DNA of 19,064 bases from Promethearchaeota archaeon (GTDB lineage Archaea; Asgardarchaeota; Lokiarchaeia; Sigyniarchaeales; SOKP01), in assembly GCA_048941015.1 (NCBI GenBank), contig JBHLNZ010000060.1, positions 1-19,064 of the forward strand, given 5' to 3'. The notes under the pieces were generated by a model that searched no databases, was not told the origin of the DNA, and was given only the letters and a program-made list of their open reading frames with translations. Within the stretch, counting starts at the first letter, position 1. Each line of letters opens with the position of its first letter. Below are positions 1-19,064 of this stretch, piece after piece. The position numbers were made by a program, and so were the translations under genes.

Positions 1-467
1 CTACGTAAAACTCCAACTACTAAGCCATGTCGTCCTGTACTCTTGGTGCGTTGTCCTCTTACTTTTAATCCTAAATGGTGTCGAACTCCTTTATAACTTT
101 TAATGCGTTTCATTCTATCGATATCTCTTTTTACTGTGATTTCTAACTGGTTTCCAAGGATATGAAGGTTCTCCCCGGTTCTTAAATCTTTTTTCCGATT
201 AACCATCCAGTTTGGAACACCATTTGCAATAGGATTTAAAATAATTTCTTCGAGTCTATTTAGATCTTTTTCTGGGATTGCTCCAATTCTCATATCTGGA
301 TTTACTTCTGCTATTTTAACAATAGCTTGGGATAATCTTTTACCAATTCCTCTTATTTGAGTTAATCCATATTCCACTTTTGCATTTCCATCTACTTGAG
401 ATCTTAACTTCCGGAAGAAAACTTTTTCTCGAAAGTTTTTTGGGCGAACTGGTGATGTTGTACTCAT
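1..467 (-). CDS. rps13: 30S ribosomal protein uS13 (archaeal S13P), 3' end runs off the window
   Basis: Manual translation from ATG at 467: MSTTSPVRPKNFREKVFF...GLTQIRGIGKRLSQAI...PNWMVNRKKDLRTG...KSYKGVRHHLGLKVRGQRTKSTGRHG. The GIG and RHxxGLxVRGQRT motifs are uS13 signatures. Absent from the ORF track because there is no stop in the window. Confidence 0.96.
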   Translation of the reverse strand, partial: MSTTSPVRPKNFREKVFFRKLRSQVDGNAKVEYGLTQIRGIGKRLSQAIVKIAEVNPDMRIGAIPEKDLNRLEEIILNPIANGVPNWMVNRKKDLRTGENLHILGNQLEITVKRDIDRMKRIKSYKGVRHHLGLKVRGQRTKSTGRHGLVVGVLR

Positions 468-579
468 ATTTTAATACAGTTAATTGTTAGATATTATTAT
501 TTTTAATATGAAATTTAATATTAACTTTATGGTTCAGAATTCCAAAATCTTCTTTAAATGATGTTCAATAAAAAAGATT

Positions 580-2076
580 CTAATATTGGGGTATTCTCTT
601 ATTTTCTTTTTGTTTTTGCTCTATATGTTTATAACAATTATTCTTTTTTGAAAGCGCAATTTTCTCTAGCATTGGAAAACCGGGTTTAACATCTTTTATA
701 TCTTTATACTCAATCAAATCATCTTTGATTAAGTTTTCAAACAATTTCTTTCCTTTTAGAGTTCTTACTATTACTGTATTCCAACCAGGAGGTGAACCTG
801 TTGAGCCAAGGGAAATATCCGCAGATTCTGATGTAAGATCAAAACAAACTTCGCAATCTTCTCGCGCTAAGTTTGAAATTTCTTTTACTGGTATTGTAAA
901 TTCTTCACCTGATTTAGTATAGACAAAAAATTTACCTTTATTAATATCTGTTTTTTTTATATCATCAACGTTCACATTCAGTCGATTACAGATTTCTAAA
1001 AAGGATTGATAAGAAAATGATTCCATACAAAATATGCCAATACGATATTTCACTTTATTTAAGGAAGGAATTCCGATGTTATAAACCTGAGACTTTAATA
1101 GTCCTTGCATCATGCAAGGAACTCCTACAATTGCTATATTGGAGCCATTATCATTTAATTCGTTTAATATTCTAAGATTGGGACTATTAACATATTTAGT
1201 TCCTGAAGTAAGCAAGACATCACTTTTATTTTTAAGTAATTTGGGTTCTGGACGCCAAGGAGTTTGGCTCATTGTTGCACCTAAAGCATAATCTATTTGA
1301 TTATTCTCGAACAGATAATGTAAACAAGTACTAGAAATACCTCCATCTTGACAGATTTCAGAGATTTCTTTTATTTTAGTCCGAGCAGAATATACTCCAA
1401 TATAATGGCCAATATTTGAATAATTTTCTATTTCCGAAGAATCTGATTGCAACATATTTAAAATAGTTATTGGTAAATAAGTTCTGGGGCAATGATAATA
1501 ACATAAGCCACATCGAATACATTTATCCTGATCGATTTTTCCAAACCCATTATATACATTTAAACAGTTTACAGGACAAATTCCTGAGCATAAACCGCAC
1601 CCAGAACACACATTTGATTCAAAAATTATACTAACTGGTTCATAAACAGATTTAGTTTCTGAAAGATTTATGTTCTTTGTCTCAATTAGTATATCTTTAA
1701 ACGTTAATATATTTTCCTCTGAATTTTCTTCTTGAATCTTATCATAAACAATCTTAAAAGCTAATAAATTTTCATTCTTTAATAATTCTAATAAGCTAAG
1801 AGTTCTTCTTATATCAATCTCATTTTTTTTTGAGAATTTCTTTAATAAATTAAAGTCTTTTTTGTTTTTGTTATTATTTAAATAGCATAAAAGAGAAGTT
1901 TTAAGTTGTTCTTCATCAAATGTTTTAAAAAATATATTATAATATTGATCTTCATTGTAAATTCCTGCATTTAGAATATCTTCCTTAGCATCTATTAGAA
2001 CTCGAATTCTATATGAATCTAGGGTATCCGCTAAATTTTTCAAAAATTCCCATGAAATATTTGATTCAGAACCCAT
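580..2076 (-). CDS. Coenzyme F420 hydrogenase/dehydrogenase beta-subunit family protein (FrhB/FpoF-like) with 2x[4Fe-4S] ferredoxin domain and ~145-aa N-terminal extension
   Basis: Ferredoxin motifs CSGCGLCSGICP and CIRCGLCYYHCP. FrhB motifs QDGG, GTKY, VGVPC, IGIFCMESF, CEVCFD..SESADIS.GS.GSPPGWNTVIVRT. Stop TAG. Confidence 0.9.
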   Translation of the reverse strand: MGSESNISWEFLKNLADTLDSYRIRVLIDAKEDILNAGIYNEDQYYNIFFKTFDEEQLKTSLLCYLNNNKNKKDFNLLKKFSKKNEIDIRRTLSLLELLKNENLLAFKIVYDKIQEENSEENILTFKDILIETKNINLSETKSVYEPVSIIFESNVCSGCGLCSGICPVNCLNVYNGFGKIDQDKCIRCGLCYYHCPRTYLPITILNMLQSDSSEIENYSNIGHYIGVYSARTKIKEISEICQDGGISSTCLHYLFENNQIDYALGATMSQTPWRPEPKLLKNKSDVLLTSGTKYVNSPNLRILNELNDNGSNIAIVGVPCMMQGLLKSQVYNIGIPSLNKVKYRIGIFCMESFSYQSFLEICNRLNVNVDDIKKTDINKGKFFVYTKSGEEFTIPVKEISNLAREDCEVCFDLTSESADISLGSTGSPPGWNTVIVRTLKGKKLFENLIKDDLIEYKDIKDVKPGFPMLEKIALSKKNNCYKHIEQKQKENKRIPQY

Positions 2077-2137
2077 TATTGAAATTCTTTTATGAATATA
2101 ATATGTTTAAAATTTCCGAAAACTTTTACTAAAAGTT

Positions 2138-2174
2138 AGTCACCTTCTAACTCAATTTTTCTTAGAAAGTTCAT
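2138..2174 (-). promoter_or_regulatory. SECIS element, eukaryote-like (Lokiarchaeal type), in the 3' UTR of vhuD
   Basis: Minus strand reads AUGA-ACUUUCUAA-GAAAAAUUGAG-UUAGAAGGU-GA-CU. AUGA (2174-2171) and GA (2141-2140) form the core around a 9-bp stem (8 Watson-Crick pairs plus 1 G-U) capped by an A-rich loop. A lower stem UCCGAA/UUCGGA (2185-2180 with 2120-2115) is also possible. It sits directly downstream of genes with UGA at Cys positions. Confidence 0.88.
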
Positions 2175-2606
2175 TCAATTTCGGATTAAAATTTTTTTTG
2201 GTAGAGGAGGCAATTTTTGAATTTTTTTAGTGATATCTTCGACAGATTGAATAAATCTATCAACCTCGGCCGCTGCACAAAAGTATTGCTGAATTCTATC
2301 CTCAGAAATGCCCACATGATTAAAAATTTTCTTTAAAAAACGAATATGCTTATTAGTATTCATATTTGCTTTTCCAAAATCGCACTCACCTTCATGGCAA
2401 GATATTACTGCTACACCATCAGCTCCATTTAGAAAAGCGTCCATAATTAAGTGAAATCCAACTCTTCCTGTACATTTAACTTTAATAAGATGAAACTCTG
2501 TGGAGTAAGACTTTCGAGTAGTTCCTGTTAAATCTGCGACCGAATATCCTCATTTCTCACATCCAAAAGCAATTACTGTTCTTTTTATACTTAATTTTTC
2601 TGACAT
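2175..2606 (-). CDS. mvhD: Selenoprotein hydrogenase iron-sulfur delta subunit MvhD/VhuD, 143 aa, Sec19 (UGA at 2552-2550)
   Basis: From ATG 2606 (SD GAGGTG at 2620-2615): MSEKLSIKRTVIAFGCEK-U-GYSVADLTGTTRKSYSTEFHLIKVKCTGRV...GADGVAVISCHEGECDFG. The UGA is the second position of the MvhD N-terminal CxxC motif. The ORF track shows only the 89 aa from an internal Met. Confidence 0.93.
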
Positions 2607-2614
2607 TTTCTTAG

Positions 2615-2620
2615 CACCTC
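2615..2620 (-). promoter_or_regulatory. Shine-Dalgarno site of mvhD/vhuD
   Basis: GAGGTG 8 nt before ATG 2606, within the 21-nt hdrA-vhuD gap. Supports the upstream start and co-transcription. Confidence 0.75.
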
Positions 2621-2627
2621 TTTATGT

Positions 2628-4634
2628 TTAATTTTGAATGGTTCCTTTTGATTTTGTAATTTTTTTTATCTCTGAATCTGGTAACCCAATTCCTTTAAAT
2701 TCCCCTATAAATTGTTTATCTCTATAATAAGTTAATTCAATTGCTCGTGCAGGACAAGAAGTTACGCAAAGTCCGCATCCTTTACATTTAAGATCAGCAA
2801 CTTCTGCAATTCCATCTGATCGAACTTTTATCGCATCGAATTCACAAAGTTTTTCACATCTATGGCATCCCATACAAAGTTCTTCGTTAACTTCAGCAAT
2901 TATTAATTCTTGAGTTAAAATATCATTTGAAAGGAGAGTTGCAGCTTTACTTGCAGCTCCTAAAGCAGAGGATACAGAATATGGAATATTTTTCGGACCA
3001 GTAGCACATCCACATATATAAATTCCATAATCCTTTGTCTCAACAGGTTTTAAGCATCCATGGATTTCTGTTAAAAACCCATTTGGTCCTCTAGTAAGGC
3101 CCATAATTTCAGCAATCTCTAAAGTTCCTTTAGACGGAATCATTCCAGTCGATAGAACGATTAAGTCAAAATTCATACTTGTAACTTGCTCTGATGATAG
3201 TGAGTCAAAGAACAATTTCATTGAACCATCATTGTTTAATTTGATATCTCCTGGTTTGCCTTTTATAAAGTTGATTTTTTGTTCTCTTATTTTTCTATAA
3301 TATTCTTCATTTCCTTTATCCCAAGTTCTAATATCAATATAAAATATGGTGATTTCCATCTCAGGATATTCCTGTTTTAATAATTGAGCATTCTTCAAGG
3401 CAACGTTACAGCAAACGGCAGAACAATATTGATTACCTCTTAAACTACGAGACCCTACGCATTGTATGATTGCAACTTGTTTAGGAATCTTTCCATCTGA
3501 GATTCTATAAACATGACCTCCAGTTGGACCAATTGGACTCAGCATTCTTTCAAGCTCTATTTGGGTAATTACATCCGTGTAAATTCCATATTTAAATTCA
3601 TTAGTTTTCATAATCTGATATTCGTCCCATCCGGTTGCGATAATTATAGCCCCGACTTGTATTTCAATTATCTGTTCTTCTTGATCCATTTCAATAGCTT
3701 CAGCAGGACATATTCTTTCACAATTTTTACAGTCAATGCAAACTGACTTATCAATAACAGCGAATTTAGGAACTGCTTGAGGAAATGGTATATAAATGGC
3801 ATTTCTCTCACCTATTCCCCTGTCAAATTCATTTGGAATTTTAATTGGACATTTAGTTGTGCAAAGTCCGCATCCCGTACACTTTTTTTCGTTTACAAAA
3901 CGAGGATTTTTCCTAATTTTAACCATATAGTTCCCTGTAATACCCTTAAAGTCTATTATTTCGCTGTAAGTTAATAGAGTGATATTTGGATGTTTGTAAG
4001 CATTTACCATGATTGGTGCTAAGACTCATATACCACAGTCATCAGTGGGAAAGATTCTATCTAACTGTGCCATTTTTCCCCCTATTGTAGGTTCTTTTTC
4101 AACTAGATAAACATTGATTCCCTGACCGGCTAAATCTAAAGCTGCATTCATACCCGCAATACCTGCACCAACTACTAAGGCTGCTTTTGTTATAGGAATT
4201 TCTTTTCTAGGTACAGATTCTAATTGTCTAGCTCGATTTATTCCAGCAAGCATAAGTCTTATAGCTTTTTCGGTAGCTTCTTTGATTTTTCCTTGATGAA
4301 CAAAGGAACATTGTTCTCGTAAATTTACCATCTGAAAGTAATAAGGACTTAATCCTGCTTCAACAAGAACAGCTCTATAGGTAGGTTCATGTATCTTTGG
4401 AGTGCATGCGCCGACAACAACTCTGTTTAAGTTTAAATCTAGAATATCGTTCTTTATAATTTGCTGACCAGGATCACTACAAGTGAAACTGTTAATTCGG
4501 GCAACCACTACGTTTGGTAAAGTTTCAACATAATCTTTAACAGTGTCACAATCAATATGTGCACCAATATTAACACCTCATCTACAAATATAAACCCCTA
4601 TCCTTATCTCATCCTTGGTCTGTTTTTCAGACAA
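2628..4634 (-). CDS. hdrA: Selenoprotein heterodisulfide reductase subunit A (HdrA), 668 aa, Sec19 (UGA 4580-4578) and Sec203 (UGA 4028-4026)
   Basis: One frame runs from TTG 4634 (GGGTGG just upstream; alternative GTG 4643) to TAA 2628, broken only by two TGA codons: RIGVYICR-U-GVNIG (HdrA CxCGxNI motif) and DRIFPTDDCGI-U-VLAPIM (HdrA FPTxDCxxC motif). Also GAGIAG FAD motif, CTGCGLCTTKCP, CIDCKNCERICP, CVGSR, YCSAVCC, CMGCHRCEKLC, CKGCGLCVTSCP. Joins track ORFs 4026..4508 and 2628..4010. Confidence 0.95.
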
Positions 4635-4922
4635 TAGATCCACCCTTTTAAAATATCACCATACAAGCCAATTAATTTCTTGATACTATTTTTAAAATTA
4701 TTCAAAAACTTGTTGTTTTAGGAAATATTAAAATTAATTTATTTTTTCTGGTAAAGTTTAATAAATCAAAAAGAGTTTTGGATCATCTAATAAAAATTAA
4801 AAATTGTATGAGAAATTACAGCTTCTCAGTAAATTTTATGATTTTGTGATAATTTTAAGTAAAAATTGCGATTGATTTCGTGTCTAATTAAGTTTTTTTT
4901 GGTAAAATCATTATTAATTATT

Positions 4923-5108
4923 ATGGTTGAGTCAGAGGAAGAGAGAAAAGAAGAATTTGCAAAACAATTTATGCTTGATGAAGGGTTGAAAGGGAAAGCT
5001 ACAAGAATTAAAATTATGAAAATTATCGACTCTGTTGGGTATAACAAAAAAAAGATAAAAACTTCTTTTTTACGTTCCACAATTAATGAAAGGATTCACC
5101 TTGATTGA
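4923..5108 (+). CDS. Small hypothetical protein (61 aa)
   Basis: ATG 4923: MVESEEERKEEFAKQFMLDEGLKGKATRIKIMKIIDSVGYNKKKIKTSFLRSTINERIHLD. Purine-rich and protein-like. The track's upstream extension from 4866 looks non-coding. Ends in TGA. Confidence 0.7.
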   Translation: MVESEEERKEEFAKQFMLDEGLKGKATRIKIMKIIDSVGYNKKKIKTSFLRSTINERIHLD

Positions 5109-5204
5109 GTGATTAAATTATCTTAAAAATTAGTCTATATTTCAAAAATTTATAAAAAAGATTAAAGATTAATAGATTCATTAAAAAACAAGAGGAATTG
5201 TTGA

Positions 5205-6488
5205 GTGCTTGATATTGAATTATTTCGAAGTGATTTAAAAAGAATTATTGAATCAGAAAAAAAAAGATTCAAAGATTCTTCTAATGCCAAAAAAGTAGTT
5301 GAGTTTGATGAAAAATGGAAAGATACACTTAGAACACTCCAAGATTTAAGAAAAGAAAGAAATGATATTTCTAAATTGATGAGTGATTATAAAAGATCTG
5401 GAGAAACGGAAAAATTTGAAAGAACAAAGACAAAATCAAAGGAGATTAAAGATAAAATTGAACAGTTAGAACGTAATGAATCTAATTTTTTAGAACAAAG
5501 AGAAAAGTATCGATATTTAGTAGGAAATATAATAGATGATACAGTTCCAGTAGGAGAAAACGAAGAATTCAATGAAATTTTAAGAACTTTTGGCAAGATC
5601 CCTCGTTTTGATTTTATACCACTTTCTCATGTAGACTTAATAACTAAGATTGGAGGTGCTGATACAAATAAAGCATCTCAAATAGCAGGCTCAAGATTTT
5701 ATTATTTGAAAGGAGATTTAGTTTCACTTAACTTAGCATTAATAAAATTTGCACTTGATAAATTAGTAAGTAAAGGATTCATTCCATTCTGGACTCCTTT
5801 TTTCATTAAGCACGAAATTATAAAAGCTGCTGCCGAACTTGCTGATTTTGAAGATCAACTATATAGGATACAAGATGAGGATCTCTTTATGATTGCGACT
5901 TCAGAACAACCGTTAGCTGCTTATCATTACGATGAAATTATTGATCCTCAATCATTACCTTTAAAATATGCCGGAATTTCATCTTGTTTCAGACGTGAAG
6001 CAGGATCTCATGGAAAAGATACATTAGGAATTTTTCGAGTTCATCAATTTGAGAAAGTAGAACAATTTATCTTTTGTAAACCTGAAGATTCTTGGAAATA
6101 TCATGAAGAACTTATTAAAACAAGTGAAGAAATATATAAAGATCTTCAAATCCCTTATCGCATTGTAAACTTAGCATCGGGAGAATTAAATGATAACGCT
6201 TCAAAAAAGTACGATTTAGAGGCATGGTTTCCTGCTTCTGAAACTTACAGAGAACTTGTTTCTTGCACTAACTGTTTAGATTATCAAGCAAGAAAATTGA
6301 AAATAAGAATGGGAAAAGTTGGTTCCCAAGAAGAAAAAAGAATTTTACATACACTGAATGCAACTGCAATCGCAACTGAAAGAACTATCTGTTGTATTTT
6401 AGAGAATTATCAAAATAAAGACCATACTGTTAATGTTCCTAAAGTACTTCAAAAATATATGAATGGAAAAAAATTATTAAATCAATAA
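5205..6488 (+). CDS. serS: Serine--tRNA ligase (standard, non-methanogen type)
   Basis: MLDIELFR start, N-terminal coiled-coil arm, ATSEQPL, FRREAG..G.DTLGIFRVHQFEKVEQF (motif 2), KKYDLEAWFP, ELVSCTNC.DYQAR, HTLNATA.ATERT (motif 3). GTG start after GAGG. Confidence 0.98.
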   Translation: MLDIELFRSDLKRIIESEKKRFKDSSNAKKVVEFDEKWKDTLRTLQDLRKERNDISKLMSDYKRSGETEKFERTKTKSKEIKDKIEQLERNESNFLEQREKYRYLVGNIIDDTVPVGENEEFNEILRTFGKIPRFDFIPLSHVDLITKIGGADTNKASQIAGSRFYYLKGDLVSLNLALIKFALDKLVSKGFIPFWTPFFIKHEIIKAAAELADFEDQLYRIQDEDLFMIATSEQPLAAYHYDEIIDPQSLPLKYAGISSCFRREAGSHGKDTLGIFRVHQFEKVEQFIFCKPEDSWKYHEELIKTSEEIYKDLQIPYRIVNLASGELNDNASKKYDLEAWFPASETYRELVSCTNCLDYQARKLKIRMGKVGSQEEKRILHTLNATAIATERTICCILENYQNKDHTVNVPKVLQKYMNGKKLLNQ

Positions 6489-6507
6489 GTATAACTTATG
6501 ATAGGAA

Positions 6508-7740
6508 ATGATTGAAGTAGAATTAAACGAATTAGAAGAGTTTTATAAAGAGAAACTTAACTCTCAATTCACTAAAATTAAAAAAGTAGTAAATAAGTTA
6601 ATTTTAAATATTAGAGAGAGTTTAATTGAAATTAAGGTTTGTATGGACGATTTTATAAAGGTTGGGGAAGAGAAAATAGATGAGAAATCTTTACGTTCAT
6701 TACATTTCTTTTCCGATAGAATAAGAAAAGAAATAGATGAGATCAAAATTCCCGAAGAAGAGATTAATTATGACAATATTAATACTCTATTAAACTCTAT
6801 AAAAAGATTATTTACTAGTATAAATGAGATTGCTCGAAAATCGTTACCAAAATTTCATAAGGAAGTACAACCACAAATTAAAACTCTTAATTATATAACC
6901 CGCAAACTTGGAAAGAATCAGAAAATTTTAGATGATTTTTTAAGGAAAAAGTACACTGAACTTAGAGAAGCAGAAAACTTATTAAAGAGATTACCTAAAT
7001 TTTTTTCTCTGAAAGAAAATATAGAAAAATCTAAAACGGATCTAGATAATTTTGAAAAAGAATTAAAAGAACGAAAAGATATACAAGAAGAGTTAAATAG
7101 AAAGCTAATTAATTTAGAGAAAGATGATTTATTCAAGGAGTTAGAACAAAAAAAAGATGATTTATTCAGATTACGCATAAAAATTAATGATCAATTGGGT
7201 TTCAAGAAAGCATTAAAAAAACTAAAATTTGAATTAGAGAAAGGAACATTTCATATTTCTAATATAGATTTAAATTATTTAAGAGAATTCTTAAAAAATT
7301 CAATAAGTATCTTAAGTAATGAAAAAAGCGATTTACCACAATTTTCTGCCTTGCTAGTTCAATTAAGACATGTTCTAGAGGAAAACAAATTAAATCTTAA
7401 ATCCGAGACAAAAGATAAAACAATAGAACAAATAAACACTATTTTTAACCAGAAAAGCTTTTTTGACGACATTACAAATCTTAAGAATATAGAATCTGAA
7501 ATTGAAGAAATTCAAGATAAGATAAAACAAAAAGGTTTAGCGATACAGTTAGACGAATTAAAAAGTGAAATCTCATCCAATACTGTAAAATTAGAACATC
7601 TTCAAAATGATGTGGAAAGAAAAAATAAAGATTATTTACGTTATTTAGCTAATTTAAAAGAAGAAAGAGAAGAATTCCAAAAATCGGTTTTTGATATTAT
7701 AAAAGAAGAAATTAAGCTCAATATTACGTTTTCTTTTTAA
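6508..7740 (+). CDS. Hypothetical coiled-coil-rich protein
   Basis: 410-aa ORF 19 nt after serS. K/E/L-rich heptad segments, no Walker motif or transmembrane segment seen. Confidence 0.8.
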   Translation: MIEVELNELEEFYKEKLNSQFTKIKKVVNKLILNIRESLIEIKVCMDDFIKVGEEKIDEKSLRSLHFFSDRIRKEIDEIKIPEEEINYDNINTLLNSIKRLFTSINEIARKSLPKFHKEVQPQIKTLNYITRKLGKNQKILDDFLRKKYTELREAENLLKRLPKFFSLKENIEKSKTDLDNFEKELKERKDIQEELNRKLINLEKDDLFKELEQKKDDLFRLRIKINDQLGFKKALKKLKFELEKGTFHISNIDLNYLREFLKNSISILSNEKSDLPQFSALLVQLRHVLEENKLNLKSETKDKTIEQINTIFNQKSFFDDITNLKNIESEIEEIQDKIKQKGLAIQLDELKSEISSNTVKLEHLQNDVERKNKDYLRYLANLKEEREEFQKSVFDIIKEEIKLNITFSF

Positions 7741-7749
7741 CTAAAAATT

Positions 7750-8478
7750 TTATTTAATTTGTTTTATTTCGAGATCACGGTTGTCTTCTATATTCTTTTT
7801 GGAGATGGATAATTTTAAATTCTCCTTTAAAAATTTATAAGTTTCTGTATGAGTTAAATTAAATATTTTTAAATACTCGTAAGCTAATACTAAATCCTGC
7901 TTTATGTCAATATCAAATCCTGCTCGAAAGGAATCATAAATTACTAATTTTAAATCAAGTCTATTTGCTTCGTTAAGTAAAGCAACTAAAGAAGGAGTGG
8001 TTGGATTGGAAAAGTAAGTTGGTATGATATTTGGTGGATTTCTTCCAAGTAATGATATCCCAGCAGAGTGAATTGCTGGACATAAAACTAATTGATTCTT
8101 TCTTAATAGTGAATAAACTTCATTAAAATTTTTTTTTGATATTAAAATAAGATCAAGAAAAGTAAAAAGAGTCTCACTCGCATTATATTTTTTCAAAGCG
8201 ATAGTGTTTAAATCTTTAATAACATCATCGAAAGATTTTCTTGGTAGTGTTAATCGTTCCTTTATACTTGTAAGGTTGTAATCATCAGCAATTTCAAGAA
8301 TTTCAGATGTATTACAATATACTATTTTTTCATCAAATACTTTTACTTTTAGTAGTGTATTTGCAAGATCTTTAAACATTGAAATCGTTAGTTCCCGTAG
8401 TTGATTTTGTGAAAAACAATCTCTTAAGCGAGATTTTGTTCTAGATAAAGGAGCGATAGGGACAAGTAATACACTCAT
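7750..8478 (-). CDS. cofC: CofC-like 2-phospho-L-lactate/PEP guanylyltransferase (F420 biosynthesis), divergent
   Basis: N-terminal VP..PLSRTKSRL...S...LRELTISMFKD matches the CofC P.K....KSRL...L...M..D pattern. DLILI resembles DLPLL and C-terminal FDIDIKQDL resembles DVDTPEDL. Confidence 0.75.
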   Translation of the reverse strand: MSVLLVPIAPLSRTKSRLRDCFSQNQLRELTISMFKDLANTLLKVKVFDEKIVYCNTSEILEIADDYNLTSIKERLTLPRKSFDDVIKDLNTIALKKYNASETLFTFLDLILISKKNFNEVYSLLRKNQLVLCPAIHSAGISLLGRNPPNIIPTYFSNPTTPSLVALLNEANRLDLKLVIYDSFRAGFDIDIKQDLVLAYEYLKIFNLTHTETYKFLKENLKLSISKKNIEDNRDLEIKQIK

Positions 8479-8521
8479 TATACATGTTAAAGAAAATTAA
8501 GATTATAAGATTATCTTTAAA

Positions 8522-9079
8522 TTATTTTAAATTATTCAAAATCTGAACAGATAAGCTTTCAAATGCTTTATCTACATTCTTATTTAATTTAGCAGAAGTC
8601 TCAAAGTAGGAAACTCCTAGTTCTTTTATTTTTTGTTCAATTATATCTTTTGGAACCTCTCTTTTTAAGTCAGATTTATTACCAACTAAAATATAAGGAA
8701 CTTCTCCACTTAATTCATTCAACTTTTCTATCCAAAAATCTACATTTTTAAAGGATTCATAACTCTCTAAGCCGAAAATTACCATAGCCCCAACAGCTTG
8801 TACGAAGTAATATTCATTTGCAAAAAGTCCTTGTCTCTGTCCTCCAATATCCCAGAAGTATAGCTTAAAGCCCTTTTCTTTAACATCTTTTTTCAATTCT
8901 TGATTTGTAATCTCTAATCTATCAATAATTTGACTTAAATCAATTTCTTTTATTAAGAAATTAGCTCCTATTGTTTGATGATATTCTTCACTAAATTTTC
9001 CATCTACATACTGAGCTAAGAGACTTGTCTTTCCAACGTTAGGATCTCCACAAAGAATTACTTTTCCTCGATATGAAAT
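8522..9079 (-). CDS. Rab-like small GTPase (Ras superfamily), about 185 aa, start codon non-canonical or uncertain
   Basis: The frame extends upstream of the track ORF: SYRGKVILCGDPNVGKTS (G1), TIGANF (G2), WDIGGQ (G3), GNKSD (G4), ETSAK (G5). It is bounded by an in-frame TAG at 9094-9092. ATT at 9079 is the only start-like codon before G1. Confidence 0.9.
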   Translation of the reverse strand: MSYRGKVILCGDPNVGKTSLLAQYVDGKFSEEYHQTIGANFLIKEIDLSQIIDRLEITNQELKKDVKEKGFKLYFWDIGGQRQGLFANEYYFVQAVGAMVIFGLESYESFKNVDFWIEKLNELSGEVPYILVGNKSDLKREVPKDIIEQKIKELGVSYFETSAKLNKNVDKAFESLSVQILNNLK

Positions 9080-9181
9080 ATCTTTCTCCTCCTATCTTTT
9101 ATCCCCTATAACTATAATATAATTATTTTTCATTAAATATATTTGTTTTATTTTGATTTAATTACCAGGGTTTTTTAATTA

Positions 9182-10033
9182 TTATTGAATTGGTTTTTTT
9201 GTTGTTGTTAACTTTATCTCTTTACATTCTGAACTAATAAAATGTTTAAACAAATGTTCGTAACCCATTATTTGTTTTCTTTTTCCATTTTCAAGCCATA
9301 GACCAGACGTGTACTCGGGAGCTTCTTTAACTTGATCCAAGGTTGTAAGAAGAAAATCATCATCAGCAATCAATAAACCAAAAGGAATAACGCTATCTCC
9401 TTCAATGGAATGAATAATTACAGATATTTTTAATAATTTTTTTATTTCTTCTTTTAAAGAATCAAAATACTTTAACGCAATAATAATTTGAATATCAGTA
9501 GAAAATTTTTTGTTCCATAATTCTCTTAATATCCATTCAAAGCCTCCTAATTCTTCCATTAATAAATCGGGAGTAATTATAAAAAAGATACGTTGTTCAG
9601 CACCACTTATTAGCTCTTTTATTTTTTTCCTTATTTTATCACTTGTGCTTATTGCCCAAACTCTCGGTTCAGTCTCTTCTTGATCGATTTCTAATTCATT
9701 GATTGCTTTTTCAATTAATTTGGTTTCATCAATTTTTTGCTTATATTCATCTCGAATCGACTTAAAAATCCTTTCGATGGGAATTATCTGATAATTTGCT
9801 CCTCTTTTAACTGGCTCCTTTTGGATAAATCCCCTCTCGATCAATCTATTTAAGCTATCATAAACTCGAGCACGGTCAACTCCAGAAAATCTGGCAATAT
9901 CGGCTGGGCTTAAGATTTTATACTTTGCGAGAGTTAAGAGAACTTTTGAATCATTTTTCGTAAAGCCTAAAGTTTGAAGGGCTTCTTCGATGTTAGATTC
10001 ATCCATCTCTTTGGAATTATCAGATATTATCAA
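9182..10033 (-). CDS. TrmB-family transcriptional regulator
   Basis: N-terminal wHTH (LQTLGFTKNDSKVLLTL...SPADIARFSGVDRARVYDSLNRLIERGFI), a coiled linker and a TrmB effector-type domain (I.GAEQRIFFI...LLIADD). The start may instead be ATG 10006. Confidence 0.88.
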   Translation of the reverse strand: MIISDNSKEMDESNIEEALQTLGFTKNDSKVLLTLAKYKILSPADIARFSGVDRARVYDSLNRLIERGFIQKEPVKRGANYQIIPIERIFKSIRDEYKQKIDETKLIEKAINELEIDQEETEPRVWAISTSDKIRKKIKELISGAEQRIFFIITPDLLMEELGGFEWILRELWNKKFSTDIQIIIALKYFDSLKEEIKKLLKISVIIHSIEGDSVIPFGLLIADDDFLLTTLDQVKEAPEYTSGLWLENGKRKQIMGYEHLFKHFISSECKEIKLTTTKKPIQ

Positions 10034-10213
10034 TGATCAAATCAAAACGTTTTTTATTTAATATAAATGTAAACTGAAATATTCTATTTTAATCTTTATT
10101 TTTCAAAATTATATTTAGATCTGTTAGGATTAATTCAAATTCTCAATGTAATTAGTTATATTTAAAAATTTTGATCTAATTTTAGTAATTCCAAATATAT
10201 GCTGTAATATACC

Positions 10214-10233
10214 ATTAACGGATTAACGGATTA
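10214..10233 (+). repeat. Short tandem repeat (ATTAACGG) x2.5
   Basis: ATTAACGG ATTAACGG ATTA read directly in the trmB-histone intergenic region. Confidence 0.7.
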
Positions 10234-10561
10234 CAATAATTTGATTTCTAACATTAAAATACTATTATTTTATAACTAGGTGTAAAAAGAGAAAACTTTA
10301 GACGAAAAATTAAGTTCATTATTTAAATTTTGATTTATTGGATTATGTAAAAAATTCAAATAGAATTTTAAGTTACCAATTAAAGATTGAAGATTCTTGT
10401 TGAAATTATTTTCTCGTGAAAATTAACAGTCAAAAAAATTTTATTTCCTATTTAATAAAAATTAAAAATTTATTTTAATAATGAGATTTTGTCGGACATA
10501 ATATTTTTAGCACATTGCAGATCTAAAAATTTCAATCAATGAAATGTTCTAAAAGTAGGAT

Positions 10562-10584
10562 TTCGAAACATAACATTTATATAA
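10562..10584 (+). promoter_or_regulatory. Candidate BRE/TATA promoter of the histone gene
   Basis: TTTATATAA at 10576-10584 preceded by a CGAAA-containing segment. SD GGAGG at 10651-10655. The AT-rich background lowers specificity. Confidence 0.45.
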
Positions 10585-10663
10585 TAGAAATTCGTAGTTA
10601 TAATTAAATAAATTTAAAATAAAATAGAAAAAAAAACACACAAATTTAGTGGAGGAATAAAAA

Positions 10664-10900
10664 ATGGCTAAAAAGAAACCAGCACCAAAGAAAAAGGCTG
10701 AAACATATATTGCTAAAGCACCAATCAGAAGGTTAATGAAAAAGGAAGGAGCCGATCTTGTTGCTGCTGAAGCTCTAGATAAATTAATTGGTTTTCTTGA
10801 GAAAAGTGCTGCAAACGCAACTAAAGAAGCTATAAAAGTTTGTAAGGCAGACAAGCGTAAGAGAGTCACTGCAGCCGATATTCGAAATGCTACAAGATAG
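10664..10900 (+). CDS. Archaeal histone with Lys-rich N-terminal tail
   Basis: Histone fold IAKAPIRRLMKKEGADLV..EA...L...LE...A...K.A......KRKRVTAADI, preceded by MAKKKPAPKKKAE. Strong SD GGAGG. Confidence 0.95.
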   Translation: MAKKKPAPKKKAETYIAKAPIRRLMKKEGADLVAAEALDKLIGFLEKSAANATKEAIKVCKADKRKRVTAADIRNATR

Positions 10901-10923
10901 AAAGCTTTAATTGTTAAATATAT

Positions 10924-10949
10924 TTGATTTTTTTTTCTTTCTATTTTTA
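10924..10949 (+). terminator. Candidate oligo-T archaeal terminator after the histone gene
   Basis: Long T-tracts (GATTTTTTTTTCTTTCTATTTTT) about 25 nt after the stop, between convergent genes. Confidence 0.5.
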
Positions 10950-10955
10950 ATTAAA

Positions 10956-11477
10956 TTATTTGAAATCATTAAAAAAATCTTGATTTAAATATTTCTTAAT
11001 TTTTGACTTTAACTTTTCTTCTACGGAATTTAATCCTTCAGGAACGACTCTTGTTTTCCCTACAATGTCTATATAACCTAATTCAGCACCATAACGAGGC
11101 ACTAGGTGAAAATGTAAATGTTCTATACTTCCTCCGGCAATTTTTCCTTGGTTAATTCCAACATTATAACCCTTTGGATGATATGTGTCATCTAATAAGA
11201 TTTGCAAACCCTGAATCGCTCTTATTATATGATTTGATTCCTCCTTTGTTAAATCGGATAATTTGATGATATGTCGATTAGGAATAATCATTAAATGCCC
11301 CGGATTATATGGATATAGATTTAGAGAAATGAAAATTAAGCTATCCTCATATATTTTTAGATTAATAACTCTTTCATCGTTATCTCGTATAGAACATAAA
11401 ATACAATCTATATTTGGTTTTGCTTTTCCTTGAACATAATCTAATTTTCCTGATGCTCTTAACCAGTTTTCAAAAAT
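10956..11477 (-). CDS. HIT-family nucleotide hydrolase (Ap4A hydrolase/phosphorylase-like), about 173 aa, probable ATT start
   Basis: Histidine triad HLHFHLVPR, YNVGINQG..AGGSI. The frame extends upstream of the track ORF through NLYPYNPGHLMIIP and DCILC to (M)FENWLRASGKLDYVQGK. In-frame TGA at 11486-11484 and no ATG/GTG/TTG in between. Confidence 0.9.
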   Translation of the reverse strand: MFENWLRASGKLDYVQGKAKPNIDCILCSIRDNDERVINLKIYEDSLIFISLNLYPYNPGHLMIIPNRHIIKLSDLTKEESNHIIRAIQGLQILLDDTYHPKGYNVGINQGKIAGGSIEHLHFHLVPRYGAELGYIDIVGKTRVVPEGLNSVEEKLKSKIKKYLNQDFFNDFK

Positions 11478-11501
11478 AAAATATCACTTTAATTAAAATA
11501 T

Positions 11502-12023
11502 TTAAGAATATAATGAAAAATTAGATGTAAAATCTTTTTCTTCATCAGGTTTAACTTTTCCAAAACAATATTCAGTTAAAATCATATTAGAATATGCGGC
11601 ACATGTAAATACTTTACGGATACTTTTATAAAAAGAATTTTTAGAAATTGTCCCATCTGTTTTTAAAAATATTTGATCACTGATTTCATATCTATAATTC
11701 TGAATATCAATTCTAAAGAATACATCTTTTATTAGAAAAAATTTCCTTAAATCCATAAAAAATTGTAATTTCTTGCTTTCTTCCAAAGCATTCAAAGCTT
11801 CTACATGTTGAGGAGCAATTTGAATTGGATTTGAAATTATAATTAAATCCTTATTCTTAGGTTTAGCTGTAATCATTTTTTGTGCAATTTGACCGGGAGG
11901 AAATACAAATTGGAAACCAAATTCTAGCTTTTTATTAGTATCAGGTAATTTTTGCCTTAAAAGACCTTCATCTAATAAATATTCCTGTATTAAATCTTTT
12001 ATTTTTCTTTCACTATTAGACAT
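11502..12023 (-). CDS. DUF2299-like conserved archaeal protein
   Basis: I.EYLLDEG...F.F.F.FPPG....PKNKDLIII...I.IAPQH pattern recalled for DUF2299. Confidence 0.65.
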   Translation of the reverse strand: MSNSERKIKDLIQEYLLDEGLLRQKLPDTNKKLEFGFQFVFPPGQIAQKMITAKPKNKDLIIISNPIQIAPQHVEALNALEESKKLQFFMDLRKFFLIKDVFFRIDIQNYRYEISDQIFLKTDGTISKNSFYKSIRKVFTCAAYSNMILTEYCFGKVKPDEEKDFTSNFSLYS

Positions 12024-12088
12024 TTTATATCCAAATAGAAAAAATGATGCGCTCTATTAAAAATTAATAAAAATAAGAAGTATGAAAT

Positions 12089-12451
12089 TTAATACTTACC
12101 TCGAGGTCTTGGTTGAGGTAGAATACCTGCGTTCTTAAGTTTCTCTATATTTTTTTCTAATGTCTCAATAGGAGTGCAATAAATTACTTGTAACGTATCA
12201 AAGTCGATAAACATTTTTCCAACAATCCCTAATCCCATAAAATTATTATTTTTATCGACAAAGGTGCTATCGATATCCATCTTTATCGCCTTTTTACTCC
12301 CTTCAAGTTCTACTAGTTTTGGCTGGCAAGCGGTAAAACCTCCACCTCTATTTTTTAGGAGATAATTCATAAGCGCATAATCTAATTCATCATTTATTTC
12401 TCCATGTTCTTGGAGTAATTGTACCACTTGAGGTTCATTTTGAAGAGACAT
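12089..12451 (-). CDS. Hypothetical protein
   Basis: 120-aa ORF tightly packed in a minus-strand run. No motif recognised. Confidence 0.75.
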   Translation of the reverse strand: MSLQNEPQVVQLLQEHGEINDELDYALMNYLLKNRGGGFTACQPKLVELEGSKKAIKMDIDSTFVDKNNNFMGLGIVGKMFIDFDTLQVIYCTPIETLEKNIEKLKNAGILPQPRPRGKY

Positions 12452-12469
12452 AATTTAATTTAAAATTCT

Positions 12470-12730
12470 TTAAGTTCTTTTATCAATTTGAACTCTATCT
12501 ACACTATGTAAAGCACAATTCATATTTTCCAGAGCATCTTTAATAGTTTCAAGATCTAATTTATCTGTCCCTTTAATTGTTATGAAAACAGAAGTAGTTT
12601 TCTGATCTATCTCATCAGTTTTTATCTGAACAAATACAACACCCTCGATCTCTTGTAAAGCTCTTGCAAGTTCAAAATTGGAAGGCTGATGAGGTTTAAG
12701 CACATCTAAATCAAATTCTACTCTACCCAT
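12470..12730 (-). CDS. DUF211-family protein
   Basis: LDVLKPHQPS, EID..T, ITIKG and LHSVD motifs. Confidence 0.85.
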   Translation of the reverse strand: MGRVEFDLDVLKPHQPSNFELARALQEIEGVVFVQIKTDEIDQKTTSVFITIKGTDKLDLETIKDALENMNCALHSVDRVQIDKRT

Positions 12731-12825
12731 TATTCTAGATTAAACCTTTAGTTTGAGTTATTAAAATTTTAAATTTAAATTACCTTAATAATAGTTTGAA
12801 TTCTATTTATAATTTTTTTATTCAA

Positions 12826-13515
12826 TTAAAATATTTTTTTTAGAGTTTTAATAATTTCAGAAGGAATTTCACTCTGTTCAATAATTTTATCTGCTTTTTT
12901 AAAAGATTCTCTATCTAATAAAATTGGCAATTTTGTATTTAATGCGATTGAGTATGCACCAACTTGAAGTGCCGCTTCAATATCCCTTCCAGAATCTCCT
13001 ATTATGACAATCTCACTTGGAATCAAATTGAGTTTCTCGCAAATATATTTAATATGATCGGGATGGGGCTTTAAATTCTCAACATTATCCCGTCCTGCTA
13101 TTACTTCAAAATATTTATCAATTTTCGCTGTTTCAAGAGATATTTTCGCATTATTATACGTATTGTAAGTAAAAATTGCTTGTTTTAAGTTTTTCTGTCG
13201 TGCAAATTCAAGCACTTTGTCTATTCCTTCTATTAAACTTGCTTTAATTGCAGCTTTATATTCAACTTGTATAATTGATTCATTAACTTGTGCCATAATT
13301 TCAGCTATCTTTTGAGATGAAAATCCTTCTTTCTTAAAGATCTCTCGAGCAATCTTTACATTTTCTAAAATTGGTTTTTCTATTGAAAGCAATTTTTTAG
13401 GAATACCTGAATGTTTTAAAATATTGATTGCAACTCTTCGAGCTTTAATAGAATTAATCTTAAAATGGATGAGTGTTCCATCCAAATCCCAAACTAGTGC
13501 TTTAATAGATCTCAT
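12826..13515 (-). CDS. HAD-superfamily hydrolase (phosphoglycolate phosphatase-like)
   Basis: WDLDGTL (motif I), FTYN (II), KPHP (III), IGDSGRD (IV). Confidence 0.92.
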   Translation of the reverse strand: MRSIKALVWDLDGTLIHFKINSIKARRVAINILKHSGIPKKLLSIEKPILENVKIAREIFKKEGFSSQKIAEIMAQVNESIIQVEYKAAIKASLIEGIDKVLEFARQKNLKQAIFTYNTYNNAKISLETAKIDKYFEVIAGRDNVENLKPHPDHIKYICEKLNLIPSEIVIIGDSGRDIEAALQVGAYSIALNTKLPILLDRESFKKADKIIEQSEIPSEIIKTLKKIF

Positions 13516-14088
13516 TTAATAAACCAAATCAGAATAAATGGGTCCTTTTGGGGTTAATACTGACTTCTTTAACTTAAGCTGATTAATCCTAAATGTTCCA
13601 AATTCTAAATTTCTAGCGTCTTGAATTAATTTCTTAAAAGTATTAAAAGTTTTATAGTTAATTTTATTACTTTTCAATCTTCCAATAGTTAAATGTGGTT
13701 TGAAGGTTGTTCTTTTATCAAATTCAGTATTAAGTTTTTCATTTAAGCTTTTTTCAGTATTATCTTTTACTTTTTGTAAAAAATTTATATCTCCATTTAA
13801 CTTTATCCATAAAACCGAAAACTTATTGAATTGACCAGCCCCTTTTAAAAAGTATTCATATGATTGCCCTTTGAATACTTTTTCATTTATATCCTCTTGA
13901 ATTATCTTATAAATTTTTGGAGCTAATGATTCTGAGATATCTCCCAGAAATTTAACTGTAATATGAAGATTTTGAGGTTCAACAAGTTTAAGTTTGGGCT
14001 GATTCTGTCTTAATCGAGTAGTAAATAATGCTATTTCTTTGATAGTTTCTTGATCTTTTAATTCCATGGCAATAAATGCTCTAATCAT
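13516..14088 (-). CDS. thpR: RNA 2',3'-cyclic phosphodiesterase (2'-5' RNA ligase family, 2H phosphoesterase)
   Basis: RAFIA start, two HxT motifs (LHITVKFLG, PHLTIGR) and C-terminal S.LTPKGPIY. Confidence 0.93.
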   Translation of the reverse strand: MIRAFIAMELKDQETIKEIALFTTRLRQNQPKLKLVEPQNLHITVKFLGDISESLAPKIYKIIQEDINEKVFKGQSYEYFLKGAGQFNKFSVLWIKLNGDINFLQKVKDNTEKSLNEKLNTEFDKRTTFKPHLTIGRLKSNKINYKTFNTFKKLIQDARNLEFGTFRINQLKLKKSVLTPKGPIYSDLVY

Positions 14089-14094
14089 CGCTTT

Positions 14095-15237
14095 CTAATC
14101 CTTTAATTTTTTTTTCCAATAATTTTGAATTTTCCATTCTTTTTTAGCCAGAATTTTTTTCTGTTCTGGTATTATATGTATATTTTTTAAATCTTCTAAA
14201 TTTGATGATTCTATGATCTTGATAATGTCTTTTAGAAACATAATATTCATCTTTCCGCGGGTATCAGCATCAGCAGAAGCATTATGAGGCATAAGAATCA
14301 TTCTAATTTCCGGTTGATTTTCTTTAATATGCTTAAACCTCATTAGCGTTCTGTGATCAAGTGGTTCATTAGGATAAACATCAAATGAAAGATTGATATG
14401 AATTTCTTTTTTTTCGAATAGATCTAATAAATCATCTAAATTTAAGATACCACCTCTAGCTGTGTTTATTAATAAGGAATTTTTCTTCATTAATTTTAAT
14501 AATTTTCTATTAATTAAATTTTCAGTATATCTATTTAACGGAATATGTAAGCTAATAATATCTGATTCTTGAAATAAGATTTCTAATTTTTCAATATACT
14601 CAATATTAGGATATTGCTTTTCAAGATTAATACGTTTGATTATATCATAATATTTGATTTTGATATTCCAAGGATAGAGTCTTTTCATTAACTCTGAACC
14701 AATTTCACCCATTCCTACAATTCCAAGAGTTTTATTATTCATAACTGAAGACAAATTTTGATCTAAATCCCATTTATCCGTTAGATCCCATTTTCCTTCC
14801 CACACATACTTGTGAAGATCAATAATATTTCGTAAATTCGCCAATATTATCGCGATGGTATAATCTGCTACAGCCTCATAGAGAACGCTAGGAGTATGAG
14901 TAATTATAATGTTATCTTTTTCAGGTTTTTGAATATGGTTATATCCTACTGTAGAAGTACAAATAGCAAAGATATTAGAGCTCTCTATTATTTTTTTAGG
15001 GATGAAATGACTTAAATGGCATCCAATTATATCAGGATTATAATTTTTTATGTCTTTTTCAAGATCAGATTCTGTAGGAAACCTTCCTTTAAATATTTTT
15101 GATTGAGAAATTTTATTCAATCTTTCCCAGAGAGTTTTAATTTCTTTTCGAATTTCTTGGTTAATTTTTTCGTTAGATCCAAGTTCTTCAGAAGTAAAAA
15201 CATTGGAAGTAAAATATATTTTTGGTCTATAAGTCAT
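14095..15237 (-). CDS. D-isomer-specific 2-hydroxyacid dehydrogenase (glyoxylate/hydroxypyruvate reductase-like)
   Basis: VGYNHI, THTPSVL..AVAD, GIVGMGEIG, SLHIPL, INTARG, DVYPNEP, PHNAS. Start is ATG 15237 or TTG 15243, the latter overlapping the upstream stop. Confidence 0.9.
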   Translation of the reverse strand: MTYRPKIYFTSNVFTSEELGSNEKINQEIRKEIKTLWERLNKISQSKIFKGRFPTESDLEKDIKNYNPDIIGCHLSHFIPKKIIESSNIFAICTSTVGYNHIQKPEKDNIIITHTPSVLYEAVADYTIAIILANLRNIIDLHKYVWEGKWDLTDKWDLDQNLSSVMNNKTLGIVGMGEIGSELMKRLYPWNIKIKYYDIIKRINLEKQYPNIEYIEKLEILFQESDIISLHIPLNRYTENLINRKLLKLMKKNSLLINTARGGILNLDDLLDLFEKKEIHINLSFDVYPNEPLDHRTLMRFKHIKENQPEIRMILMPHNASADADTRGKMNIMFLKDIIKIIESSNLEDLKNIHIIPEQKKILAKKEWKIQNYWKKKLKD

Positions 15238-15239
15238 AA

Positions 15240-16202
15240 TCAACGCTCAATTTTTCCAGGAAGGTAAAAAGCATATTTCTTTTTAAAAACTTTAATTTTA
15301 AGATACCTGTCAAATTTTCTCACGCTTTGAAATATAACCCACATATTTGCATCACTTTTATAATATTTTTGAACTTCCTCCAAAGTTATTGGTTTTATTT
15401 CAAAATCATTAGCTTCCTTTTCAAAAAAATTATTAACAAGCTTTATTAACCCTGGAATTAATTCCGGTTTTTGTTCTTTAAAAAAATTAGCTACTAAATC
15501 TATAGTCACTTTTCTCCAATCATAATACCTTCCAACAGTTTCTCCAAGAAAAAGTGCTTTCAATAACCATCTTAAAAAAGAGGGGGCACTTTTTAAAAAT
15601 AACTCTGCCTGCATTGCTTCAGCACCATTTATTCTAAACATTGGTGTACTTGTATCCAAATAATAGAGTTTTGTATTTGACTCTAATTTTGGATTATTTG
15701 GATTATATCCAATTACTGCGAAATTGGATATCTGTCCATCTAAACCCAAATCAATTTTTTTATTATTTTTACTATAAGACCATACCTTTTTCATTTCTCG
15801 CATAGCTAGCAAAATTAAAGTTTTAATATCAGCGGGTGGGAGGTTATGAATTACTTTATTTCCTACTGATTCTGTTGATATTTTTTCTTGAACGCAATAA
15901 AATTGAATATTACCATCGTCATCATAAAACCAAGCAATATCGTACTTAGGAATATTCAAACCCACATCTTCTTTAAGAATACGATTATATTCATTATATG
16001 CCCAGATGTGCCTTCTCACTTGATCCTCATTATCGAAGATTGGGATTCGCTTATAAGCTAAGTGTTCTGGATCTGCTAACATTTCAAAAACCAGACTAAT
16101 TTCTCCATATCCCAGAATTTTAATGGGTACTATCCCCCCTTCGGGGTTACTTGTATCAATAGATCTCTCAAGTTGCTTTAAAAGTTGAATATCGAGTTTC
16201 AT
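15240..16202 (-). CDS. DUF6206-like protein with protein-kinase-like motifs
   Basis: LGYGEISLV, AYKR.P.F, YCVQE, GLDGQISNF, YLDTSTP. The family name is recalled from memory. Stop is TGA. Confidence 0.7.
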   Translation of the reverse strand: MKLDIQLLKQLERSIDTSNPEGGIVPIKILGYGEISLVFEMLADPEHLAYKRIPIFDNEDQVRRHIWAYNEYNRILKEDVGLNIPKYDIAWFYDDDGNIQFYCVQEKISTESVGNKVIHNLPPADIKTLILLAMREMKKVWSYSKNNKKIDLGLDGQISNFAVIGYNPNNPKLESNTKLYYLDTSTPMFRINGAEAMQAELFLKSAPSFLRWLLKALFLGETVGRYYDWRKVTIDLVANFFKEQKPELIPGLIKLVNNFFEKEANDFEIKPITLEEVQKYYKSDANMWVIFQSVRKFDRYLKIKVFKKKYAFYLPGKIER

Positions 16203-16303
16203 TATTAATCATTTTTGTAATTAATAATTAAAAAATCTGATTTCTGAACTTATAAAATTATTCGTTTTTTAATTTATACTTGATTATATTTAGGGTTTAA
16301 AAT

Positions 16304-17347
16304 TTAATAGTATCCAAATTTTTCAATAAGAGTTTTTGCTGTTCCTAAGTTCCGGCTTGCCATCGATAGAGGTTCCCAGGGCCACTCACATCCTGCAGCA
16401 TACATATAGAACCCTCTTGGTTTTCCCATTTGGATAGTATTCTCAATCTCTCTTATAACCTCAGACAATGGATAAGATAAACTCCCTAAAATTTGAGTAT
16501 TAGTATTTCCTCTAATACAATTATTCTTCCCTATTTTTTCTTTTGCCCTTTTTAAATCTACTTGATAGTCTAAATCTAAAATTGCAGCATTAGTGCTAGA
16601 AACTAACTTTAACATATCTCGACCTTCTTTATCTATAACAGAATTATCCCCACAGATATGATACAATACCGGCACTTGTTTTTGTATATAAGTAAATAAT
16701 TCCTTTGTAGCATCTAAACAACATTTCTCATATCTCATTGGGCCAATTTGGGAAATTGCAGAATCACCAGCACCAATAATGTTTGCTCCTGCTTCAATTT
16801 GTAATGCTGCAAATTCCTTTTGGACTGGAAGGATTCTACTTATAAGGTATCTTATTTCTTGAATCCATTCAGATTTTTTGCATAACATTAACACATTAAT
16901 CAAACCGAATAAACAGCAAATTTCGGCAAAAGGAGCTTCAATCCAACCAACAATACAATTTTTATCTCCATTTCTTTTTGAAAGCTCACTTACTGCTTTA
17001 ATCCTATTTTGAATTCTAATATTCTCTAATATATTTGGTTGCTCAATCGAGTCAAAATCTTCTATTGTTAAATGAGTTTTTGCTACAGGCGTGTGCCCAT
17101 CCCAATTTATTTCAACACCCCATGCGTTTGCTTCTCGATAAGCATCTGTAGAAACATTTACATGATCAATTTCGAAAAATTCAGAACATCTAATTTGTGC
17201 GTCAGCCAAAATTTCGGGTTTTTGACAATAAATATGGTTATAGTCAACCCCAATTAAGCTTGCGGCTAAATGCATTATAAAAGGATTAAAAGGAATTCGT
17301 TTGGGAATACCATTTATCGCAGATAATGTCAGTTCTAGCGAGTTCAT
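16304..17347 (-). CDS. UroD/MtaA-CmuA family protein (putative methylcobamide:thiol methyltransferase)
   Basis: EANAWG, GWIEAPF, QIEAGA..IGAGD, Zn-ligand-like YHICG and AAGCEWP, and GN before the last barrel strands. Confidence 0.85.
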   Translation of the reverse strand: MNSLELTLSAINGIPKRIPFNPFIMHLAASLIGVDYNHIYCQKPEILADAQIRCSEFFEIDHVNVSTDAYREANAWGVEINWDGHTPVAKTHLTIEDFDSIEQPNILENIRIQNRIKAVSELSKRNGDKNCIVGWIEAPFAEICCLFGLINVLMLCKKSEWIQEIRYLISRILPVQKEFAALQIEAGANIIGAGDSAISQIGPMRYEKCCLDATKELFTYIQKQVPVLYHICGDNSVIDKEGRDMLKLVSSTNAAILDLDYQVDLKRAKEKIGKNNCIRGNTNTQILGSLSYPLSEVIREIENTIQMGKPRGFYMYAAGCEWPWEPLSMASRNLGTAKTLIEKFGYY

Positions 17348-17376
17348 TATTATTAACTCTTCTAAAAATCTTTTTA

Positions 17377-17853
17377 CTATTTAGAATTCTTTTTCTTTTT
17401 TCTTCTCAATGTTTCTTGAAATTCTATTAAGATTCCTAAATCATTTTCTGTGTTGAAATATGCTGTTTTTTGTTTTCCAGTAATTCTTTCATGCAAGAGT
17501 TCATATCCTTTATCTAAAAATTCTTTGATAATAGAGTCTATATCATCTACAAATACTCCAAAATGATGTAAACCCTCCCTTCCTGAGTCTAAAAACTCCT
17601 TAAACACACAATCTCCTTCTATTAGTTGAATCAATTCAATTTGAACATCAAGCATTCGACTAAAAGCAAGTTTGGTGACTATTCTAGAATCTTTGCCCCG
17701 ATATTTACAGGGACTGTCGTTATTATCAAAAACAGCAAACTTTGGAAATCCATAGACATTTTCTAATATTTGAATTTGCTTATCGATATTTTTATAAACA
17801 TAACCTAGTTGATTAATCTTATAATTGCCCAAATTAATGTTTATTCTTTCCAT
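17377..17853 (-). CDS. VOC/glyoxalase-family protein (methylmalonyl-CoA epimerase-like)
   Basis: INQLGYV, QIELIQ, EFL...REGLHHFGVFVDD, LIEFQE. Confidence 0.88.
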   Translation of the reverse strand: MERININLGNYKINQLGYVYKNIDKQIQILENVYGFPKFAVFDNNDSPCKYRGKDSRIVTKLAFSRMLDVQIELIQLIEGDCVFKEFLDSGREGLHHFGVFVDDIDSIIKEFLDKGYELLHERITGKQKTAYFNTENDLGILIEFQETLRRKKKKNSK

Positions 17854-17966
17854 TTTTAATATGAATCACCCCTTAAAATTAAAATTAACCAAATATAGTA
17901 TAATTCAAAAAAATTTTTTATCAAAACTCATTTCATAAAATGATATAAAATAATTTAATAGAAAAA

Positions 17967-18920
17967 ATGAGCAATTTTAATTATAAACCCGCAGAAAAAC
18001 CAACTTTTTATTATATTGGAGTAACTACTAGTAAATCATCAATTATGAGGGTTTTTCCAAAATGGGCGGATTATTTAGGTCTCGGAGACACTTCTTTCGA
18101 GGGAATTGATTGTAATATTCATGATGATCCAGAAATTTATAGAAAGATCGTAAATTTCATTAAAAGTGATAAAAGATCCTTAGGAGCTTTGGTAACATCT
18201 CATAAAATTGACTTATATGAAGCAGCTATAGATTTATTTGACAAAATAGACCCCTACACGGAAATTTTAGGAGAGTTAAGTTGCTTATCGAAGAGAAAGG
18301 GAGAATTATGGGCACATGCTAAAGATCCAATAAGTAGTGGTCTTGCATTAGAATCATTTATCCCAAAAAATTATTGGAAAAAAAGTTCGGCTGAAATTTT
18401 CATTATTGGCGCTGGAGGTGCTTCTTTAGCACTTACAACATACATTATGGAAAATTTTAAAAAAGATAACTTGCCTTCAAGGATGTATATTTCAAATAGA
18501 AGTATGCCTAGACTAGAAAAAATGAAAAAAATTCATAAGAAATTTAATCCTGGTATTGCTATAGAATATTTATATCACCCTTATCCTTCAGATAATGATA
18601 AGATCGTGAATAATTTGAAGAATGGTTCGTTAGTGATAAATGGTACTGGATTAGGTAAAGATTTTCCAGGATCTCCTTTAACTAACGCTGCTGAATTCCC
18701 AATAAATGGTTTTATATGGGATTATAATTATAGAGGTGACTTGCTTTTTCTTAAACAAGCAAAAAGTCAACAAAAAGAAAAAAAGCTTCATATTGAAGAT
18801 GGTTGGGTTTACTTTCTTCATGGATGGACAAGAGCTATAGCTGAAGTATTTCATATTGAAATTCCTACAAGTGGACCCAAATTTGAGGAAATCTCAAAAA
18901 TAGCTCTTGAAGTAAAATAA
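17967..18920 (+). CDS. Shikimate dehydrogenase-like oxidoreductase (non-AroE paralog)
   Basis: GALVTSHK, IGAGGA, SNRS, INGTGLG, DYNY, EDGW. Lacks the canonical HSLSP and NTD motifs. Confidence 0.8.
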   Translation: MSNFNYKPAEKPTFYYIGVTTSKSSIMRVFPKWADYLGLGDTSFEGIDCNIHDDPEIYRKIVNFIKSDKRSLGALVTSHKIDLYEAAIDLFDKIDPYTEILGELSCLSKRKGELWAHAKDPISSGLALESFIPKNYWKKSSAEIFIIGAGGASLALTTYIMENFKKDNLPSRMYISNRSMPRLEKMKKIHKKFNPGIAIEYLYHPYPSDNDKIVNNLKNGSLVINGTGLGKDFPGSPLTNAAEFPINGFIWDYNYRGDLLFLKQAKSQQKEKKLHIEDGWVYFLHGWTRAIAEVFHIEIPTSGPKFEEISKIALEVK

Positions 18921-18939
18921 ATTTAAAGGTGTTTGAAAT

Positions 18940-19064
18940 TTGGAGCAAATAAAAAATGTTAAATCAATGGCAATTAGGTTTAATTTAAGTAATGGGTTAT
19001 CTTCTGATAAAGAGTCAAAAAAACGGATGCTCTCCGATATGGATGGTATGTATTTAAATAATAA
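18940..19064 (+). CDS. Probable cupin-type glucose-6-phosphate isomerase family protein, N-terminal fragment
   Basis: TTG 18940 after SD GGTG: MEQIKNVKSMAIRFNLSNGLSSDKESKKRMLSDMDGMYLNN. RxLSDMxG resembles the N-terminus of Thermococcales cupin PGI (RRLSDMEGYF, from memory). Only 41 codons are visible. Confidence 0.6.
   Translation, partial: MEQIKNVKSMAIRFNLSNGLSSDKESKKRMLSDMDGMYLNN

Follow-up and report, generated by a model that had tools for sequence, protein, structure and literature searches.

A probable SECIS element with a conserved, predicted three-way junction at its base adjoins vhuD in a Lokiarchaeial hdrA–vhuD operon

The window, that is, the whole stretch of 19,064 nucleotides that was analysed, carries on its minus strand an hdrA gene, a vhuD gene and an frhB-like gene, with a probable SECIS element directly after the vhuD stop codon. 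The three genes are as follows:

2628–4634, minus strand: hdrA, a selenoprotein gene that forms one open frame when TGA is read as U
2175–2606, minus strand: vhuD/mvhD, FlpD family, 143 codons (translation and Pfam)
580–2076, minus strand: frhB-like gene with ferredoxin and FrhB N and C domains (Pfam PF04432 and PF04422)

Translated with TGA as U, the hdrA frame runs from a TTG start at 4634 to a TAA stop at 2630–2628 and contains two Sec UGAs, at 4580–4578 (CR-U-GVNIG) and 4028–4026 (DDCGI-U-VLAP). The vhuD start at 2606 is 21 bases past the end of hdrA, and the product matches Pfam PF02662 (FlpD) with an E-value of 3.8e-37. Its Sec codon is the UGA at 2552–2550 (codon 19). In both HdrA and VhuD, the UGAs occupy conserved Cys positions. 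The practical gain for the window is one of annotation, in that neither hdrA nor vhuD is a broken ORF, both being intact genes for selenoproteins. The frhB-like gene starts 40 nt downstream of P1, the helix that closes the base of the SECIS element, which makes the element intercistronic. It thus seems to be an internal part of an hdrA–vhuD–frhB-like run and not to belong to a 3′ UTR at the end of the transcript. At several orthologous loci a similar start (AUG, three variable bases, UCUGA) is found 3′ of the element.

We identified 25 orthologues of vhuD, with identities of 68–78%. The VhuD of the window has a single Sec and carries a Cys at a second site (VIS-C-HEGEC; 2380–2400, minus strand, codons ∼68–75), where most orthologues and both paralogues in the genome have Sec (VAG-U-YEGEC and VVG-U-RPDEC in the paralogues). 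Two UGAs are present in 19 of the 25 orthologues. The orthologous genes end in three ways: with a UAG one base before the AUGA motif of the element, with a UGA that abuts the AUGA (as in the window) or with the UGA of the AUGA itself; one orthologue has a UAA stop three bases before the AUGA.

The element itself, read on the minus strand from its 5′ to its 3′ side, consists of the following parts:

2116–2184, minus strand: whole SECIS, a predicted three-way junction of P1, kink-turn, P2 and P3 (covariance model R1)
2180–2184, minus strand: P1 5′ strand, CCGAA, inside the last vhuD codons, pairing with 2120–2116
2171–2177, minus strand: kink-turn bulged strand, with U2177 (−2b), G2176 (−1b), the bulge A2175 A2174 U2173, then G2172 A2171
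2162–2170, minus strand: P2 5′ strand, ACUUUCUAA, 9 bp with 2150–2142, one of them G.U
2151–2161, minus strand: apical loop, GAAAAAUUGAG, 11 nt (column counts)
2142–2150, minus strand: P2 3′ strand, UUAGAAGGU, pairing with 2170–2162
2138–2141, minus strand: kink-turn non-bulged strand, with G2141 and A2140 as sheared-pair partners, C2139 (−1n) and U2138 (−2n)
2121–2137, minus strand: P3 side hairpin, AACUUUU-AGU-AAAAGUU, with compensatory changes at all 6 modelled pairs
2116–2120, minus strand: P1 3′ strand, UUCGG, invariant among vhuD orthologues though non-coding

An earlier note on this DNA, made from the letters alone, had placed here a eukaryote-like SECIS of the Lokiarchaeal type right after vhuD. 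This was borne out, as the AUGA (2174–2171), the 9-bp stem, the 11-nt loop and the GA are all as published, and the vhuD stop UGA (2177–2175) abuts the AUGA directly. All the motifs and coordinates quoted in that note, including the hairpin at 2137–2121 and the UCCGAA/UUCGGA pairing, were correct on the minus strand.

The folding check proposed with that claim gave the same picture: unconstrained RNA folding of positions 2200–2100 (minus strand) produced the three-way junction, with an energy of −15.5 kcal/mol. This value is unexceptional for AT-rich sequence (z = −1.52), and 15 of 200 shuffled sequences folded equally well. All three helices were recovered by unconstrained folding in only 31 of 55 related elements. 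It is the comparison among relatives, and not thermodynamics, that excludes chance.

A scan for VhuD across species-representative genomes yielded 26 loci, in MAGs of the Promethearchaeota (Lokiarchaeia). At 25 of these an element with AUGA, 9 bp, 11 nt and RA lies within a few bases of vhuD, and its stems are visibly compensated. The 26 vhuD 3′ regions were aligned with plain MAFFT, with no structure fitting. In this alignment pairing reached 95.7% in the 9-bp stem, where 8 of the 9 pairs showed double changes, 82% in the side hairpin, where 5 of 6 did, and 98.5% in CCGAA/UUCGG. The observed pairing was reached by 0 of 500 shuffles, and sliding the partner strand by a single column reduced pairing from 92% to 56–61%. 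The covariation across vhuD 3′ regions that the earlier note had named as a check was thus present in both P2 and P3.

A covariance model, R1, was built on the 75-nt unit, and a set of 55 distinct elements was assembled from vhuD orthologues, five other SECIS copies of the genome and one other Asgard family. Compensatory changes were seen in the 55-sequence alignment at all 20 modelled pairs, including nine of nine in P2. Pairing was 97.8% for P1, 93.5% for P2 and 83.8% for P3 in this alignment, which is fitted to R1 and so biased towards the structure, although the unfitted MAFFT alignment agrees for P2 and P3. Again, none of 500 shuffles reached the observed values, and the slide controls collapsed. 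P1 is near-invariant in vhuD orthologues, and its covariation comes from the paralogues and other families in the structure-fitted alignment.

These comparisons bear on the simplest alternative, namely that P1 and P3 of the window copy pair by chance, the sequence being AT-rich, and that the core hairpin alone is functional. The modest z-score would be in keeping with this, P3 consists here of A-U pairs and one C-G, and an outer AU helix that had been proposed for the element is itself at chance level (see below). The alternative is contradicted by covariation at every pair, by G+C-rich versions of the helices in orthologues and by the failure of the slide and shuffle controls, and we regard it as very improbable.

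When used as a search model, R1 matched the window element over its full length (85.6 bits, E = 5.5e-17), which was the sole match on the contig. The Rfam SECIS models gave no match, even at E-values up to 10, with either the whole window or the 121-nt region alone. The published Asgard elements are likewise missed by the Rfam SECIS models, according to their authors. No other credible Rfam family was found in the window or the 121-nt region.

The central part of the element is highly conserved. Five letters of the bulged strand (G, A, U, G and A) do not vary among the 55 related elements. G2176, at the centre of the stop codon of vhuD, faces C2139, and the corresponding G(−1b)–C(−1n) closing pair is possible in 55 of 55. 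On the non-bulged strand, the A and the C are invariant (55/55), while the first position is occupied by G in 21 sequences and by A in the other 34. At −2 the pair is A-U in 39 of the 55 elements and U-A in 4, whereas 10 are unpaired; the window copy has U.U there. The core therefore reads as a putative standard k-turn, in which a G-C closing pair would be followed by a 3-nt bulge (R-A-U), tandem G.A/A.G pairs and then P2; in many vhuD copies the second tandem pair is A.A in place of A.G. [quoted passage not shown] In the apical loop, the AAA and the A and G at the final two positions are invariant or nearly so among the 55 sequences, a column pattern that agrees with the text describing the published lokiSECIS logo (PMC4989117). 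Most vhuD SECISes in the same family have AA after the 9-bp stem, a variant noted in the text of Huang 2024 (PMC11227280), and the window has the canonical GA. We also considered a third stub pair, U2178–A2137, which is paired in only 32 of 51 sequences, no better than when A2137 is given to P3, and it was rejected.

Below the core, the earlier note had proposed two pairings. The inner one, CCGAA/UUCGG (98.5% paired), held; with U2185 and A2115 at its outer end it reads (U)CCGAA/UUCGG(A). The outer one, AAAAUU/AAUUUU (2195–2190 with 2114–2109), did not: it was paired in 47.6% of orthologue cells, about the level of A/U-rich flanks. Among the orthologues CCGAA occurs in all three vhuD codon phases (encoding P-K, P-E or I-R-N), which shows that the constraint acts on the RNA. 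In paralogous SECISes P1 covaries, with ACCCC/GGGGU, CUAAA/UUUAG, CUUUA/UAAAG and AUCGA/UCGAU.

The side hairpin, P3, is placed on the non-bulged strand 2 nt after the invariant A-C, and is joined to P1 by a linker of 0 nt in 54 of the 55 elements. Its stem varies among relatives (ACCC/GGGU, ACUC/GAGU, AAUUAU/AUAAUU and others) and its loop holds a G-pyrimidine in 55 of 55, which is GC in 44 and GU in 11, including the window. The base of the element thus appears, as the earlier note had claimed, to form a three-way junction instead of an internal loop, with a side hairpin that is conserved and covarying in both the MAFFT and the 55-sequence alignments.

We asked how far this layout extends. 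Among 151 genomes sampled across the phylum, R1 matched in 25 of 25 same-family genomes and in one genome of another family. The vhuD 3′ regions of four further Asgard families (f19, f16, f8 and f2), folded separately, have the same three-armed layout, with differing stem sequences and with GUAAGCG, ACGCAA or GCA loops. On these folds and alignments, the three-way junction is predicted to be a general Asgard SECIS architecture and not a variant specific to this locus.

A second alternative is that P3 is a separate neighbouring element, such as a 3′-end, stability or processing hairpin or the site of an unrelated protein, and that P1 brackets both. Published minimal models that have no P3 are effective as search patterns, and the P3 sequence is highly variable except for the G-Y of its loop, both of which fit a separate element. 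The position of P3 is nevertheless fixed in 54 of 55 sequences and enclosed by P1, and P3 accompanies SECISes that follow unrelated genes and that occur in other families. A gene begins 40 nt downstream, so this is not a transcript end here. We consider a separate P3 unlikely.

The rest of the genome was then searched with R1. Six full-length copies were found: that of the window, two after vhuD paralogues and three after other small ORFs. The side hairpin is at the same place in every one. Each strong copy is a few nt away from the stop of an ORF, and five of the six follow ORFs with an in-frame UGA, the sixth being ambiguous. Three three-armed SECISes besides that of the window are located at G000:C32:3022-3097 (L062), C130:6292-6362 (L061) and C20:3761-3831 (L060), following ORFs that have no Pfam matches or whose frames are unclear. 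One ORF of this set encodes a protein of 171 aa in which two Sec residues are adjacent (DVGC-UU-EK), another a hydrophobic protein of 67 aa that contains GDG-U-PC, and the third a small Zn-ribbon-like protein ending in ...RFK-U-stop, 41 nt before the AUGA. It is possible that these are new small selenoproteins.

The genome encodes a tRNA-Sec (C119:16590-16682) and SepSecS (474.6 bits, above the cut-off). In the sampled genomes R1 matched only where SepSecS is encoded as well, chiefly in the family of the window. No SBP2-like protein is encoded in the genome, where PF01248 (L7Ae family) has only two genes, with ORFs of 130–134 aa, presumably L7Ae and L30e.

These observations also allow us to weigh a third alternative, in which the element is a general L7Ae-bound kink-turn RNA, for instance one with a regulatory role or of a box C/D-like kind, and not a SECIS. 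The core would be a textbook k-turn with a C/D-like AUGA...GA, and a genome whose only candidates are two L7Ae-family genes, with no SBP2-like protein, would suit such an RNA. The element has neither a RUGAUGA/CUGA box pair nor a guide region, however, and the Rfam snoRNA matches in the window are at chance level and located elsewhere. The siting of the strong copies at ORF stops, five of six with an in-frame UGA, and the restriction of R1 matches to SepSecS genomes among those sampled, argue further against it. We give this alternative very little credence.

Beside the tRNA-Sec and SepSecS genes, in a row at G000:C119:14377-16682 (L114, L117), is a gene for a 226-aa protein that matches NCBIfam NF045535 (‘Sel_Asgard, putative selenocysteine system protein’). 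Sel_Asgard adjoins SepSecS in several Asgard families. It is also found above the cut-off in families that lack SepSecS (19 of 19 genomes in f12, and also f3 and f21), and was present in 0 of 5 in f16, a family with SepSecS and three-armed SECISes. The AF2 model of the protein (pLDDT 92.8) has an alpha/beta domain and a four-helix bundle, for which the structural matches were generic (a Z of 8.3 to the C-terminal domain of Vps28 and of ∼8 to appendage-like domains), and no RNA-binding fold was recognised in the model. A profile match to the uS5 N-terminal region was not significant (E ∼0.1) and an ESM Atlas look-up gave only chance-level matches. Sel_Asgard was therefore rejected as a candidate SECIS reader, its distribution departing from that of SepSecS and its model having no recognisable RNA-binding fold. 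A 795-aa protein at G000:C19:2990-5377 (L125:291-2678), conserved within the family at ∼790–800 aa, combines DDRGK-like, UFL1-like and PCI winged-helix repeats with a C-terminal Sel_Asgard-like domain (residues 599–793) that has a weak VPS28 match. Through this protein, ‘Sel_Asgard’ may be connected with a UFM1/ESCRT-like system and not with selenium.

Taken together, the data favour a SECIS whose secondary structure is a conserved three-way junction, a reading built on comparative sequence analysis to which we assign a probability of roughly 0.84; the figure refers to the identity and secondary structure and not to the role of P3. From its context and homology, the element is taken to be the Sec insertion signal of the Lokiarchaeial hdrA–vhuD operon, of the lokiSECIS class. 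Most likely a single transcript carries this one SECIS together with all three of the Sec-UGA codons that it serves, which lie 0.38, 1.85 and 2.4 kb upstream of it. Judging from the protein families involved, EFSec would deliver Sec-tRNA to a UGA when the mRNA carries a SECIS. The stop UGA of vhuD is also a UGA, and it lies within the kink-turn strand, so that a ribosome reading it must have unwound the element; the element would already be melted at this point and the UGA would be read as a terminator. The argument from a minimal distance for nearby stops that are not recoded is that of Mariotti, as given in the main text (PMC4989117).

The third arm may have a more specific function. P3 would stack on P1, like the extra helix of Lilley's k-junctions, and so fix the kinked geometry, and the invariant G-pyrimidine of its loop could, more speculatively, be a contact point for an archaeal SECIS reader. 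To our knowledge, SBP2 is absent from archaea, and archaeal SelB bound no SECIS in the sole reported test. Asgard SECISes are regarded as a bridge to the eukaryotic element and are modelled just as AUGA-stem-loop-GA. A tentative extension of our reading is that the functional unit of the Asgard SECIS is a k-junction-like three-way junction, locked by P3 on P1 where there is no SBP2, with the G-Y loop as a dock for the reader; we think it possible but would sooner bet against it. The docking partner might be a protein, EFSec or the ribosome, and, if the proposal is true, eukaryotes would later have lost the P3 arm as SBP2 took over. In practical terms, the third arm, the invariant loop dinucleotide and the G-C-closed kink-turn provide concrete mutants and baits for a search for the reader.

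[quoted passage not shown] The examples known are in TPP riboswitches, rRNA and DUF-3268, and are not recoding signals (Wang et al. 2014, PMC4005666; Li et al. 2023, PMC10573300). The element in the window is similar at the level of secondary structure, with P3 on the non-bulged strand after A-C-U and contiguous with the C helix (P1). It is also similar at the level of sequence, where G-AAU-GA opposite GA-C would give tandem G.A/A.G pairs after a short bulged-strand loop. It differs in having a second (−2) pair, and 2–3 unpaired nt between the G and P1. The G-C and the mostly A-U pair before P1 may equally be a c1:L1 interaction or a 2-bp C stub, i.e. a plain k-turn leading into an ordinary junction.

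The SECIS of VhuD in Methanococcales and Methanopyrus, as described in the main text of PMC4989117, serves the same gene as the element in the window. Its main stem has a GAA/A bulge and a G-C clamp in that description (PMC4989117), both of which are absent here; the euryarchaeal asymmetric GAA/A bulge with G-C clamps was found in neither P2 nor P3. In the only experimental test of an Asgard SECIS that we found, a Loki vhuU SECIS was negative in Methanococcus maripaludis, a foreign host (PMC11881835). Judged by its folding energy of −6.9 kcal/mol, that construct apparently contained the core hairpin only. The junction alters the choice of reporter construct, as the Loki element tested so far seems to be a bare hairpin.

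With the eukaryotic type I SECIS, the element in the window shares its 3′ location, an AUGA...GA core of kink-turn type, unpaired A's in the apical loop and action at a distance on several UGAs. Helix II is longer in the eukaryotic element than in the window, where it has 9 bp. The base of the eukaryotic element is helix I and an internal loop, whereas the element in the window has a conserved third helix instead. The eukaryotic SECIS is read by SBP2, which is absent from the genome of the window.

The closest known system is the lokiSECIS. Mariotti et al. 2016 (PMC4989117) describe it in their main text as an AUGA followed by a stem of 9 bp and a loop of 11 nt, with a preference for A at the first five loop positions. 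There, an ‘ultraconserved’ G ends the loop, usually with an A before it, and a GA follows the stem (PMC4989117). The lokiSECIS is further described as adjoining the stop codon, with one element after vhuD common to the always-adjacent hdrA and vhuD, and as acting on UGAs up to ∼2 kb away while nearby stop codons are not recoded (PMC4989117). Every core feature so published is present in the window, in motifs, geometry, position and the sharing of one element by hdrA and vhuD. In the same text the lokiSECIS has, like the element in the window, a stop codon beside or inside it and no SBP2 (PMC4989117). Huang, Xiao & Zhang 2024 (PMC11227280) report this class from hundreds of Asgard genomes, under the name ‘type I eSECIS-like’.

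What these published texts describe is the core, the upper stem and the apical loop; the G-C-closed kink-turn, P1 and P3 with its G-Y loop are absent from the lokiSECIS text. The main text of Mariotti 2016, whose lokiSECIS model was built from a short motif, contains neither ‘lower stem’ nor ‘helix’ (PMC4989117). [quoted passage not shown] None of the terms ‘hairpin’, ‘junction’ and ‘lower stem’ occurs in the text of a review from 2026 (PMC13188914), and the element is termed merely a stem-loop in the text of Sun 2021. The junction is unmentioned in the main text, as distinct from the figures and supplements, of the selenocysteine papers examined, and a search of literature text found none linking SECIS with a three-way junction in the present sense. 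The suggestion in the earlier note of an undescribed variant therefore survives in part: the junction is absent from the main texts examined, but the core is already published and the junction is predicted to be general in Asgard archaea. The SECIS core is thus the known lokiSECIS and the junction at the base is the new part. The element in the window is an ordinary, well-formed lokiSECIS, and its value lies in the junction, which refines the model of the class.

Follow-up and report, generated by a model that had tools for sequence, protein, structure and literature searches.

An hdrA-vhuD gene pair of an Asgard archaeon in which three UGA codons very probably specify selenocysteine through one shared lokiSECIS

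The window (the whole stretch of DNA analysed, 19,064 nt of an Asgard archaeal contig) carries on its minus strand a gene for an HdrA homologue, a gene for the [2Fe-2S] protein VhuD, a SECIS hairpin with a larger fold around it, and a gene for an F420-binding iron-sulfur protein. The features are listed below with the predicted selenocysteine (Sec) sites.

2628..4634, minus strand: hdrA, predicted selenoprotein HdrA homologue, 668 codons, start TTG at 4634, stop TAA at 2630-2628
4578..4580, minus strand: UGA-1, predicted Sec at HdrA residue 19, in an N-terminal C-x-U-G motif (context CR-U-GVNI)
4026..4028, minus strand: UGA-2, predicted Sec at the canonical site of HdrA (residue 203, motif DDCxxU; context DDCGI-U-VLAP)
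2607..2627, minus strand: hdrA-vhuD spacer, 21 nt, with a GAGGTG Shine-Dalgarno-like motif read from the sequence
2175..2606, minus strand: vhuD (mvhD, frhD), [2Fe-2S] delta subunit, 143 codons, stop TGA at 2177-2175
2550..2552, minus strand: UGA-3, predicted Sec at VhuD residue 19 (context CEK-U-GY)
2397..2399, minus strand: TGC codon for Cys70 of VhuD, the second canonical VhuD Sec position, aligned with the second X of 9sfi_K
2140..2174, minus strand: lokiSECIS, type I, eukaryote-like, with AUGA core, 9-bp stem, 11-nt loop GAAAAAUUGAG, and GA
2115..2185, minus strand: extended element, a three-way junction of lower helix, SECIS hairpin and 3' side hairpin
580..2076, minus strand: gene for an FrhB/FpoF-like F420-binding iron-sulfur protein, 498 aa, downstream of vhuD and co-oriented with it

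Under translation table 11 the gene pair appears as three minus-strand fragments (4508..4026, 160 aa; 4010..2628, 460 aa; 2444..2175, 89 aa). With TGA read as sense, the fragments fuse into a 671-aa frame (4643..2628) and a 143-aa frame (2606..2178), in which the three TGAs are the sole breaks, no frameshift and no internal TAA or TAG having been found in either hdrA or vhuD. An earlier note on this DNA had proposed that reading TGA at 4580, 4028 and 2552 as sense yields two intact genes, and this is confirmed with the codons at 4580-4578, 4028-4026 and 2552-2550 in frame. The same note placed the 5' end of hdrA at 4634, and the TTG at this position does appear the better start, the in-frame GTG at 4643 being less likely: the aligned codon is ATG, TTG or GTG in 73 of 80 relatives, many of which also have an in-frame TAA or TAG shortly 5' of this column. 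Residue numbers count from TTG 4634, which puts Sec at HdrA 19 and 203 (22 and 206 in GTG-4643 numbering) and VhuD 19. The stop codon of hdrA is UAA and that of vhuD is UGA, abutting the SECIS; the spacer between the two genes measures 6-26 nt among relatives. When hdrA stops were assigned automatically, 4 of 79 relatives came out with TGA; these were left out as counter-evidence to hdrA ending in UAA or UAG, at least one of them (L025) being artefactual in that the walk began past the TAA at column 662.

HdrA matches solved HdrA chains over its full length (9sfi_A, E=1.7e-212; 5odc_A, 9e-209), and a single alignment to 9sfi_A spans residues 13-652, with homology unbroken on both sides of the UGAs. 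The Pfam domains Fer4 and FAD/pyridine-nucleotide likewise lie on either side of these codons, and the best NCBIfam model is HdrA2 (NF040770, 825 bits, below the 1100-bit cut-off). UGA-1 aligns with Cys13 of 9sfi_A, and UGA-2 with a non-standard residue, X, of this solved Methanococcus maripaludis protein, which is Sec197 (PMC13518236). VhuD is matched by PF02662 (FlpD, E=3.7e-37), by NF045873 (VhuD, 123 bits, below cut-off) and by VhuD/MvhD chains of the PDB (E=1e-25 to 1e-22); UGA-3 aligns with X (Sec) of 9sfi_K in the motif VCYQ-X-GY. The family typically, though not obligatorily, has another VhuD Sec about 50 codons further on; here Cys stands in its place. The site-70 column holds TGA in 45 of 48 relatives and TGT or TGC in L023, L029 and L032, three of the loci with the highest similarity.

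Related loci (80 from Asgard archaea, at 70-79% protein identity, with vhuD columns scored in 48) hold TGA at the UGA-1 column in 79/80 cases, at the UGA-2 column in 80/80 and at the UGA-3 column in 48/48, and the protein conservation continues across the TGAs. The genome itself contains four hdrA-vhuD pairs with TGA at the same columns, the window pair and three paralogous ones, which are 44-47% identical. It also contains at least four Cys-type hdrA-vhuD pairs, with Cys at the TGA columns, the UGA-2 column included; at the UGA-1 column, three paralogues have TGA and four others Cys. Judged from the related loci and from such divergent paralogues, conservation of TGA at the three columns is far beyond chance.

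A complete Sec machinery, comprising tRNA-Sec, SepSecS, PSTK, EFSec/aSelB and a Sec-containing SelD with U in its active-site motif, was found in the genome, which is a bin of 144 contigs with contamination estimated at 5%. The tRNA-Sec (61 bits; called SeC(tca) by ARAGORN) adjoins SepSecS (475 bits), and both lie with EFSec within 6 kb on contig C119. The best match of EFSec is SelB 4ac9 (2e-90) and that of PSTK is 3adb (5e-27); PSTK, EFSec, HdrA and VhuD score below the curated cut-offs of NCBIfam models, which were built on methanogens. The machinery is located on other contigs than hdrA-vhuD, with homogeneous composition (about 29% GC, as in the window). Two of the checks named in the earlier note, for Sec machinery in the genome and for retention of UGA as UGA or Cys in relatives, were thus positive, and to these is added a shared SECIS, to which the note made no reference. 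A small protein with four Sec on contig C31, considered as possibly new, proved to be a member of the known GDCCVxC (seleno)protein family (NF041374).

The first base of the lokiSECIS lies directly 3' of the vhuD UGA stop. Its 9-bp stem is fully paired, its apical loop is A-rich with G as the last base, the minimum free energy (MFE) fold returns exactly this hairpin, and it agrees with every feature in the published list (PMC4989117). Compensatory changes occur in 9/9 stem pairs (46 loci). A strict SECIS pattern has nine matches genome-wide, against 0-2 in shuffles, and four of the nine stand 3' of the four TGA-bearing vhuD genes; within the locus, the sole match follows vhuD and none follows hdrA. 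Thirty-two related loci without vhuD serve as a natural control, in which the SECIS stands 14 nt 3' of the hdrA stop in 25 of the 26 examined; the position of the SECIS tracks the last Sec cistron. The folding energy of the hairpin relative to shuffles (z = -0.8 and -1.2) is not exceptional in a 29% GC genome, so that support for the lokiSECIS comes from pattern, position and covariation. A search of window positions 1-6000 against Rfam (E<=10) returned no SECIS family and only chance-level snoRNA/sRNA matches; Rfam may hold no lokiSECIS model.

The hairpin is part of a larger fold. UCCGAAA in the last vhuD codons (2185-2179) pairs with UUUCGGA (2121-2115) to form a lower helix, inside which lie two hairpins, that of the SECIS and, 3' of it, a small covarying side hairpin (2135-2123). 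The three-way junction is the MFE structure here and in each of the three paralogous SECIS regions, whose lower-helix sequences differ. In relatives, 87.9% of the cells of the extended element are paired, compared with 31-59% after displacement of the partners by 1-3 columns; double changes occur in 16 of 21 pairs. The main texts of PMC4989117 and PMC11227280 make no mention of the three-way junction with its lower helix and side hairpin.

With a probability of about 95%, hdrA and vhuD (mvhD) form a pair of selenoprotein genes in a Lokiarchaeial (Promethearchaeota) genome, their three UGAs specifying Sec via one shared lokiSECIS. As the earlier note proposed, all three UGAs almost certainly encode Sec, to judge from UGA/Cys conservation, the shared SECIS and the Sec machinery. 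The three fragments given by standard gene calling would also suit pseudogenes or truncated genes, in which the TGAs would be nonsense mutations, leaving at most fragments as products. This is effectively refuted by the recurrence of TGA at these three Cys columns across 48-80 loci of different MAGs and in the 44-47% identical paralogues, and the frames clear of frameshifts and internal TAA or TAG, the 70-79% protein conservation spanning the TGAs and the dedicated SECIS 3' of the pair also argue against it, leaving a negligible probability. No more credible is a changed genetic code with TGA as a general sense codon for Trp or Gly (NCBI tables 4 and 25). Public calls P0001-P0003, homologues of another TGA-rich gene of the lineage, print W at TGA, so some pipeline used such a code; in this genome, however, TGA ends 212 of about 1500 long frames (>=300 codons) and 2 of the 20 window genes, vhuD among them, homologues show Cys or Sec at the aligned residue and never Trp or Gly, and the UGA-decoding tRNA found is the tRNA-Sec adjoining SepSecS. 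Relatives, paralogues and genome-wide use of TGA as stop together lead to the rejection of pseudogenes, sequencing errors and global reassignment of TGA.

A further explanation accepts the recoding sites as real and supposes that the UGAs are largely read as Cys or terminated in the cell, through selenium limitation or through Cys loaded on tRNA-Sec via thiophosphate, so that the functional protein is often a Cys form or scarce. The genome does retain at least four Cys-type hdrA-vhuD paralogues, which echo the Sec/Cys isoenzyme switch of Methanococcus (PMC13518236; PMC11097638), and the window vhuD already has Cys for its second Sec. The strict keeping of TGA rather than TGT or TGC in 79-80 of 80 loci suggests selection for Sec, and this explanation is accordingly very improbable, if somewhat less so than the two above.

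For Sec insertion, hdrA and vhuD would probably be transcribed on one mRNA, perhaps with the frhB-like gene, and Sec-tRNA(Sec) brought by archaeal EFSec would decode the three in-frame UGAs. One lokiSECIS, downstream of all of them, would direct recoding over 375 nt (UGA-3), about 1.85 kb (UGA-2) and about 2.4 kb (UGA-1), in the latter two cases past the hdrA stop and vhuD start. The hdrA stop is UAA and therefore impossible to misread as Sec, and the UGA stop of vhuD would lie too near the SECIS for recoding. To our knowledge no archaeal SECIS-binding factor has been described, so that the long-range, cross-cistron mechanism, including the way in which the SECIS would reach the ribosome, is put forward as a proposal only. 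Rather than a simple hairpin, the single SECIS serving both cistrons may form the upper arm within a three-way junction that is conserved; the extended fold could enable recoding up to 2.4 kb away across the cistron boundary, or could block recoding of the abutting UGA stop.

The earlier note had described all three sites as Fe-S ligand positions. This stands for HdrA-203, the equivalent Cys197 being a ligand of the partner protomer's N-terminal [4Fe-4S] cluster (PMC9012536), and is narrowed for HdrA-19 and VhuD-19, which are conserved Cys/Sec columns in cluster-binding domains; the literature on Fe-S ligand roles makes an explicit statement for Cys197 only and none for the HdrA-19 or VhuD-19 columns. 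In the 2026 cryo-EM structure of the Sec form, Sec197 is instead bonded to a cysteine (PMC13518236). HdrA-19 and HdrA-203 may come together at a single site spanning the dimer interface, which would give either a cluster ligated by two seleniums or a Sec-Sec redox pair. The joint reading, a role of the three-way junction in SECIS function together with convergence of the two HdrA Sec residues, is tentative and rather doubtful.

The FrhB-like protein has PF04432, PF04422 and Fer4 domains and matches NF006807 above cut-off (281.5 bits). The start sequence of its gene is conserved 3' of the SECIS in relatives, and the gene is probably the third cistron of the module. The window also contains cofC at 7750-8478. 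No hdrB, hdrC or [NiFe]-hydrogenase genes were found within the 19-kb window. The enzyme is likely to be an HdrA-MvhD module of the flavin-based electron-bifurcating kind, with the FrhB-like subunit feeding it, a role in methanogenic heterodisulfide reduction being less favoured.

HdrA-VhuD pairs with a shared lokiSECIS were described in Lokiarchaeota (Mariotti et al., 2016; PMC4989117) and extended to 227 Asgard genomes (PMC11227280), in agreement with the earlier note, which named HdrA and MvhD as selenoprotein families in methanococci and Lokiarchaeota. The arrangement is therefore already known, and the result is mainly an annotation fix without a new principle. Three fragments and two unannotated stretches become two selenoprotein genes, and the same applies to three more pairs in the genome. 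That pipelines fragment such genes, as the note foresaw, is borne out by the table 11 calls here and by the same problem with hdrA elsewhere; without correction of the annotation, hdrA genes interrupted by Sec codons are missed (PMC12054007), which leads to an undercount of Asgard redox metabolism. The locus is another clean case in which a eukaryote-like Asgard SECIS serves several UGAs spread over two cistrons, an arrangement proposed as intermediate between Sec decoding in archaea and in eukaryotes. Small additions are the covarying three-way junction and the shift of the SECIS to hdrA in relatives lacking vhuD.

As in the Lokiarchaeota pairs, hdrA precedes vhuD on the same strand and is separated from it by about 20 nt. 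HdrA contains multiple Sec, one of them at the canonical site close to residue 200 (further Sec positions in Loki HdrA are given in PMC4989117), hdrA ends in UAA, and vhuD may end in a UGA that abuts the SECIS. The SECIS follows only vhuD and has the same AUGA, 9-bp stem, 11-nt A-rich loop ending in G, and GA. Unlike in those pairs, VhuD here has one Sec and not two, site 70 being Cys. In addition, vhuD is missing from about 40% of the related hdrA loci fetched, which have a SECIS of their own, whereas according to the papers the two genes are always adjacent.

The VhuD-associated HdrA of Methanococcus maripaludis and Methanocaldococcus (PDB 9sfi; PMC13518236) shows homology at the level of 50-60% identity over the whole length, and Sec is shared at the HdrA Sec197 column and the first VhuD column. 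The methanococcal genes, in contrast, have a euryarchaeal SECIS with a GAA_A bulge, one per gene, and their HdrA has one Sec where the window HdrA has two; they stand beside hdrBC and vhuAGU and serve methanogenesis, whereas the neighbour in the window is FrhB-like.

HdrA2B2C2 is F420H2-dependent, and the window genes resemble it in their link to an F420-type partner, seen in the FrhB-like gene and cofC. In Methanosarcina HdrA2, an HdrA-MvhD fusion (NF040770), the MvhD part at the C-terminus (positions 647-773) is the region to which the window VhuD aligns; the window genes differ from this fusion in being split, in having Sec for Cys, in the absence of adjacent hdrB2C2 and in a score of 825 bits under the 1100-bit cut-off. 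With eukaryotic type I SECIS elements the hairpin shares an AUGA...GA core of kink-turn type, an apical loop with unpaired A's, a 3' position and a minimum spacing between UGA and SECIS; it differs from them in its shorter upper stem (9 bp), in abutting the stop codon and in serving two cistrons, and no SBP2 is known in Asgard archaea (PMC4989117).

The three in-frame TGA codons of hdrA and vhuD (mvhD) are predicted to encode selenocysteine (Sec), a reading supported by five independent and concurring lines of evidence. With translation table 11, the minus strand of 2175-4643 contains three ORFs (4508..4026, 4010..2628, and 2444..2175). When TGA is read through, these ORFs and their 5' extensions fuse into frames of 671 and 143 aa having no other stops or frameshifts, and the TGA codons, read directly from the sequence, are at 4580-4578, 4028-4026, and 2552-2550 (-). 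The earlier note had described the same merging of fragments and 5' segments into two intact genes, and had quoted TGA positions and contexts correctly; its assignment of Sec to all three codons is upheld with three corrections. The features of the region are as follows.

Features of the hdrA-vhuD region
4634-2628, minus strand: hdrA, ending in UAA, with a 21-nt spacer to vhuD
2606-2175, minus strand: vhuD, ending in UGA (2177-2175), with the SECIS directly 3'
2185-2179 and 2121-2115, minus strand: 7-bp lower helix in the minimum free energy (MFE) fold, UCCGAAA (last vhuD codons) with UUUCGGA
2135-2123, minus strand: small side hairpin, 3' of the SECIS core
2076-580, minus strand: gene for an FrhB/FpoF-like F420-binding iron-sulfur protein, next downstream, 3' of the SECIS
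7750-8478, minus strand: cofC-like F420-biosynthesis gene, 5 kb away

The start of hdrA is likely at 4634, a TTG codon having GGGTGGA just 5' of it, because 73/80 relatives have ATG, TTG, or GTG at the corresponding position and many relatives have TAA or TAG one codon upstream. Counted from this TTG, the HdrA Sec positions are residues 19 and 203 (22 and 206 in the frame opening with GTG at 4643).

HdrA aligns with solved HdrA chains in a single, essentially full-length alignment (9sfi_A, 1.7e-212; 5odc_A, 9e-209) and has an FAD/Rossmann domain and four ferredoxin-type motifs. The short protein belongs to the MvhD/FlpD family (PF02662, 3.7e-37), and its hits to VhuD/MvhD chains range from 1e-25 to 1e-22. 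HdrA-203 and VhuD-19 align to the non-standard residue X of Methanococcus maripaludis 9sfi_A and 9sfi_K, respectively, and HdrA-19 to Cys13 of 9sfi_A. The canonical HdrA site is the Sec197 named in the cryo-EM paper accompanying 9sfi (PMC13518236). The description of all three positions as Fe-S cysteine ligands is documented only for this site, Cys197 being a ligand of the partner protomer's N-terminal [4Fe-4S] cluster in the crystal structure (PMC9012536); at HdrA-19 and VhuD-19, the alignments show Cys/Sec columns that are conserved within domains binding clusters. In the 2026 cryo-EM structure of the Sec form, Sec197 is instead bonded to a cysteine, and a selenylsulfide relay was proposed (PMC13518236).

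Relatives were collected by scanning one genome per prokaryotic species, giving 80 related loci of 70–79% identity, nearly all from MAGs labeled Promethearchaeota or Promethearchaeia and a few with other Asgard labels. Retention as UGA or Cys, a check proposed in the earlier note, was found: TGA occupies the aligned codon in 79/80 (first HdrA site), 80/80 (second HdrA site), and 48/48 (VhuD-19) loci, and Cys is found in Cys-type paralogs of the same genome. This genome, a 3.59-Mb MAG bin of 144 contigs (95% complete, 5% estimated contamination) in which the window is contig C137, has four hdrA-vhuD pairs with TGA at the same columns, only 44–47% identical, and at least four further paralogs with Cys at these columns.

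Other loci of the same genome, by contig
C5:5915-3520, C44:43066-40704, and C131:15834-13458, minus strand: Sec-type hdrA-vhuD pairs, each with its own lokiSECIS and a VhuD with two Sec
C84, C6, C53, and C51: Cys-type hdrA-vhuD pairs, at least four
C31:43576-43800 (L104:280-501), minus strand: zinc-ribbon gene of 74 codons with four in-frame TGA, motif HG-U-x-U then P-U

A third TGA was seen in the C131 HdrA at column 80, and likewise in the extracted locus L034. General reassignment of TGA was excluded, because TGA still ends 212 of ~1500 long genomic frames, as well as vhuD itself.

The Sec machinery, for which a search had also been proposed, is present in full, on contigs of 29% GC, equal to the window. 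tRNA-Sec exceeds the Rfam threshold with a score of 61 bits and is called SeC(tca) by ARAGORN; SepSecS (475 bits) lies 70 nt and EFSec ~3 kb from it. Among solved structures, EFSec is closest to M. maripaludis SelB (4ac9, 2e-90), with human eEFSec second, and PSTK best matches 3adb (5e-27). The active-site motif of SelD contains U. SelD, on contig C48 (L008:2346-1306, -), is itself a selenoprotein (IFG-U-SCKLG), and its true start is probably downstream of a TGA found three codons after the listed GTG.

Directly 3' of the vhuD UGA, the RNA at 2174-2140 (-) has AUGA at its 5' end and GA at its 3' end, between which two complementary 9-nt arms enclose the 11-nt loop GAAAAAUUGAG, and the MFE fold is exactly this hairpin. 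It matches every defining feature of lokiSECIS, i.e., AUGA 5' of a 9-bp stem, an 11-nt loop with A-rich start and ultraconserved final G, and GA 3' (PMC4989117; Mariotti et al., 2016). Since its stability is ordinary for this AT-rich genome (z about -1), support comes from pattern, position, and compensatory changes. The strict pattern occurs nine times genome-wide, compared to 0–2 in shuffles, and four of the nine are directly 3' of the four TGA-bearing vhuD genes; the one after vhuD is the sole match at the window locus. The strict pattern is found at the same place in 40/48 vhuD-bearing relatives, with near variants in most others, and compensatory changes occur in each of the nine stem pairs among 46 aligned loci. 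An exact match at C20:3819 (-; L105) is followed by a GC-rich hairpin; no convincing UGA-containing ORF was found upstream, and a Cys-rich ORF of 37 codons with a TGA stop is close by. In the C31 zinc-ribbon gene, the stop is a TGA that falls within the AUGA of the gene's own lokiSECIS, and the gene directly downstream encodes a merA-like flavoprotein disulfide reductase. The zinc-ribbon protein scores above the cut-off of NCBIfam NF041374, GDCCVxC (seleno)protein, and its gene is kept with 4–5 TGA in 9/40 relatives. Three public homologs (P0001-P0003) have W printed at all four Sec positions, and therefore some pipeline used a TGA=Trp code on Asgard contigs.

In the MFE fold of 2195..2095, the SECIS hairpin forms part of a three-way junction (element 2115-2185, -). 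Three paralogous SECIS regions of this genome have MFE folds of the same architecture with quite different lower-helix sequences. Across 46 relatives 87.9% of cells pair, versus 31–59% with partners slid by 1–3 columns, and 16/21 pairs show double changes, values reached by no shuffle. Downstream of vhuD in related loci (L021-L095), the lower helix is conserved with a CCGA/UCGG core and the side hairpin covaries. The 2024 Asgard survey models a generic lower stem (PMC11227280), and the main texts of both Asgard SECIS papers (PMC4989117, PMC11227280) contain neither three-way junction nor side hairpin.

The FrhB/FpoF-like gene is a probable third cistron; the first ~145 N-terminal residues of its product match no Pfam family. 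Among NCBIfam models, HdrA best fits one of HdrA2 type, whose C-terminal MvhD part aligns to VhuD; several family scores are below curated cut-offs, which derive from methanogens. This model, together with the FrhB-like and cofC-like genes and the absence of hdrBC, mvhAG, or hydrogenase genes within the window, suggests an F420-linked bifurcating module, not a methanogenic enzyme.

The hdrA-vhuD selenoprotein finding is correct, already known, and of use for annotation. Work on Lokiarchaeota in 2016 (PMC4989117) had already reported multi-Sec HdrA, Sec-VhuD, their tandem order, the stop-codon rule, and a eukaryote-like SECIS shared by the pair; a 2024 catalog followed these across 227 Asgard genomes, with HdrA and FrhD/VhuD the most abundant selenoprotein sequences (PMC11227280). 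The UAA hdrA stop, 21-nt spacer, and single SECIS after vhuD fit the shared-SECIS model, in which one element common to both cistrons would act at 375 nt, ~1.85 kb, and ~2.4 kb, and the abutting vhuD UGA stop would be too close for recoding (PMC4989117). VhuD normally has two Sec; at the second site here (2399-2397) the codon is TGC (Cys), and Cys also occupies it in three loci among the most similar. Although Asgard hdrA and vhuD/frhD have been published as invariably neighboring genes, 32/80 related loci (within L033-L100) have hdrA with both TGA and no vhuD following. These loci serve as a natural control: in 25 of 26 examined, a SECIS lies 14–23 nt 3' of the hdrA stop codon or in the final 43 nt of the extended frame (e.g., L037:3534-3600), and therefore the signal tracks the last UGA-bearing cistron.
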